In this document: piece after piece, positions 1-64,000 of the stretch | Position numbering within the stretch: position 1 is the first letter of the stretch | Layout: each line of letters opens with the position of its first letter | DNA from: an uncultured candidate division Zixibacteria bacterium | GTDB taxonomy: Bacteria; Zixibacteria; MSB-5A5; GN15; FEB-12 | Length of the DNA stretch: 64,000 nt | Assembly: GCA_963806185.1 (NCBI GenBank) | Contig: CAWDXE010000003.1 | Span: 256,001-320,000, forward strand | Reading direction: 5' to 3' | Made by a program: the position numbers and the translations under genes | Notes under the pieces: generated by a model | What the model was told of the DNA's origin: nothing | Database searches by the model: none | What the model saw: the letters and a program-made list of their open reading frames with translations, nothing else

Positions 1-1055
1 ATATGCAACAAGCCGAGAAAGCCGACACGGAAGCCGAACCCGAGGGCGGTGGACGACTCGGGTGTGAAAGTAAGCGAGGAATCGTTGAGTTTCAATTTCT
101 CCAGTGATTCGCGCAACTCGGCAAAATCCTCGGCGACTGCCGGGTAAAGGCCGGAAAAGACCATCGGCTTCACGTTGACAAAACCCGGTACCGGCGCGGC
201 AGCCGGCGTGGCGACGTGCGTGACAGTGTCGCCGATGCGGGTGTCGGCTACTTCTTTGATGGACGCAAAGAAGTATCCTACTTCGCCGGCCTTCAATTGC
301 TCCAGCGGGAACTGCGCCAGACGAAGAAATCCGACCTCGTCGACTTCGTGCATTTTGTTATTGAAGAAGAACTTGACCTTGTCACCCTTGCGAATGGTGC
401 CGTTGACCAGTTTCACAAACGGCATGGCGCCGCGATACTCGTTGAAAATGGAATCGAATACCATTGCCTGAAGCGGGGCGGTCGCGTCACCCTTGGGCGG
501 CGGAATAAGGCGAACGATCGCTTCGAGCAACTCGTCGATGCCTATCCCCTCTTTGGCCGAGCAGCGAATGATATCGTCGGCGGGACAGCCGAGCAGTTCC
601 TGAATCTCTTTAGCTACCTGTTCCGGATTGGCATTGGGAAGATCGATCTTGTTCACCACCGGGAGAATTTCGAGGTTGTTCTCCATCGCCAGATAGAGAT
701 TCGATAGGGTCTGAGCTTCGATCCCCTGAGCAGCATCGACAACAAGTATAGCTCCTTCACAGGCTGAGAGAGATCGGCTGACCTCGTAGGTGAAATCGAC
801 GTGACCGGGAGTGTCAATCAAATTGAGCTGGTAATGTTCACCGGCCGGTGTGAAGTAGTCAAGGCGTATCGAATGGGCCTTGATGGTGATGCCGCGCTCC
901 TGCTCGAGGTCCATGGAATCAAGCACCTGGCCGTGGGTCATCTGGCGATCGGACAGGGTCTTGGTCCGTTCGAGCAGGCGATCGGCGAGGGTCGATTTGC
1001 CGTGATCGATGTGGGCAATTATCGAGAAATTGCGAATTTTCGAAATGTCATACAT
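1..1055 (-). CDS. lepA: Translation elongation factor 4 (LepA), 5' part; runs off the window
   Basis: Manual translation from ATG at 1055 gives [23 protein letters not shown]..., then [19 protein letters not shown] and [15 protein letters not shown], all LepA hallmarks. Confidence 0.96.
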
Positions 1056-1115
1056 GTCGAGTAGTTAAGCCTTTGGTCACAAATTTACCGACCCCGGCAG
1101 GGGGTCGGTGGCGAG

Positions 1116-1144
1116 AAGGTAGGCAATTCGGATCGGATTGTCAA
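1116..1144 (-). promoter_or_regulatory. Putative sigma70-type promoter for lepA
   Basis: TTGACA-17 bp-TACCTT on the minus strand, followed by a 9-bp hairpin (1087-1109) in the 5' leader. Confidence 0.6.
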
Positions 1145-1152
1145 ATAGGGGT

Positions 1153-2370
1153 CTAGTATTCCTGCCAGCGGTAATCAACTATGACCATCAGCGCTATCAG
1201 CGACCAAAACAGCACCAGCGCCGTGCCGCCATAAGAGACAAACGGCAACGGCAGACCAGTGACCGGCATGATGCCCAGCGCCATCCCGATGTTGACCACA
1301 AATTGGAAGAAAATCACCGAGGCGGCGCCTATCACGAGAAATGATCCGAAGCGGCTTCGCGAACGAATGGCGATTCGAATCGCCCGATAGAAGATGAACG
1401 TAAAGAGGAGGATGACTATCAGGCAGCCCCACAGGCCGAATTCTTCGCCCAGCACGGAGAAGATGAAGTCAGTGTGTCGTTCCGGCAGAAAATCGAGCCG
1501 CGATTGTGACCCATTGAGGAAGCCCTTTCCCCAGATTCCGCCGGAACCGATGGCAATTTTTGACTGGATGATCTGGTAGCCGGCGCCGCGCGGATCGCGA
1601 CCGGGGTCAAGAAAGACAATAATGCGCAGCTTTTGGTAATCCTGCAATCGATTCCAGACAAAGGGTAAGACCATCCCCGATCCCAGGTTGGCAATGACCG
1701 CCAGAAATGAAAACATTGCTCCGGGCTTGAGCAGCGTCAGAAAGCCGAGTAACACAACGAAGTAGAGTGCCCAGGAGAGCCAATGGGAGGCGGCGATGAG
1801 CGACGCAATCGGCGACAGGATGAGTAGCAGGTACCAGATAGACAGCCCCGACCAGAACCAGAGGGCGATCAACATCACACCAAATACGAGCGACGATCCA
1901 AGGTCCGGTTGTTTGAGCACGAGCAGTGCGGGAATGCCGGCCAACATCAGCGAAAAGGCCAGACGGCGCTTCGACTCGGCGGGGAGTTTTGTATAAGAGA
2001 AGAATCGAGCTAACGCCAGCAGTACACCGATTTTGCCCAAATCCGAGGGCGAAAAACTCAGCGGTCCAAGATCGAACCAGCGCGAAGCCCCCATGCGTAC
2101 GGATCCGCCGAATAGTACGGCGATTAACAGAAAGAAACTCAGACCATAAACGATGTATGCCCCGGCGTCAAACACTCGCAACGGCAAGTGAATAAGGACG
2201 GCAAAAACGCCAAAGGCTACCAGTAGCCAGGTCAGCTGGCGGAGATAATAGGTGCGCTCGAAAGCAGAGTCAGAATAGTACTGAGCGGAGAAGACGACTA
2301 CCACGCCTATGAGGGTAAGTGCGAGCGCCGCGCCGATCAGTTTCCAATCCAACTCACGATAATCGAGCAT
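1153..2370 (-). CDS. rodA: Rod shape-determining SEDS transglycosylase RodA
   Basis: Multi-TM SEDS protein with QPDLG, FLPERHTDFIFS and GLPLPFVSYGG; lies directly after PBP2. Confidence 0.95.
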   Translation of the reverse strand: MLDYRELDWKLIGAALALTLIGVVVVFSAQYYSDSAFERTYYLRQLTWLLVAFGVFAVLIHLPLRVFDAGAYIVYGLSFFLLIAVLFGGSVRMGASRWFDLGPLSFSPSDLGKIGVLLALARFFSYTKLPAESKRRLAFSLMLAGIPALLVLKQPDLGSSLVFGVMLIALWFWSGLSIWYLLLILSPIASLIAASHWLSWALYFVVLLGFLTLLKPGAMFSFLAVIANLGSGMVLPFVWNRLQDYQKLRIIVFLDPGRDPRGAGYQIIQSKIAIGSGGIWGKGFLNGSQSRLDFLPERHTDFIFSVLGEEFGLWGCLIVILLFTFIFYRAIRIAIRSRSRFGSFLVIGAASVIFFQFVVNIGMALGIMPVTGLPLPFVSYGGTALVLFWSLIALMVIVDYRWQEY

Positions 2371-4271
2371 TACTCAGTCCCCCCACCCGTGGGTCGAACC
2401 GGCAACGAGGCTTCCGTCGAGGTCGGTTTGGCCGGTTTCTTGACGGCCGTTGAGTCCGACGGCTTCGCGACCGGTTTGGGCGGTTCTTCAATGATACCCA
2501 ACTTCTTGAACATGTACGCCTTGATGATCTTGCCCACCGCCGGCGCGGCCACCTCAGAACCATGACCGGCATTTTCTACAATGGCGGCCACCACAATCTC
2601 CGAATTTTCCAATGGCGCCACGCCCACAAACCAGGCGTGGTTGTCGCCATGCGGGTTCTGGGCCGTGCCGGTCTTACCTCCGATGGAGTAGTACTTGTTC
2701 TTCAGCCGTCGCGCCGTGCCCCGACCTCCCTCAACAACGAGACGAAGCCCTTCTTTGAGAACAGAAAGCGTGTGGGGCGAGAACGGCAACTTGAACGACA
2801 CTTCCGGCTTCACTTCCTCACGCGTCCCGTCCGGCTTGACGAAAGCTCGGACCAGATGGGGACGATAGACCACACCGTTGTTGGCCAGGCCGCAATAGAA
2901 TTGAGCTAATTGTATCGGCGTGACCAGAATCTCACCCTGTCCGATGGCCAGATTCAAGGCGAGAGCTTTCGTCCAGCCGCGCTTCCCGTAGACTTTGTCG
3001 AGGTACTCGGGGGTCGGATTGAGTCCCTTAGATTCGCCGGGGAGGTCGACGCCGGTTGGTTTGCCGAAGCCACAGGCATCATAGTACTTCGCCAGTCCCT
3101 CCACACCGAGCTTCAAGCCGAGTTGATACATGTAAACGTCGCACGAGGCCTCGATTCCATGCACGGCCGTGACTACACCGTGCCCCTTAGGCTCCCAGCA
3201 GCGAAAGAAGCGATTGCCGAACTGATAACCGCCGATACATGATCGAAAGGTCGTGTTCTCGTCGATCACGCCCTCCTCGAGTCCGGCGCCCACGGTAAGC
3301 AGTTTGGCGGTTGAACCGGGCGGATAGAGTCCGTTGAGTGGCCGATTGAGCAGCGGATGGGTCGGATCCTGGGAAATGGATTGCCACAAGTTCTCCGGTA
3401 CAAAGGCAGAAAACACATTGGGATCGAAGCCGGGACGCGAGGCCATGGCGAGTACTTCGCCGGTCCGTGGATCGATGGCGACTATCGCACCACAACAGTG
3501 AGTCGTGTCAAAAATGGAATCAACGACGGTCTGTATGTCCAGATCAATCGACAGGTGCAGATCGGTGCCCGGCATGGCCTCCACTTTTTCCTTGCCGCCG
3601 TAGGGTCCGACAACCTGTCCGGACGCGTACACCTCGACGTAGGCGGTTCCCTCGATGCCTCTCAGGCGATTATCGTACTGCTTCTCAAGCCCCTTTTTGC
3701 CAATCAGCGAGCCGAGGCGGTACTGGATGTCGGGGTTGCGCTCCAGGTCCTGGGGGGATACTTCACCGACATACCCGGTGAATGACTCCATGCCCGCCGA
3801 ATGCTGATACTGGCGGACTTTTTCCATGGAATAGGAAACGCCCGGGAACTCGTTGTTCCGCTCTTCGAGCACGGCAACGACGTCAAACGGTATATCCGGC
3901 TTGATTGAGGCGGGAAGATAACGAGTCAGCATCGTTCGCTTCATGATCTTGCGGATTTGTCCGGTATCGATATCGATGACTCGGGCAAGATTGGCGAGCG
4001 TCTTCCCCTTCACTTCTTCGGAGGGCACAACGGAGACAGTGTACGACGGCCGGTTGTCAACGAGTACGCGTTCCTCACGGTCGTACATCATGCCACGTCT
4101 GGGAACGATAGGCACAACACGAACCCGGTTCATCTCTGACTTTTCGTAGAGTTCCGCGTGATCGACTATCTGCAGATTGACGAGCCCGGCTACCAATATG
4201 AGTGCCACTACCGTCACGGCGCCATAGGCGACTGATTGCCTTCCCCACGTTGCCAGACGATTATCACTCAT
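2370..4271 (-). CDS. mrdA: Penicillin-binding protein 2
   Basis: N-terminal TM, PGSTAK (SxxK), SCD (SxN-like) and GKTGTAQ; between mreD and rodA. Confidence 0.95.
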   Translation of the reverse strand: MSDNRLATWGRQSVAYGAVTVVALILVAGLVNLQIVDHAELYEKSEMNRVRVVPIVPRRGMMYDREERVLVDNRPSYTVSVVPSEEVKGKTLANLARVIDIDTGQIRKIMKRTMLTRYLPASIKPDIPFDVVAVLEERNNEFPGVSYSMEKVRQYQHSAGMESFTGYVGEVSPQDLERNPDIQYRLGSLIGKKGLEKQYDNRLRGIEGTAYVEVYASGQVVGPYGGKEKVEAMPGTDLHLSIDLDIQTVVDSIFDTTHCCGAIVAIDPRTGEVLAMASRPGFDPNVFSAFVPENLWQSISQDPTHPLLNRPLNGLYPPGSTAKLLTVGAGLEEGVIDENTTFRSCIGGYQFGNRFFRCWEPKGHGVVTAVHGIEASCDVYMYQLGLKLGVEGLAKYYDACGFGKPTGVDLPGESKGLNPTPEYLDKVYGKRGWTKALALNLAIGQGEILVTPIQLAQFYCGLANNGVVYRPHLVRAFVKPDGTREEVKPEVSFKLPFSPHTLSVLKEGLRLVVEGGRGTARRLKNKYYSIGGKTGTAQNPHGDNHAWFVGVAPLENSEIVVAAIVENAGHGSEVAAPAVGKIIKAYMFKKLGIIEEPPKPVAKPSDSTAVKKPAKPTSTEASLPVRPTGGGTE

Positions 4272-4277
4272 ATGGCC

Positions 4278-4763
4278 CTAGAAGATGGATCGAACGTTTT
4301 CCTGCGTCACTTGCCCGCCGCGTACGAGATAAAACAGAGTGGCAACTGCGGTCGTGTAAGCAGCACTCGTCAGGGCGCTGTACCACAACAGATATAGAAA
4401 GCCACCGGGCTGGTTCAGGGCGACGGTCACCGCGTTATAGATGAACACCCCGACGAAGGTAAAAAGCAGTTTTGCGGCCAGAGAATCCACATTTAGCCTC
4501 TCGCGAACGTGATAGCCGACAAAACCGAGTACGGCGCCGGCAAGAGCGTGCCAGCCCATCAGGTGAGGCAGGGTGGCAGAGGCCACGGCTCCGGCCGCGA
4601 AACCGAACCAAAGTGCGGAAATCTCGGATTTATACAGCGCCACGGCGAGAATCAGAAACGCCGGAATGTTCATGGTGGCGCCGTAGATATTCGTGAGATC
4701 GCGCCAGATGGTAACGTAAAACGCGATCAGCAAGAGATAGAGGATGAAGGGTATGAATCTCAT
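4278..4763 (-). CDS. mreD: Rod shape-determining protein MreD
   Basis: 161-aa hydrophobic protein in mreC-mreD-mrdA synteny. Confidence 0.8.
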   Translation of the reverse strand: MRFIPFILYLLLIAFYVTIWRDLTNIYGATMNIPAFLILAVALYKSEISALWFGFAAGAVASATLPHLMGWHALAGAVLGFVGYHVRERLNVDSLAAKLLFTFVGVFIYNAVTVALNQPGGFLYLLWYSALTSAAYTTAVATLFYLVRGGQVTQENVRSIF

Positions 4764-5551
4764 CGTGTGTCCGGCCTCAACAGAAATACTTCCTCAAGCG
4801 AATTGAAATTCGCCATTGGCGTAATGATCACATCGTAGAAAGGTCGATCATTCGGCCGCTCGGCTTCGGTGACGACCCCTACGACCAGTCCACCGGGGTA
4901 TACGCCTCCCAAACCGGAAGAGATGATCACGTCGCCTTCTTTGATACTCCCTTCAACCGGGAAATTATCCAACATCAATCCCGCAGACGGCACATATTTT
5001 ACGATGCCCATTTCGCGTGTGTCCGAGACGCGCGCGGCACAGCGATTGGCCGGATCGGTGAGTAATTGCACCGTCGCCGTGTAATCCGCCACCTCAGTAA
5101 CGCGACCAACCAATCCCTGTTGGTTGATAACGGTCTGGTTTACGTATACCGAATCGGTCCGGCCGCGGTTGATCGTCGCTCCCATCGGAATCTTGTCTCC
5201 GACGGTGGCGGTCACTTTGGCCGGCAGTAGCCGGTAACCGGCAGGGGGGTCAAAGCCGAGAATGGCGCGCATGCGGGCGTTTTCGCGCTTGATTTCCTCT
5301 ATACCGTAAATCTGAATTGAGGATTCGACCAGGGCCTGGCGAAGCCGCTGATTCTCTTCATTGACGTTGACCAGTTCAAGAACGAACGACTTGGCCTTGG
5401 CGAAGGGATAATAGAAGGCGGCCAGAAAGGCTTCGGATACCATCGAGTTGTACCCGACCTGGCCGACAATTAAGACAATGGTGAAAAAGAGTACGGCGAC
5501 AAAGTGCAGATTACGCCAATACCTGGAAAACAGGCTGGAAATCCATGTCAT
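4760..5551 (-). CDS. mreC: Rod shape-determining protein MreC
   Basis: TM plus coiled coil (ENQRLR), GLVGRV and SGLGGVYPGGLVVG motifs. Confidence 0.93.
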   Translation of the reverse strand: MTWISSLFSRYWRNLHFVAVLFFTIVLIVGQVGYNSMVSEAFLAAFYYPFAKAKSFVLELVNVNEENQRLRQALVESSIQIYGIEEIKRENARMRAILGFDPPAGYRLLPAKVTATVGDKIPMGATINRGRTDSVYVNQTVINQQGLVGRVTEVADYTATVQLLTDPANRCAARVSDTREMGIVKYVPSAGLMLDNFPVEGSIKEGDVIISSGLGGVYPGGLVVGVVTEAERPNDRPFYDVIITPMANFNSLEEVFLLRPDTR

Positions 5552-5584
5552 CGCGCGCTACGTCCCTGCCGTCAATGGCGTCGT

Positions 5585-6037
5585 CTAGTTGATATTATCC
5601 ATCAGCGCGAGCACGTCGCCCGGAGAGGTCGCTTTCATCAACTTGTTCCGGTTCTCTTCTGATTTCATCAGGTACGACAAGCGGGCCATGACGTTCAAGT
5701 GCGCTCCGATTGCGTCCTCCGGCGCGGCAATGAGAAAGAAGAGATGCACCGGCTGATGGTCCATGGCTTCGAAATCGATGCCGCGATCGGAGCGGCCGAA
5801 CGCGATGACAATTCCTTTGGCCGAACTGGTCTTGGCGTGCGGGAATGCGACGCCATAACCTACTCCGGTCGTGACGAGTTCTTCCCGTTGCCGGACGTCG
5901 GCCAGCAGCCGATCATGGTCCTTGATCATGTTGGACGTTGAGGCCAGATCGACCAACTCTTTCAGGACTTCGGTCTTAGTCTTCGCCTGGAGATCAAAAG
6001 AGACTAACCCCTCTTCGCAGAATTTGGACAGCTTCAT
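5585..6037 (-). CDS. PTS IIA (fructose/mannitol/Ntr-type) domain protein
   Basis: RE...TTGVGYGVAFPHAK phospho-His motif. Likely start MKLSKF at 6037. Confidence 0.88.
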   Translation of the reverse strand: MKLSKFCEEGLVSFDLQAKTKTEVLKELVDLASTSNMIKDHDRLLADVRQREELVTTGVGYGVAFPHAKTSSAKGIVIAFGRSDRGIDFEAMDHQPVHLFFLIAAPEDAIGAHLNVMARLSYLMKSEENRNKLMKATSPGDVLALMDNIN

Positions 6038-6047
6038 CAAAAAACCT

Positions 6048-6221
6048 TTATCGCAATTGGTCAGCCTCATCGACCAGCAGCACCGGGATGTCGTCGATTA
6101 TACGGTACGCCAGTTTGCAGGCATGACATTCCAGACTATTCTCTTTGCTCCGATACACGAGCTGTCCCTTGCACTGGGGACACACGATCTTGTCGAGGAG
6201 CCTATCCGACAGCGGGCTCAT
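6048..6221 (-). CDS. Trm112-family (YcaR-like) small protein, 57 aa; not in the ORF track
   Basis: Manual translation: MSPLSDRLLDKIVCPQCKGQLVYRSKENSLECHACKLAYRIIDDIPVLLVDEADQLR. Confidence 0.9.
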   Translation of the reverse strand: MSPLSDRLLDKIVCPQCKGQLVYRSKENSLECHACKLAYRIIDDIPVLLVDEADQLR

Positions 6222-6235
6222 AGCAGCACCCTTCC

Positions 6236-7201
6236 TTACTCCATAAACTCGCCCATGCGGCGATACTTGGCCAGACGTTCTTCAAGCAGGCGATCAATCG
6301 GGATCGCCGTCAGTTCGCGCAAAGCTGCTACCAATTCCCCTTTGAGTGCCATAGCGGCGGTAGCCGGATCGTTGTGCGCCCCGTTGGCCGGTTCAGGAAT
6401 GATCTTATCGATTATGCGCAGTTTCATCAAATCGTCGGATGTCACTTTCAGCGCTTCCGCCGCCTCCGGCGCCTTCGCGGCATCGCGCCACAATATTGCC
6501 GCACATCCCTCGGGTGAAATGACCGAATACCAGGAATGCTCCAGCATGTAGACGCGATCGCCGATGCCGATGCCGAGCGCACCGCCCGACGCTCCTTCGC
6601 CGATGATGGCGACGATAATCGGCACCCGGATCCGAAACATCACCTGGATATTCTTCGCGATCGCCTCCGCTTGGCCACGTTCTTCTGCACCGATACCGGG
6701 AAATGCGCCCGGCGTATCGATGAGGATGAGGATCGGAACATTGAACTTCTCAGCAAGATAGAAGAGACGACGCGCTTTCCGATATCCTTCCGGGTGGGCC
6801 ATACCGAAGTTGCGAAAGAGCTTCTGTTTGGTATCGCGTCCCTTCTGCTGTCCTACCACCATGACCGGTTGCTCATCGATTCGGGCGAAGCCGCCCACGA
6901 TCGCCTTGTCGTCGGCGAAACCACGGTCGCCGTGCAATTCGATGAAGTCAGTCATGATGAGATTGATGTAGTCGAGAGTATAGGGGCGTTTGGGATGACG
7001 GGAAATCTGAACCTGCTGCCAGCGACTGAGATTGGAATAAATCTCCTCGCGGAGACGCTCCAGTTTCTCCTGAAGCGAAGCGATCTCGGACGTAAGCTGG
7101 ATATTCTCACCGGCAGAAAAATCCCGCATATCGGAGATTTTCTTTTCCAGTTCTACCAGCGGACGTTCGAATTCCAAATACGATCCCTCACCTAGGGCCA
7201 T
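6236..7201 (-). CDS. accA: Acetyl-CoA carboxylase carboxyltransferase subunit alpha
   Basis: [27 protein letters not shown] and [10 protein letters not shown]. Start MALGEG at 7201 after a GAGG RBS. Confidence 0.96.
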
Positions 7202-7217
7202 ACGCTTGCCTCGTGGG

Positions 7218-8304
7218 TCAGACGTTGGTTGTGTCCGGATCGGATGATTCGGGCCGTCGGGACCGGCTGACACCGGCCATAAAGATAAAGAATGCCACGG
7301 AAATTACAACCATAAAAAGGATCAATAGTCCGCTGACCAGCACCCGATTCCAAAAGAACATAGCCAGCGTAAATAGCCCAAAGACAACGGATAAGAGGTA
7401 GAAAATGTAGACTACTCGACTCGGCGATAATCCGGCCAAAGTCAAGTAGTGGAACAGGTGCCGACGATCGGCTCGCATGACGTTCTTGCCGGTCACGAGC
7501 CGCCGGGAAAAGGCGATGACCGCCTCCATGAGCGGTACCCCCGCGGCAATCAGCGGCAAGTAGAGCGCGGCGGCCGTGTAAGACTTCAGTCGCATGAGCA
7601 GCGAGATGACCGCAAAGTAATAGCCGATCTGGAGAGCTCCTGAATCACCCAGAAAAATGCGGGCCGGATACCGGTTGTAGCGGAGAAAGACTGCCAGGAA
7701 ACCGATCATCGCACCCGTCACCGCGAGCACTGGACTGTTGCCGTAGAGCAGGCCGACACCGGAGAGAGTTAGCGCCGCAATCAAGGATACTCCGGCCGCC
7801 AGCCCGTCGAGTCCGTCGATGATATTCACCGCATTAGTTAGACCAACCACCCATCCGATCGTGATAAGCACCGACCAGCCGCCGGCGCTGACTTCGCCGA
7901 CGAATGGGACGGATATCGGATCAATCTGCACTCCCCCGACGTACAGCAAGAAGCCGATGGCTATCTCCACCAGTAGTTTTGTCCAGGCGGACAGCGGACG
8001 GACGTCGTCGATAAAACCGACAATCAGAATCATGACCGCACCCAGGAGTATGAACGGCAGCGATTCTCCCTGGAAGGCGAAAATTTTCGGGAAGACCAGC
8101 AAGGTGACGCCGAGTGTGATCCAGAGAATCAGGAATAACGACAAGCCGCCAAGAAAGGGCACGGGGTGTTTGTGTCGCTTATGCTTGCCCGGCCGGTCGA
8201 GCAATTGGAATCGGTGACCGAGACGAATAGCCAGAGGAACACCGCACAGCCGCCAGTGCAAGACTCAGAAGCAAGGCGAGAAGAAACGGCCCCACAAACG
8301 TCAT
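7218..8304 (-). CDS. MraY/WecA-family undecaprenyl-phosphate GlcNAc-1-P transferase (apparent frameshift near 8250)
   Basis: [30 protein letters not shown] and DRRHLFH. The N-terminus [17 protein letters not shown] (ATG 8304, overlapping the upstream stop) lies in another frame. Confidence 0.88.
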
Positions 8305-9185
8305 CGCGACTTTCCCGAAAGCATCATTGTCATACAGGCGACAAGATAGTTGCCGGCAAGCAGGAACGGAAGGACCATGATGGTGAACCCATTGGGAAGA
8401 TGTTTCAGGAAATAGCGCCAGACCGAATGGTGGTGATACCATTGCCGCCGCCAGATGTTCGCTTTCCCCCCCTGCCACCAGAGGTGAACTCCCCCCACGG
8501 AAGGAGCGAACAGATTCTGATATCCCGCCTGGGTCAGACGCAGCGATAGATCGGTATCTTCCATGTACATGAAGAATCGAGGATCAAAACCACCGAGCTG
8601 CAGGAACAACGCCCGGCGAATGACCGCAAAGGTGGCTGAGGCCGCAGGGACGACCGTTACCTCGCGGTAATCGGGCAGCGTATAGACGGTACTTCGGGAA
8701 GTACGGAGGCCGAGCAACCCAGAGAGCGCCGAACCGCGCGAGAAGAGGATGTTGTTCGGCTGAGGAAACCTCCGGCACGTGGGCTGAAAGCGTCCGTCGG
8801 CATACCTCACTCGAGCCGAGACCAGGCCGACCTGCGGTCGATCTCGTAGGAGGGGGGCGCAATTGCGCAAGGCATCAGGATCCACCAGCACGTCAGGATT
8901 GAGGAAGCAGAGCATTTCGCCACGGCTCGTTTGGGCCGCAATATTGCAGGCGACAGCGAAGCCGAGGTTGGAAATATTCTTGATGATGACGGCGTCCGGG
9001 AAATAGTCATGGACGGTCGCCAGTGAGGAATCGGTGGAACCATTGTCGACGACAATCAGTTCGCAATCCGCTCCCGACCGGGCAGCCGCCAACGAATTCA
9101 GGCAACCCTCCAAGGCAGGCAGGGAATTGTAGGTAACGATGATGATCGAGAGCGTATGAGCGTTGGAGTCAGCCAAGGGGATCAA
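8301..9185 (-). CDS. Glycosyltransferase family 2 (WbbL/rhamnosyltransferase-like)
   Basis: SIIIVTYNS, VVDNGSTD, NLGFA, FLNPD and GGFDPRFFMYMEDTDL. Confidence 0.88.
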   Translation of the reverse strand: MIPLADSNAHTLSIIIVTYNSLPALEGCLNSLAAARSGADCELIVVDNGSTDSSLATVHDYFPDAVIIKNISNLGFAVACNIAAQTSRGEMLCFLNPDVLVDPDALRNCAPLLRDRPQVGLVSARVRYADGRFQPTCRRFPQPNNILFSRGSALSGLLGLRTSRSTVYTLPDYREVTVVPAASATFAVIRRALFLQLGGFDPRFFMYMEDTDLSLRLTQAGYQNLFAPSVGGVHLWWQGGKANIWRRQWYHHHSVWRYFLKHLPNGFTIMVLPFLLAGNYLVACMTMMLSGKSR

Positions 9186-9910
9186 TTCAGCTTGCCAAAC
9201 ATCGATTTTATGCGCAACAGCCAGACCAGCCAGATCGCTTCGCGCATGATCTTCTTGGACATTTTCGACGTTCCGGCGATCCGGTCAACAAAGATGATCG
9301 GAATTTCCTTGATCTTGAATCCCTTTTTCCATGCGCGCATCGACATTTCAATCTGGAAAACGTAGCCAGTGCCGTGAACCTCGTCAAGATTGATCGCCTC
9401 GAGCACTTCGCGACGAAAGCACTTGAATCCGCCGGTCGCGTCGCGCAGCGGCAGGCCGGTCACAATGCGAGTGTAAGCGTTGGCGAAATACGAAAGCAAC
9501 AGGCGGCTCATCGGCCAATTGATGACGTTCACGCCCGAGATGTACCGAGATCCTATCACCACATCGTATTGCTGAATTTCGCGTAGGAAATCGCGCAAGT
9601 ACTCCGGACCATGGGAGAAGTCGGCATCCATTTCGAAGATATAATCGAAGCCATTCTCGATTGCCCATTTGAAGCCGGCGATGTACGCTTTGCCGAGACC
9701 CTCCTTCTTGGTGCGATGGAGAACCTTGACCTTGGCTTCGTTGGCGGCCAATCGGTCGGCGATCTGACCCGTACCGTCGGGAGAATTATCGTCCACAATC
9801 AGCACATGAATGCGAGCGTCGAGCGGCAGAACCGCGTGAACGATCTTTTCGATATTGTCTTTCTCGTTGTAGGTCGGGAAGATAATAAGTGCTCGCTTTG
9901 CCTGCGTCAT
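9182..9910 (-). CDS. Polyprenol-phosphate mannose synthase (DPM1/Ppm1-like GT2)
   Basis: PTYNEKDNI, VDDNSPDGT, EMDADFSH and DATGGFKCFRR. Confidence 0.9.
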   Translation of the reverse strand: MTQAKRALIIFPTYNEKDNIEKIVHAVLPLDARIHVLIVDDNSPDGTGQIADRLAANEAKVKVLHRTKKEGLGKAYIAGFKWAIENGFDYIFEMDADFSHGPEYLRDFLREIQQYDVVIGSRYISGVNVINWPMSRLLLSYFANAYTRIVTGLPLRDATGGFKCFRREVLEAINLDEVHGTGYVFQIEMSMRAWKKGFKIKEIPIIFVDRIAGTSKMSKKIMREAIWLVWLLRIKSMFGKLN

Positions 9911-12363
9911 GCCTTCACCTCAGTTGCGTTCGAATTCAGTTTGCGACGCCGGCTCAGGAAAAGCGAAACGCCGCACACTCCGATAATATACAAAGTTGCC
10001 AGCCACGTAATCGTTCGAGCGGTCGAATATCGGCTCGATTGAAACCACATTTTCACTTCATGGGCACCGGCCGGGACTGCCACTGCTCGATAGGCCCCGT
10101 ACGCCCGGAGCAACTTGGCCGGTTGACCGTCCACAGTCACGTGCCAGGCATCGTACCATACATCGGTTAGAACAAGTAGTTTATTAGCCGAGGCTTGCAC
10201 GCCAATCGCGAGGTCATCATCATGATACGACGTAAACCAGGCGGAATCGGTGCTGTTTGCCGAAGCAGCGATCGGGAGCGGCGGTTCTTCCTCAAGATAG
10301 ACTATGTGGCGAAGCGAATCGCCGCCTTTCATAATCTCTGGATAGATCTGTGAGCGATCAGGGAATACCGTGTACCGATCGGCCAGAAAAACACGCGGGA
10401 AAGCGTTATCGTTACGAATAATGTTCGCTCCACGATACGTCTGCTCAGTGACGAGCGGAAGGTCGCCGAACGCTCCACTCGGAATTGTCTGCGCGCCTGA
10501 ATTCATGATGTATCTGACGCCGGACAAGTTCAGGAAGCGCGGGTTGTAGAGGTTCTTGAGTTCCATGCCGCCAAGAAGGTCGTCATACCAGCGCAACTGG
10601 TTGCCATGGTAGCCGACGACAACGGGAATATGGTGATACGGCAGGACGGTTGATTTTGGATTTGTCAGATCGAGCACTCGTTCCTGGTTGGCGTCGTGCT
10701 GCTTGAAGAACTGAACCGAGGGCGTCTCGCCCCAGATTTCCTTCGGGTCGGTGACACTGACAAAACGGCTGTTGAAGCGAATACCATCCACGACCGGCAG
10801 CGCGACGACCACCAGCAGAATAGCTACGCCGGCTTTCCTCTCACGATACAGCCATATGCAGACTGCAGCTATGGCTACGAAGAAGAATGCGATCCAGGCA
10901 CCGGGCTTCACCGCGGCGAGATTGGCATACGCGGCGTCGAGTCGGGTGGCATTCTGCCCATAGGGCGTCGTTGCAGCGCTACTGTAGAAGATCGACGTCC
11001 AGAGATCAATTACGCTCTTCCCGGCCGCGCTGAAAAGCAACGCGAGAACCAGCAAAAACACCGGAAATCCCCATAGCAGGTAGTTGAACTTCTTGTGCGG
11101 CGCGGCGTTTTTGTCGCGTGAATTGATGACGTACTGCAACCCCATCCCGGAAAGCAGCGCCGCTGAGAAGGAAAAGAGAAACATGATGATCGCGGGACCG
11201 CGCAGCGTGTCTACCTTGGGAATAACGGCGAAAAATAACCGGAAGAACGGTGTTGTCGCGCCCAGGGCGTAGATTAACGCAAACAAACCCAGTCCAAGAA
11301 AGAACCAGGATTCCTTGCGGCGCCAAAAAATGATACCGAGCAGCGCGCCGAAGATGGCGATGGCGCCAACCGATTCTGAATTGTCTTTGAAAGCGTTCTT
11401 TCCCCAGTACACAGTATCGTTACGATCGGTGTTGGCGCCGGCAAATTCCGGGATCAGCATGCCCATCGCCTCTTCCTCGTGCATCGACCAGGAGATGGCC
11501 CAGTCCCATCCTTTCTTGGCGTCGGCCCGGGGAGAGAATTGGGTCGTGTAGGTGTAGCCGGGGAGGAACTGTATGGCCGAAATCAGCAGACCCAGTACTA
11601 CGGCATATACGCAGAGCGAGCCAGGGATAACGGCTTTGACGATATTCCCTGTCTCACGCCACCTGACAATCATCTTGAAAATCGTGTATGCGGCAAGCGC
11701 CCAGAGTGCGAAATAGGCCATTTGCGCGTGCGGTGTGAGAATAATCAGGCCCACGATCAGGCCAAGCAGCGTAAAATTCAGAAGTGGTCTCTGCTCAAAA
11801 CCGCGATCGAGGAACAAGATGGCAAAGGGAAAAAGCGCTGTCACAAAGAGCTTGCCGTCGTGGCCGGGAGAGACAAACGAAACGAAGTAGGCCGCAAACA
11901 TATAACAGCAGGCGGCCAGTAATGAGGCAACCTTGGACAACTTGAATTGCCGCGCCGCCGCGTACATCGCAATGCCGGCAAGAAAGATATGCAGGATGAA
12001 TTCCCACCCGAGAGCGCGGTGCATCGGCAGCAGGTATTTCAACGGGAAGGACAGCGGGTAGAAAATGTCGCCGTTGAACGCCTCCACATAGGGCAAGCCA
12101 CCAAACATATAGGGGAGCCATTGCGGAACATGGCCTTCAGCCTTCAGCTGCTCGATGTAAAAGTGCCGAACGAAATACCCTTCCTGGATCAAGTCCGAAC
12201 CGTGAAGCATCTTATCGGAGAAGACAAAGCTGCTGAAGAGCACCATCAGCGCGAGAAAGATAACGATGAATGCGACCGGCGTGAAATAGGGCGCACGCTC
12301 AGGATCAAAGCCACCTGACCTGGCGGTCGATGGTCGCGACGTCGTTCGAGTTGATTTGGCCAA
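9907..12363 (-). CDS. YfhO-family multi-TM membrane protein (putative GT-C glycosyltransferase)
   Basis: About 13 TM segments, PQWLPYMFGGLP, AFPRVF and a C-terminal WHVTVDG...AVAVPAGAHEV. Confidence 0.8.
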   Translation of the reverse strand: MAKSTRTTSRPSTARSGGFDPERAPYFTPVAFIVIFLALMVLFSSFVFSDKMLHGSDLIQEGYFVRHFYIEQLKAEGHVPQWLPYMFGGLPYVEAFNGDIFYPLSFPLKYLLPMHRALGWEFILHIFLAGIAMYAAARQFKLSKVASLLAACCYMFAAYFVSFVSPGHDGKLFVTALFPFAILFLDRGFEQRPLLNFTLLGLIVGLIILTPHAQMAYFALWALAAYTIFKMIVRWRETGNIVKAVIPGSLCVYAVVLGLLISAIQFLPGYTYTTQFSPRADAKKGWDWAISWSMHEEEAMGMLIPEFAGANTDRNDTVYWGKNAFKDNSESVGAIAIFGALLGIIFWRRKESWFFLGLGLFALIYALGATTPFFRLFFAVIPKVDTLRGPAIIMFLFSFSAALLSGMGLQYVINSRDKNAAPHKKFNYLLWGFPVFLLVLALLFSAAGKSVIDLWTSIFYSSAATTPYGQNATRLDAAYANLAAVKPGAWIAFFFVAIAAVCIWLYRERKAGVAILLVVVALPVVDGIRFNSRFVSVTDPKEIWGETPSVQFFKQHDANQERVLDLTNPKSTVLPYHHIPVVVGYHGNQLRWYDDLLGGMELKNLYNPRFLNLSGVRYIMNSGAQTIPSGAFGDLPLVTEQTYRGANIIRNDNAFPRVFLADRYTVFPDRSQIYPEIMKGGDSLRHIVYLEEEPPLPIAASANSTDSAWFTSYHDDDLAIGVQASANKLLVLTDVWYDAWHVTVDGQPAKLLRAYGAYRAVAVPAGAHEVKMWFQSSRYSTARTITWLATLYIIGVCGVSLFLSRRRKLNSNATEVKA

Positions 12364-12381
12364 GGTAACTCCAAAGCTTCG

Positions 12382-13314
12382 CTATTTTCTGATAGCCACC
12401 GACAATGCGGCGGCCGTGGCATCGATGGCTACCGTCCACAGTCGTTGCAATATGGCGACAGCCCCGGCAATCGGGCCGATGAACGGCGCCAGCATGGCGG
12501 TGAGCACAAGTTCTCTCGGTCCCATACCACCAGGCGTGAAAATGGCCAGATAGCCAATCTGATACGCGCCGTTAAACATGCCAATGGCAGCCCACAGACC
12601 AGGCGCTTTGTCTCCGACCACAGCAACCAGGAACACCCAGAACGCCAGACCATAGGTCAGCCACGCAAGAACATATAATACAGCAGCTTTGCAGGCAACC
12701 CCTTTGTCCATCGCCCAGACCACCTCGGGTCGCGAGGTGAATCGCCGAAGGAAATAATTGCCTACGCGAAGAAAGTGCCGCGGCCAGACAACTATGGCAA
12801 TACAGACCAGCATCAACGCCAATACGATGGCCCAGGTTATCCAGGAGCCGCTCTGTTTGGTGACCGTCTCGATAGATATGCGAGGATCAATGATTCCGGC
12901 GCCAAAGAACACGAGAAACGACGTCGGCAGGCTGAATAATTGGAAGATAAAGAATGATGCCGTCGCCTCCTCCACCGTGACTCCCCTCTGCCGGGCAAGA
13001 TAGATCATGCCGAACATCTGCCAGATGCGTCCCGGGACATACCGCCCCAGATTGGACATGTACATCGTTTTGAAGGCCCACGTGTTGGACATGCTTCGGC
13101 CAAACCCGGCGATAATGAGATTCCACCCGACCGCCATGAGCGAAAATGCGGCCACACCGAGCACTATACCAACGATCAGGAGAAACCAGTTCACCTGCCA
13201 CGGGAATGTGGCGATCTGCGACCAGTTGCTGGTGACTTGACGGATGAGGAAATAGAGCACCGCCAGAGTGAGAAGGATTTTGACTATCCGGATGAGAGCG
13301 GGCTTTAGGTTCAT
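12382..13314 (-). CDS. Lysylphosphatidylglycerol-synthase TM domain / flippase-like membrane protein
   Basis: SNLGRYVPGRIW and TPGGMGPRE...LQR motifs; polytopic. Confidence 0.8.
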   Translation of the reverse strand: MNLKPALIRIVKILLTLAVLYFLIRQVTSNWSQIATFPWQVNWFLLIVGIVLGVAAFSLMAVGWNLIIAGFGRSMSNTWAFKTMYMSNLGRYVPGRIWQMFGMIYLARQRGVTVEEATASFFIFQLFSLPTSFLVFFGAGIIDPRISIETVTKQSGSWITWAIVLALMLVCIAIVVWPRHFLRVGNYFLRRFTSRPEVVWAMDKGVACKAAVLYVLAWLTYGLAFWVFLVAVVGDKAPGLWAAIGMFNGAYQIGYLAIFTPGGMGPRELVLTAMLAPFIGPIAGAVAILQRLWTVAIDATAAALSVAIRK

Positions 13315-13344
13315 GCGTAAACGCCGGGCCGGAGTGTCCGGCTC

Positions 13345-14361
13345 TTAAGCGTCTTTCTTGTCGGATGGCCGTTGGAGTTCGTCGAGCAATCTCTGATTCT
13401 TCCTGCGCAAATCGCCGATTTCCTCGCGGAGCGAAGTCAAACCTTCGGATACAAACCCCATGGTGAAGAGACTCATGCCGAGGAAAGTCAGGAAGATGAC
13501 CAGGTACAGAAACGTTCGGTCGCCATCGCCGACAAAGTACCGGTGATAAATAGCGTAGCACCCGACGAGAAATGCCAGGAACATGAAAACACCGCCGGTC
13601 AGGCCGAAAAAGAGGAGTGGCTTACGAAGAAAGGTGAGCTGGAATTTCACCGCCAGCATATCCAGTACGCCTATCGGAATCCGCCATATTGAAAATTTTG
13701 ACGTTCCCCAGGAGCGCTCGTACAGCGGGATCTTCGCTTCTTCAACCCGATACCCCTCGTTGGCCGCCAGAACAACCAGATAGCGATGCCAGTCACGACG
13801 CAAAAAGATGTTCTTCACAATGTCTTTGCGAAACGCCTTGACCGAATTCAGATCGTGCACTTTCAGATTGAAGATCTTCCGCGACGCCCAATTGTAGACA
13901 CTGGACACAAATCGTTTGTTGTATTTCCCCTGCTTCCAACCGGTACATATATCCGCTCCGGCCGCAATCGGGGCAATCAGCTTGGGGATATCTTCCGGTT
14001 TGTACTGAAGGTCGGCCGGGTAGAAAACGTACACGTCGCCGGCCGCGATAGCGAACCCGGTTTGCAGGGCTTCGGTCAGGCCGCGGTTGCGATGATGCGA
14101 AGCGATCTTGATAAAGGTGTACTTGCGGGCATTTGCCGCCATTTTCTCGAGCGTTCCATCCGTAGAACCGTCGTCCACGTATATTAACTCGCCATCGAAT
14201 GGCGCAGTCTTCAGCATCTCGGCGAACTGGGAACAGAACTCGTCAATGTTCCCTTCCTCGTTCATGGCCGGGACGACCGTCGAAACAATGAAATCATACT
14301 TACCTGCCGGCTTTTGGGCGGCCAAGTCAGCGGGTGAAATCGGTCGGTCGGTCGGACGCAT
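13345..14361 (-). CDS. GT2 polyprenol-phosphate glycosyltransferase (ArnC/GtrB-like, two C-terminal TMs)
   Basis: VPAMNEEGNI, VDDGSTDGT, ADLQ, HRYL and two C-terminal TM helices. Confidence 0.85.
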   Translation of the reverse strand: MRPTDRPISPADLAAQKPAGKYDFIVSTVVPAMNEEGNIDEFCSQFAEMLKTAPFDGELIYVDDGSTDGTLEKMAANARKYTFIKIASHHRNRGLTEALQTGFAIAAGDVYVFYPADLQYKPEDIPKLIAPIAAGADICTGWKQGKYNKRFVSSVYNWASRKIFNLKVHDLNSVKAFRKDIVKNIFLRRDWHRYLVVLAANEGYRVEEAKIPLYERSWGTSKFSIWRIPIGVLDMLAVKFQLTFLRKPLLFFGLTGGVFMFLAFLVGCYAIYHRYFVGDGDRTFLYLVIFLTFLGMSLFTMGFVSEGLTSLREEIGDLRRKNQRLLDELQRPSDKKDA

Positions 14362-14459
14362 GGTCAGTTTGCTTCTCTGCTTGTGGTTCTTGGACTTATA
14401 CAGCCTGATCGGCAGAAATGTACGGAAAGTTTGCCCTTGAGCAAGACGAAAAATTCGGT

Positions 14460-15119
14460 CTACAGGTCGAAATCGAGAACCGTCTCCGAGACCTCATCAG
14501 CCTGAATCAGGACCTTTCCCAACGGATCGACGACCATAGTTGAACCGCCAAAGACATTAGTTCCGTCGTCACCAACGCTGTTGATCCCTATCATATAGAC
14601 TTTGTTCTCCCGGGCACGCTCAACCAGAAGGTGTCGATAGTCATCAACGCGAACTTTCGGCCACGCCGCCGGGACAAATATCCATTTGGCGCCGGCCTGA
14701 GCCAGTCGGGCGTAAATATCCGGGAAGCGAAGGTCGTAACAGATGGAGACGCCGACGGTACCGAATTCGGCCTTCACAAGGCCGATCTCGGCTCCTGCTC
14801 GGTAGACTTTGTCCTCATTCATACCGGGGAACAGGTTGATCTTCTCGTAGATCTGATACAGCCCCTTGTGGTAGTACAGAAAGGCGTTGAACAGTGCACC
14901 AGTCCTGAGATAGGGGAACCCGGTCATTATTCGGAACGGATACGGCTTAAGCGATGCTAGAAGATCGTCAAAGGGGGTCACCGGCCGCGGCGTGTAGAGA
15001 GCACCTGAGGTCGCGAGTTCGCCAAAAACAATCAACTCCACATCCTGCTTGCCGGCCGCATCCAAATACGGCCGGTAGTCAGTGGAATTTACGTCCTTCT
15101 GAACCAATCGAACTTTCAT
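14460..15119 (-). CDS. Carbon-nitrogen hydrolase (nitrilase superfamily)
   Basis: E (VFGEL), K (YEKINLF) and C (ICYDLRFP) catalytic triad. Start MKVRLVQ at 15119 overlaps the pyrC stop. Confidence 0.88.
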   Translation of the reverse strand: MKVRLVQKDVNSTDYRPYLDAAGKQDVELIVFGELATSGALYTPRPVTPFDDLLASLKPYPFRIMTGFPYLRTGALFNAFLYYHKGLYQIYEKINLFPGMNEDKVYRAGAEIGLVKAEFGTVGVSICYDLRFPDIYARLAQAGAKWIFVPAAWPKVRVDDYRHLLVERARENKVYMIGINSVGDDGTNVFGGSTMVVDPLGKVLIQADEVSETVLDFDL

Positions 15120-16432
15120 TTTGCCTCGTACACAACCCGGCCGTTGAGAATGGTGCGATACACCAGACCGGACAACTTCCAGCCGATAAACGGAGAGTTC
15201 TTGGATTTGGATTGGAAACGGTCGGCACGAACCGTCCACTTCCTGTCCGGGTCGATAATAGTAATATCGGCCGGGCTGCCCTCAGTCAAAGAGCCGCCGG
15301 GCAGATTGAAGATGCGGGCCGGGTTGACCGTCATTTTCCGTATCGCGTCACCCCAGTCGAGAATCCCCTTGTCAATGAGGTAGGTCTTCACCAGTCCGAG
15401 GGTCGTCTCCAGACCAATCATGCCGGACGGCGCCTGGTCGAACTCGCAGTCCTTGCTCTCGTCCGTGTGGGGAGCGTGGTCGGAGGCGATGCAGTCGATC
15501 GTTCCGTCGACCAGTCCTTCAATCACGGCGTCTACATCTTCGCGCGTACGCAGCGGCGGATTGACTTTCAGGCTGGTGTCGAACGCCTTGCCGATCTCTT
15601 CATCGGTGAGTACGAAGTGGTGCGGGCAGGCCTCAGTGGTGACGCTGATGCCCTCGCGTTTCGCCTGACGGACCGCTTCGATCGCCCGACGAGTGGTAAT
15701 GTGCTGGATGTGCAGACGGGCTCCAGTGATACGGCAGAGGGCGATATCGCGAAGCACTGCGATTTCTTCCGCGACCGCCGGAGAACCCTTCACCCCCAGT
15801 TTACTCGACTCGAACGACTCATTCATTACTCCTGAGCCGACAAGGAACTGGTCCTCGGCATGCTGCATAACCGGAATGTTGAACATTCTCGAGTATTCCA
15901 GCGCCCGCCGCATGATTTCAGGATTCTGAACGTAGAAACCGTCATCGGTAATCGAAACGACGCCGACGCCGACCAGATCGCCGATTTCGGACAATTCCTT
16001 GCCCTCGATATTCTTCGTCATCGCGCCCACGACAAACACGCGGGCATCAGCGTTCTTGGCGCGGTCCTGCACAAACTTCACCGTTTCCTGATTGTCGATG
16101 CGAGGATGCGTATTCGGCATGCAGAGCACCGAGGTGAACCCGCCGGCTGCGGCGGCCCGGCAGCCGGACTCGACAGTTTCGGCCGATTCCCGCCCAGGTT
16201 CGCGCAGATGTACGTGGCAATCGATAAGACCGGGCGTGACAAGCTTTCCTTTGGCATCGATAATACAATCATCGGGTACGCGCGCCAACGCTTTTTCGAG
16301 TGCGGCCGATTCCGTTTCGATACCGGCAATCTTGCCGTCACGGATGAGCACGCACGCGTCGCTGGAGAAGCCAAGTGCCGGATCGATGACCCGACCGTTC
16401 TTGATGACCAGATCATAGTTTTGCGTTGCCAT
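15116..16432 (-). CDS. pyrC: Dihydroorotase
   Basis: Start [38 protein letters not shown] and ASDHAPH. Confidence 0.95.
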   Translation of the reverse strand: MATQNYDLVIKNGRVIDPALGFSSDACVLIRDGKIAGIETESAALEKALARVPDDCIIDAKGKLVTPGLIDCHVHLREPGRESAETVESGCRAAAAGGFTSVLCMPNTHPRIDNQETVKFVQDRAKNADARVFVVGAMTKNIEGKELSEIGDLVGVGVVSITDDGFYVQNPEIMRRALEYSRMFNIPVMQHAEDQFLVGSGVMNESFESSKLGVKGSPAVAEEIAVLRDIALCRITGARLHIQHITTRRAIEAVRQAKREGISVTTEACPHHFVLTDEEIGKAFDTSLKVNPPLRTREDVDAVIEGLVDGTIDCIASDHAPHTDESKDCEFDQAPSGMIGLETTLGLVKTYLIDKGILDWGDAIRKMTVNPARIFNLPGGSLTEGSPADITIIDPDRKWTVRADRFQSKSKNSPFIGWKLSGLVYRTILNGRVVYEAK

Positions 16433-17371
16433 TACTCTTCCCCTTCCTCTTTGCGCCCCGACAGAAGATACAGCACCGCCATACGCACTGCCTGACCGTT
16501 GGTAACCTGCTCCAGAATGACCGATTTGTCGCTGTCGGCGACCTCGCTGGTGATTTCCACGCCCCGATTCATCGGCCCGGGATGCATGATGGTGTAATTC
16601 TTGTTCAACCGCCCCAGCCGGTCTTTCGTAATCCCGAACAGATTGGTGTATTCGCGCTGCGACGGGAACAGACCCTGACTGTTGGCGCTCAAGCTGGATA
16701 CGCATGATGTTCACCACATCCGCACCATCCAGCGCTTCGTCGAGATTCGTGTAAATGTCGCAGCCAAAGCGCTCCGCATCGGCGGGAATGAGAGTCGACG
16801 GTCCGCAGAGGGCAACCGACGCCCCCATGGTTTTGAGACCCCAAATGTTGGAACGAGTGACACGCGAGTGTTTGACGTCGCCAACCAGCACGACCCGGAG
16901 GCCGTCAAGCTTCTTGTACTTTCGGCGAATGGTGAACATGTCGAGCAAGCCCTGAGTGGGGTGCTCGTGGGCGCCGTCACCGGCGTTAATGATATTTGCT
17001 TCCATGCATTGGGTGAGGTAATACGGGACACCGGCCGATTGGTGGCGTACAACGACCATGTCGATTTTCATCGCTTCGATGTTCTGCACGGTGTCGCGGA
17101 GGGACTCCCCTTTTTTCACCGAAGAGGTCGCGGCCGTGAAGTTGACGCTGTCGGCGGAGAGACGCTTCTGCGCCAGCTCAAAGGAAATGCGCGTGCGCGT
17201 CGAAGGCTCGTAAAACAGATTGAGCACGGTTATGCCCCGAAGCGTCGGCAGTTTCTTGATGGTCCGGTCGAGCACCTCGCGGAACGACTCCGCCGTATCA
17301 AGAATGAGCTGTATGTCCTGCTTAGGGACACCTTCCAGCCCGAGCAGGTGACGGGACGAAAGTCGGCTCAT
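16432..17371 (-). CDS. pyrB: Aspartate carbamoyltransferase catalytic subunit (one apparent frameshift near 16678)
   Basis: [15 protein letters not shown] and RIQLERQ. The C-terminus ([12 protein letters not shown]...[13 protein letters not shown]) is in the adjacent frame, ORF 16432-16692. Confidence 0.93.
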
Positions 17372-18003
17372 GATTTCCCTCGCTTGGCTTTGGGTGTTGC
17401 TTTCTTTGTGGCCTGTTTTGCTTTGACCGCTGGTCTGGATGTCCGGAGTTCCAGAGACGGTTTGGTGTGCTTGATGACATAAACCTGATCGCGACCCTCC
17501 TTTTCCACGACGGTGAGTACCACCTGGTCGTTTCGGGAGGTGGGAATGTTGACACCGACATAGTCCGCCTTGATCGGTAGTTCGCGGTGGCCACGATCAA
17601 CCAGGACAGCCAATTGAATCGTCCGCGGACGGCCGAAGTCTATTATCTGATCTAGGGCCGCGCGAATGGTTCGTCCGGTGAAAAGGACGTCATCGACGAG
17701 AATGATGTTCTTATTGCCGACTTCGAAGAGTATGTCCGTGCGCTGCACGATAGGCTGCTCCAGCTTGGTGTGAACATCGTCGCGATAAAGGCTGATATCC
17801 ATGAGACCGACAGGGACTTTGACTCCTTCGAGTTCCTGAATAATTTTGGCGACTCGCTTGGCAAGAATTGCACCGCGCGTGAGAATGCCGATGATGGCCA
17901 GTGATTCGGCCCCGGAGTTGTGTTCCAGAATCTCGTGAGCAATGCGCGTGATGGCGCGGCTCACCTTTTTATCGTCGAGGATAACGTCGTAGTGTTCAGT
18001 CAA
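17368..18003 (-). CDS. pyrR: Bifunctional pyrimidine operon regulator / uracil phosphoribosyltransferase PyrR
   Basis: RIAHEILE, DISLYRDD, LVDDVLFTGRTIRAALD and DRGHRELPI. TTG start at 18003 after GGAGG. Confidence 0.96.
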   Translation of the reverse strand: MTEHYDVILDDKKVSRAITRIAHEILEHNSGAESLAIIGILTRGAILAKRVAKIIQELEGVKVPVGLMDISLYRDDVHTKLEQPIVQRTDILFEVGNKNIILVDDVLFTGRTIRAALDQIIDFGRPRTIQLAVLVDRGHRELPIKADYVGVNIPTSRNDQVVLTVVEKEGRDQVYVIKHTKPSLELRTSRPAVKAKQATKKATPKAKRGKS

Positions 18004-18044
18004 ACTTATGCCTCCGTCGCTCGGATCGTAGTGATTGCCAAGGG

Positions 18045-18140
18045 AATAAACAGAGGCCGGGACAAAGCCTTCGCCGCGCAAGCTGAGTTGTGGTCACGAT
18101 TCACACCCTTAGCGACCTCTCCGGATCGCCTTAAAAGGTT
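18045..18140 (-). promoter_or_regulatory. PyrR-binding RNA element and attenuator leader
   Basis: Minus strand AACCUUUUAAGGCGAUCCGGAGAGGUCGCUAAGGG (18140-18106) resembles the PyrR consensus CCUUUAA..ARUCCNGNGAGGYU..AAGG. A short AGGC/GCCU hairpin with a U-rich tail follows. TTGACA lies at 18204-18199. Confidence 0.85.
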
Positions 18141-18220
18141 GCTTTCGGCCGCAGGATGCGGGCCGAATTCGCCGGGAAAATATACGATTTGAAACTGGTG
18201 TCAAGTGTCCGCGAGCGGAT

Positions 18221-19654
18221 TTATCGATTCAGATCAAGTTCCTGTGAGAGCAAGGCTTGCCATGGATACTGCCGGAAGAATTCGGATCGCGAGTAACGAC
18301 GGCCCCGCCCGGCCTCAAGCACCAGTACCTCGTCAGCCAGTGCCCTTACGATTCCCGCCTCGTGGGTGATGATGACCTGTCCCCGGCGCTCATGGCGGAG
18401 AGAGTCGGACAGCTGAATGAACATATGGATGCCGGAGAAGTCGAGCCCGGCCGTGGGTTCGTCGAAAATGATAAATGGCGTTGCCATCGCCAGAGCGACG
18501 GCGAAGGCCAAACGGCGCTTCTCGCCGGTGGACAGGGAAAACGGATCGCGTCGGGCGAGATTCTCGGACTTCACTGCCGTCCCGAGCAACATCAAATCTA
18601 CAGCGGCATCATCAATTGGCAGTCCGAGATTCCGGGGTCCAAGAGCTACCTCCTCGGCGCAGGTGGGAAGGAAGAATTGGCGTTCCGGTTGCTGCAATAC
18701 CGCAGTGATGACCTGGGCACGCCGAGATTTATCGATGACCTTCCCATCTGCGTCGACAAAGGAAATCAATCCGGCCGAGGGCTGCACCAGCCCTGCCAGC
18801 ACATGCCCAAGCGTGCTCTTGCCGGAGCCGGTGGCGCCCACAATACACAGCGTTCTTGCCCGACTCAGGGTCAGATTCAGATCCCCTAGAATGGTACGTC
18901 CACCCAGTTGAACCTCAATGTTTTCCACGTGAATGGATGAGGCCGCGCCGGATTCGACAGAGGATAGCCCGGTGACAAAAGAACTATCATCGGCATATGA
19001 TTTCTCGACACTCGTCAGGACACTATCCGGTGCACCATCTGCGATGATCTGACCGCCGGCCATGACTAGTACTCTGGGGTACTGCCGGGCAACAGGAATT
19101 GACTGGGCAATTCGCAATTCAACAAGACTCGGGTGCTGCGCTCTGATGCGTTCCAACTCTACATTGAGCATCTGTTTGCCTCGCTGATCGAGGAAAGCAT
19201 CCGGTTCGTCCAGAATCAGAATCGACGGCCCACCGACAAGCACTGACGCGAGGGCGACACGCTGTTTCTCACCGCCGGAGAGTTCCGAGCTCAATCGCCG
19301 CAGCAGGTGAGTGATGTCGAACTGCGCGGCCTCGAGATTGATACGCTTTTCAATATCTGGCGTCGGCATGGCCACGTTTTCGAGCCCGAAGGCCAGTTCC
19401 TTTTCCACGGTGACCGCGACCATTTGATTGTCCGGGTTCTGAAAAAGGAAGGCAACGTTTGGCCGATTCCCGGTGGTCTGCTGATTCGGCAGGAGTCCGG
19501 CGATAAACCTCACCAGAGTGGTTTTGCCCGAGCCATTGGCCCCCATGATGCAAACGCGATCCCCCGGATTGAGCTGCAACGAGATATTGTCGAGCGCCGG
19601 CCGTTGGTGCGGACGATACCGGTAGGTGACATGATCGAGCATTATGCTGTTCAT
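18221..19654 (-). CDS. ABC/ECF-type transporter ATPase with two fused nucleotide-binding domains
   Basis: GANGSGKT...FQNPDNQ...LSGGEKQR...LDEP, then GATGSGKST...QQPERQ...LSTGEKRR...FDEPTAGLD. Confidence 0.85.
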   Translation of the reverse strand: MNSIMLDHVTYRYRPHQRPALDNISLQLNPGDRVCIMGANGSGKTTLVRFIAGLLPNQQTTGNRPNVAFLFQNPDNQMVAVTVEKELAFGLENVAMPTPDIEKRINLEAAQFDITHLLRRLSSELSGGEKQRVALASVLVGGPSILILDEPDAFLDQRGKQMLNVELERIRAQHPSLVELRIAQSIPVARQYPRVLVMAGGQIIADGAPDSVLTSVEKSYADDSSFVTGLSSVESGAASSIHVENIEVQLGGRTILGDLNLTLSRARTLCIVGATGSGKSTLGHVLAGLVQPSAGLISFVDADGKVIDKSRRAQVITAVLQQPERQFFLPTCAEEVALGPRNLGLPIDDAAVDLMLLGTAVKSENLARRDPFSLSTGEKRRLAFAVALAMATPFIIFDEPTAGLDFSGIHMFIQLSDSLRHERRGQVIITHEAGIVRALADEVLVLEAGRGRRYSRSEFFRQYPWQALLSQELDLNR

Positions 19655-19687
19655 AAAAAAGCCGGGGTCTGATGCCAGACACCGGCT
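19655..19687 (-). terminator. Rho-independent terminator after gcvPB
   Basis: AGCCGG..GTCTG/CAGAC..CCGGCT hairpin followed by a T tract. Confidence 0.75.
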
Positions 19688-19708
19688 ATCATAGTCAAAT
19701 TCGCAGTC

Positions 19709-21160
19709 TTAGCCAAGATAGTTCACATCGAGATCGCGCGCGGCACCGCTTTCGTCCAGTCGACGGACCGGCGTCGTATGCGGCGCCGAGGTTACCACCT
19801 CGGGGTTGGTCTCCGCTTCGCGGGCGATCTTGATCATCACCTCCGCGAAATAGTCTAGTGAGTCACGGCCTTCCGTCTCGGTCGGCTCGATCATCATCGC
19901 TTCCGGCACTATCAGCGGGAAGTAATTCGTCGGCGCATGGACGCCGAAGTCGAGCAAGCGTTTGGAAATGTCCGAGGTTCGTACGCCCAGTTTCTTCTGC
20001 CGATTGCCCGAGATTACGAATTCGTGCATACATGGCTGCTCATGCGGCAGGTCAAAATCGGCCTTCAGCAGTTCTTTGAGATAGTTGGCATTGATCACGG
20101 CCCATTCGGACGCTTCCCGCAGGCCGTCGCCGCCCAGCGTCTTGATATACGCAAACCCGCGGACCATGTTGGCGAAATTGCCATAGGCAAAATGCAGCCG
20201 ACCGATCGAGTGGGGCCGCTCATAATTGAAGAAAAGCTTGCCGTCATGGTCCTTTTCCAGCACCGGGAAAGGAAGGAATTTCTCCAATTCGGCCGTCACG
20301 CCGATCGCCCCGGCACCCGGGCCGCCGCCGCCGTGGGGTGTCGAAAACGTCTTGTGCAAGTTGAAGTGCATGACATCGAACCCAACGTCACCGGGACGGA
20401 AAATACCCATATGGGCATTCAAATTGGCTCCGTCCATATACACCAAACCGCCGCCCTTGTGCACGATCCGGGCGATTTCCTGTATGTTTTTCTCGAACAG
20501 ACCCAGCGTGTTCGGATTGGTCAACATCATTCCGGCAACCTCGTCATCCATGGCCGCCGCGACAGCCTCGGGAAGGATCATGCCGTCCTCGTCGCACTTG
20601 ACCGTCACCGTCGTGTACCCCACGGAGGCCACCGATGCCGGATTGGTGCCATGTGCCGACTCGGGGATCAGGATCTTTGACCGATTTCGGCCCTTGTGCA
20701 CATGATAGGCACGCATCACCAGAAGTCCGGCAAACTCGCCATGAGCGCCGGCTACCGGCTGAAGTGATATGTGCGGGAAGCCACTGACCTCGCTCAAGTA
20801 CCGCTCCAGGTCCCACATTAACTGCAAACTTCCGGCCGAGGCCGAACAGGGGGTGAGCGGATGATGGTTGGCAAAGCCGCTATAGCTCGCCGCGACATCG
20901 TTGAGCTTCGGGTTATACTTCATCGTGCATGATCCGAGCGGATAGAAACCCTTGTCGATATGGTGATTCTTCACCGACATATTGACAAAATGGCGCATGA
21001 CGGTCGGCTCGCTCACCTCGGGGAGAGCCGCATCCTTGGCGCGACGGTATTTCTCCGGGATAGCGGAAAGAATATCCGCTTCGCCCTTCTTGGTCTCCGG
21101 CAAGGTGTACCCCTTCAATCCCGGGGCCGATTTTTCGTAAATCAAGATCTTTTCATTCAC
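19709..21160 (-). CDS. gcvPB: Glycine dehydrogenase (decarboxylating) subunit 2
   Basis: PLGSCTMKYNP, AHGTNPAS, DGANLNA and HFNLHKTFSTPHGGGGPG (PLP Lys). Confidence 0.96.
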   Translation of the reverse strand: MNEKILIYEKSAPGLKGYTLPETKKGEADILSAIPEKYRRAKDAALPEVSEPTVMRHFVNMSVKNHHIDKGFYPLGSCTMKYNPKLNDVAASYSGFANHHPLTPCSASAGSLQLMWDLERYLSEVSGFPHISLQPVAGAHGEFAGLLVMRAYHVHKGRNRSKILIPESAHGTNPASVASVGYTTVTVKCDEDGMILPEAVAAAMDDEVAGMMLTNPNTLGLFEKNIQEIARIVHKGGGLVYMDGANLNAHMGIFRPGDVGFDVMHFNLHKTFSTPHGGGGPGAGAIGVTAELEKFLPFPVLEKDHDGKLFFNYERPHSIGRLHFAYGNFANMVRGFAYIKTLGGDGLREASEWAVINANYLKELLKADFDLPHEQPCMHEFVISGNRQKKLGVRTSDISKRLLDFGVHAPTNYFPLIVPEAMMIEPTETEGRDSLDYFAEVMIKIAREAETNPEVVTSAPHTTPVRRLDESGAARDLDVNYLG

Positions 21161-21199
21161 TGCAACAAGTCCTCACACCGGCAAATTCCCGGTGATTCT

Positions 21200-22064
21200 C
21201 TATTTCTTCTCATCCGCCTTAGGCGGGTTCTTCCATTTCTCTATCTGTTTGGCGACCCATTCGATCTCATCCTTCTCATTCGGATAGCGCTCGGCGAACC
21301 CCTCGAAATGAGAGATCGCTTTCGCCGTGTCGCCCATACGCACATACACGAGGCCAACCCATTCATCGGCATTCACGGCAAATGACGAGTTGGGAAAGTC
21401 CTTCAAGACGCCCTGGAACAACTCCAGTGCTTTATCATAGTTCTTCGCCCGGCGCTGCATGTCGGCGATGGCCATCCGACTTTCGCCCGCCAGAGAGTCC
21501 TTCTCATTGACCGCCACTACTCTGCTATACCAGGTCATCGCGTCGTCCGGCATGCCGCGATATTTGTACTTGTCCGCAATCTTGAACGCGAGCTCCCGGC
21601 TGGAGTCAGCCTTTGCTTTGCCCAGCAGGTCGTCGAGCGTGCCAACGCCGTTGCGGTAGTCCTTAATCGTTTGCAAGAACTCCGGTGGAGGCAAGTACCC
21701 GACGATCCGATCGATTTCATTACCCTTGTTATCCATCAGAACAATGGTGGGATACGCGCTCACCCGATATTTCTGGGCGATTAGAGTATCCTTCTCGGCG
21801 TTAATCTTGGTCAGCACCGCCTCGTTCGAAAAGTAGCTGATATTGCTGGAGTCTACGAACACGACCGTGTCCATCACCTTGCACCAGCTTCACCACTCGG
21901 TGAAAAACTTCAAGGCCATCGGCTGGTTTGCCTGTGCCGCCGCCTTCAGTCCCTCTTCATATGAAGTATAGTATTGCGCTTTGCCGGCTGTGTTGACCAA
22001 TTCGGCTGTCGCCGTTCCGGCGAGCAGAAGTGTCGCCAGAGTCACTAATCCCGGTCGTCCGCAT
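21200..22064 (-). CDS. Secreted thioredoxin-like + TPR protein; putative selenoprotein (UxxC, in-frame TGA at 21892-21890)
   Basis: ORFs 21890-22129 and 21200-21877 are in frame across TGA: KFFTEW-U-SWCKVMDTV, versus KFYTDWCSWCKVMDTV in the paralog. AGGAGG-ATG at 22064 (MRTT) needs a 1-nt indel near 22051 to join the signal-peptide frame. Confidence 0.8.
21845..21889 (-). promoter_or_regulatory. Candidate bacterial SECIS element
   Basis: After UGA there is a lower stem GCUGG/CCAGC and an upper 8-bp stem AUGGACAC/GUGUUCGU. The apical loop GGUC starts 23 nt after the UGA. Confidence 0.7.
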
Positions 22065-22131
22065 GCTGCCTCCTGTAGCGAAACTCGCCATCTTTGCTCT
22101 ATACCCGCGAGCGGCGCGGGTGCTTTCATCT

Positions 22132-22998
22132 TTACGACTTCTTGGCGTCCGCCGGTGCCGGCGGATTCTTCAGTTTGTCGATCTGTTTCTTGACGTACCC
22201 GATTTCTTCCGAATTCGGATACTTGGTCAGGAACGACTCCATCTGCTGTACTGCCGCTGTCGTGTCGCCCTTTTTCACCAGAACGAGGCCGATCCAGATA
22301 TCGGCGTTTTCGGCAAACGGAGTACCAGCGAAATCGGTGGCCATGGCGCGGAAGGCGCTGAGGGCACCGTCATAGTCTCTCTTCTGGCGAAACATCTCGG
22401 CCAGCGCCATCCGGCTCTCCCCGGCCAGCGAATCCTTTTCGTTGCCGGTGATCACCGTCTGATACCATTTCTTCGCATCAGTTTCGGCGCCGCGGTATTT
22501 GTACTTTTCCGCGATCTGAAACGCCAGATTGCGGTCGGCATTCGTCTTGGTCTGATTCAACAGGTCATCGAGCGTTCCTTTGCCGGCCCGGTAATCCTTC
22601 ACCGTCTGCAGAAAGTCGGTCGGCGGCAGGTAGCCGACGATGCGGTCGATCTCGTTTCCCTTGCCGTCGACCAGGACGACTGTCGGATAGACGTTGACCG
22701 CATACTTCCTGGAGATCAGAGTATCCTTCTCCGCATTGGTCTTAAACATGACCATGTCGTTTGTGAAGTAGGCGATGTTATTGGCCTCTACCAATGTCAC
22801 GGTGTCCATGACCTTGCACCAGCTGCACCAGTCCGTGTAGAACTTGATGGCGATAGGCTGATTCTTTTGGGCTGCGGCCGTCATGGCCTCATCGAGATTG
22901 GTGTAATAGGGTGCGTGTCCGGGTTCGGAAACAAGTTCGGCCGATGCCGCACAGCAGAAGGTGAGCATCACCAGCAGAACCAGTGTCAACGTACGCAT
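22132..22998 (-). CDS. Secreted thioredoxin-like (WCSWC) + TPR protein; Cys paralog of the adjacent gene
   Basis: Signal peptide MRTLTLVLLVML...ASAE, WCSWC, cis-Pro loop VYPTVV and C-terminal TPR-like helices. Confidence 0.88.
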   Translation of the reverse strand: MRTLTLVLLVMLTFCCAASAELVSEPGHAPYYTNLDEAMTAAAQKNQPIAIKFYTDWCSWCKVMDTVTLVEANNIAYFTNDMVMFKTNAEKDTLISRKYAVNVYPTVVLVDGKGNEIDRIVGYLPPTDFLQTVKDYRAGKGTLDDLLNQTKTNADRNLAFQIAEKYKYRGAETDAKKWYQTVITGNEKDSLAGESRMALAEMFRQKRDYDGALSAFRAMATDFAGTPFAENADIWIGLVLVKKGDTTAAVQQMESFLTKYPNSEEIGYVKKQIDKLKNPPAPADAKKS

Positions 22999-23029
22999 AC
23001 CGCTTCTCCTTCGTATCGTGCAGACAGTC

Positions 23030-23405
23030 TCATTCTTCGTCTTCGTCCATCAGTCCTTCGCCCAGAACCGCATCAAGAATCGCCTCGGCGTCGTCACGGA
23101 ACTCCCGGGGAACCAGAACGGCCTGCCCGAACAGCGTTTGCTGGGGGAGCATCGGCGGCCGTGCTCTGTCCGCTATTGGCGAACTGGGCGGAGAGAATCA
23201 TGCAAGGGATGTTGCTGGCGGTGAGGGCGTCGCGGGCTATGCCGGTTTGCACGTCATTGACCATGAACCCAACCTCGACCCAGGAGTCATCGGGAATGAT
23301 CGCCGCCGTCTGGCGTGGTGACCGCTCCACCAACGGTCGATGGCACTCCGGACAGGTCATGAGACCGGCCTGATATTCATGGGAACATTGGGTGCAATAT
23401 ACCAT
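23030..23405 (-). CDS. Zinc-ribbon + DUF2007-like small protein (apparent frameshift)
   Basis: MVYCTQC...TCPEC...DSWVEV...ARDALTASNIPC. The C-terminus VPREFRDDAEAILDAVLGEG is in a shifted frame. Confidence 0.65.
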
Positions 23406-23410
23406 CGACT

Positions 23411-23758
23411 TTACTCTTCCTTGGGCTGCCACTGCTCGCCGAGGGCCATGGCCAACAGCTCTTCAGCTTCCTCGGCTTGATCGGCCGGAACTGACACTTC
23501 AAACGCCGCCGATTCGCTGCGATAGATCGGGTTGAGCGGTAATCCGGCATTGCCGAAAAAGCCCGATCGCGACATCACAACGTTTGGTATCTCATACGAG
23601 GTCAGCACTTCACGGGCAAAATCGGCCGAGAATTTGTCCAATACGTATCCCAGCACAATCCACCCTTGTTCTTCACTATCGTCCATCGCCGTCCCGCAGA
23701 CGTGACATGTGGTCGTCCCTTCTCGCCATTCGTTCTTACAGGCGGGACAAGACACCAT
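23411..23758 (-). CDS. Zinc-ribbon + DUF2007-like small protein
   Basis: CPACKNE...TCHVCG, GWIVLG...AREVLTSYEIP...FEVSVPADQAEEAEELL; paralogous to the neighbouring gene. Confidence 0.75.
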   Translation of the reverse strand: MVSCPACKNEWREGTTTCHVCGTAMDDSEEQGWIVLGYVLDKFSADFAREVLTSYEIPNVVMSRSGFFGNAGLPLNPIYRSESAAFEVSVPADQAEEAEELLAMALGEQWQPKEE

Positions 23759-25095
23759 TGTGCGCCAACTCCTTCAAGCCAACGACCAGGCGCGCCACAT
23801 CGCCCGCAGTGCGCTTCTCGGTGGTCGCAACTATGAGACAATTCTCCAGACCAGGATACCAACGCCCGGCGTCGATTCCGGGCAGAATCTTCTTATCGCG
23901 AATCATTGCCAGGATAACCTGCTCCGCGGGGACGGGGGTCCTCACCGCAAACTCCCTGACAAACGGCCCTTTGAAGTACAATTCGAAGCCATCCAGCTTG
24001 CCAATGTCCTTCGCTGCATTCTGGGCGGCCTCGGCAGATAACAGGGCGACCTGCTTCAGCCCGGTCTTGCCCAGTAGGCTCATGTAGACGGACGCGGCGG
24101 TCGCACACAGAGCCTGATTGGTGCAAATATTGGAGGTCGCCTTTTCGCGACGGATATGTTGTTCTCGAGTTTGCAGGGTCAGCACGAATCCGGTCTTGCC
24201 GTCTACGTCCTTGGTGCGTGCGGCCAGCCTTCCCGGCATCATGCGGACCAGCTCTTTCTTGATGGCAAAGAAACCAAGGAGGGGACCGCCGTACGATGGC
24301 GAAATGCCCAATGGCTGTCCTTCACCAAATGCGATGTCAGCACCGCAGTCAGCCGGCGTCTTGAGAATCGCCTGAGCGATCGGGTCAACGCTCATGATCA
24401 ACTTGGCACCCACCTTGTGAGTGATGGTGGCGACTCGATCTATTTCCTCCAGCAGGCCAAAGAAGTTCGGCTGGCCGATCAGTACGCAGGCTGTGTTCTC
24501 ATCCACCGCGTCTTCCAGTCGATTCAGATCAGTCAGACCGTCTTTCATCGGGACAGTCAGGATCTCAAACGGGCGGGCGGACAAATAGGTGTCAATGACC
24601 TGCCGATAGACCGGATTGACGGTTGCCGATACGACAATTTTCTTGCGCCGCGTCACGGCATGGGCCAAAAGAACCGCCTCGGCCGAAGCCGTTGCCCCGT
24701 CGTAAAGCGAAGCATTGGCGATATCCATGCCGGTCAGCCGGCAAATATGAGTCTGGAATTCATAGATCGCCTGCAACGTGCCCTGCGCGACTTCAGGTTG
24801 GTAGGGCGTGTAGGCAGTCATGAACTCGGGGCGACCGATGATCGTGGCTAGCGCCGCAGGAATAAAATGATCATATACGCCGCCGCCGGCAAAACAGGTC
24901 AGCCCGCGTCTGGTTCTGCTCCGAAAGTTGCTTGATTTCATCGAGCAATTCCATTTCGGACAGAGCCGGTATGTTCAGGGAACGATCGAGACGCAGATTC
25001 CCGGGAATCGCCTCAAGCAAGTCCTCGAACTTCTTGACGCCGATCCGGCCGAGCATCTGCTGACGGTCCCGATCGGAACTCGAGATAAAGGCCAT
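23736..25095 (-). CDS. gcvPA: Glycine dehydrogenase subunit 1 (apparent frameshift near 24920)
   Basis: N-terminus MAFISSSDRDRQQML (25095), then FAGGGVYDH, TAYTPYQPE and REQHIRREKATSNICTNQ. Confidence 0.94.
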
Positions 25096-25157
25096 GGTGT
25101 CTTGTTTCTCTCTTTCGCTTCCGCAGCATTGCGCGGAAGATGTCCCAGTTCAGCGAA

Positions 25158-25543
25158 TTAGTGTTCTGCCACTAACTTCTTGTAACTGTCAGCCGTAAGC
25201 AATTGTTCTACTTCAGCGCGGTTGGCCACCTCGACTTTGATCATCCACCCGGAGCCATACGGATCCCGGTTGACGACCATTGGATCGCCGTCAAGTGCGG
25301 AGTTGATTTCGATCACGCGACCGGCCACCGGAGCATACATCTCCGATACCGCCTTGACCGCTTCAATGGTGCCGAAATCTCCCCATCTGTGCTCACCTGG
25401 TCGCCGATGCCCGGCAATTCGATGAACACAATATCTCCCAGTTCTTTCTGGGCAAAATCGGTGATGCCGATGGTTGCGGTATTGCCAGTCACGCGCACCC
25501 ATTCGTGCTCCTTGGTGTACCTCAGCTCAGATGGAATATTCAC
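25158..25543 (-). CDS. gcvH: Glycine cleavage system H protein (apparent frameshift near 25385)
   Basis: YTKEHEWV...[15 protein letters not shown], then [11 protein letters not shown] (lipoyl Lys) and DPYGSGW in a second frame. Confidence 0.93.
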
Positions 25544-25585
25544 GAAACGCCTCCTCGACTATCAGAATCGGTAATGGTCTGCATT

Positions 25586-27023
25586 TCAGCTTCCGGCCCT
25601 GTGGTCGCTGTCACTCCCGGGTGCTTGCTCCCCTTTTTTTTTAAGGGTGACGGCCGTTTTCGGGGCCGGCAGCACCACTTTCTGGAAATGTGTCTCAACA
25701 AAAGAGGTGTCATACTTGCCGGCAACGAAATCAGGGTCCTGGAGTATCTGCTTGTGGTATTCGATGGTCGTTGGCACGCCCTGGACTACAAATTCGTCGA
25801 GCGCATGCCGCATTTTCATGATCGCTTCCGGCCGTGTCCGCGCCCGAACTATCAGCTTGGCGATCATCGAATCGTAGTACGGCGGAATCACATACCCGGC
25901 GTAGATGGCCTTGTCGACCCGCACGCCCGGTCCGCCCGGAATGTGCATCGCCTCGATGCGGCCAGGGCCGGGACGGAAATCATGTTCCGGATCTTCGGCA
26001 TTGATCCGACATTCGATGGCATGCCACTTGGGCTGTCAATTCGGCCTGGTTGAATTCGATCTTCTCGCCCAGCGCGACCCGGAACTGCTCGCGGACCAGG
26101 TCGACCTCGTACGCTTCTTCGGTAATCGGGTGCTCGACCTGGATACGCGTGTTCATCTCCATGAAGTAGAAACTGCCGCTCTCGTCGACCAGGCACTCGA
26201 TCGTGCCGACGCCGAGATAACCGATCGACCGGCAGGCCAATAGCGCTGCCTCACCCATCCGCTGACGCAGTTCCGTCGGTCATGAGCGGCGACGGCGTTT
26301 CCTCGATCAGCTTCTGGTGGCGACGCTGGATCGAGCAATCGCGCTCGCCGAAGTGATAGTAGTTGCCGTGCTTGTCGCCGATCACCTGGATTTCGATGTG
26401 ATGCGGATTGACGATGACCTTTTCGAGATACAGATCGGGATTGGAGAAGGCATTGGCTGCTTCGGTCGAGGCGATATGGAAAGCCGCGTTCGAGTTCGGA
26501 CACATCGCGACAGACGCGCATCCCCTTGCCGCCGCCGCCGGCGACCGCTTTGAGAATCACGGGATATCCGACTTTCTCGGCGATCTCGGATGCTTCTTCA
26601 AAAGTGGCGACCTTGCCGTCGGATCCGGGTATCACCGGTACGCCCGCTTTGCGCATGGTCTCTTTGGCCGCGATCTTGTCCCCCATGGTGCGAATCTGCG
26701 TCGGGCGTCGGGCCGATAAAGGTAATGCCGCAAGATTCGCAGATTTCGGCAAAGTCGGCGTTTTCGGCCAGGAAACCATACCCGGGGTGAATTGCGCCGG
26801 CGTTGCAGACTTCGGCCGCCGAGATGATTCGCTTGAAATCCAGATATGACTGGGAGGAGGCGGGCGGACCGATGCAGACGTCTTCATCGGCAAATCGGAC
26901 GTGCAGGGCATCGCGATCGGCTTCGGAATAGACGGCCACCGTCGCGAGGCCCAGTTCCCGGCAGGCGCGAATGATACGTAGGGCGATTTCGCCGCGATTG
27001 GCAATCAATACTTTGTTAAACAA
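25586..27023 (-). CDS. accC: Acetyl-CoA carboxylase biotin carboxylase (several apparent frameshifts)
   Basis: Pieces across frames: [56 protein letters not shown] and [12 protein letters not shown]. Confidence 0.93.
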
Positions 27024-27209
27024 AGAGTTTACCTTACTCCCTTCGGCTGATTTCTACCGCTGTATACGCAGCGTAAGCGGAAAGTATAACACATGCACCA
27101 CATCATCACAAGCCCCAATGGCAAAATTGGCCGCTTCGTCCGCGTCGCAGTCAACCATCTACCTGACAATGAATTGCACGAGAAATGAGGACTCGCAGAA
27201 GTCGAGCAT

Positions 27210-27241
27210 AAAAAAAGCCCGGCACACGTGGGCGGTCGGGC
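27210..27241 (-). terminator. Terminator after the pilT-like gene
   Basis: GCCCG...CGGGC stem followed by T7. Confidence 0.6.
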
Positions 27242-27263
27242 TGCATTGTCATGTCGGATCCAA

Positions 27264-28425
27264 TCAGAATTTGCCCAAGCGTGTTCGGCGAATCGCGATC
27301 GTTCTCGCTCGCCGGCCCCCTTTGTCGCCGCCGTTTCGTCCCAACGATCGGCCGCCCCGGTGATCCCGTTCAGCCGCAGATCGAAATCGTCGGGGTTGGT
27401 GGCGCTGTTGATCGCCTCTTCAAACGAGATCATACCCGGCTTGTGCAGCTTCATGATCGCCTGATCAAATGTCTGCATGCCGTACTGCGACTCCGCCCTG
27501 GGCCATCAGCTCCGGAATATCGGCTGTCTTGTCCGGCTCGATGATGCAGTCACGGACTGCGGCGGAGTTGATCATGACTTCCAGCGCCGGGACTCGACCG
27601 GGCATATCGGAGCGCGTCAACAGGCGCTGGCAGACGATCGCCTTGAGCGTACCGGCCAGCAGCAGACGAATCTGCTGATGCTGGTGCGGCGGGAAGAACG
27701 AAATGATACGGGTGATGGTCTCCACCACGTTCAGCGTGTGCAGCGTGGTCAGCACCAGGTGACCGGTGTCGGCCGCGGTCAGCGCGATCGACATCGTCTC
27801 CAGATCACGGACCTCACCGATGAGGATAACGTCGGGGTCCTGACGAAACGCGTGACGCAGCGCCGAGGCAAAAGTCTCGGTATCGCCGCCGACTTCGCGC
27901 TGGGAGATGATCGATTTCTTGTCGCGGTAGATATACTCGATCGGGTCTTCGACGGTCAGGATATTGCACGACCGGTTGGCGTTCATTTCTTCGATGATCG
28001 CCGCCAGCGTGGTCGATTTACCCGAACCGGTGGTTCCGGTGATGATGATCAGGCCGCGCTGTTCCGAGGCGAGTTTCTTGATGATCGGCGGCAGATTCAA
28101 GTTCTTCGAACGACGGCACCAGCGTGTTGACCGCACGGATGGCGATACCGGTGGTACCGCGCTGGCGGAACAGGTTGATACGGAAACGGCCCAGTTTCGC
28201 CACCGAAAGGGCGAGGTCCATTTCGTTCTTGCGGTAGAATCGCTCGAGCTGCTTTTCGTTGAGGATCTGCTGTACGATCTGATCCATCGTGTCGATGGTG
28301 ATCGGATCGGTAGCGATCTGCTCGAGCATACCGTTGACCCGCAGGTGCGGACGGACGCCGACGCGAATATGCAAGTCGGAGGCCTTGCGGTTGAGCATCT
28401 CAACCAGCATCTGCTTGAGATTCAT
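27264..28425 (-). CDS. Type IV pilus retraction-family ATPase (PilT/PilU-like), with apparent frameshifts; 3' end approximate
   Basis: ASDLHI, RFRINLFRQRG, GTTGSGKSTT, EDPIEY, RQDPDVILIGEVRD, TGHLVLTTLHT and GMQTFDQ. Confidence 0.9.
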
Positions 28426-28467
28426 GGACGTCCCTTTCGCTTGCGACGAAGTCAGACGAGAGAGGGA

Positions 28468-28958
28468 TCAGCCGTTGGGATCAATCAAGAACAGGACTTG
28501 GCCGAATTCGACTGGTTTGCCGTTCTCAACGAGACATCTTGACGACGCGCCCGCTCACCTCTGATTCGATCTCGTTCATCAGCTTCATCGCTTCGACGAT
28601 GCAGACCACCTGTCCGGCGGTAATGCGCTCGTTGAGCGAGACATACGACGGGGCGTCCGGCGCCGGCGCGGCGTAGAACGTTCCGACCATCGGTGACTTG
28701 ATCTCCACATACCGGCTCGTGTCTTCACCCGAAACCGGGGCGGCAGGGGCATTGGGCGCAACCGGAGCAACAGCGACCGGAGCATGGCGCGTAGGCCGCC
28801 GGGGCCATGACCACAGGCGCGCTCATACCATGCCCATTAGAGTTCATCGGCGATTTCCGCATGATCTTGATTTTTCGACCCCAGCGGGAAACCTCGAGCG
28901 ACTCTATCTCCGATTCTTCGACCAGTCGAATAAGCTTCTTGATATATTTGTCATTCAT
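28468..28958 (-). CDS. accB: Biotin carboxyl carrier protein (apparent frameshifts)
   Basis: MNDKYIKKLIRLVEESEI, IKSPMVGTFY, IVEAMKLMNEI (biotinyl Lys) and PVEFGQVLF. Confidence 0.92.
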
Positions 28959-29063
28959 ATTGACGCTCCTTACCTGCCGCAGCACCAACCAACCCTCCTG
29001 CCGGGGCAGGCAATTGCAATCCAGAGAATGCCTTGCAGGGCATTTGAGTATACCCGCCGGGTC

Positions 29064-30137
29064 TTATAGCTCCAACAATTTTTTTTCGGCCCGGTTGAGC
29101 ACCTGGCCGCCCGTCCGGGTCACCACGACATCGTCTTCAATCCGGACCCCACCCCATCCGTCGAGGTAGATTCCGGGTTCGATAGTTACTACATTGTTGA
29201 CCTGCAGCGTGTCCTTGGAAAGCGACGAAACCCTCGGTCCCACATGGACATAGTAGCCAATACCGTGACCCGTGCCATGACCAAAATGCTTGCCAAAACC
29301 TGCCTTCGTAATAAGGGTACGGCAGGCGGCATCAACATCCTTCCCCGGCACTCCGGCCTTGACCTTCTTTATACCTGCCAGCTGAGCCCTAAGTACGATA
29401 TCGTAGATTTTCTTCTGTCGGGCGTTGGCCTTCCCTACCACCACCGTCCGGGTAATGTCCGAGACATATCCATTGAAAGTCGCCCCGAAATCAAACGTAA
29501 TAAAGTCCCCGTTTTCGACTTTTTTGGGCGAGGCGACCCCGTGAGGCATCGCCGAACGGTAGCCGGACGCGACAATCGTCTCAAAGGCCGGCTTCTGCGA
29601 ACCGAGCATTAGCATCTGATATTCCAGCTCTGCCGCCAGTTCGCTCTCCCTCACTCCGGGACGCACCAGATTCAAAATCCGTCCAAAAGCTGTGTCAGAG
29701 ATTCCGCAAGCCTTCTTGATATTGGCAAGTTCGACGCTGTCTTTCACCCATCCCATGTCAGCCAGCAGGGTGTCGGCGGAAAGGAGTATGGCGTCGGGAA
29801 GAGTCTTCTGCAGTCGTTCACGCGCAGACACGGTCAGGTAGTCACCCGCAAAGCCAAACTTGAGATTCTTGCCGTGGAGCGGCGCGACGTCCTTCAATCC
29901 ACCCAGTGCTTCGCCGACAGCCTGGCTAATCTTGGCCGCCTTGACCTGCTGTCGCGCCTGATACGTGAAGCGCGAGTCGGTGAGAAAGAAGGCTGCCGTG
30001 CGCGTGATCGCCAGCACGCCGGCGTCGCCGGTGAAACCACAGATGTACCGGATATGGTCGGGGTGCGTGATAATGAGGCCGTCGAGATTTTCCTGCTGCA
30101 TTTTCTTCCGCAGCACGTTCATGCGTAGCTGTGACAT
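29064..30137 (-). CDS. Xaa-Pro aminopeptidase (M24)
   Basis: DFGA...YVSDITRT, HGTGHGIG, TIEPGIY and GVRIEDD. Confidence 0.92.
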   Translation of the reverse strand: MSQLRMNVLRKKMQQENLDGLIITHPDHIRYICGFTGDAGVLAITRTAAFFLTDSRFTYQARQQVKAAKISQAVGEALGGLKDVAPLHGKNLKFGFAGDYLTVSARERLQKTLPDAILLSADTLLADMGWVKDSVELANIKKACGISDTAFGRILNLVRPGVRESELAAELEYQMLMLGSQKPAFETIVASGYRSAMPHGVASPKKVENGDFITFDFGATFNGYVSDITRTVVVGKANARQKKIYDIVLRAQLAGIKKVKAGVPGKDVDAACRTLITKAGFGKHFGHGTGHGIGYYVHVGPRVSSLSKDTLQVNNVVTIEPGIYLDGWGGVRIEDDVVVTRTGGQVLNRAEKKLLEL

Positions 30138-30140
30138 ACT

Positions 30141-30788
30141 CTAGTTGTCCTTCTCTTTCAATTTCGCCTCGGCGGCGGCCAGTTTTTCGGCCAGGCGCGG
30201 GTTAGTCGATGTGGTGTGGAGACGGCGGTATACCTCAACCGCGTGGCGCGTGTGTCCCTGCGCCAGATAGAGGTCGGCCATCGTCTCGGTAAAAAACGGA
30301 ATGTCGGTGTCGGCCAGACCTCGCACCGATATCGTCGTTGTCTTCGGTGATACCGGCTCTTCCGCTCGGGTCAACACGATTGTACGCGTTTTTGATTCGC
30401 GGGGTTGCAGGTTGCAGTGAAGTCCGGCAGAATGCGGATCGATTTCGAAAATGCGCTCGTAGTTGGCGAGGGCCTGCCACTGGTCCCCCTGGGCGAACTG
30501 GATGTCAGCGAGCATCTTGATGGCGACCAGATTCTCCGGGTCGCGCGCGAGAATTTCGTAACACTGATCGGCGGCGAGTTCGAGCTGCCCGGCCCGGTGC
30601 AAGGCTTGCGCATATATAATGTGGGCCGAGAGAGGGGCGGACGGTTCGTTCAGGTGCTCTTTGCACATTTCGACGACTGCCGAGATAGACCCGTCGCGCA
30701 GAAGGCGGGCCGCCTCGGCCGGCCAGTAGTTTGAGAGCGACGGCTCGTCGAAAGGTTGTTCGCGTTCTATATCCAAGTCGATGGGCAT
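30141..30788 (-). CDS. TPR-repeat protein
   Basis: TPR-like helices and the C-terminal motif FFTETMADLYLAQGH. Start position uncertain. Confidence 0.7.
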   Translation of the reverse strand: MPIDLDIEREQPFDEPSLSNYWPAEAARLLRDGSISAVVEMCKEHLNEPSAPLSAHIIYAQALHRAGQLELAADQCYEILARDPENLVAIKMLADIQFAQGDQWQALANYERIFEIDPHSAGLHCNLQPRESKTRTIVLTRAEEPVSPKTTTISVRGLADTDIPFFTETMADLYLAQGHTRHAVEVYRRLHTTSTNPRLAEKLAAAEAKLKEKDN

Positions 30789-30846
30789 TGGGGTAAAGAA
30801 ATGGTAAGAGCGGAGAGAAAGCAAGATGGGGGGATCGAATCGACTC

Positions 30847-31004
30847 GTACCCCATCCAACGGATGGGTTCGATTTCTCTGGCTTTCACCTTACGATGCTC
30901 GACGGACAAATATCCACGCGATTCTGGTCGTCGGTGATTCCACTACAGAGGACTATACAATGGGAAAACCAGAGAAAGAAAAACCCACCTGATAGGTGGG
31001 CTAC
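30847..31004. repeat. REPIN/MITE-like element: two inverted GTAG-type REP hairpins with extended inverted arms
   Basis: Left arm GTACCCCATCCAACGGATGGGTTCGATTTCTCTGG; right arm (reverse complement) GTAGCCCACCTATCAGGTGGGTTTTTCTTTCTCTGG. Confidence 0.65.
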
Positions 31005-31297
31005 AGGACTGGCTGGAGACGTATGCTTTGTCGGGGTATGCCTTTCAAACGGAAGCCGACGGGACGTTTGAGTCGTACGGCGGACCGACGCTGATTTTGT
31101 GTGGCCGGCAGGACAATATTGTCGGGTACGAGGATCAGTGGAGATTGATGGCGACGTATCCGCGAGCATCGTATGTCGTATTGGATCGGGCTGGGCACAA
31201 TCTGCCGGTGGAGGCACCGGAGGCGTTTCAGACACTGGTGACGGGATGGTTGCGGGGGGATTGGATGGGACACGATGGGAATAGGAGCAATCAATGA
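31005..31297 (+). pseudogene. C-terminal remnant of an alpha/beta hydrolase
   Basis: PTLILCGRQDNIVGY...SYVVLDRAGHNLPVE contains the Asp and His triad region. The N-terminal nucleophile half is absent, and the recognisable part begins at the REP hairpin. Confidence 0.7.
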
Positions 31298-32742
31298 GTA
31301 GTCAATCGCAACAGGACATCGATTTCTTCTTCGATTTCTTTCAAGCCAGGCTTGAATTCGTGAGGTCGCATTGCATAGATCGTATCGAAGGTGTCATTCT
31401 TCTTTGTTCATATGTGGATTCCTTAGCGGGATACAGATATGGAGGCACTACTGGCCCTGCTCGCTTCAAGAAATTCCTCATCGAGGATACCTTGTATTCG
31501 GAGACTTGGCGCAAGGTGAGCTTGATTCTTCTTCGGCAGTACTTGGAGAAGAAAGAACTCAAGTTATACGCGAAGGCAATAGAAGTGCTAAACCAGCTTG
31601 GTGCTAGGACCTCCAATTTCCGGGATTTGAATTATAACCCTGACATTCCTCTCGAATTGCTCCTGAACGAATTCAGTAAATCACTCTCTCGCAAGGAGAT
31701 CACCTTTTTCCAGAAGGACTTTGAACGATTTCAGTATTCGGCAATACTTTGGAATTGCTATCGAAACTCATCGGTGCACGAAAGCGCAGTAGGGCTGAAG
31801 AAGGCGATGAACTTAACAGATCAAAGCGAACCTTTCTATTCAAATGAACATTCGGGACACGACGGCAGTATCTTAGATCACACTCGGTTCGACATTCCAA
31901 TGCAGTTCTTGGTCCGTTCCATCGAAAGTGGTCTGCAGAAACTCAGAGAATTGGCTAATGCGGGGCAATGGCACCCGGAGGTTTCGGTACCGTACGATGA
32001 CCCCATATACGTGTCGCAGTCTAGCGCTGATGAAAGGGACAATGCAAAGATTGGCTATCCTCGAATGATTACTAAACCGTTTAGATCACTACTTGCAGAT
32101 TTGGGAAACTTACTCGAACAGGCCAAAACACATCACGGATTATTCGAGACTACGGGAGAAGGAATTCATAGATGGCGTGAAGGAGCAATGTCGAGAAGTG
32201 CAATAGTGACCTCGGTATTCTTCTTGGAATCCATAGTGAATTCTATTGTAAAGGACTTTTCGATCCGAGAACCGTATCAACTGACCGAGACGCTTTTGAA
32301 GCGTTACAACCTATTGCATCAACGATTTGATCGCCTTCCACTAATTGATCGCGTCTTCCTAGTACCATATATCTGTTCATCAAATGAAGGGAACTTGGTA
32401 TCAGGATTCTTCGAGAAGAGATCAAAGGAGTTCCTGTCACTTCAGGAACTCATTGCAATTCGTGACGGGTTTGCCCACAGCCGACCTGTCAAGCGTCGGA
32501 TGACCATTACGAAGTCTAGTGAAGGAGAATATATTGCGGACGATCAGTTCAAAGAGAATTTCTGGCCCCATACACAGATTCCGAAAGATATCTTCATTAT
32601 AGAATGGAGCAATGCGATAACTGCGAAGCAAATTGTCGACTGGGCTGTAGAGCAACTCGACCGATTTCTTGAGGGCCGCATCGCTCAAAGGAACTGGATG
32701 AACGATGAGTTGATTGAGTTTGATCCTAATGTGCGATCGTGA
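31294..32742 (+). CDS. Hypothetical 482-aa protein with two putative HEPN (RxxxxH) domains
   Basis: AGGAG RBS; YRNSSVHE (R157-H162) and IRDGFAHS (R390-H395); helical character; AT-richer than the flanks (25/60 GC in 31321-31380). Confidence 0.75.
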   Translation: MSSQSQQDIDFFFDFFQARLEFVRSHCIDRIEGVILLCSYVDSLAGYRYGGTTGPARFKKFLIEDTLYSETWRKVSLILLRQYLEKKELKLYAKAIEVLNQLGARTSNFRDLNYNPDIPLELLLNEFSKSLSRKEITFFQKDFERFQYSAILWNCYRNSSVHESAVGLKKAMNLTDQSEPFYSNEHSGHDGSILDHTRFDIPMQFLVRSIESGLQKLRELANAGQWHPEVSVPYDDPIYVSQSSADERDNAKIGYPRMITKPFRSLLADLGNLLEQAKTHHGLFETTGEGIHRWREGAMSRSAIVTSVFFLESIVNSIVKDFSIREPYQLTETLLKRYNLLHQRFDRLPLIDRVFLVPYICSSNEGNLVSGFFEKRSKEFLSLQELIAIRDGFAHSRPVKRRMTITKSSEGEYIADDQFKENFWPHTQIPKDIFIIEWSNAITAKQIVDWAVEQLDRFLEGRIAQRNWMNDELIEFDPNVRS

Positions 32743-32819
32743 CTTGAAACGAGTGACGGAAGTTTCTTATTAGAGACCAAAACCGAATCATGATCCGCTC
32801 GCGGGAATCATGGATTCTG

Positions 32820-32853
32820 TGTGCGGCGGCCACGTAGAGCACGCCGCACATTT
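32820..32853 (+). terminator. Hairpin between convergent genes (putative terminator)
   Basis: TGTGCGGCG/CGCCGCACA 9-bp stem followed by TTT. Confidence 0.5.
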
Positions 32854-32871
32854 GCAAAACTCAATCTTGAC

Positions 32872-35065
32872 TCACCTATGATGAAACGCCCGCCCCGTCG
32901 GCGTCACGTTCAACTCTTTCACCAGTTCGTCCAGATGATAGACCCGATCAATTACGAACATGATATACCGAGCGTCACAGACAATCGTCCGCGTAACCTC
33001 GGGATTAAACAAGTAATCCGACGCCACTCCCTCCCAGTTGCCGTCAAACGCCACACCGATCAGTTTCCCCTCGCCGTTGATCACTGGGCTACCTGAATTG
33101 CCGCCGGTAATATCGTTGGTGGTCAGGAAATTCACCGGAACGTCGCCGATATTGCCGTCGACCCACGGACCGAAATCTCTGTCGCGAAAAGCCGTGCGCA
33201 GCGAATCGGGAACGATAAACGGATCCTTGCCGTTTTCCTTCTCCATGACCCCGTGCAAGCCGGTCAGATAGTGATAGGTGACGGCGTCGCGCGGGACATA
33301 CCCTTTCACCTCACCGTAGCTGAGACGCATGGAGCCGTTGGCGTCGGGATACATCTTCGCCTGTTTCCAATCGGACATGGCTTGAATCAACATCGGCGCC
33401 AGGCGCGTTTCCGCCCCGGAGAACGCCTTGCCCTCCTCGCGCATTACGTCGGCTTCCGGCTTAAGTGCGCGTGCCAGCGCAATGAACGGATCATCGATCT
33501 TGTCCAGTTGCGCCTTGGTCATGGCAAACATTGCCAAGCGCTGATCGGTCTCGCCCATCTTGGTACGGACAAACCAGTCGTCGACCACCCGATCGATTTC
33601 GGCCCGCTTGTCACTCGCTTCGGCGAACAACTTCTTCACCGGGGCGATTTGCTGGTCGGACGGCAGATCGACCGCGCGCGCCAGGTAGTACCGGAATACT
33701 TCTTTGTCCGCCTCCGGCACCAGATTGATCTGCGCGTTTTTGAGCCGCTCTTTTGCGGTCAACGTATCCCGCGCCTGGAAACCGCGATCGCGCTGCAGGT
33801 CGGGTTTCTCCCGTTCACAGGCCCAGCGATAGATCGTACTGGCGAGACGGAGGTAATCGCATCCCCAGGTCATGCGGCCCGAGTAAGAAGTCGTGCTCTT
33901 GAGATTTTTGAGACGATGCATACAGGCTGTCGAGCGACTTGAGGACACGACCGTATTTTGCTTGCATCGTCTTGTCCTTACTCATGAATTCGGTAAGCTG
34001 GCGTTCCAGTTCGCGCTTCTGCGCCAGCGTATTCCCCTTCTTGAACCCCTCCATGACACCGTAGCTCTTCTTCAGGCCGTTGTTGAGTCCCGCGAGATCG
34101 GACGCCAGACGGAGCGCGATGGCCGAATCTCGTTCACCGGCCCGGTTGAGAATGTTGATCTGATCCTCAGACGCCTGAATCGAATGCGGGTACGAGAATT
34201 CCATTCGCTCGGCCAGATCGAATGAGCTGATGTGCCGCGAGGTGTTGCCGGGGAATCCGATCGTCATCGCCAGGTCACCTTCCTTGACGCCCGCAGTGGA
34301 GAACGGGAGAAACACTTTCGGGCAGTAAGGCACGTTGTTCGCCGAGTAGTCAGCCGGCTGGCCATCGGGCGCCACATATGCGCGCAGGAAAGAAAAATCG
34401 CCCACGTGGCGCGGCCACATCCAATTGTCGATGTCGCCGCCATAGTTGCCGATCGCTTCCGGCGGGACATAAACCATGCGGACATCGCGAATCTCCAGCG
34501 TCGTGTACAACATGTACTGCTTGCCGCCGAACATTGACGCCACACGCGCCTTGATCGCTTTGCCTTCTTCCGTCGCTTTGACCAGCTTCTTGATATTCAG
34601 ATCGATTGTCTTGAAGCGATCAATATCGGAAAGTCTGTCGGTAACACCCTTCTTGATCTCCTTAGTCACGTCCTGCACCGAGAGAGTGACATATACTTTA
34701 TAGCCGATGGCTTCGACTTCTTTGTCCCGGGTTGGGGCGTAGAAGCCGTCCCGCAGATAATTGTGCTCGACCGTGCTCTGCTCCTGCACGGCGCCGAAAG
34801 CAACGTGATGATTGGTGAGAATGAGGCCGTCCGACGATACGAATGACCCGGTCGCTCCGCCGACCTGCACGACTGCGTCGGCGAGAGCGCTGCCGCCGGT
34901 GTTATAAATCTGCGAGGGCTCAAGCTTGAGACCCCGCATGCGGAGAAAATCAAGCGGGAGCTGGTCGACGCTGTAGAGGGGCCACATTCCTTCATCGGCC
35001 ATGCTAGCTGATATCAGACTCAGTGAGAGAGCAAGAGTGAGAACAACGCGAATCATGAGGCGCAT
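32872..35065 (-). CDS. S46-family dipeptidyl peptidase (DPP7/DPP11-like), apparent frameshift near 33885
   Basis: Signal peptide then ADEGMW, LTNHHV, DNWMWPRH, YPDANGSMRLSYG, DITGGNSGSPV and FDGNWEG. Upstream promoter TTGTAA-17-TATTTT. Confidence 0.92.
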
Positions 35066-35216
35066 AATGGGGACTCCTTCCTGTTCGGGACAAAATAGGA
35101 TTATCTTGTCCGGTTTACAAGAAAAGAGTGTACCTGAAGGCCTACAATGATGGGTCGTGATAGCGAGCACGCCGCATGATCTGCGGATGCGTTGGGCCGT
35201 TGACGTGTTCCTGGGT

Positions 35217-35466
35217 AAAAAAAAGCGCCGTCAGGCACAAGCGTCCGACCGCACACAAGAATCGAACACAAGCGCCCGACGGCAAACTGAGCAACTCAAA
35301 CTAAAGCGTTCGACGTCCCTGTCGCACCACTCTCGCATGTTAATCACAAAGCGCCGTGACTCGCTTGTGCCTAAACGTCCCCGACCTCGCCATATTACCG
35401 ACGAAGTGTGGCTACAACCAAATTCGACTGCAACCCCGCGGGCACGTGACAATCCGTGGATACGGT
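35217..35466 (-). ncRNA. Candidate small RNA of about 250 nt (unassigned)
   Basis: Promoter TTGACG-16-TATCTT with extended TG (35500-35473). Ends in a long G-U-rich hairpin (35283-35227) followed by U8. No convincing ORF. Confidence 0.5.
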
Positions 35467-35580
35467 ATTAATAAGATAACATTGTGGCTGGTTACGTCAA
35501 CGTTTTTCCAACAGGTTGACGATCAGAGTCGGCTGGATTTGAAAAAGAAGCTCGGCACAACACGTCAGCAAAGACATGTT

Positions 35581-35875
35581 CCGGTCAACCCGTGAGGTCG
35601 GCCGGCCAATCGTCGCCGTCGACACTCATTCATATCCATTTGAATAGCAAGCTATTAGATGGCGGCGTTGAACTCCGCGAGGGCCGCCGTGAACCCTGCG
35701 CTGAAAATTGAAGCGCCGCCGGGGGGAGCTATCCCGGCGGCGTAAACCATCCCATGGCATCGGGGGTAATCTTGTGAACGGTCCCGAATGCGACGGGGCA
35801 GGCGCCGCGGACGGCCTCTTGCCGGCCCGCCTGACCCGTCAACCATTGTCGTGACGCGACACCCTTCGGGGCACG
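35581..35875 (+). ncRNA. Candidate structured RNA region (unassigned)
   Basis: Series of hairpins with GUGA and GCGA (GNRA) and cUUCGg loops; G-U pairs mostly favour the plus strand. Confidence 0.35.
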
Positions 35876-35888
35876 CCCCGTTGGGAAA

Positions 35889-36653
35889 TCATCTCACCAA
35901 TGACAACACCGTCTTGGCCGATATGAGGGAGTGCGACACCATAGCCATCGACGTGTACGTCTTAATCATGTTCGCTACATAACGCGAGTATTCGGTGGCA
36001 TAGTCGGTGTCGCGAATTTGTGATTCGGCCGCCGTCAGGTTCTGTATCTCAATTTCATTGGCCGCACGTTGACTCTCAAGTTCGTTGCGCTGCTTGGCCC
36101 CCAGGTCGACCATCGCCATGTCCAGTTCATGAGCCGCATCATCGATGAGCGTAAGAGAGGCGGTGGCGCCCTGGCCCGACGACAGGTCTATCCCAGACAA
36201 TTTGCCGACGTCGGCTACGGCGCCCTCGGAACCGTCGAGCGTATGCTTACCGTTGTACTGCGATGATTCGATGGTTCGATTGTAAGTTTCGACGATTGAC
36301 TTTGCGGCCGTGGCGTACGCCTGCTGCGATTCCGACGAATTAGTCGCGGCGTTCGCTGCACCTACCGCCAAGGAGCGAAGTTCGACCAATTGTTCACGCA
36401 TGCCGAGCATGGCGGAATCGACTGTTGCGTACTTGTTGACGACCTGTGTGATGTTGCTGCATTCCTGCCGCAGCGTCGCTATACGATCGCGCATTCTCTC
36501 GGAGATGACCAGTCCGGCCGGATCGTCGGCGGCCGAGTTGATGCGATTTCCGGACGACAGCTTCATGGCAGCCTTCATTGCGCCATCGATCGCCAGGCGC
36601 AAGCTATAGAGCGCGGTATCGGACTTATCAGCACGAATGGAAAACGAGCCCAT
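35889..36653 (-). CDS. Flagellin-family protein, minimal and divergent
   Basis: KLSSGNRINSAADDPAGLVISE, LRSLAVGAAN, LGAKQ and NLTAAESQIRDTDYATE; AGGAG RBS. Confidence 0.88.
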   Translation of the reverse strand: MGSFSIRADKSDTALYSLRLAIDGAMKAAMKLSSGNRINSAADDPAGLVISERMRDRIATLRQECSNITQVVNKYATVDSAMLGMREQLVELRSLAVGAANAATNSSESQQAYATAAKSIVETYNRTIESSQYNGKHTLDGSEGAVADVGKLSGIDLSSGQGATASLTLIDDAAHELDMAMVDLGAKQRNELESQRAANEIEIQNLTAAESQIRDTDYATEYSRYVANMIKTYTSMAMVSHSLISAKTVLSLVR

Positions 36654-36703
36654 AACAACTCCTAGGCGTCTGCCGGTTTGACAGATTCCCCCGGGTTTGA
36701 GTT

Positions 36704-36719
36704 CGCAATTGAAATGCCC
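36704..36719 (-). promoter_or_regulatory. Putative sigma-54 (-24/-12) promoter of the flagellin gene
   Basis: GGGCATTTCAATTGCG = GG-N10-GC, close to TGGCAC-N5-TTGC. Confidence 0.55.
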
Positions 36720-36847
36720 GCCCGATCAGTTTTTAATGCCATAGGATGCAATGGATTACGAGGATACGGGCAATCACCTGACAGAATTTTATCAATTTCT
36801 GTGGGTTGGAAACCATATTATGGGTGAGCTGAACGGTTGGTCTCCAT

Positions 36848-36886
36848 AAAAAAGTGCCGCCGGCAGGGTAGTTTGACCGGCGGCAT
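36848..36886 (-). terminator. Rho-independent terminator at the end of the dcw operon
   Basis: TGCCGCCGG/CCGGCGGCA stem followed by a T tract. A further perfect 13-bp hairpin lies at 36936-36971, just after the ftsZ stop. Confidence 0.75.
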
Positions 36887-36982
36887 GGTGGAGGAACCAT
36901 AGAGCCCTTTTTGTGGGCGGCTCTATACTTTCCCTGTCAACGCCGTGGGAGGAAACGACCACGGCGTTGACCTTGAAAAGAT

Positions 36983-38356
36983 CTATCTATTCCCATCGAG
37001 GCGACGGATGTACGCCGGGATGGTGCGATCATCTTCCGAGAAAATCGGCACGCGGAATCGGCTTCGATGGCCATTGCCGTTCCCATTGCCGTTGCCGTGG
37101 CCGTCGTCGCTGACAATCTGCACGTCTTCTTCGAAGCTTGCCGCGGCCACCTCAACCAATTCAGGTTCTTCCGCGATTGTAGCGGCTTCCAGTTCGGGCT
37201 CCAGTTCGGGCTCCAGTTCCGGTTCGGGCAGGGCCTCCGGTTCGGGATTGGCGATGATCGGCACGACGACAGCTTCGACCGGAGTGCGGTTTTCTTCGGC
37301 AAAGAGCGAAATCACTTCGGCCGGCTTTTCCGGAATCACGTGCGGTTTCACTTCCGGCTTGACATAGACAGGACGCTGAGGCGCGCTGCCGAAACCAGTA
37401 GCAATCACGGTCACGCGCATCTTGCCCTGCATCGACGGATCAATCACGGCGCCGAAAATGATGTTGGCCTCGGCCCCGGCCTCTTCGTACACGAGCGAGG
37501 TGGCGGTGTTGACATCGAACAGCGTCATGTCCTCGCCGCCGGTGACGTTGATCAGCACCCCCTTGGCGCCGGCGATATGAATTTCCTGCAACAACGGCGA
37601 GGAGATCGCCTGCCGCGCCGCATCGATTGCCTTGTCGTCGCCCTCGCCGTATCCGGTGCCCATGAGGGCGTCACCCATTTCCAGCATGACTGTGCGAACA
37701 TCGGCAAAATCACAGTTGATCAAGCCCGGAACAGTGATGAGGTCGGAAATTCCCTTGGTGGCTTGATGGAGCACCTCGTCAGCCGTGGCAAAGGCGTCAG
37801 CCAGTTTGGTATTGCGATCAACGATTTCGAGCAGGCGTTCATTGGGGATCGTGATGAGCGTGTCGACGCTGGCTTTTAGCTCCGCCAACCCTTGTTCGGC
37901 GCGTTCGAGCCGCTTCTTCCCTTCGAATTTGAACGGCAGGGTCACGATAGCAACGGTTAGCGCACCAGCTTCCTTCGCAATTTGCGCCACGATAGGTGCC
38001 GCCCCGGTGCCGGTGCCGCCGCCCATGCCGGCGGTAATGAATACCAGGTGTGGATGACCGATCGAATCGACCAGGTCACCGCGGCTTTCTTCGACGGCCC
38101 GCCTTCCGATTTCGGGATTGGCTCCGGCCCCAAGTCCCTGAGTTGTGTTGGTGCCGATCTGCAGGCGCGTCTCGGCACGATTGGTGTCGAGTACCTGGGC
38201 GTCGGTGTTGACAGCGATGAATTCGACTCCCTTCAGATCGGCTGCGATCATCCGGTTGATCGCATTGCCGCCGGCGCCCCCAACGCCGACCACCTTGATG
38301 CTCGCATAGCCGACGAAGTCGGCAGCGAAGTTGAATTGGTGTCTTTCTGCGCTCAT
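36983..38356 (-). CDS. ftsZ: Cell division protein FtsZ
   Basis: GVGGAGGNA, GMGGGTGTG, NCDFAD and the C-terminal peptide IPAYIRR. Confidence 0.98.
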   Translation of the reverse strand: MSAERHQFNFAADFVGYASIKVVGVGGAGGNAINRMIAADLKGVEFIAVNTDAQVLDTNRAETRLQIGTNTTQGLGAGANPEIGRRAVEESRGDLVDSIGHPHLVFITAGMGGGTGTGAAPIVAQIAKEAGALTVAIVTLPFKFEGKKRLERAEQGLAELKASVDTLITIPNERLLEIVDRNTKLADAFATADEVLHQATKGISDLITVPGLINCDFADVRTVMLEMGDALMGTGYGEGDDKAIDAARQAISSPLLQEIHIAGAKGVLINVTGGEDMTLFDVNTATSLVYEEAGAEANIIFGAVIDPSMQGKMRVTVIATGFGSAPQRPVYVKPEVKPHVIPEKPAEVISLFAEENRTPVEAVVVPIIANPEPEALPEPELEPELEPELEAATIAEEPELVEVAAASFEEDVQIVSDDGHGNGNGNGNGHRSRFRVPIFSEDDRTIPAYIRRLDGNR

Positions 38357-38390
38357 TCTCTTGTTTCCTCCTACCTGAGCAACTGACTAT

Positions 38391-39614
38391 CTAAAACTGT
38401 TTCATTATCCACTGTTCAAATTTCCGGAACATGCCGCGCATCGATCCGCCGCGGCTGCCCGACACCGGCTCATGCGCGAAGCCGTACAGCAAAAGGCCGT
38501 GAGCGGTCGCATAGCGAGCGTTGTTCAGTTCGTCCGGTGTGTTTTCGATGCCGTGTATCGTGCCGACGCGCACGGACATATCAAACATCTGCTCGGCCAG
38601 TTCCACGGTTCCCGGTAACAGGGCGCCACCACCGGTGAGAATCACTCCCGCCGCATACATGTCGGCCTGTAGAATCTTCTTGAGTTCGCGTCCGACCAGT
38701 GCGAGGATCTCCTCCATGCGCGGTTCGATGATCGACGCCAGTACGTTGCGTGAGATCTCCTTGGTTGAGCGTCCCGCGGCGCCCGGCACCTCGATCATTT
38801 CCGTCGGATCGACCATCGCCGCCAGCGCCGCACCATAGGTCGATTTCAGCGTCTCCGCCTGATCGAGGGTTGTGCGCAAGCCGATGGCGATGTCACTGGT
38901 GACGTTCTTCCCTCCCAGTGGTATCACCGCCGTGTGACGAATCGCCCCTTCGCGGAAGACGGAAAGGTTGGTGATGTCACCGCCCAGGTCAATCAGGATG
39001 CAGCCCGCCTCGGCCGTCGTATGATCGAAAAGCGTATGTGAGAGGGCGAGTGATTCGAGCACCATGTGGTCAATGCCGAGGTGACAGCGCTCCAGAGCGC
39101 GATAGATGTTCTTCGCCGAAGTTACTGACGCCGTCACGATGTGCGCCTCAACTTCGAGCCGGACGCCCGTCATGCCGATGGGGTCCTTGATGTTCTGCTG
39201 ATCGTCGACACTATACGTCTGCGGGATGACGTGAATGATTTCGCGGTCCACGGGAATGGCGATGGTGCTGGCGGCCTCGATCGCTTTTTTGGTGTCGGCG
39301 GCGGTGATTTCGTTATCACTTCGGCTGACGCCGATTACGCCGTGACTATTGATCGAGTAAATATGTTCGCCCGCGATACCGACAGTAATGCGATCCACTT
39401 CCGTGCCGGAGACAAGCTGGGCATCATCAATTGCCTTCTTAATGGATCGTACCGTTTTATCCATGTCGACGACGACGCCACGGCGCAAGCCGTCAGCCGG
39501 CGACTGGCCATGACCTATGATGTGCACGCCGCCGCGATCGTCCAACTCACCGATGAGACAGAAGATCTTGGTCGTACCAATGTCCAGGACCGCGACGATT
39601 TGTTCTTGTGCCAT
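38391..39614 (-). CDS. ftsA: Cell division protein FtsA
   Basis: LDIGTTKI, IDLGGDIT and ILTGGGALL. Confidence 0.97.
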   Translation of the reverse strand: MAQEQIVAVLDIGTTKIFCLIGELDDRGGVHIIGHGQSPADGLRRGVVVDMDKTVRSIKKAIDDAQLVSGTEVDRITVGIAGEHIYSINSHGVIGVSRSDNEITAADTKKAIEAASTIAIPVDREIIHVIPQTYSVDDQQNIKDPIGMTGVRLEVEAHIVTASVTSAKNIYRALERCHLGIDHMVLESLALSHTLFDHTTAEAGCILIDLGGDITNLSVFREGAIRHTAVIPLGGKNVTSDIAIGLRTTLDQAETLKSTYGAALAAMVDPTEMIEVPGAAGRSTKEISRNVLASIIEPRMEEILALVGRELKKILQADMYAAGVILTGGGALLPGTVELAEQMFDMSVRVGTIHGIENTPDELNNARYATAHGLLLYGFAHEPVSGSRGGSMRGMFRKFEQWIMKQF

Positions 39615-39616
39615 GA

Positions 39617-40375
39617 CTACCTGCGACCTCCCGCGCTATCGGCGTCCGTAGTGTCCGGCTGGCCTACCCGTACGATCATGGGAGCGAAGCGAAGATCGAC
39701 GGTGGTGGCAGCCGACATGTCCGGAGCAAAGGTCGTGAGGAAGGCAAAAAACTGGTGCATTTGCGTGGCAAAATTATCGGCCGCCGCGCGAATGGGATAC
39801 GGTACGCCGGCCACTCTCACCGTCAGATATGATTCGTTGCTAAAATCTATTTCCTCGATCATCTGATACTCATTGGGATTTTCCTCCCGCAGTTCGTGCA
39901 GTTGCGGAACCAGCAGTTGCGTACGGATATCGTCGCAGAAACTGTAGAGGCGGTACATGCGAACGCCGGTCATGAGCGGGAGATTCCAGATTTGCGAGGA
40001 ATCCTTCAATGGAATGATCCGGCCATCGCCGTCAAGGCCGTAGACGTACCCCGACGACTTGTCGAGCACCAGGCAATCGGGCGTGAAGTCGTTTGTCGAT
40101 ATGCGCAGCGAGCAGGGCAGTGCGTAACGGATATCGACTTTGACGATGCCGTGTTCATCAAGCAACTGCGAAGCAACGCGCTCGACCGGCTGATCGGCAA
40201 TCGTCCGCGCCGGACTAAGCGGGTACCGCGACGGAAAATCCGACACCGGCCTCCCGTCGAGGGTCACCGCCTTCAGCCGGCAATAGTCGGTGAACTGAAC
40301 CAGCACGACGACGCCGAGCACCACGCCCGCGACAGCCGACAGCACAATGCGAATGGTCCGACCAAACGAAGTCAT
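39617..40375 (-). CDS. ftsQ: Cell division protein FtsQ/DivIB-like
   Basis: N-terminal TM and C-terminal VDLRF; located between murC and ftsA. Confidence 0.75.
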   Translation of the reverse strand: MTSFGRTIRIVLSAVAGVVLGVVVLVQFTDYCRLKAVTLDGRPVSDFPSRYPLSPARTIADQPVERVASQLLDEHGIVKVDIRYALPCSLRISTNDFTPDCLVLDKSSGYVYGLDGDGRIIPLKDSSQIWNLPLMTGVRMYRLYSFCDDIRTQLLVPQLHELREENPNEYQMIEEIDFSNESYLTVRVAGVPYPIRAAADNFATQMHQFFAFLTTFAPDMSAATTVDLRFAPMIVRVGQPDTTDADSAGGRR

Positions 40376-41745
40376 TTTCCCTGCAGCCTCTCCAAGATTG
40401 ACTTCTTGATATGGGTGATCGACCCGGCGCCGATAGTGAAGATCATGTCACCAGGCCTGGCCAATCGAACGACTTCATCAATGGCGTTCTCTTTCACGCC
40501 GACATAACGGAACTGCGTGTACCCCGCCTTTTCGGCGTCTTCCTTGATTTTCGCCGACGAAACGCCCGGGATCGGTTGCTCGCGAGCGGGATAGATGTCC
40601 GTCAGCACTACCTCGTCGGCCAACGAAAGGGCCTCGGCAAAGTCATGGAGGAAATCCCGCGTGCGGGAGAACAGGTGCGGTTGAAACACGGCGATCACCC
40701 GGCGATGATATGTCTCTTTGGCCGTCCGCAAAGTCGCTTTGATTTCGGTCGGGTGGTGCGCATAGTCATCGATCACCGAGATACCGTTGACCTCGCCAAT
40801 GAACTCAAATCGCCGCCCGACGCCGGTGAAACTGCGAAGCGCATCGTAGATTTTCGAAAAGGGTATATCCAGTTCCGACGCTGCCGCTGTCGCGGCCAGC
40901 GCGTTGGCCACATTGTGACGGCCGGGTACTCTGAGCATAAGTTCGCCCAGCAGATCGCCCCGGCGATATACTGAGAACGTCGTCCGCCCCGGATCCATTT
41001 TGACATCCAGCGCCCGGTAATCGGATTCGGGTGCGAAGCCGAAGGTGGCGTAAGGGCGGTTGAAGCGCGGGCGAAGCTGCGCGATGTTGGGATCATCAGC
41101 GGACACGATGGCCGAGCCGTAGAACGGCACGCGGTTGATATAGGTCAAAAACGCACCGCGCAGATCATCCATATCGGCGTAGCAGTCGAGGTGATCCGGT
41201 TCAATATTGAGCACGACTGCCATGGTTGGAAACATAGCCAGGAACGACCGATCGTATTCGTCGGCCTCGGCGATGAGATAATCGCCGCCACCAAGCTGGG
41301 CGCCGGTGCCAAGTTCGGCCACGATGCCGCCGACGATCAGTGTTGGGTGCAGGTCGGCTTGACGGAAGATCTTGCCGATCATCGAAGTCGTGGTTGTCTT
41401 GCCGTGCGTGCCGGCGACGCCAATGGAGAATTTCAACCGCATCAATTCCCCGAGCATCTCCGCCCGCTTGATGACGGGAATGCCCTGTCGACGTGCCTCG
41501 ACCACTTCGGGGTTGGCCTCACCGACCGCGGACGAAATGACGACCACGTCGATATCGTGCACATTGGCCGCACGATGATCATTGTATACGTGCACACCGA
41601 CACCGGACAGATAACTGGTTACCTCGCTGGGGGTCGAATCAGAACCACTGACCTGATACCCCAGATTGTGCAGGATTTCAGCGATGCCCGACATTCCCGC
41701 GCCGCCAATTCCCACGAAAAAGAGTCGTTTGAATCGTCCAAACAT
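40372..41745 (-). CDS. murC: UDP-N-acetylmuramate-L-alanine ligase
   Basis: GIGGAGMSG, GTHGKTTTT, EADEYD and DDYAHHPTE. Confidence 0.97.
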   Translation of the reverse strand: MFGRFKRLFFVGIGGAGMSGIAEILHNLGYQVSGSDSTPSEVTSYLSGVGVHVYNDHRAANVHDIDVVVISSAVGEANPEVVEARRQGIPVIKRAEMLGELMRLKFSIGVAGTHGKTTTTSMIGKIFRQADLHPTLIVGGIVAELGTGAQLGGGDYLIAEADEYDRSFLAMFPTMAVVLNIEPDHLDCYADMDDLRGAFLTYINRVPFYGSAIVSADDPNIAQLRPRFNRPYATFGFAPESDYRALDVKMDPGRTTFSVYRRGDLLGELMLRVPGRHNVANALAATAAASELDIPFSKIYDALRSFTGVGRRFEFIGEVNGISVIDDYAHHPTEIKATLRTAKETYHRRVIAVFQPHLFSRTRDFLHDFAEALSLADEVVLTDIYPAREQPIPGVSSAKIKEDAEKAGYTQFRYVGVKENAIDEVVRLARPGDMIFTIGAGSITHIKKSILERLQGK

Positions 41746-41791
41746 GATTTTATCGCTCACAAACTTTATTAAATCCTGCCTTACCTTTGTC

Positions 41792-42937
41792 TCAAGCACT
41801 GACCGTCTCCTTTGGCCTCGTTCCATAGACCAGTTGAATGATGTCCTCGGCGATCACGTCGACCGCCGGCTTCCGATTACGAGTAGAGGCTGCCAACCGT
41901 TCGTGCATTCTGCGAGACTCGCCCGACTCACACAGCGCCACGGCTCGTGCCAGGATGTCAGTGCGGTCGAGGTCTGTTTCGATGATCATTTCGCCGAGGC
42001 CGCCCGCGACGAACTGCTCTGCGTTCTTTCGCTGATGGTCGCCGGCTGCAAATGGATACGGTACGAGCAGCGAGGGCACGGCGCACAATTCCAACTCGGC
42101 CAGCGTAAGAGCACCGGCGCGGCTGATAGCCAGGTCGGCGGCGGCGTACACAAGGTCCATGCGATGTTCGAAGGGAAAGAGGGCATGACGCTTCGTCAAC
42201 TCACCCGCCTCGGCCACCACATCCTTGTGGTCCCTCTTTCCCGTCAACCAGAGAAGCTGGTAGGCGTCCGGCATGGAGCCGGCGATTAAACTCTTCATTA
42301 CCGACTTATTAATGGCGTGTGCACCCTGGCTGCCGCCCATGACCAGAATCGTCTTCTTGTGCGGGTCGAGACCGAAGGCTTTCACCGCCACCGCACGATC
42401 GCCTAGTGTCAGGCTGCGACGCACCGGGTTGCCGGTAACCATCGTAGGTACGCCGGCCGGAAGGAAGTCGATCGCTTTGGCAAAGCCCAGGTAGATCCGC
42501 CGGGCTCTGCTCGCCAGTTTGCGCGTAGCAATCCCCGGAAATGAGTTTTGCTCCTGAAGCATCGTGGGAATGCCTTTCCCTGCAGCCGTTCGCAGCACGG
42601 GCCAGGACACGTAGCCACCGGTTCCGACGACAGCATCGGGCCGAAACTGTGCCAGTAATCGTCGCACCTGGAAAATTGCCTGCACGACCGCGAAGGGGAC
42701 GAGCAGATTCTTGAGGGTGAACGAACGGATCAACCCGCGCACGTTGATGAGGTGAAGCGGATAGCCCAGTTGTTCGCGAATCCGGTATTCGATACCACGC
42801 TCAGTGCCGACGAAGATGATTTCCACCTGGCGATCGACGAGTAATTCTCGCACGCGATCGGCAATGGCAATCGCCGGATACAGATGACCACCGGTGCCCC
42901 CGCCGGCAAAAATGAGTTTGGCCGGTGCATTCGTCAT
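41792..42937 (-). CDS. murG: Lipid II GlcNAc transferase MurG
   Basis: GGGTGGHLYP, GTGGYVS, GGSQGA and SRAGA. Start MTNAP at 42937. Confidence 0.96.
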   Translation of the reverse strand: MTNAPAKLIFAGGGTGGHLYPAIAIADRVRELLVDRQVEIIFVGTERGIEYRIREQLGYPLHLINVRGLIRSFTLKNLLVPFAVVQAIFQVRRLLAQFRPDAVVGTGGYVSWPVLRTAAGKGIPTMLQEQNSFPGIATRKLASRARRIYLGFAKAIDFLPAGVPTMVTGNPVRRSLTLGDRAVAVKAFGLDPHKKTILVMGGSQGAHAINKSVMKSLIAGSMPDAYQLLWLTGKRDHKDVVAEAGELTKRHALFPFEHRMDLVYAAADLAISRAGALTLAELELCAVPSLLVPYPFAAGDHQRKNAEQFVAGGLGEMIIETDLDRTDILARAVALCESGESRRMHERLAASTRNRKPAVDVIAEDIIQLVYGTRPKETVSA

Positions 42938-44049
42938 GGACGCACCGTCCGGCGTGACAGGTTGAGCAGCATGCCCACCGCGCAACTGGAGACCAGCAGC
43001 GATGATCCACCATAGGAAACGAACGGCAACGGCAATCCGGTCACCGGCAAAATGGCGGTGACCACGCCGATATTGATCGCAATGTTCACAAACAGCGACC
43101 AAGTGAGCCCCCCCGCCAGGAGAAAGCCAAAACGGTCCGGCTGCGCGGCGGTAATCTTGAATCCCCTGTAGAGAATGATGAAGAGGAACGTCATCAGGAT
43201 GAGCAGGCCGATGAATCCTATTTCCTCGCCGGTCGCGGCAAAAATGAAATCGGTGTGCGGATAGGGTAGGAAGAACAGTTTTTGCGTCCCTTCGCCGAGA
43301 CCGGTACCCCACAAGCCGCCCGAACCGAGCGTGAGGGCCGCCTGCTTGACCTGGTAACTTCCCAACAGCGGATCCTCAATCGCACGAATGTGATCGAGTA
43401 CACGCTCTTCTTTGTAACCGAGAACGAATACCGCCACTGCGGCCAGGATCATGAGCGGGACAAACCCGCTGAGAATATGCTTCAGCCTGGCACCGGCAAG
43501 AAAGAGCACTCCAAGTACAGTTGCAAAAATGGCAATGCTCATTCCGAGATCGGGTTCGAGAACGATAAGTACCAGACCGATCCCGACAAGGCCGGCGTAA
43601 GGCCAGAGCAGCCCCTTAATAGATCCGAGGTTTCGCCGTGGATTTGACAGGGAGAAGGCGAGGAAAATCAACACCACGTACTTGAATAATTCGGACGGCT
43701 GGATGGTCAATGGCCCGAGGAACAGCCAACGATGCGAGCCGTTGCGCGCCGGCATTATAAACACGATCGCCAACAGAATGAAGATCGCCCCGAGGACGGG
43801 CACAGACCAGAGCGCAAGCCGCTGCAGGTTGAGCTTCTGAATCAGCCAGATCGCCACCACGGAGAGCAGAGCCCAGATGATCTGCTGGCGCAGGAAATGC
43901 CACTGCGATCCGAACCGGCTGTCGGCCAGAACAGACGACGTCGAGTAAACCATCACGATTCCGGCTGCGACGGTCAGCAGATACACCAGCAGCAGACTTT
44001 CGTCGAACTGGCGCTTTCTAGGATACGGCCTGACTGTTTCGTTTACCAT
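42934..44049 (-). CDS. ftsW: SEDS protein FtsW
   Basis: IQPSE, EPDLG, FLPYPHTDFIF and LPFVSYGGSS; in the dcw cluster. Confidence 0.95.
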   Translation of the reverse strand: MVNETVRPYPRKRQFDESLLLVYLLTVAAGIVMVYSTSSVLADSRFGSQWHFLRQQIIWALLSVVAIWLIQKLNLQRLALWSVPVLGAIFILLAIVFIMPARNGSHRWLFLGPLTIQPSELFKYVVLIFLAFSLSNPRRNLGSIKGLLWPYAGLVGIGLVLIVLEPDLGMSIAIFATVLGVLFLAGARLKHILSGFVPLMILAAVAVFVLGYKEERVLDHIRAIEDPLLGSYQVKQAALTLGSGGLWGTGLGEGTQKLFFLPYPHTDFIFAATGEEIGFIGLLILMTFLFIILYRGFKITAAQPDRFGFLLAGGLTWSLFVNIAINIGVVTAILPVTGLPLPFVSYGGSSLLVSSCAVGMLLNLSRRTVRP

Positions 44050-45406
44050 TTTTCAGCGACTTTACCGCGGTCTTGAATACCCGGCCGCGGTGTTCGAAGT
44101 TGTCAAACATATCGAAGCTGGAACAGCCGGGCGACAGCAGCACTGTCTCGCCGGGCGACGCCATTTCAAAACACTTCTCCACGGCTTCTTCCATGGACAT
44201 CACGAATTGAATCGGAAACGCCTTGCCCAGGGTGTTGAATATCTTCTCGCGCGCTTCTCCGAGGGCCACCGCGCCTTTCACCTTACCCTGCGCCGCCTCA
44301 ATTATCGGCAAATAGCTCCCCCCCTTGTCGCGTCCGCCAAGAATCAAAAAGATCGGCGTCGAGAGCGACTTGAGCGCGTAGCAGACGGAATCGACATTGG
44401 TCGCCTTGCTATCATTAACGAAATTGACTCCGGCGACCTGACCGACAGGTTCCAAGCGATGTTCGACACCCGCGAAGGTGCGCAGGACGCGATTGATCAC
44501 GTCCGGCTTGACATTCATTATCATGGCCGCGATCGCCGCGGCGGAGGCATTCTGAAGATTATGCGGGCCGCGAATCCTGATCTCATCGGTGGGAATGATC
44601 TTGTGCTCCTTCCCGTCCCAGCGTACGCACAGCCAGCCGTTTTCCACAAAGGTGACGGCACCGTTCCTTGGACTGGTGGAGAAATAGAGCAGCTTCGCAT
44701 TGGTGGCCGGAGCATGGCGCATGGTCTCCGGGTCCTCGCGATTGATAACCAGGTATTGTCGCTCGGACTGATTTTCCGACACCCGGTACTTGGCTTTGCG
44801 GTAGTTTTCCAGCGAGCCGTGACGATCAAGATGATCGGGCGTGATGTTAAGTATCATCGCGATGAACGGGCTGAAGGAATCGATCGTCTCCATTTGGTAG
44901 GAAGACACCTCGACAACCGCTACGGCGTTCACCCCAATCTTATCGGCAACTTCGGCCAACGGCAGTCCGATATTGCCGCATACAAACGTATCCAGGCCGG
45001 CCGCCGCCAGTATTTCCCCAACCAGCGTTGTGGTTGTGGTCTTGCCGTTTGAACCCGTGATGGCAACGATCTTCCCCTGGCATATCCATGAGGCAAATTC
45101 AATCTCGGAGAAGATTGGAATGCCCTTTCCCCGCGCTGCCTTCACTATGGGGATGGTGAGCGGGACGCCCGGCGACACAATCAGGTAGTCGCTGGCGAGT
45201 ACGCGATCGGTGTGCCCACCGACTTCGTAAGGAATCTCCTCCAGCACCAGGCGGGCCAGCTGGTCCTTCACTTTCTCTTGAGGAGCGGAGTCCGACACAA
45301 ACGGCATGCCGCCGAATTTCTTGGCCAGAATCGCCGCCGACACGCCCGAGCGGGCCATGCCGAGGATGCCGATTCGTCGCCCTTGTATCAATTCTTCTCG
45401 TGTCAT
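44018..45406 (-). CDS. murD: UDP-MurNAc-L-Ala-D-Glu ligase
   Basis: GSNGKTTTT, EVSSYQ, DHLDRH, NDSKATN and SPGCSSFD. Confidence 0.97.
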   Translation of the reverse strand: MTREELIQGRRIGILGMARSGVSAAILAKKFGGMPFVSDSAPQEKVKDQLARLVLEEIPYEVGGHTDRVLASDYLIVSPGVPLTIPIVKAARGKGIPIFSEIEFASWICQGKIVAITGSNGKTTTTTLVGEILAAAGLDTFVCGNIGLPLAEVADKIGVNAVAVVEVSSYQMETIDSFSPFIAMILNITPDHLDRHGSLENYRKAKYRVSENQSERQYLVINREDPETMRHAPATNAKLLYFSTSPRNGAVTFVENGWLCVRWDGKEHKIIPTDEIRIRGPHNLQNASAAAIAAMIMNVKPDVINRVLRTFAGVEHRLEPVGQVAGVNFVNDSKATNVDSVCYALKSLSTPIFLILGGRDKGGSYLPIIEAAQGKVKGAVALGEAREKIFNTLGKAFPIQFVMSMEEAVEKCFEMASPGETVLLSPGCSSFDMFDNFEHRGRVFKTAVKSLKNGKRNSQAVS

Positions 45407-46491
45407 CGTATTTTCAGCGTGGCTAATGTTAACAGAGAGCACAAGGCGCCGATAATCCAGAAGCGCACCACCACTTTTGACTCCGGCCACCCCGAGAGTT
45501 CAAAGTGATGATGCAGCGGTGCCATTTTGAAGACCCGTTTCCCACCGCGATACCGATAGGACAGTACTTGAATGATGACCGAGAGGGCCGTGGCCACAAA
45601 AACACCGCCCACGATCACCAGCAACAATTCCTTTTTCATCACAATCGCCAGCGCACCCAATGCCCCACCCAACGCCAGTGACCCGGTATCCCCCATGAAC
45701 ACTTCAGCCGGATGCGAATTAAACCAGAGGAATCCGGCCGCTGAACCGATCGCCGCGCCGCAGAACACTGCCAGTTCGCCCGTGCCGGGGATATATTCGA
45801 TCTGCAGGTAGTTGCTGTAATCCAGTCGCCCGGTCACATACACGAGGGCGCCAAAAGTAACAAAGCAGATCAGACACAATCCGATCGCCAGACCATCAAG
45901 GCCGTCCGTCAGGTTCACGGCGTTCGACGACGCCGTCACCACCATGATGATAAATGGGATGTACAGAATTCCCAGATTGAGCACATAGTTCTTGAAGAAG
46001 GGGATGCCGGTCGTTCCGTCGTACTGGTTCCCCGGCGACAAATAAACCAACAGCAGAGCGAAGACGGCGCCGCCGAGTAACTGACCGACAAACTTCTTGC
46101 GGGCCACCATTCCCTTGGACTGCTTGGCGATCGCCTTCGAATAGTCGTCCAGATAACCCAACCCACCCAGCCAGACCGTAATGAGCAGCAGCAACAGGAC
46201 ATAGTAGTTGGTCAGATTAGCCCAGAGCAGAGTCGGGACTACGATGCCGAGCAGAATGATCAAGCCACCCATCGTGGGCGTGCCGGCTTTCTTTTTATGC
46301 GACGCCGGTCCGTCTTCGCGAATCTTCTCCGAAACCTGATATTTCTTCAACAGGTTGATGAAGAACGGCCCCATGATCAAACAGATGATAATCGCCGTGA
46401 TCGTCGCGCCGGCCGTGCGAAACGTGATATAGCGAAAGAGATTGAAACCGGAGAAATAGTCCGTGAGTGGATACAGGAGATGATACAACAT
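45403..46491 (-). CDS. mraY: Phospho-MurNAc-pentapeptide transferase
   Basis: GTPTMGG, NLTDGLDGLA, FMGDTGS and MAPLHHHFE. Confidence 0.97.
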   Translation of the reverse strand: MLYHLLYPLTDYFSGFNLFRYITFRTAGATITAIIICLIMGPFFINLLKKYQVSEKIREDGPASHKKKAGTPTMGGLIILLGIVVPTLLWANLTNYYVLLLLLITVWLGGLGYLDDYSKAIAKQSKGMVARKKFVGQLLGGAVFALLLVYLSPGNQYDGTTGIPFFKNYVLNLGILYIPFIIMVVTASSNAVNLTDGLDGLAIGLCLICFVTFGALVYVTGRLDYSNYLQIEYIPGTGELAVFCGAAIGSAAGFLWFNSHPAEVFMGDTGSLALGGALGALAIVMKKELLLVIVGGVFVATALSVIIQVLSYRYRGGKRVFKMAPLHHHFELSGWPESKVVVRFWIIGALCSLLTLATLKIR

Positions 46492-47885
46492 CAGATCGTT
46501 CCCTCCGGCTTTTCCCATGGTTTGAGGATCAGTTCGAGACCGACACCCCTCGAACCCTTGATGTAGACCAGATCGCCGGCTCGGAAATAGCCGGCGGTCT
46601 CGCGGGCACAGGCACGAGCATCGGCAAAGTGAACGAGTCGTGAGGCTGGCACTCCGAGTGCAAGCGCCTCGTCGAACGCCTGTTTCATCGACGGTCCGAC
46701 AAGAAATGCGACGTCAAACGACATTTTGGCCAGTTGCCGACCTATCTCGCGGTGGGCTTCCTCACCGGCATCACCAAGCTCGAGCATGTCACCAAGAACC
46801 AGGACGCGCCGTGTGCCACCGGCATGGGTTGCCAGTGAATTGAGGCCGGAGCGCATCGAATCGGGATTGGCATTGTAACAGTCGGCGATGAAAGTCACGT
46901 CATGGCTGTGCATGACCTGTCCGCGCATGTTGGCTGACGAAAGCTCTATCGACCGCGTGTCAATGCCTGCAAACGTGTAGCCGAGTGTCTTGAACGCAGC
47001 GTAGGCCGCCAGCAAGTTATAGACATGGTGACGACCGAAGAGCGGCAGACGGAAGGTATTCCCTTCGATGCGCACCAAGGTAACGCCGTCATCACCCACG
47101 GTCATCGACTCAGGCATGACGTCCGCTCTGTTGTTCACACCAAACGTAACGAAGCTCTTTCCCTGGCGCTTGATCTCTTCCATCAGCACCGCGTCATCTC
47201 CGTTCACTACCGCTTTCGTGCCGGGCTCCGCAAACGAAACGAGCGAGATCTTTTCGCGGGCGACACCTTCGATAGTCTTCAGAAATTCCAGATGGGAGGC
47301 ACCGACGTTCGTAATGACGACCAAATGCGGCCTGGCGATTGGGGCAAGCCTGGCCATCTCGCCGGGCAGCGAGATCCCCAGTTCGAGCACTGCGACTTTG
47401 GTGTCATGGGGCATGGCCATCAGCGCCAGCGGCAGCCCGAAAAGATTATTCAGGTTGCCGCTCGACCGATACACATGCGGCTGGACGACCTGAATCAATT
47501 CGTAGAGAAATTCCTTGGTCGTCGTCTTGCCGTTGGAACCGGTAATACCGACACGTTTTGCGGCGACCATGTCACGATAGGCGACGGCCAGTTTGATCAT
47601 CGCTTCATGGGAATTGACCACGGCGACAACAGGAATATCTCCGCCCATCGTCAGCAGTTCCGGATGGGCAAACTCGACCACGACCCCGGAAGCCCCGGCC
47701 GCGAGCGCCTGCGAAATAAAACTGTGTCCGTCGACCTTCTCACCTCGCAGGGCAACAAAGAGCTGCCCCGGTTTCAGAGTACGAGTGTCAATCGATACTC
47801 CGGCGAAGGTCCGCGCAGCCGCAGCGGCATTATGCAATTGCCCGCCGGAAATGGCCGCTAATTGATCAAAGCGCAAGCTAATCAA
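46491..47885 (-). CDS. murF: UDP-MurNAc-tripeptide-D-Ala-D-Ala ligase
   Basis: GSNGKTTTKE, DCYNANP, LGDMLELG and KGSRG. Confidence 0.96.
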   Translation of the reverse strand: MISLRFDQLAAISGGQLHNAAAAARTFAGVSIDTRTLKPGQLFVALRGEKVDGHSFISQALAAGASGVVVEFAHPELLTMGGDIPVVAVVNSHEAMIKLAVAYRDMVAAKRVGITGSNGKTTTKEFLYELIQVVQPHVYRSSGNLNNLFGLPLALMAMPHDTKVAVLELGISLPGEMARLAPIARPHLVVITNVGASHLEFLKTIEGVAREKISLVSFAEPGTKAVVNGDDAVLMEEIKRQGKSFVTFGVNNRADVMPESMTVGDDGVTLVRIEGNTFRLPLFGRHHVYNLLAAYAAFKTLGYTFAGIDTRSIELSSANMRGQVMHSHDVTFIADCYNANPDSMRSGLNSLATHAGGTRRVLVLGDMLELGDAGEEAHREIGRQLAKMSFDVAFLVGPSMKQAFDEALALGVPASRLVHFADARACARETAGYFRAGDLVYIKGSRGVGLELILKPWEKPEGTI

Positions 47886-49366
47886 TGCTCCTCGGTAACT
47901 GCCGTGGCATGATATCCCATCTGGGCCAGTACTTCTCTGGCAACGTCTATTTCCACAAAGGGGTGTTTATGCCCGTTAATTTCCTGATATGGTTCCGAGC
48001 CCTTGCCGGCCAACAGCACCACATCATCGGCCTTGGCAAGGCTGAGAATCTTCACAATGGCCGCGCGTCGGTCGGGCTCTATCTCGAACCGGTCGCCCTT
48101 CAGACCCGGCTTGATATCCGCGATGATCGCCAGCGGATCCTCGGTACGCGGATTATCCGAGGTGACCACCACGTAATCGGCGTGGGTCGTCGCCGCTTCG
48201 CCCATGAGCGGTCGCTTTCCTTTATCGCGATCGCCGCCACACCCGAACAGCATTAACACCCGCCCGTGATTGATCTCGCGAGCCGCATCGATCAATCGAG
48301 CAATGGCATCCGGCGTGTGAGCGTAGTCGACGTAGACGGCGAACGGCTGTCCCATAGCGATGTAGTTGAGTCGTCCAGGCACCGGGGCAGTTGTCTCCAG
48401 CCCGCGCACCACACTATCGAGATCGACACCGCACGCCAGTCCACCGGCCGCGGCGCCAATGGCGTTGATCAGATTGAATCGGCCGAGAAGTTGCAGTCTG
48501 ACGGTCTGCCTTCCCATCGGCGTCACGAGATCGAAAAACGTGCCGTCATGGCGCAACTCGTATGCCTCGGCGTAGACGTCCGCTTTCGGATTCTCAAGCG
48601 AAAACGTCATGAACGGCGAATCGGTATCGGCGATAAGCTGCCGGAACTCCGATTGATCGAGATTGAACACGACATAGCTGAGCGGACCGTCTATCCGTTT
48701 CGCCAGCAACCGCTTGGCATTGAAGTACTCGTCCATCGTCCCGTGAAAATCGAGATGGTCACGCGTCAGATTGGTGTAAACGGCCACGCGAAAATTGATA
48801 TGATCCACGCGATGCAGCATCAGCGCATGCGACGACACCTCGATCACGGCGTTGACGCAGAAGTTCTTCTTCATCAGGAAGAGCAGGCGCTGCATATCGA
48901 GCGATTCGGGTGTCGTCCGATCGGCGTCGAACTTGTCCTTGCCCGTGTCGTACACAACGGACGTCACCAGGCCGGTGGTCTTGCCTCGTTCTTCGAGCAT
49001 TCGCTTGATCAGAAAACAGGTCGTGGTCTTGCCGTTGGTTCCCGTCACGCCGCACGCCTTGATTCGTTCGCCGGGGAACCCGTAGAACTTGGCGGACACG
49101 AATGCCATCGCTTCCCGCATATCCGGCACCTGAACATGGGCACTTGCACCCGGGAATTCCGACCGTTCGCCCATCACCGCCACGGCGCCCTTATCGATCG
49201 CCTGCTGGGCATAGCCATACCCATCGACTTTGTATCCTTTGACGGCAAAGAAGAGCGCGGCTTCGCGAATAGCCCGCGAGTCGTACTCAATCTGGCCGAT
49301 CTCGACCTCGCCGCTGCCGCTCAGCACTGCACCCTTGAGACCATCGATCAGCTCAACCAGCTTCAT
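47882..49366 (-). CDS. murE: UDP-MurNAc-dipeptide-meso-DAP ligase
   Basis: GTNGKTT, EVSSHAL, DYAHTPD and DNPR (mDAP specificity motif). Confidence 0.97.
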   Translation of the reverse strand: MKLVELIDGLKGAVLSGSGEVEIGQIEYDSRAIREAALFFAVKGYKVDGYGYAQQAIDKGAVAVMGERSEFPGASAHVQVPDMREAMAFVSAKFYGFPGERIKACGVTGTNGKTTTCFLIKRMLEERGKTTGLVTSVVYDTGKDKFDADRTTPESLDMQRLLFLMKKNFCVNAVIEVSSHALMLHRVDHINFRVAVYTNLTRDHLDFHGTMDEYFNAKRLLAKRIDGPLSYVVFNLDQSEFRQLIADTDSPFMTFSLENPKADVYAEAYELRHDGTFFDLVTPMGRQTVRLQLLGRFNLINAIGAAAGGLACGVDLDSVVRGLETTAPVPGRLNYIAMGQPFAVYVDYAHTPDAIARLIDAAREINHGRVLMLFGCGGDRDKGKRPLMGEAATTHADYVVVTSDNPRTEDPLAIIADIKPGLKGDRFEIEPDRRAAIVKILSLAKADDVVLLAGKGSEPYQEINGHKHPFVEIDVAREVLAQMGYHATAVTEEH

Positions 49367-51470
49367 CTTTGGCCTCTTTCTCATCCGTAAGCGGTTCGGC
49401 CTGGCATTGCAGGACAATTTCCATTGTCGAGTTGAGCATCTCCCCCGGAGGCAACGATTGCAGCCGCACCAGGCCGTTTCCCTGGAGGCTGAATTTCACT
49501 CCGGCATGACTGAGATACGCGGCGGCGCGACGGGCAGGCAGGCCGACCAGGTCGGCCATCATCAGCGGTTCATTGCGGGAATTTGTAGCCACAACCAGTA
49601 CCTCGTCGTTGGCGATTACCTCACGAGAGGCCGGCGGGTACTGCCATACGATCTTCCCTCCCTCAGTTGTACACCTGAGACGAAGTCCGCGTTGCGAGAG
49701 AATTCGCAGCGCCTTGGCAACGGTCATTCCGGTCAGGTCCGGAACACTTCTCAGCCCCGAGGCCGAATCCGCCTTGGCCATAAGTGTCCGCTCGGGGGTC
49801 GGGAACATGTCAGGATTGATTTGCACATACCGCTCGGCGATCGACTTGAAGACCGGGCCGGCGGTCCACCCGCCGTAGTGATTTGGCTCCGGTTCGCTGA
49901 AGACGACGACACCCGAGACGACCGGCTTTGGGTAGGGAAAGAAACCGCCGAACGTGGCGGTGAATTTGTTCTTGAAGTACCGCTTGTTTTTCAGGTCGGG
50001 AATTTCCGCCGTGCCGGTCTTGCCGGCGATGGCAATGATGTCGCTTCGCACCTGGGTGGCCGTACCGGTATCAACCACGCCCTTCAAGATTGCCTGGAGC
50101 GTGTCAACGGACGAACGCTTGAGCGATTGAGCCAGTACTTCGCGCGGCGGCTTATTGATGACGAATCCATTGTCGTCAACCTCGCCAAGAATGAGATGCG
50201 GGCGGACAAGCTCGCCGCCATTGGCAATACAGCCAAACCCGTTGGCCAGCTGCAGGGCATTGACGGCCACCGAATGTCCCATCGCCAGGGCTGCGACATT
50301 GTAATCCGACCATTTGTGCGGCTTGGGCAGCGCACCGGCTGTCTCACCGGGCAAACCACACTTGAGCTTTTTGCCGAAGCCAAACGCTTTGTAGGTGTCA
50401 AAGAGGTCCTCACCTTCGACCCGAAGCGCCCACTTGGCTGTACCGATGTTTGATGAGACTTCAATGATCTCACGAAACGTCATCAGTCCATGCTTTTTGT
50501 CGTCGTGCAGGGTACGGCGGCCCATCTTCCATTTGCCGTTCTCGCAATAGACCAGCTCATTGAAATTCACTACTCCGGCGTCAAGCACGGCAGCCGCGGT
50601 AAATGCCTTGAACACCGATCCGGGCTCGAACTGATCGGAAATGGCGCGCAGCTTGGCCGGTTTGTCCGGATTCTCTTCGTTCGGATCGTAATGAGCCATA
50701 GCGAGGATATCACCGCTACGGGCATCCTGAAAAACTGCCAGCCCCCACTTGGCGTGGTGTTTCTCCACCCCTTTGCGAAGCTCCTCTTCAACGATTTCCT
50801 GCAGCCGGAAGTCAATGGTCAGCACGATCGACTTACCGGTCTGCGGCTTCACCAGCGGTTGTTCTTTGGATTTGTACGTGTTGCGCAGACCGTCGCGAGA
50901 AACGTCGGCTATTCCCATCGTGCCGGACAGCATCGAATCGTACATCAGCTCAAAGCCGGACTGACCGTTGTTGTCGATGTCCGTGAAGCCAATGACCTGT
51001 TTTCCGACCTGGCCGAAGGGGTATTCACGGTAGAAATCGTCGCGCAAAAATAGTCCGGCCGGGGATTCCGCGGCAATCTTGTCGGCCATCTGATCGTCGA
51101 TATGGCGCTCGACCCAACGAAACTTTTTCGGCTTAAGCTTAAAGCGCTGCTCGGCTGTGCCCTTCTTGAGGTGATACAGATTGTCGAGATAGCTGCCGGC
51201 GATTTTCACTTCCGACACGTCATTGGGATAGGCATATAACGACGAGCGGAGAACGTTTTTGGCAATCACCCGTCCGTTACGATCATAGAGCAATCCGCGC
51301 TCGGCCGGGATCGTGACCTGTCCGCTCGACTGCTTCTGAACGATTTCCCGGTACCGATCGCCGCTACCGATCTGCAGTTGGGCCAAACGGGCTATGGCCA
51401 ATCCGAAAAAGAGAACGATCAGCACAAAGAGCGCCCCGAGCCGGAATCTCTCCTGACGGGTACGGATCAC
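49353..51470 (-). CDS. ftsI: FtsI/PBP3 transpeptidase with C-terminal PASTA domains
   Basis: EPGSVFK, SSN and GKTGTA; C-terminal VPDLTGMT PASTA-like repeats. Confidence 0.93.
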   Translation of the reverse strand: MIRTRQERFRLGALFVLIVLFFGLAIARLAQLQIGSGDRYREIVQKQSSGQVTIPAERGLLYDRNGRVIAKNVLRSSLYAYPNDVSEVKIAGSYLDNLYHLKKGTAEQRFKLKPKKFRWVERHIDDQMADKIAAESPAGLFLRDDFYREYPFGQVGKQVIGFTDIDNNGQSGFELMYDSMLSGTMGIADVSRDGLRNTYKSKEQPLVKPQTGKSIVLTIDFRLQEIVEEELRKGVEKHHAKWGLAVFQDARSGDILAMAHYDPNEENPDKPAKLRAISDQFEPGSVFKAFTAAAVLDAGVVNFNELVYCENGKWKMGRRTLHDDKKHGLMTFREIIEVSSNIGTAKWALRVEGEDLFDTYKAFGFGKKLKCGLPGETAGALPKPHKWSDYNVAALAMGHSVAVNALQLANGFGCIANGGELVRPHLILGEVDDNGFVINKPPREVLAQSLKRSSVDTLQAILKGVVDTGTATQVRSDIIAIAGKTGTAEIPDLKNKRYFKNKFTATFGGFFPYPKPVVSGVVVFSEPEPNHYGGWTAGPVFKSIAERYVQINPDMFPTPERTLMAKADSASGLRSVPDLTGMTVAKALRILSQRGLRLRCTTEGGKIVWQYPPASREVIANDEVLVVATNSRNEPLMMADLVGLPARRAAAYLSHAGVKFSLQGNGLVRLQSLPPGEMLNSTMEIVLQCQAEPLTDEKEAKDEAG

Positions 51471-51988
51471 TTGTCGGACTCCTTGACTGCCGTTGAGTCG
51501 AACTTGAGCGGTCGAATTGCCGGCGTGATTTCGCTCGCCTTGGCCTCGGTCTCCGAAATGGACGGCAGGTATTTCGCCACCCGTTTGATCGAGCTGATCA
51601 TGGTAGTGAATTCGTCGCGCTGCTCAATCACCGTCGCGGGCTTTTTCTGCGGCGGAGGGACCAGCGTCAACAAGCGGTCGGTGTGAACGTGTTCAAGCCC
51701 CAGACTGTCAAGTGCGATTGTTTCGATGCGAGCAGCCATGGAGAGTTGGTCGATTTCAGATCTGAGCTTGCGTGCATCGTCGATAAGGGTCCGCTGATCC
51801 GCCTCAAGGCGGGTAACATCCTTAAGCAGATCGAGCACGATCACACGCTGCCAGATATGACCGCAGGCGACGGCGATGGCCAGAATGGTCACCACACCGA
51901 TCGGGAAGTAACGGTGCGCGCCAAGCCGTTTTAGGAAACCGGAGCGAAGATCAGCGGACTCTTTGAACCGGCGCACCGAGGGAGCCAT
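51467..51988 (-). CDS. ftsL: FtsL-like cell division protein
   Basis: Single TM plus coiled coil with LSMAARIETIA; between rsmH and ftsI. Confidence 0.75.
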   Translation of the reverse strand: MAPSVRRFKESADLRSGFLKRLGAHRYFPIGVVTILAIAVACGHIWQRVIVLDLLKDVTRLEADQRTLIDDARKLRSEIDQLSMAARIETIALDSLGLEHVHTDRLLTLVPPPQKKPATVIEQRDEFTTMISSIKRVAKYLPSISETEAKASEITPAIRPLKFDSTAVKESDK

Positions 51989-51989
51989 G

Positions 51990-52934
51990 CTAGAGTACCT
52001 CCGCGACCCGAAGCTTGGCCGAACGAGAGCGCGGGTTGCGCCGTTCCTCGTCGGCCGACGGAGTCATGGCTTTTCTGGTGATCAGCCGCATGGTGGGTAC
52101 GGCACCGCAGACGCAGACCGGGAGATCAGCCGGACACGTACACCGCCCACGAGCTTCGGCCGCAAAGTACTGTTTCACCAGGCGATCTTCGAGTGAATGA
52201 TAAGCAATCACCGCCAGCCTGCCTCCCTGTGAGAGCATGCCGGCGGCGGCCGGAAGGACGGTACGCAGCTGCTCGAGCTCTTCGTTGACGGCGATGCGCA
52301 GCGCCTGGAATACACGGGCCAGCGACTTGACCACGTGGTGAGCCGGTACGACGGCGCGTACGACGTCAGCGAGTTGCGCGGTGGTGAGGATCATAGTCTT
52401 CTGTCGTTCCCTGACAATCGCCCTGGCAATCCGGGTTGCCAATCGTTCTTCGCCATAGCGCCAGATGATGTCGGCCAGCGCTCGCTCGTCCAAGCTTGCT
52501 ATCAGATCCGCGGCTGACTGGGCAGCCGACGGGTTCATTCGCATGTCCAAGGGTCCATCGAGGCGGAAGGAGAATCCGCGCGCCGGAGTATCGATTTGAT
52601 ATGAGGAGATTCCCAGGTCGAGCAGAATTCCGGAAAACCTGCTCTCACCAAACGAACTTGCCAACGTCGTCAGGTCTCCAAACGAAGCCTGGATGACCCG
52701 CCGAAATTGCGGAGCCTCCTCCAATTGACGCGACGCCCGCTCTACCGCCGCGGGATCGCGATCCACGCCGTACAACCGAGCCGTTGGCTCGAGTTGCCGC
52801 GCCAGCGCTTTGAGATGTCCTCCACCTCCTGCCGTCAGGTCCAGGTAAGCACCCGCCCGGTCGGTGATCAGCAGCTGCGTGATCGCCTCTGCCAGCACCG
52901 GCTCGTGCCAGGAGCTATTCTCCTCGCGGGCCAT
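51990..52934 (-). CDS. rsmH: 16S rRNA m4C1402 methyltransferase
   Basis: HEPVL, GGGGH, DLGISS, PLDMRM, HSLEDR and NPRSRSAKLR. Confidence 0.97.
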   Translation of the reverse strand: MAREENSSWHEPVLAEAITQLLITDRAGAYLDLTAGGGGHLKALARQLEPTARLYGVDRDPAAVERASRQLEEAPQFRRVIQASFGDLTTLASSFGESRFSGILLDLGISSYQIDTPARGFSFRLDGPLDMRMNPSAAQSAADLIASLDERALADIIWRYGEERLATRIARAIVRERQKTMILTTAQLADVVRAVVPAHHVVKSLARVFQALRIAVNEELEQLRTVLPAAAGMLSQGGRLAVIAYHSLEDRLVKQYFAAEARGRCTCPADLPVCVCGAVPTMRLITRKAMTPSADEERRNPRSRSAKLRVAEVL

Positions 52935-53400
52935 CGCCAGCGAAGAGTCGATCGGCTACTTCTTCATAACTGCCGGCATACTGCTCCAGGTAATACGCAT
53001 AGCGCTCCGGATTCCAGACCTCTACCCAACGGTTCACGCCGATTATCAGGAGTTCCTTCTTGAGCGCTGCCTCCTGAATCAGGTGACTCGGGACCAGAAT
53101 CCTACCGTTCTTATCCGGCGCGACCAGTCCGGCCGCAGAGTAAAACCGGCGACTGAAAAAGCGGAAATCTTTCTGGGTGAAGGGAAGAGTGGAAAAGCGG
53201 TTCTGTATTTCCTCCCACTCCGGCTGCGGATACAAACTCAAACACCCCTCGAGTCCCTTCGTGAGAATCAGATCCCCATCGAGAAGAGGTTTGCCGGAGT
53301 TATCCAACACAGCGCGAAGCTTCGCCGGCAGAGAGAAACGACCCTTCTCATCCAGAGATGTTTGATACTGGCCGTAAAACCCTGACAGATAAACCTCCAC
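52915..53400 (-). CDS. mraZ: Transcriptional regulator MraZ
   Basis: DEKGRFSLPAK and DKNGRILVP (two DxxGR motifs). Confidence 0.95.
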   Translation of the reverse strand: MEVYLSGFYGQYQTSLDEKGRFSLPAKLRAVLDNSGKPLLDGDLILTKGLEGCLSLYPQPEWEEIQNRFSTLPFTQKDFRFFSRRFYSAAGLVAPDKNGRILVPSHLIQEAALKKELLIIGVNRWVEVWNPERYAYYLEQYAGSYEEVADRLFAGDGPRGE

Positions 53401-53460
53401 AAATTACCACTATTACCCAGAATTTGCCTAAATTATCACATTTCTCCCACCACAAGTCAA
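53397..53460 (-). promoter_or_regulatory. dcw promoter with MraZ-box-like repeats
   Basis: TTGACT-17-GATAAT, with GTGG/TGGG units repeated at about 10-bp spacing down to the start codon. Confidence 0.7.
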
Positions 53461-53804
53461 GATGTTTTTTGAACACCATTTGAATTTATCGACCACTACA
53501 TCCTCAAATGATTCAATGGGTAATCAGAATTCAGAAATTCAGAAACGGCCAACCGATTGCCGTCAAACTGCTCGGACGGAATGATTTTTCTATTGACGAG
53601 TATGTTAAAAACGAGAAGAGCCCGATCTTCCAACCATTTCCAACGAATGTGGAAAACTCAATAGTGTCGGAAGATTTTTCCCCCGAAAGAATAGACAACT
53701 GCTAACCGTAGTCTCGAAAGCGTGTTACCAGGAACCGCCGTGCGGACCTGCACTGATGTACAGATACTTCACCCGACAACGGGTCGCCGAAAAGTGAGCT
53801 AATG

Positions 53805-55055
53805 TTATTGCTGTTTCTTGTTGACGATTGAATTGAGGATCATTTCAAAGCGTGCGGCAAGTCGTTCAGACGAGTATTCTCGGGCGAAATCCGGGTGAAC
53901 GACATGCGCCGCTCTCTTTTCTGTCAAGTCGCCATGGATTCGGCAGAGATGCGCGACGGCGCTCGGGATGTCGTCGAACACCATATTACCTTCCCACCCT
54001 TTGACAATATCTGCCACTTCGCCCCGCGGGTTGCCGCGAATGAGCAGCGGGCGTCCGGAAGGCAGCAGGTCAAAAAGCTTGCCCGGAACAAAGTCGTGGC
54101 CGGCCGCTTCAGGAATGCCGAAAGTGATTACTGATGTCTCCGACAACCGGCGCACGAACTGCTCCCGCGGGATTCGGCCGGTAATCTCCACGGACAAAGT
54201 AGGCCCCACCGCACTCAGGACACGATCCAATTCTGTTCGGTCCGTTTGACCGACATGCAGGATTCTCAGAGTGGATGGCGTCAATCCGGCGACGCGTGCG
54301 TAGTCAATAATCATCCGGTACAGCGTCTCAAGCGAATCCGAATCGTGCTGATGTCCCACCACACCAATGGTGAACGGCGCGTCCGGATCCGGCGGCCGCC
54401 AGAGCTGCGCGAGTTCTTCCGCAAATGCGTTGTAGATCACCTCTCCCCCACCCCAGTACTCCGCCACGGAGCGATTGACCGCCGTGATCTGATCGCACTT
54501 TGCAGCCAGATCCGCCTTGAGCTCTTCCGCCCGCGCAATCATGCGTGGACTGTCGTACGACCGTTCGATGCGGTAGGCCGTCCAGTAGTCGCGGAAATCG
54601 GCAACCCAGGGCAGTTGGAAATCCTTCGCAAGTTGACTGCCGATCAGGTGGCAAGAGATCGGCGGCGCCGTCGAAATGATCGCATCATAACGGTAGTTCT
54701 CCACCAATTGACGGCCGAGGCGCACGGCCTTTTTCACCCAGCCGACTTTGGGATCGGGGAAAAACCGGGCGGAAGCACTTCTCGCGCGACTGATATTCGA
54801 GCCCCGGACTGTCCGCAAACCGAACAAATACATCAGCCTCTGCGGATCCAGCGACCCGGCCCGGAAGATCTTCGATCCATCCAATCCGACCAACAGTTCC
54901 GGCTCATAGGCTCGGTACGCCACCGATTTCACGGTTAGCACGTGGCAGTCCCAGCCAACTTCCGGAAGCCGCCGGAAGAGATTCAGCGGTCGTCCGACCC
55001 CGCCCAGGCCCAGCGGCGGGAAATAGTAGCATATCAGGAGTACTTTGCGATTCAC
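53805..55055 (-). CDS. Glycosyltransferase (GT-B / family 4-like)
   Basis: YYFPPLG..GVGR, PWVADFRDYW and PGKLFDLL. Confidence 0.85.
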   Translation of the reverse strand: MNRKVLLICYYFPPLGLGGVGRPLNLFRRLPEVGWDCHVLTVKSVAYRAYEPELLVGLDGSKIFRAGSLDPQRLMYLFGLRTVRGSNISRARSASARFFPDPKVGWVKKAVRLGRQLVENYRYDAIISTAPPISCHLIGSQLAKDFQLPWVADFRDYWTAYRIERSYDSPRMIARAEELKADLAAKCDQITAVNRSVAEYWGGGEVIYNAFAEELAQLWRPPDPDAPFTIGVVGHQHDSDSLETLYRMIIDYARVAGLTPSTLRILHVGQTDRTELDRVLSAVGPTLSVEITGRIPREQFVRRLSETSVITFGIPEAAGHDFVPGKLFDLLPSGRPLLIRGNPRGEVADIVKGWEGNMVFDDIPSAVAHLCRIHGDLTEKRAAHVVHPDFAREYSSERLAARFEMILNSIVNKKQQ

Positions 55056-56128
55056 GATTGCCGCGATTGCATTAGAGTCCGCATCAAGTCAATGACCTTG
55101 GCGATATTGTCCTCGAAGATCGCGCGCTCCTTGACGATCGCGAGGTTATTCCGCCGCATTTCCGGCCGACCGTCGCCCTCGAGAATTGATTCAATTTGAC
55201 GGCTAACCGCCGCCGGATCATACAGTGGATAGAGAAACGCCGTTTCAGGTGTCGCCCACTCACGGACACCTGGGATATCGGCCACAACAGGAATCAAACC
55301 CAGAGCCATGGCTTCGATAAGCGACACCGGCGATGAATCCGAGGTCGCACTCGACAAGTACACGTCATACGTCGACATCCGTTCGAGATACTGTTCGCGA
55401 CTATCGGCCTCGTAGTAGCGAACGCGGTCGCCCACGAGCGACCGGGCCAGCAGTTTGAAGTCACCGAGCTGATTTCCCCAGGAGGGAAACGTGATCTCAA
55501 TCAGCCCTGCCCTTATCATCGGCGCCAGGGCACGCACGAGGAAGGGATTGTTATACACTTTTTCGTGTGGTCGAGGAACCAGGATGCGCAGTGGTTTGCT
55601 CAATCGGTAACTCGTCTTGTGAAATGCAAGGTACGCCCTCTCAATTCCCCACGGGACGATCAGGACCTTGCGCGGACTGGAAAATTCCCGCGCCATTTCA
55701 ACGAGATACGCGGAGTCGGCCGTCAGGGCGTCAGCCGCGTTGATCGCATAAGCCGTTTTACGTCGGTGCAGCACCGACTTCTCCGGAACCACAAGAATGT
55801 CGGAGCCCCACGCTGAGATCAGCAACGGGGCGGATCGCGCAGCGTTGGCCATGGCCGCTGTGAAGCCATAGCCGGAGGCGAAATGAGCATTTACGACATC
55901 CGGCTGATACCGACGGATGATGGCCCGTATTTCAGTGGCCGCCATGACATAGTGGAATTGCAGAAAGAGTCCCCGGCGTTTGATCTGATGATACCCCAGG
56001 GTATCGCCGCGTTCCAGCGAGGCCAGAAGCACCTGGCATCCCTGTTTGCGAAGTTGCTGGACATACCGCTCGGTATGGAACGAACCGGCGTCGGATAACA
56101 CCAGTACGCGCGGACGATCAACACTCAC
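55052..56128 (-). CDS. Glycosyltransferase family 4
   Basis: HFASGYG, SAWGSDI and DSSPVSLIEAMALG. GTG start at 56128 overlaps the upstream stop. Confidence 0.85.
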   Translation of the reverse strand: MSVDRPRVLVLSDAGSFHTERYVQQLRKQGCQVLLASLERGDTLGYHQIKRRGLFLQFHYVMAATEIRAIIRRYQPDVVNAHFASGYGFTAAMANAARSAPLLISAWGSDILVVPEKSVLHRRKTAYAINAADALTADSAYLVEMAREFSSPRKVLIVPWGIERAYLAFHKTSYRLSKPLRILVPRPHEKVYNNPFLVRALAPMIRAGLIEITFPSWGNQLGDFKLLARSLVGDRVRYYEADSREQYLERMSTYDVYLSSATSDSSPVSLIEAMALGLIPVVADIPGVREWATPETAFLYPLYDPAAVSRQIESILEGDGRPEMRRNNLAIVKERAIFEDNIAKVIDLMRTLMQSRQS

Positions 56129-57054
56129 AAGAGTCTTCCCAAACCGGCCAGATGCTGCCAGGTGGTGTACTGGTGCGGAACGCCGCCCCACTTCTCTTTG
56201 AATGTCACTAGCGATTCGGCCGCCCCGCCCGATGAGCCCAGGTTGAGGATTTTCACCCCTTCGGCCGCAAACCGTCGGGCCGCTGCATGGAGAAGAAACT
56301 GGTTTGGTTTCAGGGCCGAGTGCGCTTTGTCCAGATATGCTTGCCAGTGAAGCGCGAGTTCGCCATCGACAAGATATATGTGCGAGGCCGCAGCCTCCTT
56401 ACCGCACATCACTTGTAGCCAGTGAACGCGCTTGTCTTCAGTGGCCAGCCTTGCCAATTCGGCAAAGAACTGGTCATTGTACTTCGGCTCGCGTCCGTGG
56501 CGCGTTTCGGTCGCATGCATAAGCTGCAAGAACGCTTTCATATGAGCCGAGGCCTCAAACGACTCCGCTTCGGCACCGTCGCGCTGCGCCTTGCGAATCT
56601 CTGATTGCAGAGCCTTGTCCGGCGGCTGCCAATCGGGAGTCGAAATATCGACGAGCAGCGTCTCCTGTGGCTGAGGAGTGAAATGAGCCGCGGGGCTTAA
56701 CTGACCGAAGTAGTCATTCAGATGGATCTTCACATAACCGTAGTGGTACAGACCGTCCAGCAGGGCCGCGCCCACTTTGGCCGAATCTACCGCATCGTCG
56801 GTGAGCGGACATAATGCAAAGTAACAGCCGTCCGGCATAGCCTGAAATCGTACCACGGGACCTCGTCCAAATTCGACACCGGACATGGCCGCGATGGGCC
56901 GGCGCTTGTCGCTTACCACCCAGACCACTTCGCGTCCACCCATGGTGTGCCAGAGACGCGCAAATCCCAGCGAATGCCAGAATGAACCAGTATTGAGACG
57001 GGCAGCAATTTCCTGGGAGAGCTGCGATAGGACACAGCGAGTCGCGGTAATCAC
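56125..57054 (-). CDS. GNAT-fold (FemAB/CelD-BcsL-like) acyltransferase
   Basis: EIRKAQRDG, PNQFLL and NLGSS...LVTFKEKWGG. Confidence 0.75.
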   Translation of the reverse strand: MITATRCVLSQLSQEIAARLNTGSFWHSLGFARLWHTMGGREVVWVVSDKRRPIAAMSGVEFGRGPVVRFQAMPDGCYFALCPLTDDAVDSAKVGAALLDGLYHYGYVKIHLNDYFGQLSPAAHFTPQPQETLLVDISTPDWQPPDKALQSEIRKAQRDGAEAESFEASAHMKAFLQLMHATETRHGREPKYNDQFFAELARLATEDKRVHWLQVMCGKEAAASHIYLVDGELALHWQAYLDKAHSALKPNQFLLHAAARRFAAEGVKILNLGSSGGAAESLVTFKEKWGGVPHQYTTWQHLAGLGRLL

Positions 57055-59273
57055 TTGCGCACCAGCAGGAATTTGCCCCGACCGACCGAACCGTCAATGG
57101 CATTCAGGACGAACAGGTAGACACCGGAGGCAACCGCCGAACCGTCACTGTTTCGGCCGTCCCAGGGCAGGTTCACCGATTGTTCGATCACTTGCTCGCC
57201 AGCCAGCGTGAAAATGCGAATGGTACCCGAACCTGCAAAGTTGAAATTGAGTCGATCGGCTGATGATGAAATGACAAACGGATTGGGAAACGCCCAAATC
57301 GAATCGAGATTGCGAGTCGGGACGCCGATGGTCGTGCTCAATTTCGACAGTCCGCCGCCGGTGGCAATAAAGAGATCCGACGTCAGAGTATCATAGCAGA
57401 TGCCGCGAACGACATCGTTCACCAAACCGCTATTCAGAGACGTAAACACTTCAATTTCGCCGGTCGTTCCGTCACGCCGGGCCAAGCCGTTGGAAGCACC
57501 CAGCCAGAGATTCCCGCGCGTGTCAAATTCCATCGCGGAGATGTCCGGACCGAATCCTGCCGGAAGCACCACCGTGCGAAACCGTTCTGTTCCCGGGTCC
57601 CAGCGGGAAACACCGAAATTCGTCCCGGCCCACAGGGTGCTGTCGGGAGCGTACTTGACCACGCGGACAGTATTTGAAACGAGAAAGCCGGACTCTTCGC
57701 TGTACCGTCGGCAGATGGTTGAACCGGTAAACGGATCACCACCCAGATCACATTCAAATAGTCCGTCAGATTCAGTCGCGACGGCTACTTTGCCGGCAAA
57801 GTAGTCGAGCGGACCAACGAAAGCGTTGGTGATTCCTTCGCTTAACCCAATCGACGTCCACTCCGTCAGCCAGGGAGATGACGGGCTCAACCGAGCTATG
57901 GCAATCGGCTCGTTCAGGTAGGCGCGATAGCAGGAGGCAAACAAGCACCCGTCACCAACGTCAAGTCCATACAGCACGATATAATTATTGCCTTCCGAGT
58001 TCCCTTGCATGGTTGTGCCAGTGGTGTCGTAGCGTGTCACGTCGCCGGGAGCCATGACGTGGTAAAGTCCCGCCCCAAAGCTTCCGGCCCAATAATCGTC
58101 AGCATACCCGGACACCAACTGCGTGCCGCGACCACCTACGTCGATCGTGATCTTCTCCCAATCCGATTCTCCGGGGTGAAGGATCTGCACGGCGCCGGGA
58201 TTGTACAGATGCACACCGATTGACCGGTCGGACAATACGGCCACATCGGAAAGGTTGTTAGTCAGCAGTCCGATGTGCGTGTATTCGGTGAGGGCGGATT
58301 GATCGCCAGAGAACAGGCCCTTTGTACCACCGGCGATCCAGCGTGTGGAACCGAGATTGATTCCCGTAATCGCCGGCGCGGGAATGGCGCTGCCGGATGT
58401 CACCTGCGTAACGTTGCCATTGGCAATCGCCACGATTCCCCCGGAGTAGTAGGCGAAAAGAGTATCGTTGTCTATTCGCTGGTCGTTGACGCGAGCCGTA
58501 TCGATCAGAGCCGTCCGTATCAACGTGTCGGTGGTCGATCGATCAAGCCGGAACAGGCCACGGACAGTTCCAAAATAGAGTTTGTTTTCAAAAGCCGATA
58601 CGCGACGTACCGTATCGGTCCCCAACTCGGGATAGGTCGTCGAGCCGTAGACGCTCCAGTTCGCGGGTGCTTTCAGCAGAGTACGATTACTTCGGTCGCC
58701 TATCGCCACACCCGCTGAGGTGGCGATGACAATGGAATCACCGCGCAGCAATACGTCGTAGACAGCCGGGCTGGGATTGAGATTGCCGAATAGTTCGTAG
58801 CTGTCTTCAATCTGGCCGCCATCGATCAATTTGGAAAAGAGCACGAGGCCTTTGTCCGTTCCCAGCCAGAGGAAATCGCCATCGTCGGCGATGCAATGCA
58901 GTCGGAAGGGCTGGCCGTCATTGTCGAAAAACAAGTACGAGTGCGAGGCGGAGCCGTTGAACTTGATGAGCCGCCCCATAGCGGAAAGCCACGTCTGGTC
59001 TGAAGCGTCGCGAATCATGTCGGTCAGGTCGACCGTGCCCAGTCCATCAAGATTGGTGTGAGTGACTGACGCCTGGGACGGATCGGCGATGGCCATGAGG
59101 CCGCCGGAAGTCACGAAGTACGTGGTGTCGGCGTATTGCCGGACGCGGCGGACATCGAGAAACGAGGTATAGGTCGACCACCGGGGTTCGAAGGCCATCA
59201 CCTGAGTGGCGAGCAGGAGGAGGGCGAAGAAGCCAGTCAGGCGGCGAACGTGCGAAACTTGCGAACGAGCCAT
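57051..59273 (-). CDS. Secreted beta-propeller protein (PorZ-like) with a C-terminal FlgD-Ig/T9SS-CTD-like domain
   Basis: Signal peptide, repeated LWLGT/LWAGT/GNLWLG blades, and AFPNPF...IRIFTLAGE...WDGRNSDGSAVASGVY...KFLLVRK. Confidence 0.8.
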   Translation of the reverse strand: MARSQVSHVRRLTGFFALLLLATQVMAFEPRWSTYTSFLDVRRVRQYADTTYFVTSGGLMAIADPSQASVTHTNLDGLGTVDLTDMIRDASDQTWLSAMGRLIKFNGSASHSYLFFDNDGQPFRLHCIADDGDFLWLGTDKGLVLFSKLIDGGQIEDSYELFGNLNPSPAVYDVLLRGDSIVIATSAGVAIGDRSNRTLLKAPANWSVYGSTTYPELGTDTVRRVSAFENKLYFGTVRGLFRLDRSTTDTLIRTALIDTARVNDQRIDNDTLFAYYSGGIVAIANGNVTQVTSGSAIPAPAITGINLGSTRWIAGGTKGLFSGDQSALTEYTHIGLLTNNLSDVAVLSDRSIGVHLYNPGAVQILHPGESDWEKITIDVGGRGTQLVSGYADDYWAGSFGAGLYHVMAPGDVTRYDTTGTTMQGNSEGNNYIVLYGLDVGDGCLFASCYRAYLNEPIAIARLSPSSPWLTEWTSIGLSEGITNAFVGPLDYFAGKVAVATESDGLFECDLGGDPFTGSTICRRYSEESGFLVSNTVRVVKYAPDSTLWAGTNFGVSRWDPGTERFRTVVLPAGFGPDISAMEFDTRGNLWLGASNGLARRDGTTGEIEVFTSLNSGLVNDVVRGICYDTLTSDLFIATGGGLSKLSTTIGVPTRNLDSIWAFPNPFVISSSADRLNFNFAGSGTIRIFTLAGEQVIEQSVNLPWDGRNSDGSAVASGVYLFVLNAIDGSVGRGKFLLVRK

Positions 59274-60826
59274 AGTATGAAAAGTATACCCATTATCAAC
59301 GCACTTATCAATAACGAGACTTTACCGACCAGATCCCCGATCCGGGTGAATACCGAAAATCCGTCGATCGGGTCAACCTTACCTGTGAGTACAGCCGCCG
59401 TAGACATCGGCAGCTCTTCGCGAATCCGACCGTAGGGGTCAACTATATAGGTTATCCCGGAATTGGCGGCTCGGGCCATCCAGCAGCGGTTTTCGACTGC
59501 TCTGGTCAGGAAAATCCGGGAGTGCATATGCGTGCCAACCGATGTACCAAACCAGGTATCGTTGGTTATACCGACCAGGAAGTCCGCCCCCTTCAGGATC
59601 ATTTCACGCGAGAAGTCCGGAAAGGCCGATTCAAAACAGATGAGTACGCCGAAGTTGTGTTCTTTGAGCCGAAAGACAGCCGATGAATCACCCGGATAGA
59701 AATTGGACCACCAGTTAACATTAAGGGTGCGGATGAAGGTCAGGTATTTCTGAATGACATCACCGCGCAAAAACGGCAGATAATCCTGATAAGGAGATTG
59801 TTCCGTAAACGGCACCAGCTTCACCTTGTCGTATCGCTCGCCGAAAGATCCGGCCGGGGAAACCTGATAAGCTGAATTGAAGTAGCGCGTCTCGCCGCGC
59901 TTAAAACCGGCCCCCATACCGCCGACGAGATGGAAACAGTCGGAACGCCGCACGATGTCAGCCACTCGCTGGCGGGCCTCAGCATTGTGCGAGAGGTACG
60001 CGGGAGCCGCCGTCTCCGGCCACACAAACAGATCGATCGGCCGGTCGGTCACTGCTTGCGTCAGAGAGTCGTAGACCCGATAGCTGAAATCCTCGTTGTC
60101 GTCACCCCATTTGTCCTCCAGAGGAATATTCCCCTGAAGCAGGGCTACCGTAAGGTGTCCCTCCCGCGGGTACGGCGGCATTTCAATCCATCCGTAAGCG
60201 GTCAAGGCGACGACCATGGCCAGCGAAGCGAAGGCACAGGTCATGCGACGTTCCACGGAGAGCTCTTTTCGCAAAACCTGCCACAGCAGAATGTTGACCA
60301 CGACGATGCACAGCGAGAGACCGTGAACCGATATAAGCGAGACAATCTGTAGAATGTACAGATAATACGACTGGGTGTAGCCAAGATCCGACCAGGGAAA
60401 CGCAAATTCGGTTAGTGTGCGGGCGTACTCCATCCCCACCCACAGCAGCGGCAACGCGATCAGTCCGGCCCAATGTCGCCAATGATAAAGGAGGTGGAAG
60501 AAGTAGAGGACAAAGGCATAGTAAAACGCCACGACCAGGATGGCGGCGAGACATCCTGGTGGCGTCACCGGTGCAATCCAATAAAGGCTGAACGCGTTGA
60601 AGAAGAAGCCAAAGAAATAGGCGGAATTGAATGCGGCCCGGCGATCAAGCCGGGTCAGAATCATCAACGGTCGCACCAGTGCCAGCCAGGCAAGCCACCC
60701 GAACCAAACTGGATAGAAAGCGAGCGACAAGAGAAATGCCCAGACAATCAGTTCGAGCCGCCGTTGCCGAACAGCAATGTCCTCGGGAAGAATCGCACGA
60801 AAGATTCTGCGGAAGAATGAGCCCAG
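59237..60826 (-). CDS. lnt: Apolipoprotein N-acyltransferase
   Basis: FPWSDLGY, WPETA, YDKVKLVPFTE, LICFES, TNDTWFG and RAVEN. The frame extends upstream to a CTG at 60826. Confidence 0.93.
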   Translation of the reverse strand: MGSFFRRIFRAILPEDIAVRQRRLELIVWAFLLSLAFYPVWFGWLAWLALVRPLMILTRLDRRAAFNSAYFFGFFFNAFSLYWIAPVTPPGCLAAILVVAFYYAFVLYFFHLLYHWRHWAGLIALPLLWVGMEYARTLTEFAFPWSDLGYTQSYYLYILQIVSLISVHGLSLCIVVVNILLWQVLRKELSVERRMTCAFASLAMVVALTAYGWIEMPPYPREGHLTVALLQGNIPLEDKWGDDNEDFSYRVYDSLTQAVTDRPIDLFVWPETAAPAYLSHNAEARQRVADIVRRSDCFHLVGGMGAGFKRGETRYFNSAYQVSPAGSFGERYDKVKLVPFTEQSPYQDYLPFLRGDVIQKYLTFIRTLNVNWWSNFYPGDSSAVFRLKEHNFGVLICFESAFPDFSREMILKGADFLVGITNDTWFGTSVGTHMHSRIFLTRAVENRCWMARAANSGITYIVDPYGRIREELPMSTAAVLTGKVDPIDGFSVFTRIGDLVGKVSLLISALIMGILFILWLVRKFRTFAA

Positions 60827-60830
60827 TGCG

Positions 60831-62372
60831 TTACCCTCGAATCAGGAGTGACTTCCCGGTCATCTCCCTGGGAATTTCGATGCCCAGAATATCCAGAATA
60901 GTCGGGGCGACATCGGCCAGAATACCACCCTCGCGAAGAAAGAACTTTCCCTCATTGATCTGGTGAGCCGGATCGTAGAGCACAAACGGTACCAGATTGG
61001 TAGTATGCGCCGTCCAGGGGCCGCCGGTGTGGGGGTCAACCATCATTTCCGCGTTGCCATGATCGGCCGTCACCAAAGCGATACCGTTGACGCCCTTCAC
61101 CGCATCCAGCAACCTCCCCAGTCCCCTGTCGACAGCTTCCACGGCTCTTTTCGCTGCCTGGAAATTACCGGTATGGCCGACCATGTCGCAGTTGGCGTAG
61201 TTGATGAGAATGAAATCATATTTGCCTGAGTAAATTCCGGCCACGACGACGTCAGTCACCTCTACCGATGACATTTCGGGCTGCAGATCGTAGGTCGCCA
61301 CCTTGGGTGATGCGATCATGATCCGGGTTTCACCCTTAAACGGCTTCTCGATCCCGCCGTTAAAGAAGAAGGTGACGTGAGCATACTTCTCGGTTTCGGC
61401 GGTGCAAAGTTGAGTCTTTTCGTTTCGCGCGAGCACGTCACTGAGAATGTGCCTCAGCCTTCGCTGATGGAACGCGACTTTGGCCTCATAAAACTTCTGG
61501 TCGAAGTTGGTCATAGTGATGAGTTCGACCTGCGGCGCCTCCGGATGGGGGTAACCGGTGATTTCATGGCCGGCCAGCATATATGACAACTGTCGCGCGC
61601 GGTCGGAGCGGAAATTGAACATGATGCAGACGTCGCGATCACGTGGGCGGCCGACGGTGCGGGGTTCGATGACGGACGGCTTGATGAACTCATCCGTAAT
61701 GCCCTTGGCATATGAGGCCCGCACGGCGGAGACGGGATCGTCAAAGTACTCACACTTGCCGTACACGATCGCACGGTACGCTTTGTTGGTGCGTTCCCAG
61801 CGGCGATCACGATCCATACCGTAATAGCGTCCCATGACTGTGGCAATCTTGCCGAGACCGGCCTCGCCCATTTTGCGAACAACGCTCTCAATATACCCGA
61901 TTCCGGAAATCGGTGGCGTGTCCCGGCCGTCAGTGAACGCATGAAGGTACAGCTCTTCGACGCCCTTCGTCTTGGCCATATCGATGAGAGCAAAGAGGTG
62001 CCTCATTGAGGAGTGCACGCCGCCATCGGAAACCAGGCCAAAGAGGTGCACGGCTTTGCTTTCCTCGACCGCCCGCTCCATGGCGGTGCTGAAGACCTCG
62101 TTCTCAAAGAAGGTGCCGTCGTCAATGGCCGCATCGATTCGGGTAATATCCTGATAGACAATCCGACCGGCGCCCAGATTCAGGTGACCGACCTCGCTGT
62201 TCCCCATCTGACCGACAGGCAGTCCGACGGCCGGACCCGAACCGTCAATCTTAGTGGTCGGGTTCTCGGCCGTGATCCGGTCATAGTTGGGCTTGTATGC
62301 CGCCGCAACCGCATTATCCGGGGTCGCCTCACGCAAGCCGAATCCGTCCAAAACGCACAATACAACCGTCAT
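60831..62372 (-). CDS. gpmI: 2,3-bisphosphoglycerate-independent phosphoglycerate mutase
   Basis: LDGFG, GQMGNSEVGH, ETEKYAHVTFF, DMVGHTG and TADHGNAE. Confidence 0.97.
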   Translation of the reverse strand: MTVVLCVLDGFGLREATPDNAVAAAYKPNYDRITAENPTTKIDGSGPAVGLPVGQMGNSEVGHLNLGAGRIVYQDITRIDAAIDDGTFFENEVFSTAMERAVEESKAVHLFGLVSDGGVHSSMRHLFALIDMAKTKGVEELYLHAFTDGRDTPPISGIGYIESVVRKMGEAGLGKIATVMGRYYGMDRDRRWERTNKAYRAIVYGKCEYFDDPVSAVRASYAKGITDEFIKPSVIEPRTVGRPRDRDVCIMFNFRSDRARQLSYMLAGHEITGYPHPEAPQVELITMTNFDQKFYEAKVAFHQRRLRHILSDVLARNEKTQLCTAETEKYAHVTFFFNGGIEKPFKGETRIMIASPKVATYDLQPEMSSVEVTDVVVAGIYSGKYDFILINYANCDMVGHTGNFQAAKRAVEAVDRGLGRLLDAVKGVNGIALVTADHGNAEMMVDPHTGGPWTAHTTNLVPFVLYDPAHQINEGKFFLREGGILADVAPTILDILGIEIPREMTGKSLLIRG

Positions 62373-63421
62373 GCGATCAACCGTACCTTTGTTTGCCCCC
62401 GAGTGATCTTGCCCAGATGATATACCTTTTCGCCCTGCTTGGCCAAATTCGCCTCTAGTGAGGCCGCAGCCGATTCGGGCGCAACTACGATGTATCCGAT
62501 GCCCATATTAAACGCCGAGTAGATGTCGTCGGGATCGATATCCCCCGCCTTACGGAGGAAATCGAAAATCGGTAACACCGGCCAACTGCCGAGTTTGATA
62601 TCGGCTTGCAGACCATTGGGAATTATCCGCTTCAAATTGCCCGGTATGCCGCCACCGGTGATGTGCGCCATGCCATGAATCTCACATTGACCCAGCAGCG
62701 GCAATATGAGCGGCGCATAACAGCGATGAACTTTCAGCAAGGCGTCGGCGATTGTCATATTTAGCTCTGAGACAACTGAATCCGGTTTCAATCCGGCCAC
62801 TTCAAACGCCACCTTGCGGGCCAGCGTGTAGCCGTTCGTGTGCAGACCGTTGGAGGCCAGCCCCAGGCAAACATCGCCCTCACGAATCGTCGAGCCATTG
62901 ATGATCATGTCCTGATCAACGAGGCCCACAATGAACCCGGCCAGATCGTACTCGCCGGCCTGATAAAAATCAGGCATCTCAGCCGTCTCACCGCCCAAAA
63001 GAGCGACACCCGCATTCTGGCATCCGCGGCTCAACCCGGCCACAATGTCTGCTACCGTGTTGGTATTGAGCTTGCCGGTGGCGATATAATCCAGAAAAAA
63101 CAGCGCTCGGGCACCGTGAACCAGGATATCGTTAATACAGTGATTGACGAGATCTTCACCCACGGTATCGTGGCGACCGGTCATGAAAGCGAGCTTGAGC
63201 TTCGTACCGACGCCGTCAGCCGATGAAATGAGAACGGGATTGCGCATCCCGGTAGTATCCGGTTTGAAAAAGCCGCCGAAAGAACCGATTTCCGAGAGCA
63301 CACCCTTGGTGAACGTGCGGCGAGCCAAGGTCTTGATCTTCTCGACTGCCTCTTCCCCGGCGGCGACATCGACACCCGCCTGGGCGTAACTCAATTTTCC
63401 CTTGCTGCCGTCGGTGGACAT
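62369..63421 (-). CDS. purM: Phosphoribosylformylglycinamidine cyclo-ligase
   Basis: YAQAGVD, DGVGTK, GGETAEMP, HITGGG and FNMGIG. Confidence 0.97.
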   Translation of the reverse strand: MSTDGSKGKLSYAQAGVDVAAGEEAVEKIKTLARRTFTKGVLSEIGSFGGFFKPDTTGMRNPVLISSADGVGTKLKLAFMTGRHDTVGEDLVNHCINDILVHGARALFFLDYIATGKLNTNTVADIVAGLSRGCQNAGVALLGGETAEMPDFYQAGEYDLAGFIVGLVDQDMIINGSTIREGDVCLGLASNGLHTNGYTLARKVAFEVAGLKPDSVVSELNMTIADALLKVHRCYAPLILPLLGQCEIHGMAHITGGGIPGNLKRIIPNGLQADIKLGSWPVLPIFDFLRKAGDIDPDDIYSAFNMGIGYIVVAPESAAASLEANLAKQGEKVYHLGKITRGQTKVRLIA

Positions 63422-63502
63422 AGGCCCAAAGGTAGGGAACGGCCTTGGCCAAGTCAACAAAGGTTGAGAATGGACTTGCTTCCTTCACACCCGGAATGGG
63501 GC

Positions 63503-64000
63503 TCAGTGACCGCGCTGAATGAGTATGTCGAGGACGCTCCGGAAATCGCCCGGCGGCGGCACGGAGAAGGACATCGATTCGCCTGTCGCCGGATGCGAGA
63601 AGCGAATGGACTGCGAGTGGAGCGCCTGACGATGGAGAAGAGCCAGCAGTTGCTTGGCCAGAGGCCGTTCCGGAGCGAACAAGCCGCGAACCGACCTCTC
63701 CCGGCCGCCGTATTCGGAATCCCCAAAAACCGGATGACCGATATGAGCAAAATGCACGCGTATTTGGTGGGTGCGGCCGGTCTGAAGTTCAACATCCAGC
63801 AAATCGTACGATCGGAATCGGTCCTGCAATCGGAAGCGAGTCACCGCTTCGCGCCCGTCGGTGACAATTGCCATCTTCTTCCGGTCGTTGGGCGACCGTC
63901 CCATCGGTGCGTCAATCACTCCTTCGTCCTCCACTACGTGCCCCCAAATCAACGCCAGATAGGATCGGCGAACCTGTCTTGCCGCTATCGCCGCCTGTAA
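63503..64000 (-). CDS. rluD: RluA/RluD-family pseudouridine synthase, 3' part
   Basis: LQTGRTHQIRVH, GHPVFGD and RQALHS; the 5' part is outside the window. Confidence 0.88.
   Translation of the reverse strand, partial: LQAAIAARQVRRSYLALIWGHVVEDEGVIDAPMGRSPNDRKKMAIVTDGREAVTRFRLQDRFRSYDLLDVELQTGRTHQIRVHFAHIGHPVFGDSEYGGRERSVRGLFAPERPLAKQLLALLHRQALHSQSIRFSHPATGESMSFSVPPPGDFRSVLDILIQRGH

What the first reader, a model, noticed from the sequence alone, without database searches (positions are those of the whole stretch)
21200..22998. Tandem Cys/Sec paralog pair: an exported thioredoxin-TPR selenoprotein (UxxC) beside its CxxC twin
Seen: the downstream gene reads ACC GAG TGG TGA AGC TGG TGC AAG GTG ATG (TEW-U-SWCKVM). 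The TGA aligns exactly with the first Cys of WCSWC in the upstream paralog, and homology continues on both sides in one frame. Both proteins have signal peptides and TPR-like C-termini. Known: Sec typically replaces the N-terminal catalytic Cys of thioredoxin-fold CxxC motifs. Inference: this is a periplasmic redox or folding pair, with a Sec enzyme and a Cys back-up or specialised partner. Gene callers would split it into two meaningless ORFs.
Basis: partly seen in the sequence, partly recalled or inferred. Interest (0 to 1): 0.82.

Follow-up and report, generated by a model that had tools for sequence, protein, structure and literature searches.

The report
Overlooked exported selenium thioredoxin of Zixibacteria
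Two neighbouring genes encode look-alike thioredoxin-TPR proteins, one with cysteine and one with an in-frame UGA codon plus a conserved RNA hairpin that very likely inserts selenocysteine, revealing a likely exported redox protein found in nearly all Zixibacteria genomes searched whose selenium form is stored cut short in protein databases.

Summary
Observation confirmed. The TGA (21890-21892, - strand) aligns with the first Cys of the upstream paralog's CxxC (60% identity). The genome has selA, selB, selD and tRNA-Sec. Of 97 homologous genes read from 90 Zixibacteria genomes, 56 have TGA at this column, 38 Cys, 3 Ala/Ser and none TAA/TAG. A SECIS-type hairpin (GGUC loop, 23 nt after UGA) is complete in 30 of 30 same-family TGA genes and 2 of 20 Cys genes, with compensatory pairs. 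The real finding is wider than the pair: a gene matched in 245 of 251 phylum genomes, usually single-copy between gcvPA and gcvPB, that switches between Sec and Cys while the Sec machinery stays. Database records of the Sec form are N-truncated 'TPR proteins'. The tandem pair is a rare local duplication; a back-up role is untested. One caveat: the Sec copy's best start codon is one base out of frame, probably an assembly indel. Likely function: envelope disulfide reductase/isomerase with a TPR client-binding arm. New variant of a known kind.

The parts
22132..22998 (-). Cys paralog: 20-residue signal-like leader, thioredoxin domain with W-C-S-W-C and cis-Pro loop, TPR domain (288 aa)
   Evidence: AlphaFold2 model pLDDT 95.7
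22825..22827 (-). Cys58 codon (TGC) of the upstream copy, the column that is TGA downstream
   Evidence: spanned without differences by a short-read contig of run X3, record 11
21200..22064 (-). Sec paralog, thioredoxin (UxxC)-TPR; likely start ATG 22062-22064
22069..22074 (-). AGGAGG ribosome-binding site ahead of the likely start
   Evidence: sequence
22050..22052 (-). G run at or near which the signal-peptide region is one base out of frame; likely assembly indel
   Evidence: 12 frame changes in 7 neighbouring genes
21890..21892 (-). in-frame TGA, predicted selenocysteine
21881..21883 (-). second (resolving) Cys of UxxC
   Evidence: Cys in 94 of 97 homologues
21855..21874 (-). SECIS-type hairpin inside the coding sequence; GGUC loop at 21863-21866, 23 nt after the TGA
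23411..23758 (-). neighbour: zinc-ribbon/DUF2007-like small protein, conserved at this place
23057..23432 (-). neighbour: second zinc-ribbon small protein, frameshifted near its end in this assembly
23736..25095 (-). gcvPA (upstream context; one frameshift in this assembly)
   Evidence: gene name read from the sequence and recalled knowledge, not from a family scan
19709..21160 (-). gcvPB (downstream context)
   Evidence: gene name read from the sequence and recalled knowledge, not from a family scan

Best explanation
The downstream gene very likely encodes a real selenoprotein, a likely exported thioredoxin-TPR oxidoreductase whose attacking residue would be selenocysteine (UxxC), and the upstream gene is a diverged Cys copy that likely arose by a local duplication. 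Shown: TGA/Cys alternation at one column, a conserved covarying hairpin behind the TGA, complete Sec machinery, domain architecture, conserved position between gcvPA and gcvPB. Inferred: SelB bound to the hairpin delivers Sec-tRNA at the UGA; the protein crosses the inner membrane by its signal peptide (some orthologues as lipoproteins); the Sec/Cys at the start of the helix after the second strand attacks disulfides or oxidised thiols of envelope proteins held by the TPR groove; the second Cys resolves the adduct; a CcdA/DsbD-type membrane protein returns electrons from cytoplasmic thioredoxin. In this genome the co-oriented Cys copy would keep the activity going when selenium is short and the UGA terminates, without any regulator (untested).
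For: selA, selB, selD (itself with one TGA) and tRNA-Sec over their cut-offs in G000; selA in 58 of 61 and tRNA-Sec in 54 of 61 related genomes. 56 TGA, 38 Cys, 3 Ala/Ser, 0 TAA/TAG among 97 genes. Hairpin complete in 30 of 30 family-f1 TGA genes against 2 of 20 Cys genes; 99.5% of cells paired, 12 cells with two-sided changes, 0 of 500 shuffles as high, slid controls 27-52%; family f3 uses another loop at the same 23-nt distance in 9 of 9 TGA genes. It fits the published bacterial SECIS model (PMC13188914 section 5). Model: thioredoxin fold followed by TPR helices, active residue at the start of the helix at 41-50; the cis-Pro is invariant in 107 sequences. Domain matches to DsbD-gamma, DsbH and thioredoxins, and to BamD/CpoB TPRs. 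Three CcdA/DsbD membrane-domain matches over the cut-off in G000; no DsbB match in this 82%-complete genome. dN/dS between the two copies about 0.14, dS near saturation. The two copies group together with moderate support (87/85, with G016's long-branched Cys copy inside); sisterhood is not rejected (p-AU 0.32).
Against: No read or contig of this organism was seen across the TGA or the frameshift, and no RNA or protein data. The Sec copy's signal peptide is out of frame as assembled. No substrate is known; the direction of the redox reaction rests on fold relatives and genome content only. 4 of 97 homologues have lost one or both active-site residues (AxxC, CxxS, two SxxS), so redox chemistry is not always needed. 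A loose scan by the published SECIS model missed 8 of 56 TGA genes and rang in 8 of 41 non-TGA genes. Signal peptides were judged by hydropathy and regex, not by a trained predictor.
Confidence: 0.72

Rival explanations
1. The protein is mainly a TPR scaffold or holdase of the envelope (BamD/CpoB-like), and the Sec/Cys site is an accessory protective or sensing switch rather than a turnover enzyme.
For: Near-universal in the phylum (245 of 251) although 4 of 97 copies lack a full motif; in G086 the operon copy is SxxS while a displaced copy has UxxC. Top Foldseek hit is YbbN/CnoX, whose E. coli form is SxxC and a holdase (PMC8129009).
Against: 93 of 97 copies keep U/CxxC, and selection has held a SECIS-type hairpin fixed to the base in 30 genomes, which argues that the chemistry matters.
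Confidence: 0.17
2. The family is a real selenoprotein family, but in this genome the Sec copy is damaged: the one-base shift in its signal region is real, so it is not made or not exported and the Cys copy has replaced it.
For: The shift is in the assembly; no read covers it; Sec-to-Cys replacement is common in the family.
Against: 12 frame changes in 7 neighbouring genes, among them accB and accC, point to an indel-rich assembly. The hairpin and the rest of the frame are intact, dN/dS is about 0.14, and without the extra base the leader would have the same 20-residue length as the paralog's.
Confidence: 0.06
3. The protein serves the glycine cleavage system in whose gene cluster it sits, for example by keeping lipoyl or enzyme thiols reduced.
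For: gcvPA and/or gcvPB flank it in 61 of 62 loci and 28 of 32 further loci.
Against: All 97 copies carry an N-terminal hydrophobic segment, 29 a lipobox, while glycine cleavage is cytoplasmic (established knowledge). The cluster is a long housekeeping run (acc, gcv, ABC ATPase, pyr), and displaced Sec copies sit away from it.
Confidence: 0.04
4. The TGA is a sequencing error or a nonsense mutation.
For: The assembly is error-rich.
Against: The same TGA stands in 55 other genes from independent genomes, never TAA/TAG, with a hairpin tied to it.
Confidence: 0.01

Closest known systems
Bacterial 'thiol:disulfide interchange protein' selenoproteins (PF13098, UxxC) and Sec-thioredoxin (PF00085, UxxC), Table 1 of PMC13188914
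   Same: Thioredoxin fold; Sec replaces the first Cys of CxxC; best Pfam hit is PF13098 above its cut-off.
   Different: Carries a signal peptide and a C-terminal TPR domain; no row of the 119-family table names a TPR fusion; no NCBIfam selenoprotein model reaches its cut-off (TsoB 61.6 of 805 bits). The architecture of the listed PF13098 representative could not be checked.
CnoX/YbbN chaperedoxin (PDB 3QOU)
   Same: Thioredoxin domain followed by a TPR domain, similar length; best Foldseek hit (E 4e-9); some sources label homologues 'thioredoxin-like negative regulator of GroEL'.
   Different: 15% identity, TM-score 0.30, RMSD 23 A over the whole; CnoX works in the cytoplasm with GroEL/DnaK (PMC8129009), this family has export signals; no Sec form is mentioned in the parts of that review I read.
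DsbH and DsbD-gamma periplasmic thiol reductase domains
   Same: Closest single-domain folds and profiles; exported.
   Different: Below NCBIfam cut-offs (DsbH 35.2 of 190 bits); no TPR domain; Cys only as far as I recall.
Unstudied ~280-aa thioredoxin-TPR proteins of Acidobacteriota and others (ESM Atlas clusters)
   Same: Same Pfam set and length, feature scores 0.96-0.98.
   Different: Automatic names only; their Sec status was not read.

Membership tests
Bacterial selenoprotein | In-frame UGA aligned with Cys in homologues | tested here: met
   56 TGA / 38 Cys / 3 other of 97
Bacterial selenoprotein | SECIS hairpin 16-37 nt after UGA, 3-9 nt loop with G in its first two places, energy at most -7.5 kcal/mol (PMC13188914) | tested here: met
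   23 nt, GGUC loop, 8-bp stem, -19.4 kcal/mol for the 60-nt stretch, z -2.2; covariation
Bacterial selenoprotein | selA, selB, selC, selD in the genome | tested here: met
Bacterial selenoprotein | Selenium in the protein product | not testable with these tools
   needs 75Se labelling or MS
[quoted passage not shown] | PF13098 above the gathering cut-off | tested here: met
   49.2 and 32.5 bits against 27
[quoted passage not shown] | U/CxxC at the start of a helix and a cis-Pro loop | tested here: met
[quoted passage not shown] | Same domain architecture and orthology with the catalogued representative WP_011366075.1 | not tested
   that sequence was not fetched
CnoX/YbbN | N-terminal thioredoxin plus C-terminal TPR domain | tested here: met
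CnoX/YbbN | Cytoplasmic protein without export signal | tested here: not met
   hydrophobic leader in 97 of 97, lipobox in 29 (simple test)
CnoX/YbbN | Whole-protein structural match to YbbN | tested here: not met
   TM-score 0.30, RMSD 23 A, 15% identity
CnoX/YbbN | Holdase activity and hand-over to GroEL/ES | not testable with these tools
   no assay; GroEL is cytoplasmic
DsbH | NCBIfam NF043050 cut-off | tested here: not met
   35.2 of 190 bits
TsoB selenoprotein | NCBIfam NF045694 cut-off and rhodanese/DsbD fusion | tested here: not met
   61.6 of 805 bits, thioredoxin part only

The most novel reading that the evidence does not exclude
A phylum-wide, selenium-dependent envelope chaperedoxin: a periplasmic counterpart of CnoX that holds envelope clients with its TPR arm and repairs their thiols with selenocysteine. 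Lineages repeatedly split it into a Sec copy and a Cys or redox-dead copy (tandem in G000 and G016, dispersed in families f7 and f10), giving a regulator-free switch set by selenium supply.
Probability: 0.2. Interest if true: 0.8.

Novelty: new variant of a known kind. Interest (0 to 1): 0.55.

Why it matters
It adds a selenoprotein subfamily that is close to a core gene of a whole uncultured phylum and that annotation currently stores without its active site. In most selenoprotein families the Sec forms are rare and the Cys forms widespread (PMC1794560, passages); here Sec is the commoner state among the genes read (56 of 97), and 25 of the 26 Cys genes lie in genomes that still have selA. 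That gives many natural Sec/Cys pairs on one scaffold, two of them side by side in one gene cluster, to test the open question of why Sec is kept (PMC13188914 section 8). The hairpin also visibly constrains the protein: its compensatory pair changes the encoded residues.

Tried and rejected
Reads: six DNA runs hold small shares, no RNA holder listed. Contigs of four runs match parts of both genes at 98-100% but none of this organism spans the TGA or the frameshift, so these two places remain unchecked by reads. The search for related loci with the single protein returned only distant thioredoxin domains of other phyla. A genome-wide scan for other TGA+hairpin genes returned mostly shadow frames and was dropped. 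Glycine reductase B was not found in G000, but nothing rang in the controls either, so this is uninformative. G101's '3 TGA' is one Sec codon plus stops beyond the gene's end. A search with a 43-aa N-terminal piece gave one hit and nothing useful. TGA=Trp recoding rejected: the genome has a tRNA-Sec(TCA) and a separate tRNA-Trp(CCA), and TGA ends many genes. Assembly duplication rejected: the copies are 64% identical in DNA and both are covered by near-identical short-read contigs. The zinc-ribbon neighbours hit the 'DG' selenoprotein model far below its cut-off (23.8 and 19 of 130 bits); not pursued as selenoproteins. No complex was predicted because no binding is claimed. Earlier findings of the scan: three look-ups, nothing shown. 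The 64-row tree is the quick tree, the careful one did not finish.

Full report
Observation. On the - strand, 22132-22998 encodes a 288-aa protein with a hydrophobic leader, W-C-S-W-C and a helical C-terminus. The next frame, ending at 21200, reads TEW-TGA-SWCKVM with the TGA at 21890-21892. The two are 60% identical over 271 residues and the TGA falls on the first Cys. Pfam gives Thioredoxin_2 above its cut-off and TPR repeats for both (for the downstream gene only the part after the TGA was scanned). Intact ORFs of four relatives laid on the window show 12 frame changes in 7 neighbouring genes (accC 4, accB 2, pilT 2, pyrB, gcvH, gcvPA and a zinc-ribbon gene 1 each; gene names read from the sequences, not from a family scan), so an assembly indel is the likely cause. 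No read covers the place.

Sec machinery. G000 has selA, selB and selD over their curated cut-offs, selD with one in-frame TGA, and a tRNA-Sec with a TCA anticodon. selA was found in 58 of 61 and tRNA-Sec in 54 of 61 genomes of the order, G000 included.

Family. The upstream protein matches 61 of 61 genomes of the order and 245 of 251 of the phylum at E 1e-15. Named homologues are labelled Zixibacteria. I read the codon in 97 genes from 90 genomes: 64's matches and 33 chosen; these were picked, not drawn at random. Left out: two matches cut before the site (G057 and G159 second pieces), three short thioredoxin-only matches and one duplicate locus. Result: 56 TGA, 38 TGC/TGT, 3 Ala/Ser, no TAA or TAG; the second Cys is present in 94. 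All 97 have a hydrophobic segment 45-64 residues before the site and 29 a lipobox, by a simple hydropathy and regex test. Outside the phylum, 5 of 81 genomes of the phylum of G255 (a record titled Deferribacteres KSB1) matched at E 1e-28, two with a TGA inside, and one of these was read as UxxC. Atlas clusters of the same architecture are commonest in Acidobacteriota.

SECIS. In family f1 a hairpin with a GGUC loop starts 23 nt after the UGA. It is complete in 30 of 30 TGA genes (the divergent off-cluster copy of G036 was left out) and in 2 of 20 Cys genes; a third Cys gene keeps the loop and codons. One pair alternates G-C (19), C-G (10) and U-G (1), which changes the encoded residues on both sides. 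The pair count gives 99.5% paired cells and 12 cells with two-sided changes, 0 of 500 shuffles as high, slid controls 27-52% (the structure was taken from these sequences and kin are not independent). Family f3 has a six-base loop at the same distance in 9 of 9 TGA genes and not in its one Cys gene. The window's Cys copy lacks the hairpin. A loose scan with the published model is weaker: 48 of 56 TGA genes and 8 of 41 others. Cys genes that keep the hairpin resemble the remnant SECIS elements described in PMC1794560 (passages).

Evolution of the pair. The quick tree of 64 rows needs 16 Sec/Cys changes, at least 6 forced by well-supported branches. 25 of those 26 Cys genes lie in genomes with a selA match, so the switch does not follow loss of the machinery. 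Tandem copies were seen in G000 (Cys then Sec), G016 (Sec then Cys), G100 (Cys, Cys) and G159 (first copy cut off, second Cys), among 93 family-f1 genomes with a match. The two G000 copies group with support 87/85, with G016's long-branched Cys copy inside; sisterhood is not rejected (p-AU 0.32), not shown. dN/dS is about 0.14 with dS near saturation. In family f7, 13 of 14 genomes have two or more matches; in the two read fully (G063, G064) the copy in the gcv cluster is Cys and a displaced copy is Sec, and in G086 (f10) the cluster copy is SxxS and the displaced copy Sec. So Sec-plus-non-Sec coexistence recurs, but a single copy is the rule.

Context. gcvPA and/or gcvPB flank the gene in 61 of 62 loci and 28 of 32 further loci, usually with one or two zinc-ribbon/DUF2007-like genes in front. 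I read this as old gene order rather than function, since the protein looks exported.

Mechanism. The AlphaFold2 model of the mature Cys copy (pLDDT 95.7, 107 sequences) is a thioredoxin fold with the active residue at the start of a helix, followed by TPR helices. Foldseek ranks YbbN/CnoX first (E 4e-9, TM 0.30, RMSD 23 A), then DsbD-gamma, DsbH, thioredoxins, BamD and YbgF; the sequence search of solved structures gives single-domain matches only. G000 has three CcdA/DsbD membrane-domain matches over the cut-off and no DsbB match, at 82% completeness. I therefore favour a reducing or isomerising envelope enzyme that binds clients through its TPR arm. This step is inference; no substrate is known.

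What is known. Table 1 of PMC13188914 (sections 5, 8 and parts 1-2 of 3 of section 7 read) lists 119 families, among them PF13098 UxxC and PF00085 UxxC thioredoxin-fold proteins, none named as a TPR fusion. No NCBIfam model reaches its cut-off. In the protein collection 58 of the 120 listed hits start after the Sec column; all 8 TGA genes that I could match to records (9 records) are truncated and all 12 matched Cys genes are whole; two named truncated records are called 'tetratricopeptide repeat protein'. Searches listed no paper whose title or opening abstract describes the family; of the listed papers I opened only those cited here. PMC8318568 mentions Zixibacteria only as a recovered genome (passages). 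BSepDB (PMC13326102; passages and a search of its one supplement, which was cut when stored) has 7 Zixibacteria rows in its genome list, so the gene may already sit there under a generic thioredoxin name; the database itself could not be searched, and the paper on selenoprotein neighbourhoods cited by the review was not read. PMC8129009 (parts 1-2 of 3 read) defines CnoX as a thioredoxin-TPR holdase working with GroEL; this family works like it in architecture but fails membership on export and overall fold.

Verdict. A real selenoprotein gene (about 0.97 for the Sec reading alone), member of a near-universal Zixibacteria family that databases truncate. UxxC thioredoxins are known, so this is a new variant of a known kind. 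The tandem pair is a rare local duplication whose back-up role is plausible and untested. Interest 0.55.

Noticed in passing
window 14600-29700: The assembly is indel-rich: 12 frame changes in accC, accB, pilT, pyrB, gcvH, gcvPA and a zinc-ribbon gene, one of which makes a false pyrB-pyrC fusion ORF (15116-17371). Other frameshift findings in this genome should be doubted.
   Followed up: yes
window 23057-23758: Two small zinc-ribbon/DUF2007-like genes conserved between gcvPA and the thioredoxin-TPR gene across the order; weak hits to the 'DG' zinc-ribbon selenoprotein model, far below cut-off.
   Followed up: partly
window 22102-22122: G+C-rich hairpin between the two paralogs, with no U run on the coding strand; could be a processing or stability element.
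   Followed up: no
L010 (G000:C1:545493-546416): selD is itself a predicted selenoprotein (one in-frame TGA) with a hairpin about 20 nt downstream.
   Followed up: partly
L189 and L192 (G086); L187, L188, L193, L194 (G063, G064): The copy in the gcv cluster is SxxS or Cys while a displaced, diverged copy carries Sec.
   Followed up: partly
L047, L052, L046 (G024, G003, G029): Cys genes that keep the SECIS-type loop and codons, likely recent Sec-to-Cys changes; G003 (85% complete) is the one without selA and tRNA-Sec matches.
   Followed up: partly
L220, L221 (G331, G300): TGA-bearing thioredoxin-TPR homologues outside Zixibacteria, in the phylum of a KSB1 record, with no gcv neighbours found.
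   Followed up: partly
window 31294-32742: A 482-aa + strand ORF with AT-richer, foreign-looking sequence amid - strand housekeeping genes; not examined.
   Followed up: no
L203 (G000:C7:385501-389067): A CcdA-type gene lies about 2.6 kb from a thioredoxin gene (C7:384069), a candidate electron donor route to the periplasm.
   Followed up: partly

What the first reader, a model, noticed from the sequence alone, without database searches (positions are those of the whole stretch)
31294..32742. Horizontally acquired stand-alone protein with two HEPN-like RxxxxH domains: candidate novel anti-phage RNase
Seen: this is the only long credible plus-strand gene, and it is AT-richer than its flanks. 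It has two apparent domains joined by a linker (around aa 225-255). The N-domain has LLCSYVDSLA...RFKKFL...YRNSSVHE; the C-domain has SAIVTSVFFLESIVN...IRDGFAHSRP. Each has an upstream helix with an acidic residue and a distal RxxxxH. Known: HEPN RNases form a composite site from two RxxxxH motifs, within one chain in Cas13 and as dimers in toxins and Abi proteins. Inference: two dissimilar HEPN domains are fused into a compact single-gene defence or toxin effector, with no CRISPR array, cas gene or antitoxin nearby.
Basis: partly seen in the sequence, partly recalled or inferred. Interest (0 to 1): 0.75.

Follow-up and report, generated by a model that had tools for sequence, protein, structure and literature searches.

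The report
Two unrelated HEPN RNase domains fused
This lone, AT-rich gene joins two protein domains that elsewhere occur as separate genes, each predicted to have the HEPN RNA-cutting fold and each keeping a conserved R-x4-H motif, so it likely encodes a two-headed RNase that would shut down phage-infected cells, although no activity has been tested.

Summary
The 482-aa ORF is real, isolated on the plus strand and strongly AT-rich (45% GC; genome 56%). Two RxxxxH motifs in one protein are common by chance, but these two are conserved. R157/H162 is intact in 14 of 15 fused relatives and 130 of 131 distant N-family proteins. R390/H395 is invariant in all 38 C-family proteins. Both halves align to HEPN structures at modest scores (C-half Z up to 8.6; N-half up to 6.7, weaker).

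The halves are not duplicates of each other. Each is a family of stand-alone ~240-aa genes. Among 285 genomes of the phylum the fusion occurs in 2, the N-family in 11 and the C-family in 38. One fused relative lost the N motif and kept the C motif, and another lineage lost the whole C-half.

So the halves are independent modules, and I favour two separate sites formed between chains over a Cas13-like site within one chain, which was not shown. No cas1, array or antitoxin lies nearby. Defence is inferred by analogy with HepS, ApeA and DARNA; defence-island context is weak. Verdict: an undescribed two-HEPN architecture, a new variant of a known kind.

The parts
31294..32742 (+). Stand-alone gene, 482 aa, fusion of two unrelated HEPN-like domain families
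   Evidence: GC 45.1%
31294..31989 (+). N-domain (aa 1-232): predicted HEPN-type helices H1 2-27, H2 31-49 (E32, D42), a ~95-aa insert, H3 148-161 ending in R157-N158-x3-H162, a beta hairpin 181-200 and H4 203-222. Member of a large family of mostly stand-alone 220-320-aa proteins
   Evidence: model pLDDT 91.6, pTM 0.89; R157 131/131, H162 130/131, D42 D or E 130/131; 511 clusters at E<=0.001; aligns to AbiV Z 6.7 and HEPN toxins Z 6.4-6.6; weak and mixed when searched alone
31762..31779 (+). RNSSVH, first RxxxxH motif (R157-H162)
31984..32073 (+). Variable linker, about aa 231-260, predicted disordered, length conserved
32050..32742 (+). C-domain (aa ~253-482): predicted HEPN fold; E312, R390 and H395 are the only invariant residues of the family
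   Evidence: VIA-align top four rows all HEPN, Z 7.7-8.6, 5yep Z 8.1; invariant in 38/38; weak Pfam HEPN_RiboL-PSP in 6/21 relatives; weak PADLOC RTasHEPN in 8/21
32461..32478 (+). RDGFAH, second RxxxxH motif (R390-H395)
31028..31297 (+). 89-aa remnant of an alpha/beta-hydrolase C-terminus whose stop overlaps the gene's start; host-like GC (57%); not seen beside other homologues, so probably not part of the system
   Evidence: Pfam Abhydrolase_1 positions 195-245 of 245, E 1.3e-5
30842..31014 (.). ~170-bp palindromic non-coding repeat (REP-like) with 3 further near-full copies in the genome; context only

Best explanation
The protein is a fusion of two domain families that also occur as separate genes, each predicted to be a HEPN RNase, and it likely works as a two-headed, antitoxin-free abortive-infection effector in which each domain would pair with the same domain of another chain to form its own RNA-cutting site. 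Shown here: the gene, the two separately living families, their conserved acidic residue plus RxxxxH, and separate loss of either the motif or the domain. Predicted: HEPN fold for both halves (C stronger than N). Inferred from known HEPN biology: N-N' and C-C' composite sites, metal-independent cleavage of tRNA or mRNA, a resting state that is off without an antitoxin, and activation by a phage-derived cue. The family-specific inserts (aa ~55-145 and the 181-200 hairpin in N; aa ~325-375 and ~397-435 in C) are the likely sensing or substrate-binding parts. Fusion would give one gene two triggers or two RNA specificities, or let the chains cross-link into a larger oligomer.
For: Motif: R157 131/131 and H162 130/131 in distant N-family proteins; E312, R390 and H395 are the only columns invariant in 38/38 C-family proteins. 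This matches the HEPN definition of RxxxxH at the end of helix 3, a polar residue after R and an acidic residue in helix 2 (PMC3710099 passages; models). Fold. Independence of the halves: N versus C profile probability 0.3%. The N-family is in 11/285 and the C-family in 38/285 genomes, fused in 2. Four of 8 determinate N-only genomes have no C-family gene (three of them 95-100% complete), and in the other four the genes are not adjacent. P0007 lost the N motif and departs at 17/64 conserved N columns but only 5/79 C columns. P0015 is N-only yet nests among fused proteins. Lone, low-GC placement: 18/19 homologous genes are more than 3 points below their flanks, at a different site in each locus read. 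Precedent: HepS, ApeA and DARNA are single-gene HEPN defences without an antitoxin that dimerise in trans and oligomerise.
Against: No activity, trigger, substrate or oligomer was tested. Fold scores are within the range the tool calls ambiguous for helical bundles; searched alone, the N-half ranked unrelated bundles and DinB proteins above HEPN entries (best HEPN Z 5.4; none), and Foldseek found nothing at E<=0.001. There is no PADLOC, Pfam or NCBIfam hit for the protein, and none for 76 N-family proteins in PADLOC. A clear defence-type neighbour was found at only 4 of 27 loci, with no background control. No relative was found in viral contigs, phages or plasmids. Both motifs are kept in 14/15 fused proteins and the linker length is conserved, which also fits a site within one chain. 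The independence argument leans on one motif-loss protein and one nested truncation.
Confidence: 0.5

Rival explanations
1. Cas13-like cis heterodimer: the two unlike HEPN domains fold back on each other, so R157/H162 and R390/H395 make one composite site in a single chain, without guide RNA.
For: Both motifs are kept in 14/15 fused proteins at 35-59% identity. The spacer is 30-35 aa in 15/15. The fusion is stable across at least 16 proteins. An engineered flexible-linker fusion of two Las1 HEPN domains was used as a working chimera (10.1101/760058 passages).
Against: The full-length model does not fix the two domains against each other (pTM 0.48), although the N-domain alone gives pTM 0.89. 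The stand-alone halves are never adjacent and mostly occur without each other. P0007 keeps a conserved C-domain after the N motif decayed. An N-only gene arose inside the fused clade.
Confidence: 0.2
2. Both halves are HEPN RNases, but the role is not phage defence: a stress or dormancy toxin, a selfish addiction-type gene, or a low-level RNA-processing enzyme.
For: Most loci lie among housekeeping genes. There is no PADLOC match and no relative on phages or plasmids.
Against: No antitoxin or regulator accompanies any locus read. The patchy, low-GC, site-hopping pattern is what single-gene defences show (own knowledge). A few loci sit beside an AbiJ-NTD4 protein, a methyltransferase or a DUF5131 protein. 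HepS also has no partner genes (PMC13043305 passages).
Confidence: 0.2
3. Only the C-domain is a HEPN RNase; the N-domain is another helical bundle (DinB-like or nucleotidyltransferase substrate-binding-like) that acts as a sensor or metal-binding module.
For: The N-half searched alone gave DinB/YfiT Z 6.1 and LinB/ANT4 Z 5.9, above HEPN Z 5.2-5.4. Only 2 of 127 N-family proteins had even a weak HEPN Pfam hit.
Against: R and H of the motif are the two most conserved residues in 131 distant relatives and sit at the end of helix 3. In one search the compact matches to aa 4-225 were AbiV and two HEPN toxin chains, covering 110-116 residues.
Confidence: 0.1

Closest known systems
HepS (HEPN Solo, Salmonella Gifsy-1; PMC13043305, passages read)
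   Same: Single-gene, partner-free protein made essentially of HEPN with RX4-6H; closest functional model for each half
   Different: One HEPN domain per chain, tetramer, prophage-encoded, with known trigger and tRNA targets; no sequence or structure match to HepS was found or specifically tested here
ApeA and DARNA/PD-T7-3 (10.64898/2026.01.26.701840 abstract and one section; 10.64898/2026.02.22.705581 abstract and passages)
   Same: Single-gene HEPN defences of similar size without an antitoxin; composite sites formed between chains, higher oligomers
   Different: One HEPN domain plus non-catalytic sensor domains; here the second domain is itself a motif-bearing HEPN-like domain; no PADLOC match
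Cas13 (type VI CRISPR effector)
   Same: Two unlike HEPN domains, each with RxxxxH, in one chain
   Different: 482 aa with no room for a guide-binding lobe; no array or cas1; a site within one chain is not shown; no similarity by sequence
Other two-HEPN chains: Swt1 and Csx1/MJ1666 (PMC3710099 Table 1 passages), CoCoNuT type III-A CnuE (PMC11090510, one passage)
   Same: Two HEPN domains in one polypeptide outside Cas13, so tandem HEPN as such is known
   Different: Those carry PIN, CARF or helicase domains; Swt1 is listed as inactive and CnuE has one shortened RxH motif. Here there is nothing but the two domains, both with full motifs
HEPN-MNT toxins (HepT; PDB 5yep, 7ae2, 7ae8) and AbiV (9bj7)
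   Same: Best structural matches of the C-half (HepT-type) and N-half (AbiV, HepT-type)
   Different: No adjacent MNT or other antitoxin; large family-specific inserts
Pfam HEPN_RiboL-PSP (PF18735) and PADLOC RTasHEPN
   Same: Weak profile matches in C-family relatives (6/21, best E 6.4e-4; 8/21, best E 0.001)
   Different: The window protein itself does not match either; no L-PSP fusion, and no reverse transcriptase among the neighbours read

Membership tests
HEPN superfamily (C-domain) | Conserved Rx4-6H at the end of helix 3, polar residue after R, acidic residue in helix 2 | tested here: met
   E312, R390, H395 invariant 38/38; residue 391 is D or N in 14/15 fused proteins; helix 378-395
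HEPN superfamily (C-domain) | Four-helix HEPN fold | tested here: met
   Top four of 48,161 chains are HEPN entries, Z 7.7-8.6; three align 120-133 residues, one 71; 5yep Z 8.1, rmsd 3.9, 130/132. Predicted model, modest Z
HEPN superfamily (N-domain) | Conserved Rx4-6H at the end of helix 3, polar residue after R, acidic residue in helix 2 | tested here: met
   R157 131/131, H162 130/131, D42 D/E 130/131; N158 in 14/15 fused; helix 148-161
HEPN superfamily (N-domain) | Four-helix HEPN fold | tested here: inconclusive
   AbiV Z 6.7 (rmsd 3.9, 114/165), 7ae9 Z 6.6, 7ae8 Z 6.4; alone, HEPN entries Z 5.2-5.4 below unrelated bundles at Z 6.7; nothing
HEPN superfamily | Metal-independent RNase activity from a two-motif composite site | not testable with these tools
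Cas13 / type VI CRISPR | Adjacent CRISPR array, crRNA-binding lobe, protein of roughly 800-1300 aa (size recalled) | tested here: not met
   482 aa made up of the two domains; no array in the window and no cas1 in the 82% complete genome
Cas13 / type VI CRISPR | Two HEPN motifs converge within one chain | tested here: inconclusive
   pTM 0.48, spacer pLDDT below 50; model coordinates could not be read to measure distances
HEPN-MNT toxin-antitoxin | MNT antitoxin gene next to or fused with HEPN | tested here: not met
   Neighbours are a hydrolase remnant, a TPR protein and an S46 peptidase; Polbeta hits only on another contig
ApeA / DARNA / other PADLOC-listed systems | Match to the system's profile HMM | tested here: not met
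   0 PADLOC 2.0 families for the protein or its halves at E<=1; the library dates from 2023 and cannot hold HepS
Single-gene HEPN abortive-infection systems (functional class) | Phage protection that depends on the catalytic His; non-toxic until triggered | not testable with these tools
   needs phage challenge
Single-gene HEPN abortive-infection systems (functional class) | Enrichment in defence islands or mobile elements | tested here: inconclusive
   4 of 27 loci with a clear defence-type neighbour among 61 hand-picked neighbours, no control; none found in viral, phage or plasmid collections

The most novel reading that the evidence does not exclude
A minimal, guide-free Cas13-like RNase: two unrelated HEPN families fused so that their RxxxxH motifs build one asymmetric active site within a single 482-aa chain. 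It would be a natural snapshot of how cis-heterodimeric HEPN sites arise from homodimeric ones, with living stand-alone versions of both halves available for comparison.
Probability: 0.2. Interest if true: 0.8.

Novelty: new variant of a known kind. Interest (0 to 1): 0.52.

Why it matters
It adds two unannotated HEPN-like families, one with at least 511 clusters at 50% identity, and a fusion of them that no library searched here recognises. Fused, N-only, C-only and half-dead natural versions all exist. That makes one question directly testable with a few mutants: can two different HEPN domains in one chain share an active site outside Cas13, or does fusion simply stack two independent toxins? 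A shared site would give a very small single-chain RNase and a model for how Cas13's paired HEPN site could arise. Independent sites would make it a dual-effector single-gene defence.

Tried and rejected
Pfam, PADLOC and NCBIfam on the protein or its halves gave nothing meaningful. PDB sequence searches with three profiles gave no hit below E 0.1. Foldseek on both models had no match at E<=0.001. Internal duplication was rejected; one search was circular, because alignment A2 held full-length rows, and was discarded. The third RxxxxH (R337-H342) was rejected as chance, 2/15. Fusion as an assembly artefact was rejected: at least 16 independent fused proteins exist, although neighbouring genes in this window do look frameshifted. 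An operon of separate N and C genes was not seen at any locus read. The hydrolase remnant and the palindromic repeat were rejected as parts of the system: among the loci held, the remnant matched only this locus, and the repeat matched only this locus plus a 27-bp piece in L035. No insertion-site repeats, tRNA gene or sigma-70 promoter were found. Viral contigs (2 scans), phages and plasmids gave no relative. No sequencing run was listed, which says nothing about expression. Complex prediction of N-half with C-half was not available, so there is no result either way. ESM Atlas returned only unnamed clusters at 0.93-0.96. Earlier findings of the scan: none returned. Seven literature searches listed no paper describing this family or a protein made only of two intact HEPN domains; the library lacks most subscription journals and I read no supplements, where defence-candidate tables could hold either half.

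Full report
Observation. The ORF at 31294-32742 (+) encodes 482 aa with the quoted motifs. It is the only plus-strand ORF of 200 aa or more that does not overlap a long minus-strand ORF; the other 20 do, and none of them has a Pfam hit. Its GC is 45.1% against 56.4% for the genome, about five standard deviations below the mean of 918 long ORFs (57.1 +/- 2.3%; the set includes shadow frames). It has no meaningful Pfam, PADLOC or NCBIfam match. The flanks are a TPR gene and an Xaa-Pro-peptidase-like gene on one side (the latter name is my reading of the translation) and an S46 peptidase on the other, with an 89-aa alpha/beta-hydrolase remnant overlapping the start codon. No cas1, tRNA gene or adjacent nucleotidyltransferase was found; the genome is 82% complete. 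The host is inferred to be a zixibacterium: locus L001, whose record is titled Zixiibacteriota, gives the same ORF as genome G103, listed as the same family.

Are the motifs more than chance? In one sequence, no: 21% of shuffles have two or more RxxxxH, and the protein has three. Across relatives, yes. In 15 aligned fused proteins, R157/H162 is intact in 14, R390/H395 in 15 and R337/H342 in 2. A profile of the N-half found 511 clusters at E<=0.001 among 1.84 billion representatives; the best 150 were listed and most are stand-alone proteins of 220-320 aa. Of the 141 newly listed proteins, the 131 of at least 190 aa were aligned: R157 is kept in 131, H162 in 130, and D42 is D or E in 130. In 38 C-family sequences the only invariant columns are E312, R390 and H395. 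This is the HEPN signature as defined in PMC3710099 (passages): Rx4-6H at the end of helix 3, a polar residue after R, and an acidic residue in helix 2.

Fold. The full-length model (pLDDT 72.9, pTM 0.48) has two helical domains and a low-confidence spacer at 231-260. Against 48,161 chains the four best matches all cover the C-half and are HEPN entries: 2hsb Z 8.6 (rmsd 3.2, 120 of 126), 1wol 7.8, sacsin HEPN 7.8 and the HEPN toxin 7ae2 7.7. A second look gave 5yep Z 8.1 for the C-half and, for aa 4-225, AbiV Z 6.7 (rmsd 3.9, 114 of 165) and HEPN toxins 7ae9 and 7ae8 at Z 6.6 and 6.4. Against this, the N-half modelled alone (pLDDT 91.6, pTM 0.89) ranked unrelated bundles, DinB/YfiT and nucleotidyltransferase C-terminal domains (Z 5.9-6.7) above HEPN entries (4nqf 5.4, Csm6 5.2, LAS1L 5.2). 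One search listed nothing useful and Foldseek found nothing significant. All these Z values lie in the range the tool calls ambiguous for helical bundles. Profile hints point the same way: HEPN_RiboL-PSP in 6 of 21 C-family proteins (best E 6.4e-4), PADLOC RTasHEPN in 8 of 21 (best E 0.001), and a weak HEPN Pfam hit in 2 of 127 N-family proteins. I take the C-half as HEPN with good confidence, and the N-half as probably HEPN, mainly on motif and topology.

The halves do not align with each other beyond the motif (probability 0.3%). In 285 genomes of the phylum, the N-family occurs in 11 and the C-family in 38 (seven of those 38 only at E 1e-6 to 1e-5), and the fused form in 2, G000 and G103. 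The window's own genome has a second, stand-alone C-family gene on another contig. Of 9 genomes with an unfused N match, one is cut by a contig end. Of the other 8, four have no C-family gene (100, 96, 95 and 87% complete) and four have one elsewhere: on another contig, 1.9 Mb away, or 6 kb away with other genes between. At least 16 fused proteins exist: 13 (two of them cut short; the cluster mate of one is full length), plus L001, L038 and P0026. In trees, fused N-halves are not one clade (AU p 2.9e-12): the N-only P0015 nests among fused proteins with starred support, and the fused L038 groups with stand-alone ones. For fused C-halves one origin is not ruled out. The trees are unrooted, so one fusion with repeated loss of the C-half and repeated fusion both fit. 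P0007 lost the N motif and departs at 17 of 64 conserved N columns but only 5 of 79 C columns, so its C-domain stays constrained without an intact N motif.

Context and mobility. Twenty relatives of the same family, picked by score and contig length from 100 that carry the flanking peptidase, all keep the peptidase-TPR pair. None has this gene, the hydrolase remnant or the S46 gene in the 4-8 kb fetched. No genome of the same genus is held, so an empty site could not be shown. Homologues sit as lone genes at a different place in each locus read, and 18 of 19 measured are more than 3 GC points below their flanks (L050 and L057 were left out). Of 61 hand-picked neighbours from 27 loci, clear defence-type matches occur at four loci: DUF5131/PDC-M41B beside fused P0007, a type II methyltransferase, an AbiJ-NTD4/PDC-S32 protein, and PDC-S05 about 2 kb away. 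A MrfA-type helicase at a fifth locus is ambiguous, and the other hits are generic domains such as cysteine desulfurase. There was no background control. No relative was found in viral contigs, phages or plasmids, and no flanking repeat marks an insertion. Acquisition is therefore likely, but probably within the phylum, by an unknown vehicle; low GC is a trait of the whole family and does not date it.

Mechanism. Characterised HEPN nucleases need two juxtaposed motifs, usually from two chains; as of that 2019 preprint, pairing within one chain had been seen only in Cas13 (10.1101/760058 passages). Single-gene HEPN defences without an antitoxin are established. HepS is an inactive tetramer opened by a tail-tip protein (PMC13043305 passages). 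ApeA forms dimers and rings activated by a ligand (abstract and one section). DARNA is a dodecamer activated by SSB-bound ssDNA (abstract and passages). All three cut tRNA. Stand-alone N and C proteins mostly occur without each other and so presumably homodimerise, and either part can be lost alone. The simplest reading is therefore that the fused protein keeps both homotypic interfaces and carries two separate sites, switched on by infection (confidence 0.5; sites, trigger, substrate and defence role are all inferred). A non-defence RNase or toxin (0.2) and a non-HEPN N-domain (0.1) are the other rivals.

Comparison and verdict. It is not Cas13 (no array, no cas1, no guide-binding lobe), not a HEPN-MNT pair, and not a PADLOC-listed system. 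It works most plausibly like HepS, ApeA or DARNA. Two HEPN domains in one chain are known outside Cas13: Swt1 and Csx1/MJ1666 (PMC3710099 table passages) and CoCoNuT III-A CnuE (PMC11090510, one passage). Those carry other domains and, for Swt1 and CnuE, a dead or shortened motif. Seven searches listed no description of a protein made only of two intact, unrelated HEPN domains; of one further preprint (10.64898/2025.12.03.690598) I saw only the abstract, and no supplements were read. Verdict: real, undescribed architecture, a new variant of a known kind; interest 0.52, rising to about 0.8 if the two motifs prove to share one site.

Noticed in passing
window 30842-31014; G000 C6:138551-138714, C6:228020-228192, C5:55800-55967, partial copies on C1, C6, C7: ~170-bp palindromic non-coding repeat (fold z -3.97) with three further near-full copies at 82-85% identity. 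Partial copies flank an ORF at C6:108075-108650 that looks like a REP-associated tyrosine transposase (label recalled, not from a call). A 69-bp-period array at C1:835779-836876 shares its hairpin. Probably a REP/REPIN-like family.
   Followed up: partly
G000:C1:979311-979997 (-), loci L005 and L055: Second, stand-alone C-family gene (239 aa, RNAIVH, 24% identical to the C-half) in the same genome, lone and lower in GC than its flanks.
   Followed up: partly
window 25586-27023, 27029-28425, 32872-35170: Biotin-carboxylase-like and PilT-like genes (names from my reading of the translations) and the S46 peptidase are each split over overlapping frames; S46 relatives have single open frames of 730-810 aa. 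Likely indel errors in this assembly.
   Followed up: partly
P0176 (984 aa; cluster mate of P0150): An N-family domain with intact RxxxxH at the C-terminus of a long protein with a four-cysteine zinc-ribbon-like stretch and a PD-(D/E)xK-like stretch (both recalled patterns); no Pfam or PADLOC hit. May be a further fusion or a read-through gene call.
   Followed up: partly
L056:3708-6756: A C-family gene starts 11 bp after a DEAD-box helicase with a MrfA Zn-binding domain, same strand; the only helicase pairing seen.
   Followed up: no
L040:74-1741: A C-family gene directly follows an AbiJ-NTD4 protein (PADLOC PDC-S32), forming a small low-GC two-gene defence-like island.
   Followed up: partly
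L036:1485-3234: A fused homologue is followed by a transposase-like ORF (IS1595-like, label recalled) and a P63C-domain gene.
   Followed up: no
L037:705-2216 (P0007): Natural half-dead variant: N motif lost, C motif intact, next to a DUF5131 gene; a ready-made control for experiments.
   Followed up: yes
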